Assembly (NCBI GenBank): GCA_963842885.1
Contig: CAWJIE010000011.1
Coordinates: forward strand, 1-10,691
DNA length: 10,691 nucleotides
Direction of reading: 5' to 3'
Source of the DNA: an uncultured Nitrososphaerota archaeon
GTDB lineage: Archaea > Thermoproteota > Nitrososphaeria > Conexivisphaerales > DTJL01
Numbering within the stretch: position 1 is the first letter of the stretch; every line of letters starts with the position of its first letter. Below are positions 1 to 10,691 of this stretch, in pieces. The translations under genes were made by a program, and so were the position numbers. Under the pieces are notes generated by a model. It was not told the DNA's origin, made no database searches, and saw only the letters and a program-made list of their open reading frames with translations.

Positions 1-1
1 G

Positions 2-55
2 AAGGCCCGCCTAGAAACGCAGAATAGCCGCCCGGACCATGAGCTGCCTAGGTAA
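2..55 (+). CDS. Possible 3' end of an upstream co-oriented gene (KARLETQNSRPDHELPR*), truncated by the window edge
   Basis: The frame is open from the window start to TAA at 53-55, 12 nt before the ATG at 68. This spacing fits an operon, but the stretch is too short to assess. Confidence 0.3.
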   Translation, partial: KARLETQNSRPDHELPR

Positions 56-67
56 CAGTCGGCAGCT

Positions 68-2482
68 ATGCGAGTCAACAAGGTCCACTTATCGGGTGTT
101 CTCCGTCAGGTCGGATGGGACCTGACGGCCAGCTTCGCTCTTCTCCTTGTCTACTGGCTGGCTTCTGGATACCGGCCGATGCAGTTCCCCTTCACCCTGA
201 TTCAGGCTACCGCTGGCGCGGCCTTGGTCCTCGTTGTGTCAGGTCATACTCTGCGAGTGGCTCTCTTTGGTCGGACCCGCTTCCGTTCGTCCTCGCTTGG
301 GGGAAAGGTCACTCTGGATGTCCTCCTCAGTCTGCTGGTGTTCGCCGTCGTGTCCGTCGGGCTCTCCGTCACCTATCTCCTCGACGGGTTCAACGTCATG
401 ATGGTTCTAGGGTCGCTCACGATATTGTCGATAATAGTTGCCGTGGCGAGGAGAGAACCCTGCGGCGACCTCCGCCTCGTCAAGAACAGCCTGAGTGTCC
501 TGCCCGTCACCATCGTTGCAGCATCCGGCCTGATCATCGCCCTTCTGTTCAGGTGGGCGTTTTCGTGGCCCTCTATGCCTGGCTGGGACGTTAACTACCA
601 TCTGGCCGTCTCCAACCTGATCGTCGCTCATGACGGCATGGCTGACATCTTTCCAATCGTCAACGGGCACTTGGCTTACCCCCACGTCTTCCACGTCTTG
701 GTCGCGTCCTTCTCCAATATGGCGGGGATTTCTCCGTACGACGTCTTCTGGCTGGCACCCTTCCTTTCCATCCCCCTCTACGGCGTGCTCGTCTACTCCC
801 TTTCCTCAGCCCTGACCAAGAGCAGGACCCAATCCGTCGTGGCAGGGGTGCTGGCTGTTGCGATAAGCGGCGGGGACGCGCTTCTAGGGCCGGAGTACTT
901 CTTCACTTCCACGGCTTTCATTCTGCTATTCATGCTGACTCTTCTGGTGCTCGTGAAGTCCCCTCTTGAAGGGCTCCCTCATCTTGCTGTCGTTGGCTCT
1001 GCCCTGGCCCTCTGCTATCTTGTGTACTACTTTCCATTCTTCCTCTCTCTGCCAGTTCTCGCCCTCTTCCTCATGTTGCGCTACCCCGATTCCTTCCTTT
1101 CGCTGCACCGCCGTGTTGTCCTCACAGTGCTTCTCGCGGTCACGGTTCTTTCATCCTACTTACTGACCACAGCACTGAGCTTTGAGGTCGAGCCTCTCGC
1201 TGAGAAGGCCGCAATCCTGGGACTGACTTACCCGCCCGTGCTTTGGCTTCTTTCTCTCGTCGGCGGCTTGGTTGTCGTCAGGCAGTTCCTTAAGGACCGC
1301 ACCGGAGGCTTCATCTCCCTGGGCATGGCGGCGACATCGGTCACCCTCATCGCGGTCTGCTTCCTTCCCTTCAATACCTCGACCAGGTCGGAGCTCCTCC
1401 TGAGACCTCTCATCGCAATAGTCTCCTCCTTCATCGTCGTGTTCCTCTCCGCGGTTGTTGCGGGCGGGGCGAGGGCGGTCAAAGGAGGCTCGCCTCTGAA
1501 GTCGGTCGGAAGGATACCTGGAGTGCTCCTGGCCGTCTTCCTTGTGGCCTCGGTCGCCCTTGTGGCCCAGCCGTACCTTAGCTATGCCAGCCAGGTACCG
1601 AGCCTGTCCAACATCTCTGCCGACGAGTATGCAGCCGGCCAGTGGCTCTCGCAGAATACGCCCGCGAACGGATACATACTTACGGACCCGTCGACGGGGT
1701 ACGTCCTTCGCGGGCTGACCCTGCGCAACGCCTCCAACTCATTCATTTTCGGAGACTACGTAGGCCCATATGGAGGGTACAACCTGACTTCGACGATCTT
1801 CGGCTTCTTCAGCGAGCTAGACTTGACCAGAGTCGCCGGCTATCTCGAGCAGCTCCCGCAGACGCCCGCCTTCATCGTCATCACGACCCGGACCGCTTCA
1901 TGGGTCCTCTCAGGTGTGAACTCCTCTTTTGGGGCGCCGACCGGGCTCGCCCTCACCTCTTTCAGTGGGTCGGAGAAGTTCTCTCTCCCTCTATTCTCGC
2001 TGGCGGCCTCCTGGGACACGGTCAAGGTATATCGGCACACCAACGCCCAGCTTGTTACAGCCTGGAACGCGACGTCCTCGGAGAACGGCTTCGACTCGTG
2101 GTACCTCGAAGGAGCCTACGGCAGCCACAGGCTGGACTATGCGGACGGCTCCCTTATGGAGACCGTCCAGGCAGGAGGTCAGGGAGATGCCCAGACTGGC
2201 GCGACATTCCTTCTCGGGAATCTGACGCAGGCTGAATACCTTTTCGTTCGGTACAGGATAGATTCGCCCGCGTACAGCTTGGAGCTGATGCTCTTCTACT
2301 CCGATGGCTCGCCCTTGGTGATCACCTTGAAGCAGTCCTCCGGGTGGCAGGACGCCGCGTTCGCCCTCTCGGGGTCCAAGGACAACCCGCTGGTCAGGGT
2401 GGCGCTCGTGGTGTGGACTCGCGACACCTCCGTCCACACCGTCGAAGTGAACAGGTTCGCCGTGTTCAGCGTCGTCCCCTGA
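68..2482 (+). CDS. Multi-pass membrane glycosyltransferase of the GT-C superfamily (AglB/STT3-like architecture, no WWDYG) with a C-terminal beta-rich putative carbohydrate-binding domain, 804 aa
   Basis: About 500 aa of successive hydrophobic helices. External-loop motifs GWDVNYH (581-601) and YPHVFH (677-694) resemble the D-x-x-Y-H and Y-P motifs of GT-C enzymes. After the last helix, DEYAAGQWLSQNTPANGYILTDPSTGY (1622-1702) matches the STT3-type 'W-L-x-x-N-T-P' core opening. Neighbours are glycosyltransferases. Confidence 0.8.
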   Translation: MRVNKVHLSGVLRQVGWDLTASFALLLVYWLASGYRPMQFPFTLIQATAGAALVLVVSGHTLRVALFGRTRFRSSSLGGKVTLDVLLSLLVFAVVSVGLSVTYLLDGFNVMMVLGSLTILSIIVAVARREPCGDLRLVKNSLSVLPVTIVAASGLIIALLFRWAFSWPSMPGWDVNYHLAVSNLIVAHDGMADIFPIVNGHLAYPHVFHVLVASFSNMAGISPYDVFWLAPFLSIPLYGVLVYSLSSALTKSRTQSVVAGVLAVAISGGDALLGPEYFFTSTAFILLFMLTLLVLVKSPLEGLPHLAVVGSALALCYLVYYFPFFLSLPVLALFLMLRYPDSFLSLHRRVVLTVLLAVTVLSSYLLTTALSFEVEPLAEKAAILGLTYPPVLWLLSLVGGLVVVRQFLKDRTGGFISLGMAATSVTLIAVCFLPFNTSTRSELLLRPLIAIVSSFIVVFLSAVVAGGARAVKGGSPLKSVGRIPGVLLAVFLVASVALVAQPYLSYASQVPSLSNISADEYAAGQWLSQNTPANGYILTDPSTGYVLRGLTLRNASNSFIFGDYVGPYGGYNLTSTIFGFFSELDLTRVAGYLEQLPQTPAFIVITTRTASWVLSGVNSSFGAPTGLALTSFSGSEKFSLPLFSLAASWDTVKVYRHTNAQLVTAWNATSSENGFDSWYLEGAYGSHRLDYADGSLMETVQAGGQGDAQTGATFLLGNLTQAEYLFVRYRIDSPAYSLELMLFYSDGSPLVITLKQSSGWQDAAFALSGSKDNPLVRVALVVWTRDTSVHTVEVNRFAVFSVVP

Positions 2483-2560
2483 AATCCCTCAGGGCTGAAG
2501 CCACGCCAGCTCCATGGATTGCCTCTTCCCTAGGATTCCAGACCTGTTACGTACGGCTAC

Positions 2561-2577
2561 AACCAACGCATAAATAC
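2561..2577 (+). promoter_or_regulatory. Putative archaeal promoter (BRE-like A-rich segment plus TATA-like CATAAATA) for the SBP gene and downstream genes
   Basis: AACCAACG-CATAAATA-C is an AT-rich hexamer/octamer in a GC-rich intergenic gap, upstream of the SBP gene. Identified by eye only. Confidence 0.45.
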
Positions 2578-2741
2578 TCTGGACGCTCCCGATGGTGTTA
2601 GGTAGCGAATGCTATTCGATTCATCAAATAGTCGCAGGCGCTCCTGCCCATGTTTCCATCGGGCAGGCTTCGTGACCTCATGGGGGTCGTGGTTGCGTGC
2701 TGAGCGTGGCGTCGGTGCCCTTGTCTAGGTGGGTCTCCTCC

Positions 2742-5306
2742 ATGAGTCACTTGGGCCGTCAGGTTTTGCGTGGCGCCGTCCTCGCCCTGTTAGTCTACGT
2801 CATGGTTCTGAGCGCTGTCGCCCCCTCCATTACGACGGCCCACGCTGGGTCTCTCACTTTGTTCAGCATGACCCTCCTCGTCCCCACTAACGACCCGGTG
2901 ATGATTTCATACGCCGCGGTCATCGCCAACTCCTTTCAGAGCGTGGGCATAAACGCCCAGATTCACTACGTCTCCTTCTCTAAGCTGTTCAGCCAGGTGT
3001 TCTCCGCCCAAGGAGGCTTCGACGCGGCACTCATGGGGTGGTCCGCATCCACCTCCTCCTCCGACTCCATCTTCGGGAACATCCTCGGCAACCAAGCCAC
3101 CGAAACCCCCAACGGCACCAACTACTACCCCTACAACAGCAGCGCCGTGAACACGCTCATCGCCCAGGCCCTGCAGACCAGCGACAGGGCTTCCCAGGAC
3201 TCTTACATCTGGCAGATTCAGCCCATCCTCCAGGGCGACTCGCCCATGGCAGTCATTTACTACACCGAGAGCGCCGTGGCTAGAAGCCCCTCGATCTTGG
3301 AATACGGCCAGCAGAACGCCTTCAGCTCGAACTCCTTCCCGGACATTCAGCACCTGAGCGGCCTGACCACCCTTAACCTAGCGATGTCGTCGGCCATCTT
3401 TCCGGGAGGAAGCTTCAACCCGCTGACAGCGTTGGCGCACCAGACCAGCACCAACCTCGTCATGCAGCCCCTCTTCTCCCCCCTGCAGGAATGGGACCCA
3501 GTGGCCAACCAGTTCTACCTCGCCTTGGCCACCAGCGTGAACGAGTCGCTGGACGGCCTCCACTGGACCATCAGTTTTGGGAGCAACACATGGGCGGACG
3601 GGGTGAACGTGACCTCCGACGACTTCGTGTTCACCCTGGAGTCCGTCTTCAACCCGCAGTCCGGGAGCACCCTCTTCAACATGAAGGAGCAACTGGGTAA
3701 CGTCGGCAACTTCGTCTACTTGAATGGTACAACGATGACGCTCAACGAGTCGGGCGGAGCCGCTGTCGTCCCGTTCAGCGTCACGGCCGTCAGCCCCACT
3801 TCGTTTAGGGTGGACCTCACCAATCCGTACGGTTTCTTCAACTCCACATACGCCACGATGAGCCCCATCCCGAAGCACTACTTCGAGCAATTCAACATCA
3901 CCACGTGGGCTACCCTTCCGTACAGCGTCGCGAGCGGCATCTACCACTACACGTGGAACTCCACTAAATACGGTGGAAGCGGCTCGGCTTTCGCCACCGG
4001 ACCGTGGGGGAATGGTCCGTATTCCATGACCTCCGTCAATGCCACCGCGAACCTGTTCAAGGAGAGCGCTAGAGCGACCTACTGGAATTCGACGGGCCTC
4101 CACAACGTCGGCCAGTTCACGGTCACGAACTACAGCGTCCAGTTCGTGAGCGGCGTCGGTTCCGCCATCTCGGCGTATTCAGCGGGGAGTGTAAACGTCC
4201 TCGACCCCGGTTTCGGCCTGTCGCCCTTCGTCGCCTCCCTTCAGCAGCTGGGGGCGAACGTCCTTCAGTACTACGACGGCAGCTACCAGGAGCTCGGGTT
4301 CGACATGCTCAGCACCATATGGGGCACCGGGACCGCTACGCCACTGGGCCTGAGCAATTCGTCGCAGGCGTCAGCTGCGGCCCAAGACGTCAGGCGGGCA
4401 TTCAGCTACCTTATACCCAGACAGCAGATAATCGATCAGTTCCTGGGAGGTGCTGGCCTTGCGGGCATCACTCCATGGGGTCCGGCCTTCGGGTCCTCCT
4501 TCGACACAGCCCTCAGAGCGGATGGCTATGACACCTTGATGGCGAAGTCATTCCTTGCGGCGGCTGGATACAGCACGGGCGTTGATCCATACCTGAGCAC
4601 CTTCGAACCGCTGCGGTACTCGGGTGCCACAGGGTCGCTTCGGGTCCTGAGCTCTCCCGCCGTCCCAACGACTATCTCGGTCAATGGCACCCCTAGTGAT
4701 GACTGGGGGATAAACTGGCCACCGCTTCAGCCCGGCTATTATAGCCTGGGCTTCACCGACGTTCCGCAGTTCACCAGCCCTCAGTTCTACAACATCACGA
4801 TATATCCGTCCGGCGGTTCTCCCATAGGTCCTGTGTTGATTCCCGTCGGTTCGCCCGTCCCCGTGTATCCGGACGCGACCACATTCGTGACTCTTAGCTT
4901 CCAAGCCGAGGGGTTCCTCAGAGTCATTACGGACCCCGCCGTCCCCGGGCTGATATATATCGACGGCGCCCCGAAGGAACCTTGGGGGCTGTGGGTGTCT
5001 CTGCCGCCCGGCTCGTACGACGTCTCCTTCGGCGACTTGAACGGAATGACCACGCCCACATCGGTGCTTGCCACGGTCACGGCGAATCAGCTAACGTTGG
5101 TGACGGGCAACTACGGGAATGGAACAACCACTGTCCAGACGGCTCTCGCGCCGTCCTACTCGCCGCTCATAATTCAGCTCGTGGGTTCGCAGTCGTCCTA
5201 CGTGGGGCCTCTGGAGGTGCTCCTCTTTGTATCCGCTGGGCTCATGGCATTCTGGATGGGGCGGAAGCAGGTTCTAGCGGGGCTGTCGCGCCTGGCCAAG
5301 GGCTAG
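2742..5306 (+). CDS. Family-5 (DppA/OppA-like) ABC-type solute-binding protein, apparently circularly permuted, with signal peptide, two PEGA-like repeats and a C-terminal TM anchor (alternative start GTG 2697)
   Basis: Signal peptide MSHLGRQVLRGAVLALLVYVMVLSAVAPSITTAHA with an A-x-A cleavage site. SBP-5 blocks are present: LATSVNESLDGLHWTI..TWADGVNVTSDDFVFT, GNGPY, DVRRAFSYLIPRQQIID, YDTLMAKSFLAAAGY, FDAALMGW, YNSSAVNTLIAQA. The C-terminus is hydrophobic LEVLLFVSAGLMAFWMG followed by a basic tail. Confidence 0.88.
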   Translation: MSHLGRQVLRGAVLALLVYVMVLSAVAPSITTAHAGSLTLFSMTLLVPTNDPVMISYAAVIANSFQSVGINAQIHYVSFSKLFSQVFSAQGGFDAALMGWSASTSSSDSIFGNILGNQATETPNGTNYYPYNSSAVNTLIAQALQTSDRASQDSYIWQIQPILQGDSPMAVIYYTESAVARSPSILEYGQQNAFSSNSFPDIQHLSGLTTLNLAMSSAIFPGGSFNPLTALAHQTSTNLVMQPLFSPLQEWDPVANQFYLALATSVNESLDGLHWTISFGSNTWADGVNVTSDDFVFTLESVFNPQSGSTLFNMKEQLGNVGNFVYLNGTTMTLNESGGAAVVPFSVTAVSPTSFRVDLTNPYGFFNSTYATMSPIPKHYFEQFNITTWATLPYSVASGIYHYTWNSTKYGGSGSAFATGPWGNGPYSMTSVNATANLFKESARATYWNSTGLHNVGQFTVTNYSVQFVSGVGSAISAYSAGSVNVLDPGFGLSPFVASLQQLGANVLQYYDGSYQELGFDMLSTIWGTGTATPLGLSNSSQASAAAQDVRRAFSYLIPRQQIIDQFLGGAGLAGITPWGPAFGSSFDTALRADGYDTLMAKSFLAAAGYSTGVDPYLSTFEPLRYSGATGSLRVLSSPAVPTTISVNGTPSDDWGINWPPLQPGYYSLGFTDVPQFTSPQFYNITIYPSGGSPIGPVLIPVGSPVPVYPDATTFVTLSFQAEGFLRVITDPAVPGLIYIDGAPKEPWGLWVSLPPGSYDVSFGDLNGMTTPTSVLATVTANQLTLVTGNYGNGTTTVQTALAPSYSPLIIQLVGSQSSYVGPLEVLLFVSAGLMAFWMGRKQVLAGLSRLAKG
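4632..5114 (+). repeat. Two tandem PEGA-like beta-sandwich repeats within the SBP (protein-level repeat; units start at 4632 and 4911)
   Basis: GSLRVLSSPAVPTTISVNGTPSDDWGINWPPLQPGYYSLGFTDVPQFTSP aligns with GFLRVITDPAVPGLIYIDGAPKEPWGLWVSLPPGSYDVSFGDLNGMTTP. Both follow the PEGA pattern G-x-L-x-V-x-S/T-x-P...I-x-V/I-N/D-G...L-x-P-G-x-Y. Confidence 0.75.
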
Positions 5307-5310
5307 TGGT

Positions 5311-6450
5311 TTGAGGGTCCTGATGCTGACGGACTATTACTACCCTCATGTAGGTGGCGGTGTGGAGAAGGCGGTGACCGAGATTTCTAGGGCCCTTTTG
5401 AGGCGGGGGACAAAGGTGGGCGTCTTCACCCTTGATACGGAAGGTCACAGCTCCCACGAGATAGTCGACGGAGTCGAGGTGTTCAGGTCCAGAGCGCGCG
5501 ACTTGACCCCTATCCTGGGGCTCCAGAGCTCTGCGTCACTGAGGGCCTTGACAGACTTGCTCGGCGCGGTGGACGGATTTAACCCCGATGTTCTTCATGC
5601 CAACAACCTCTTCTTCACCACCTCGGCCCTATCGGTCCTCGCCAAGAAGCTGCACCGCCTCCCTCTCGTTGTCACCATGCATTTGGGCTCGATAGACGAC
5701 GTCGGAGGCCTAACGGGTTCCCTCGCTGCAACATATGAGAGAACCATAGCGAGACGGATACTCGAGAACAGCAATCACGTCATCGCAGTGAGCAGGGCCG
5801 TGTCCGACCATGCCAGCGCATTGGGTGTCCCACGAAGCAAGCTCAGCGTTGTCCCCAACGGCGTGGACACCGACGTCTTCCGCCCAGACCCCTCACGCAA
5901 GAAGGGTAGCAAGAAAAGAATCCTCTCCGTAGGCCGGCTCGTGCCCAACAAAGGTATTCAAGTCCTCGTCAGGGCCGCGCCAGCTGTCCTCGCCGAGCAT
6001 GACGTGGAGTTCCTGGTCATCGGCAGAGGTCCCATGCTGGCGGAGCTGGAGTCGCTGGCGCGGAAGGAAGGAGTGCGCGAAGCTTTTTCGTTCCTGGGAC
6101 TTGTGCCTTCGGTCAGCGACATGCTGCAGACCTGCGACGTTTTCGTTCGCCCGTCCATGACCGAAGGGATGCCCCTGACGGTTCTCGAAGCCATGGCCTG
6201 TGGGGTTCCCGTGGTGGCCACTTCCGTCGCAGGGACATCGGAGATCGTGCACCAAGGCTCGACAGGGCTCCTGTGCCCGCCTGGTGATGCACATTCACTT
6301 GCACAGGCCATAAACGCCAGCTTGGATGACCCTCAGTTAGCCAAGCGCCTAGGTGAGAACGGAAGGGCCATGGTGGGGAAGGGCTATGACTGGGAAGGCG
6401 CCGCCAGAATGACCAGGGATGTCTACGAGTCGCTCGGGGGTGCCGGGTAG
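5311..6450 (+). CDS. Glycosyltransferase family 4 (GT-B fold, retaining), 379 aa, TTG start
   Basis: N-terminal MRVLMLTDYYYPHVGGGVE, VVPNGVD and VGRLVPNKG motifs, and the E-x7-E signature in DVFVRPSMTEGMPLTVLEAMACGVPVVAT. Starts 4 nt after the SBP stop. Confidence 0.95.
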   Translation: MRVLMLTDYYYPHVGGGVEKAVTEISRALLRRGTKVGVFTLDTEGHSSHEIVDGVEVFRSRARDLTPILGLQSSASLRALTDLLGAVDGFNPDVLHANNLFFTTSALSVLAKKLHRLPLVVTMHLGSIDDVGGLTGSLAATYERTIARRILENSNHVIAVSRAVSDHASALGVPRSKLSVVPNGVDTDVFRPDPSRKKGSKKRILSVGRLVPNKGIQVLVRAAPAVLAEHDVEFLVIGRGPMLAELESLARKEGVREAFSFLGLVPSVSDMLQTCDVFVRPSMTEGMPLTVLEAMACGVPVVATSVAGTSEIVHQGSTGLLCPPGDAHSLAQAINASLDDPQLAKRLGENGRAMVGKGYDWEGAARMTRDVYESLGGAG

Positions 6451-7480
6451 GTGGCCTTGAACGTTGCCGTGATTGGAACGGGATGGGCAGCCGTCAACAG
6501 GCACATTCCGGCATACCGAAGGGATGCAAGGTGTCGAATCGTCGCCCTCGTCAACCCTTACATGGAAGAAGGGAATCGGGTCGCGCGCTCCCTCGGCATA
6601 CCTCGTTGCTACGCCACGACAGGGGAGATGCTCGAAAAGGAGAAGCCAGGACATGGTGAGCATCTGCTCCCCGCCTTTCACGCACGCTTCAATCGCAATT
6701 GACTCGATGGAACGCGGGTCCAATGTGCTGACCGAGAAGCCGATGGCCATGAGCGTCGATGAAGCTGTCGAGATGGTGCGGGCTTCAGAGCGGACAGGCA
6801 CCCTCCTCTGCGTGAACCACAACTTCCTCTTCTCTCGCTCCTTGATGCAGGTCAAGCGGTTGAAGGCGGCGGGATCGCTTGGAGACACCATCTCCGTACA
6901 GGCCCTCCAAACGACGAACCTTCGGCGACGTCTGCCAAAGTGGTACCCCGCTCTGCCGGGAGGTCTCTTCTTTGACGAGTCTCCCCACATGCTCTACCTG
7001 CTCAGGTTCTTCTTGGGAGGCCTAAAGCTTGAGCAGGCTCTTCTTGACAGGACTCCGAAGGGGTCTCAACCAATCAGTTCCGTCGAGGCAGATTTCTCGG
7101 GGCCGTCCAAGGCTGCGGGCCATCTGACAATGCTCTTCAACGCCCCCAGAGACGAGTGGAGGCTGACGGTGGTGACCGCCGAGAAGGTCCTCTACCTAGA
7201 CGTCTTCCGCGACACACTGATAGTCATGCCCAGGGGTGGCGATCATTCACCGAAGGAGGTCCTCTCCAGCTCCCTGAGCTACATCCGCCAAGATGCGAAG
7301 GGCGTTCTGGGGTCGGGGACGAGGTGGACGAACCACAGCCTGCTTTTCGGTCAGGACACCCTGGTCTCCGCATTCGTCGATAGTCTGCTCTCGAAGACGC
7401 CAGCTCCTGTTTCACCTCAGGAAGGGCTGGATGTCGTGAAGGCGATGAACCAAATCTTGACAGAGGGTGGAGACCGATGA
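6451..7480 (+). CDS. Gfo/Idh/MocA family NAD(P)-dependent oxidoreductase, ~342 aa once a 1-nt insertion at ~6648-6650 is removed (frameshifted: sequencing error or recent pseudogene)
   Basis: The Rossmann start LNVAVIGTGWAA lies in the 6451 frame. DMVSICSPPFTH, the LTEKPMA (EKP) motif and GGLFFDESPH lie in the 6473 frame. Removing one base from CCA-G-GAC gives a continuous EKEKP-DMVSICSPP. TTG 6457 is an alternative start. Confidence 0.9.
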
Positions 7481-7513
7481 GCGAAACTTATGCCCATTTT
7501 GTCTTGGAAAGAA

Positions 7514-7528
7514 TTGAAAAGCTTATCT
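7514..7528 (+). promoter_or_regulatory. Putative internal archaeal promoter (BRE-like GAAAAG plus imperfect TATA CTTATCT)
   Basis: An AT-rich island (7496-7530) in GC-rich DNA, about 40 nt upstream of ATG 7567. The TATA match is imperfect. Confidence 0.35.
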
Positions 7529-7566
7529 CTGCGCGGGGCACACTCACGGGAAGGACTGGTAATGGG

Positions 7567-7698
7567 ATGGGCCAAACAGGAAACGGACTAGAACCATGGG
7601 TCTTTGCGCTGCTGCTACTGCTTTGCATCGGAGCCATCATTGTACTTGCCGTGGTGTGGCTGGTCCCTCCCGTTCCAACCGGTCCGTACCTTGGCTGA
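7567..7698 (+). CDS. Small single-pass membrane protein, 43 aa (73 aa if started at ATG 7477, which overlaps the upstream TGA)
   Basis: MGQTGNGLEPWVFALLLLLCIGAIIVLAVVWLVPPVPTGPYLG contains one clean hydrophobic helix of ~22 residues. It fills the gap between two co-oriented genes. Confidence 0.6.
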   Translation: MGQTGNGLEPWVFALLLLLCIGAIIVLAVVWLVPPVPTGPYLG

Positions 7699-7759
7699 TG
7701 GTCATATCCTTGGTTCCGACAGACTGTCCGCTCTAGCTCTGGGAGAAGGATAGCATCCC

Positions 7760-8437
7760 TTGTTGGTGAGCATCGTCATTCCAGCTCTGGATGAGGAGGA
7801 CGGTATCTCGCTGACTCTTGACCGGTTGCCCATCGACGAGCTGCGTCAGTCTGGCTACGATGTCGAGGTGGTCGTGGTAGACGGCAACTCCAGGGATAGA
7901 ACTAGGGAAGTGGCCCACAGGAACGGTGCTCGTGTCGTTCTTGAGACTAGGTCCGGCTATGGCAGAGCCTGTAAGACGGGATTCCAGGCGGCAACGGGCG
8001 AAGTCATTGTGACCGCCGACGCCGATGGTACCTATCCGGAACAAAGGATCCCCGGTCTTGTGGACTTGGTGGTCAAAGGCGGCTACGATTTCGTGACGAC
8101 CAGTAGGATGGGGCATGTCGACGACGGGGCGATGAGCGGGACAGTCAGATTCGGGAACCGCATCCTGTCGCGGACCGCTTCTCTCCTTTTCCCGATCAGA
8201 GTCGTCGATTCGCAATCTGGCATGTGGGCATTCAAGCGCAGCTTCGTCGACGCCCTCGGCGCCAAATCGAACGGGATGCCATTCTCCGAAGAGCTGAAGA
8301 TTAGGGCGAGCCTTAGGGGTAGGGTCGTCGAGGTCCCGATAGTATATAGGCGCCGGGTTGGCCATGGGAAGCTGCACGTCTTCAGGGACGGCCTCTCCAA
8401 TCTGCTGTACCTGTTCTACCTGAGGATGACCCTATGA
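7760..8437 (+). CDS. Glycosyltransferase family 2, dolichol/polyprenol-phosphate-sugar synthase-like (DPM1-like), 225 aa, TTG start
   Basis: SIVIPALDEE, VVVVDGNSRDRT, GYG, the DxD motif in TADADGTYP, and the DSQSGMWAF and EVPIVYRRRVG motifs are typical of DPM/DPG synthase-like GT2s. A purine-rich GGGAGAAGGA lies upstream. Confidence 0.93.
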   Translation: MLVSIVIPALDEEDGISLTLDRLPIDELRQSGYDVEVVVVDGNSRDRTREVAHRNGARVVLETRSGYGRACKTGFQAATGEVIVTADADGTYPEQRIPGLVDLVVKGGYDFVTTSRMGHVDDGAMSGTVRFGNRILSRTASLLFPIRVVDSQSGMWAFKRSFVDALGAKSNGMPFSEELKIRASLRGRVVEVPIVYRRRVGHGKLHVFRDGLSNLLYLFYLRMTL

Positions 8438-8460
8438 GGATTCCCAGGGGACAGCTCTAG

Positions 8461-10565
8461 TTGGCGTCTCCGTCAAGGTCAAAGCTGGGTTCACGTCTTG
8501 GACAGCTTGCCCCAGCGCTTCTCCCAACAATGGCAGCATTCCTGATTACGTTCCTTCTCCAGTTACCATATCTTGTTCCCACTGGGTCAGACGTCGGTCA
8601 CTACTTGGCTCTAGCACGAACCTTCCCAGCGAACCTGACCTACTCGCCGATGATTCCACTTTTGATGTCGCCCTTCGCTCGATGGGTCTCTCTCGGTAGC
8701 TACATTCCCTTGAAGCTCTTCATAGCGATTGTCTTCAGTTTAATGGTCCTCTCTTTCTTCGTTCTAGTCAACGAGGCCAGTTCGGACGTCAGAGTCGCCT
8801 TCTTGGGCGCAGTCCTGACAGCGTTCAGTGGCCTTCAGCTTGAGTCGGTCGCCTGGGGCGCCTTGCCCCAGATCCTTGCGCTGGGATTTTCCTTCGCCTC
8901 GTTGAACTTCGCGATAAGGTGGACGAGGACGGACGACTTGCGAAATGCCGTGCTAGCAGGGGCCTTCCTCGGGCTCACGTTTCTAACGCATGACATCACT
9001 TCGGTCTTTGCCCTGGTTTCATGCCTTGCCTACGCGCTGATGGCAAGGCCTCGAACCATGTTCCGGGGTCTAGCCCTCGGAGGAGCAGTCTCAGCGCCGT
9101 GTGCCTTGGTCGGCGTCCTGGTCCTGGCCCCGCAGAACATGGTAAGCGTTACTCCTCTGGTCGCGCATTTGTCCCCCGGCCTGGCCTACCTTATACTCGT
9201 GCGTATCGCCGGGTGGAGTGGCGTCGCTGACCTTGCTTCACTGGCGAGCCTCCTGTTCCTAATGCTCTTCTCTCTGGCGACGATTCTGCTGGGAGGCAGG
9301 TTGAAGCGGTCGCTCAGGCTTCTCCTTCCCAGCATCGCGCTGGGCTCGCTGGCTGTGGCATTCTTTACGCCGATTCAGTTCCCGGACAGGTGGAGCTACT
9401 TCCTCTTCTTCCCGGTGGCGCTCTCGGCTTGTTTATGCGGGACGCTTCTGGTACGGCGAAGCTGGTCCCAGTTGCTCGTAGTGGTTCTGGTCCTCATGAC
9501 CGTCATTGGCGGGGCGGCACACTTCTACTCTGCCGGGAACTTCTACGGCTCTGTAACGGCGACCGACCTTCAGGCCTTTGACTGCTCAAGGCTAACGGTC
9601 AGACGCAGGATGGGGTCATCATGTACACCTCGTCTTCTGTTGCACAATCCTGGTGGTTGGAAGGGGTGACTCTTATGCGGCCGTTCGCCGTTGGCGACAC
9701 GCAATGGTTCCTTCTGAAGGACGAGAGGGCAAGCTCTATTGCGGGGATACTGGGAGTGAGTGGAACCTACTTCGTCGACGGTGGAGACGTCAAAGTCGTC
9801 GAATCCTACCCCTATGCAGCCAACCACGCGCCTGGCATATTCGTCTATGATGGGATTAACTTCTTCGAAGCGTTTTCCTACAACGATGACGGTCTCAATC
9901 TCATGTTCTCGCCTCCTGACAACGCATCTCTGGTTTGGAACGAATCTCTGTACTATGCGCCTTCCAAGGGAGCAATAGTTTGGAATTCATCGGCGGGGGT
10001 GATTACCGGAACGGCAAGCTTCTCATGGGATAGGGTCGTGGCTACGCGAACTGTGCGCATCGGGGATGGCCTTCCCGTCGCTGTTACATACACTCTGATC
10101 TTCAACAACTCCGTTCCCGTCAGCGTGAAGGCGAAGTTCCCGCAGCCGGACTACACAACCTACACCAACCTGCAATCTCTCGGTCCTGGAGTACTTGGTT
10201 TCAAGTCGGTCAACAGGGCCGGAGACGTTGTGGGGGACGCGCTGAGCTATTCCGTTGAAGGCGCCACCCAAGTGGGCCAAGCTGTCATGACACCCACAAG
10301 CTGGGGGACTCAGCAGATCGAATTAGACTTCAGACCTGACCCTGGCGTCACCACCGTGACCCTGAATTTCCAGTCATCTGTCGATGGCTATACCATCCAC
10401 GCTCCCACACTTGTCAATACAGACTTGATGCTGGCTGCCAACGGGGTCAAATACGTGGTCCTCGACGATTGGGCTTCGAACACGATACAGCGGCTGCGTG
10501 ACCCTGACTTCGAACTCAAAGCTCAGTTCGGGGACGTGCTCATATACGAATTCGTTGGTGGCTAG
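8461..10565 (+). CDS. Second GT-C-type multi-pass membrane protein with an AglB/STT3-like soluble domain, ~701 aa once a 1-nt deletion at ~9584 is repaired (track ORFs 8461..9669 and 9621..10565 are one gene)
   Basis: GSDVGHY (8584-8604) and YSP loop motifs are followed by many TM helices. Adding one G to GAC-TG-CTC gives DLQAFD-W-LKANGQTQDGVIMYTSSS, which joins the 9621 frame and parallels DEYAAGQWLSQNTPANGYILT in ORF 68..2482. The C-terminus MLAANGVKYVVLD...FELKAQFGDVLIYEF is STT3-core-like. The start codon is uncertain. Confidence 0.82.
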
Positions 10566-10569
10566 TAGT

Positions 10570-10686
10570 CCGCGTCTGCCTCTTTGTTCGAAGTACTTCC
10601 CTCTCCGTCCTTCGGGGTGCAGTAGCATCCCGCAAGGCTCCGAAGGCCGTTCAGGCCTTTGCGCAATGAACCATGCTCAGACGCGG
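10570..10686. other. Inverted-repeat-rich segment after the last gene (possible structured 3' UTR or terminator region)
   Basis: CCGCGTCTG (10570-10578) and CAGACGCGG (10678-10686) form a perfect 9-bp inverted repeat. It encloses hairpins CGGGGTGC-AGTA-GCATCCCG (10613-10632) and AAGGCC-GTTCA-GGCCTT (10643-10659). Confidence 0.3.
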
Positions 10687-10691
10687 CTCCA

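Follow-up and report, generated by a model that had tools for sequence, protein, structure and literature searches.

Binding proteins of the OppA/DppA type are among the best-studied protein scaffolds. The canonical cluster C solute-binding proteins (SBPs), such as AppA (1xoc), OppA (1b05), and DppA (1dpp) of B. subtilis, S. typhimurium, and E. coli, serve Opp/Dpp/Nik-type ABC importers and have Opp/Dpp-type permease and ATPase genes as their neighbours. It is uncommon for a natural circular permutation to be conserved throughout a large family. No description of permuted cluster C binding proteins like those analysed here was found in the literature, and the only published precedent found belongs to another cluster. 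This is TpMglB-2 (Tp0684) from Treponema pallidum, an ABC binding protein that is naturally circularly permuted and was designated "Type Ic / Cluster Bc" (PMC4990184). It comes from organisms with tethered SBPs, and its authors suggested that this topology might have arisen in adaptation to anchoring (PMC4990184). TpMglB-2 belongs to cluster B (type I sugar binders), has another cut site, is a lipoprotein tethered at its N-terminus, and shares no sequence-level homology with the archaeal protein analysed here.

Two other groups are also relevant. Crenarchaeal oligopeptide-class SBPs of S. solfataricus and A. pernix were reported to have an N-terminal SPase I signal, a glycosylated linker, and a C-terminal transmembrane anchor (PMC3387779). 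In mycobacteria, the orphan SBP-like proteins LpqZ and FecB were reported to interact with AftA and AftB (PMC12802301), and LpqW to channel PIM4 to lipomannan synthesis (PMC3229680).

Chain order of the window protein

The window, i.e., the whole stretch of DNA analysed in this study (10,691 nucleotides), has an intact SBP ORF of 869 aa. Its features are as follows; template numbers refer to a canonical profile doubled in tandem.

2697..5306, plus strand: whole ORF, with a GTG at 2697; the likelier start is the ATG at 2742 (M16)
2742..2846, plus strand: N-terminal signal peptide with predicted cleavage (basic residues, hydrophobic core, and A-H-A before G51)
2853..3356, plus strand: block Z (aa 53-220), which corresponds to the last third of canonical proteins and comprises the remainder of lobe 2 and the final domain-I segment (Pfam profile 289-365; AppA 360-498; template 436-611)
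3336..3362, plus strand: junction motif FPDIQHLSG (aa 214-222), joining the former C-terminus to the former N-terminus
3360..3890, plus strand: block X (aa 222-398), the canonical N-terminal strand and domain II (Pfam from position 2; OppA 1b05 66-192; template 41 to about 205, second copy)
3891..4577, plus strand: block Y (aa 399-627), the second domain-I segment, the hinge, and the first third of lobe 2, closing with the LAAAGY helix (Pfam to 284; AppA 281-345 at aa 563-626; template end 427)
4626..4781, plus strand: stalk repeat 1 (aa 644-695), resembling PEGA by visual inspection only
4905..5057, plus strand: stalk repeat 2 (aa 737-787)
5202..5258, plus strand: predicted C-terminal transmembrane anchor (aa 836-854) with basic residues after it

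The Pfam profile PF00496 (SBP_bac_5) matches the ORF in two stretches with 128.9 bits (cut-off 32.4). The best stretch, aa 273-631, corresponds to positions 2-284 of the 368 profile positions, and positions 289-365 are found ahead of it at aa 57-134, in swapped order. The N-terminal piece alone (2847-3362) matches the same profile positions 289-365 of 368 with an E-value of 2.9e-8 and 33.7 bits, which is just over the curated cut-off (32.4). A phmmer search of the PDB revealed the same block swap in the alignment with AppA 1xoc: aa 56-199 correspond to chain positions 360-498, aa 250-325 to 44-122, and aa 563-626 to 281-345. The window protein matched 32 family-5 sequences in the PDB, including OppA 1b05, whose residues 66-192 correspond to aa 284-417. 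The N block alone matched seven PDB sequences, each within chain positions 344-516. All Pfam and PDB matches belong to family 5 or cluster C, and no homology to MglB or cluster B was found among them.

In a profile-profile comparison with 12 canonical-order relatives, two matches in swapped order were obtained (E-values of 9.7e-66 and 8.4e-29). When the canonical profile was doubled in tandem, there was a single colinear match (query 2-576 of 579; E-value 5.7e-89; 525 columns). The module runs through template residues 436-611 and then 41-427 with no overlap; it starts at aa 53 (template 436) and ends with AAGY-ST at aa 627 (template 427). The fold segments of domains I, II, and III are each present once, and only template residues 428-435 are unused. 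Thus, nothing but the loop of 8 residues behind the AGY helix is missing, and no linker was gained. The canonical C-terminal end (template 604-611) corresponds to aa 213-220, and canonical residue 41 to aa 222; the old ends are therefore joined directly. P215, D216, Q218, H219, S221, and G222 of the junction are invariant in six type-A sequences, and H219 is nearly invariant in 36 aligned sequences.

These alignments showed that the chain order is Z-X-Y instead of X-Y-Z, that what were the C- and N-termini of the ancestor are linked directly at a conserved FPDxQHxSG motif, and that the new opening of the chain falls in the short loop behind the AAGY helix. The window protein has all the fold blocks of the canonical cluster C SBPs, but it begins with their last third and has their ends fused. 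Since it has the order Z-X-Y and not the canonical order, it is a topological variant rather than a canonical PF00496 member. The sequence-to-structure mapping suggests that the fold would be preserved and that closure would be as in the canonical proteins.

The first-pass annotation had proposed a circularly permuted family-5 SBP whose native termini were joined and whose chain was reopened in the variable loop after LLxxAGY. The Pfam, PDB, and profile-profile tests bear out the permutation, and the doubled-profile mapping agrees with both the joining and the reopening. The blocks lie at the positions that it gave (2859 is aa 55, LFSMTLL; 3363 is aa 223; 4571 is Y625). The two swapped Pfam matches that it predicted were obtained; a single colinear alignment to the canonical profile was not obtained in the profile-profile test, and the N block belongs to the same family, and not to another fold, by Pfam and PDB. 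Its linker of about 25 aa, on the other hand, does not exist, as this segment includes the canonical C-terminal end and is followed at aa 222 by canonical residue 41.

The genome's own canonical SBP was a less informative reference. BLASTP aligned only aa 263-627 with it (E-value 8e-5) and left the N block unaligned; the N-block profile gave a non-significant E-value of 0.45 against this single sequence, and nothing was found for the tail. As a warning for annotation, two swapped PF00496 matches in one ORF can represent a whole protein. Binding-protein biosensors are often made by engineered permutation, and the loop opened here marks a surface site that is tolerant of new termini and may be of use for them.

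Distribution and transport context of the permuted family

Is this order common? Archaeal homologues with the same block order, which the first-pass annotation had suggested searching for, form a family that was shown to be large and mainly archaeal, so the window protein is not unique. Of 36 database homologues, 33 are colinear with the window protein over at least 94% of aa 50-630, as are 59 loci in species-representative genomes with the protein in general; none of these 59 is from Sulfolobales or Desulfurococcales. The same order is present in eight of the nine genomes of the window's taxonomic family and in a second copy on contig C2 of the window's own genome, and it is kept down to 25-30% identity across archaeal classes. 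Thus, the rotated segment order is kept across a homologue family, as defined for the TpMglB-2 "cluster Bc". Among the representative clusters listed, 84 of 150 start with Z-X, and clusters of both chain orders recur in independent assemblies (12 and 14). In the PDB, the junction profile matched 59 chains, and every one of them is canonical in order; no solved structure represents the permuted order.

As a MAG contig, the window is short (10.7 kb), and pieces of one canonical gene or of two genes might have been misjoined near 3290-3360. However, the same order is found in the second gene of the genome, in the taxonomic family, in the 59 loci elsewhere, and in the listed Z-X clusters, and no stretch of the alignment is better conserved than the junction motif. 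Colinear homologues from many independent assemblies exclude such a join, and the chimera is refuted for practical purposes, with a negligible probability.

In 40 of the 59 loci, the SBP gene is adjoined by both Opp/Dpp-type permease and ATPase genes, as for canonical cluster C SBPs. Four more loci have one kind of transporter gene (permease or ATPase) where a contig end cuts the locus. Adjacency of both kinds was also found in four loci of the window's family (L006, L016, L017, and L019), including contig C2 of the same genome. Since the members normally lie beside such genes, the role of the family is substrate delivery to an ABC importer.

The wider family also has tandem double proteins, P0051 (1217 aa) and P0056 (1524 aa). 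In view of these, the swapped blocks might be a leftover of tandem duplication, that is, two partial SBP fragments that do not complement each other, in a gene that is decaying or has lost its function; the unusual divergence of the window copy would fit. However, the blocks tile the canonical profile exactly once with 8 residues unused and no overlap, the ORF is intact, and the order is conserved across archaeal classes at low identity. In addition, the dN/dS ratios against the orthologue of the congener G001 are 0.21 (470 codons) and 0.37 (278 codons), although these values are rough since dS (0.94-1.40) is near saturation. This explanation was rejected on these grounds and is very improbable. 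The best explanation, which is quite probable, is that the gene encodes a genuine, complete, and naturally circularly permuted cluster C (SBP_bac_5) binding module.

Besides the canonical order, the sample includes at least three rotated ones, and one type-A protein and one canonical protein are 64% identical. Type-A sequences were used to build the HMMs of blocks Z, X, and Y with which the orders were classified; no block was recognised in 7 of 193 proteins. Distant type-B proteins and long canonical proteins of relatives gave zero or one block each, and the classification is therefore valid only near type A. Order switches were placed on a midpoint-rooted FastTree tree of 125 of the 132 fully classified sequences; fragments, doubles, and seven sparse rows were left out.

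Termini, stalk, and membrane anchor

In canonical proteins, the termini are described as lying close together in domain I (PMC10924461). The AppA residues 345 and 360 lie inside lobe 2. Alignment to solved relatives thus suggests that the new ends are both on lobe 2 (domain III), while the canonical ends are on lobe 1, and that the tether, which leaves lobe 1 in the canonical proteins, would leave lobe 2 in the window protein. The shift of the stalk to the other lobe, also proposed in the first-pass annotation, is suggested by this mapping.

The hydrophobic segments of the window protein (P0001) are at aa 19-49 and aa 836-854. The predicted signal peptide would be cleaved and set the new N-terminus free, and the new C-terminus is predicted to run into a stalk of about 200 aa with two repeated, beta-rich units and then into a single membrane anchor. 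The two stalk repeats are 44% identical to each other (E-value 2e-12). The stalk matched no Pfam family at E<=1, and among the 233 proteins compared it is common only to P0017, a fragment of the congener's orthologue. Since the new C-terminus runs into the stalk and anchor, the module would hang from the mobile lobe, leaving lobe 1 and the hinge unencumbered. By analogy with Mycobacterium tuberculosis DppABCD, these would be the parts seated on the permease; there, the contact of DppA with DppBCD is reported to be made via the hinge and the N-lobe, and the C-lobe moves on binding (PMC10954201).

A C-terminal TM-like segment was found in 92 of 101 complete type-A proteins (median tail 188 aa) versus 3 of 12 canonical-order proteins in the same sample, a comparison of related rather than independent sequences with a canonical sample of only 12. 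Among the relatives, all six type-A and all five type-B proteins have an N-terminal signal and a C-terminal TM segment, and all four canonical ones have an N-terminal hydrophobic segment only. In these samples, rotated forms thus accompany the C-terminal anchor. These C-terminal anchors parallel the anchoring adaptation suggested for TpMglB-2. The combination of N-terminal signal and C-terminal anchor is also that reported for the crenarchaeal Opp-class SBPs; the window protein has 16 N-X-S/T sequons. The permuted family allows the influence of chain topology on hinge mechanics, permease docking, and folding in the course of secretion to be tested in a natural system.

The window copy in a glycosyltransferase cluster

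The neighbours of the SBP gene on the contig are as follows.

68..2482, plus strand: upstream gene for an 804-aa polytopic membrane protein with about 13 hydrophobic segments and a soluble C-terminal part of about 300 aa
5311..6450, plus strand: GT4 glycosyltransferase, starting 4 nt past the SBP stop codon
6473..7480, plus strand: Gfo/Idh/MocA-type oxidoreductase
7760..8437, plus strand: GT2 glycosyltransferase, syntenic in G001
8461..10565, plus strand: two overlapping frames, a 402-aa polytopic and a 314-aa soluble one, with the frame switch at 9555-9582

There are no transporter genes on the contig, which is only 10.7 kb long, and no tRNA or Rfam family was found within the window. The gene order around the SBP gene recurs in G001 (contig C22), where no permease or ATPase genes lie beside the SBP gene, either. 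The neighbours of the window copy are common to none of the 59 related loci. The 804-aa protein, syntenic in G001, matched no Pfam family at E<=10, and in the ESM Atlas clusters nearest to it, 56% of the members have DUF6541. NCBIfam likewise gave no family, beside the Pfam nulls for the stalk and this neighbour. In the congener, the frames at 8461..10565 are one gene for a 760-aa protein, which weakly matches PMT_2 (GT-C) with an E-value of 1.6e-4 and 22.4 bits, below the cut-off of 26.1.

The window copy is the most deviant of the 36 aligned sequences and differs at 28 of 128 columns that are conserved at 85% or more. The conserved R69-R70-Q71 motif of the family, which may be linked to ligand binding as in DppA, is replaced by M-I-S in the window copy. 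A quick IQ-TREE analysis gave this copy a branch length of 0.72 versus a median of 0.16. The window copy was shown to be a genus-level, fast-evolving paralogue that is no longer in the transporter operon but in a glycosyltransferase cluster, and that is still under purifying selection.

Is the module reused outside transport? The window copy may have left transport and been co-opted by the neighbouring polytopic (GT-C-like) proteins and the glycosyltransferases, as their partner outside the cytoplasm or as a scaffold that presents substrate to them. Its place between the 804-aa gene and the GT4 gene, followed by the oxidoreductase, GT2, and second polytopic genes, points in this direction, as do the same order in G001, the weak PMT_2 match, the long branch, the loss of conserved family residues, and the stalk of its own. 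LpqW has a family-5 fold. Like the window copy, LpqW, LpqZ, and FecB are described as SBP-like proteins without transporter genes, among or acting with membrane glycosyltransferases, and they provide precedents (PMC12802301, PMC3229680); they differ in being bacterial (mycobacterial) lipoproteins, non-permuted as far as described. However, the adjacency is limited to two genomes of one genus, the GT-C assignment is sub-threshold, and the upstream protein has no Pfam match. Moreover, a full ABC operon lies upstream in the sister lineage (P0003 type), where L087 also has glycan genes downstream; the glycan neighbourhood may therefore have been inherited by position and not by function. Such a recruitment is conceivable but rather unlikely. 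A broader scenario is likewise rather unlikely: archaeal family-5 SBPs would switch chain order often and recently with tandem doubles as possible switching hubs, the permutation would move the tether off the permease-docking face, and the window copy would have been recruited to a surface-glycan locus in an LpqW/LpqZ-like manner.

There is about an even chance that the window copy is still a ligand-binding surface receptor with an altered ligand, feeding the type-A-associated Opp-like transporter of contig C2. The window genome (G000) has two Opp-type permease sets and three family-5 binding proteins. In the contig C2 transporter, the oppD-like gene is split over three frames.

Block order of the solute-binding protein

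The window spans the entire contig C11 (10,691 bases), and the archaeal genome hosting it is 2.03 Mb in size and 87% complete. The closest public relatives of the window proteins carry the labels Conexivisphaerales, Nitrososphaerota or "Thaumarchaeota". The solute-binding protein (SBP) gene is laid out as follows.

2697-5306, +: SBP ORF of 869 aa, holding the permuted module
aa 19-49: N-terminal hydrophobic segment, ending A-H-A ahead of G51
about 575 aa: family-5 binding module
about 200 aa: C-terminal tail, containing an internal repeat in two copies of 44% identity (E = 2e-12)
aa 836-854: hydrophobic anchor at the C-terminus

Here, block X denotes the canonical N-terminal strand and domain II, block Y a domain-I segment, the hinge and the first third of lobe 2, and block Z the canonical C-terminal third. 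The canonical order is X-Y-Z. The first-pass annotation had claimed from the sequence alone that the SBP is circularly permuted, with Z in front (Z-X-Y, type A). This swap of blocks was borne out. PF00496 matched the SBP in two stretches, the best being aa 273-631 against profile positions 2-284 of 368 (Pfam), and the N-terminal piece alone matched positions 289-365 (E = 2.9e-8; 33.7 bits against a cut-off of 32.4). The same swap was found in a PDB search, in which AppA (1xoc) was aligned in three pieces (query 56-199 to 360-498, 250-325 to 44-122, and 563-626 to 281-345). Seven PDB sequences were matched by the N block alone, all of them at chain positions 344-516. The N block was missed in two weaker tests: BLASTP against the genome's own canonical binding protein did not detect it, and an N-block profile compared with this one sequence gave E = 0.45. 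The decisive test was the alignment to a doubled template. The query profile (aa 52-630) came from an alignment of 36 sequences, and the template profile from 12 canonical-order relatives, used single and written twice. In the profile-profile comparison, the single template gave two matches in swapped order (E = 9.7e-66 and 8.4e-29), while the doubled template gave one colinear match covering query positions 2-576 of 579 over 525 columns (E = 5.7e-89).

Residue mapping located the cut and the junction. Residue 53 corresponds to template position 436 and residue 627 to position 427, the sole missing part being the 8-residue loop 428-435. At the junction, aa 213-220 correspond to template positions 604-611, and aa 222 to residue 41 of the next template copy. 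Thus, the C-terminal tail and the N-terminal leader of canonical proteins have been lost, and the old ends were fused without an added linker. What had been taken for a linker of about 25 aa is the canonical C-terminal strand region. The motif at the fusion point is FPDIQHLSG, with six residues invariant across six type-A sequences. A junction profile matched 59 PDB sequences, none of which crosses the junction; in all 59, Z fell on the C-terminal third and X on the N-terminus.

A full-text literature search found no natural permutation of PF00496 or of a cluster C protein; it returned engineered permutations and one natural case, TpMglB-2, in another cluster. Two papers on archaeal OppA proteins are not known to mention a permutation.

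Spread of the permuted family and changes of chain order

The permuted order is not an artefact. Besides the window copy, the genome carries another permuted SBP gene, on contig C2, and a single canonical one, on contig C3. Among 36 database homologues (E ≤ 1e-3), 33 are colinear over at least 94% of aa 50-630, with 30-48% identity. When 41 related genomes were scanned with PF00496, the order "288-365 then 2-284" was found in eight of the nine genomes of the window's taxonomic family and in none of the other 32. In seven distant members, the main Pfam match begins at about aa 262-300 and ends at profile position ~280-286, and three of them have the 288-36x block near aa 60-145. A match spanning the junction was present in 14 of 201 genomes sampled evenly from the phylum. 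A scan of species-representative genomes revealed 59 loci colinear with the query, labelled Conexivisphaerales, Nitrososphaerales/Nitrosopumilales, Bathyarchaeia, Methanomethylicia, Marsarchaeota, Asgard and, in three MAGs, "proteobacterium". Since these three genomes (loci L073, L074 and L076) have 7-13 sigma-70 genes each, they are bacterial. Their type-A relatives show 25-28% identity and lie on contigs of 277-432 kb with Opp-type genes about 2 kb off; two of the three type-A ORFs are split. In an Asgard-labelled type-A relative (L068:2168-4615), the C-terminal ~100 aa, past the binding module, match zinc-ribbon and prokaryotic RING-finger families (Prok-RING_1, DZR).

A junction-region profile searched against 1.84 billion representatives gave 3617 matches at E ≤ 1e-3, of which 261 were at E ≤ 1e-10. 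The 150 matches listed were classified with my own block HMMs; types B and C are further rotations.

Chain orders among the 150 clusters listed
Z-X... (type A): 84
Z then Y, X undetected: 7
Yc-Z-X-Yn-like (type C): 19
Y-Z-X (type B-like): 2
Tandem doubles: 2
Canonical: 13
Yn-Yc-Z, X undetected: 2
Fragments or other: 21

In type C (e.g., P0073, P0078, P0099 and P0132), the cut lies at about the hinge between domain I and lobe 2, and the whole of lobe 2 comes first. Type B, a second rotation, was found in other taxonomic families of the window's order and class, in the following ORFs.

L008:2522-5188
L009:1770-4430(-)
L010:2046-4841(-)
L011:1064-3514(-)
L012:2619-5546

In these single ORFs of ~820-975 aa, profile positions 146-~350 come first and positions 16-141 follow ~240 aa later (Pfam), then a CarboxypepD_reg/PEGA-like stalk and a C-terminal TM segment; Opp-type permease genes lie directly downstream. 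Type B gave one match to the doubled canonical profile (E = 2.3e-33). Relatives also have long canonical-order family-5 proteins of 865-873 aa (L013:2391-4997(-), L014 and L015), with an N-terminal anchor and PKD domains before the binding module and without a C-terminal TM segment.

By parsimony, at least six order changes are needed on a FastTree phylogeny of 125 sequences, built from concatenated blocks and rooted at the midpoint. Type A encloses canonical and type-B proteins, and several nodes have support of 0.96-0.998. The type-A protein P0072 and the canonical P0077 share 64-65% identity in each of the two blocks, which follow each other in swapped order; the cluster of P0072 comprises 12 and that of P0077 14 members, drawn from separate assemblies. 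This pair points to a very recent order switch. Tandem double binding proteins also exist: P0051 (1217 aa), P0056 (1524 aa) and P0220 (1533 aa, labelled Promethearchaeota), with orders such as Yc-Z-X-Y-Z-X-Yn. They are possible intermediates, from which any observed order could be obtained by trimming. Orders cut from such doubles fit a duplication-and-trimming model, with trimming itself as the presumed step.

Anchoring and role of the permuted family

The canonical termini sit near each other in domain I, and lobe 2 is described as a single contiguous stretch (PMC10924461). By alignment, the type-A cut (AppA 345/360) would fall inside lobe 2. In the cryo-EM account of Mtb DppABCD, the cluster C protein rests on the permeases via the hinge and N-lobe, the N-terminus of DppA tethers along DppB, and the C-lobe swings upon ligand binding (PMC10954201). 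Given such a cut and this geometry, the type-A tether would leave from the mobile, membrane-distal lobe. Of 101 complete type-A proteins, 92 carry a C-terminal TM-like segment (median tail, 188 aa), as do 16 of 17 type-C and both type-B proteins; of the 12 canonical-order proteins in this sample, only 3 have one. Among the relatives, all four canonical proteins have an N-terminal hydrophobic segment only, while a signal plus a C-terminal anchor was found in all six type-A and all five type-B proteins. This link between permutation and C-terminal anchoring is a correlation and not a test, because the compared sequences are related to each other. It echoes TpMglB-2, whose authors suggest that the permuted topology may be a tethering adaptation (PMC4990184).

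Opp/Dpp-type permease and ATPase genes both adjoin the SBP gene in 40 of the 59 loci, either upstream on the same strand or divergent. Four further loci have one gene kind only, a contig end cutting the rest, and 15 have no transporter genes, three of these with less than 700 bases upstream. The operon context also occurs at four loci of the window's taxonomic family, including C2 of its own genome. The permuted family thus provides an ABC importer with its binding subunit. No consistent clue to the substrate came from the flanking genes. Two conserved genes for proteins of ~321 and ~187 aa accompany type-A genes (L006:7157-8122(-) and L006:6590-7153(-); also L016-L021, etc.), in 18 and 16 of the 59 loci, respectively (E ≤ 1e-5). 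Neither protein has a Pfam match; the 321-aa protein has an Atlas lead, AF_2048_N, with a score of 0.94. In the transporter beside the C2 paralogue, the oppD-like ATPase gene is broken up among three frames (230586-231574 of C2; L006:13898-14572 region).

The window copy and its neighbours

The window copy is atypical. No transporter genes were found on its contig of 10,691 bases, where the neighbours are as follows.

68-2482: 804-aa protein with ~13 hydrophobic segments and a soluble C-terminal part of ~300 aa
4 nt downstream of the SBP gene: GT4 gene
after GT4: Gfo/Idh/MocA, then GT2, then another polytopic gene
this last polytopic gene: a pair of overlapping frames, one polytopic (8461-9669, 402 aa) and one soluble (9621-10565, 314 aa)

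The 804-aa protein has no match in Pfam or NCBIfam; closest to it in the ESM Atlas are archaeal clusters, 56% of whose members carry DUF6541. The 402-aa and 314-aa frames are one 760-aa ORF in the congener (L085:8306-10585) with a weak PMT_2 (GT-C) match, and the frame switch near 9555-9582 in the window reflects a true frameshift or else a mistake of assembly. The 804-aa protein shows weak local similarity to this 760-aa protein (E = 8.8e-6). None of the 59 related loci shares the window's SBP neighbours. The closest relative, on contig C22 of the congener (55-63% identity), has the same neighbours, and nearly all genes there are split over frames. Recruitment of the window copy to a glycan locus would have precedents in mycobacterial LpqW, LpqZ and FecB, as reported in PMC12802301 and PMC3229680, and seems rather unlikely.

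In a quick tree, the window SBP has a branch length of 0.72 (median, 0.16) and is sister to P0003, at whose loci the ABC operon is retained. Of 128 columns conserved at ≥85%, the window SBP deviates at 28, more than any other of the 36 sequences; these include a change from R-R-Q to M-I-S. Among 233 proteins compared, its stalk is common only to the congener's fragment. The dN/dS values against the congener are 0.21 (470 codons, dS 1.40) and 0.37 (278 codons, dS 0.94), which indicate that the window SBP is under purifying selection, at a dS close to saturation. The genome counts three family-5 proteins against two Opp-type permease sets. From this context, divergence, dN/dS and permease-set count, I favour, with roughly even confidence, a receptor that is still functional, has an altered specificity and works with a transporter whose genes lie elsewhere.
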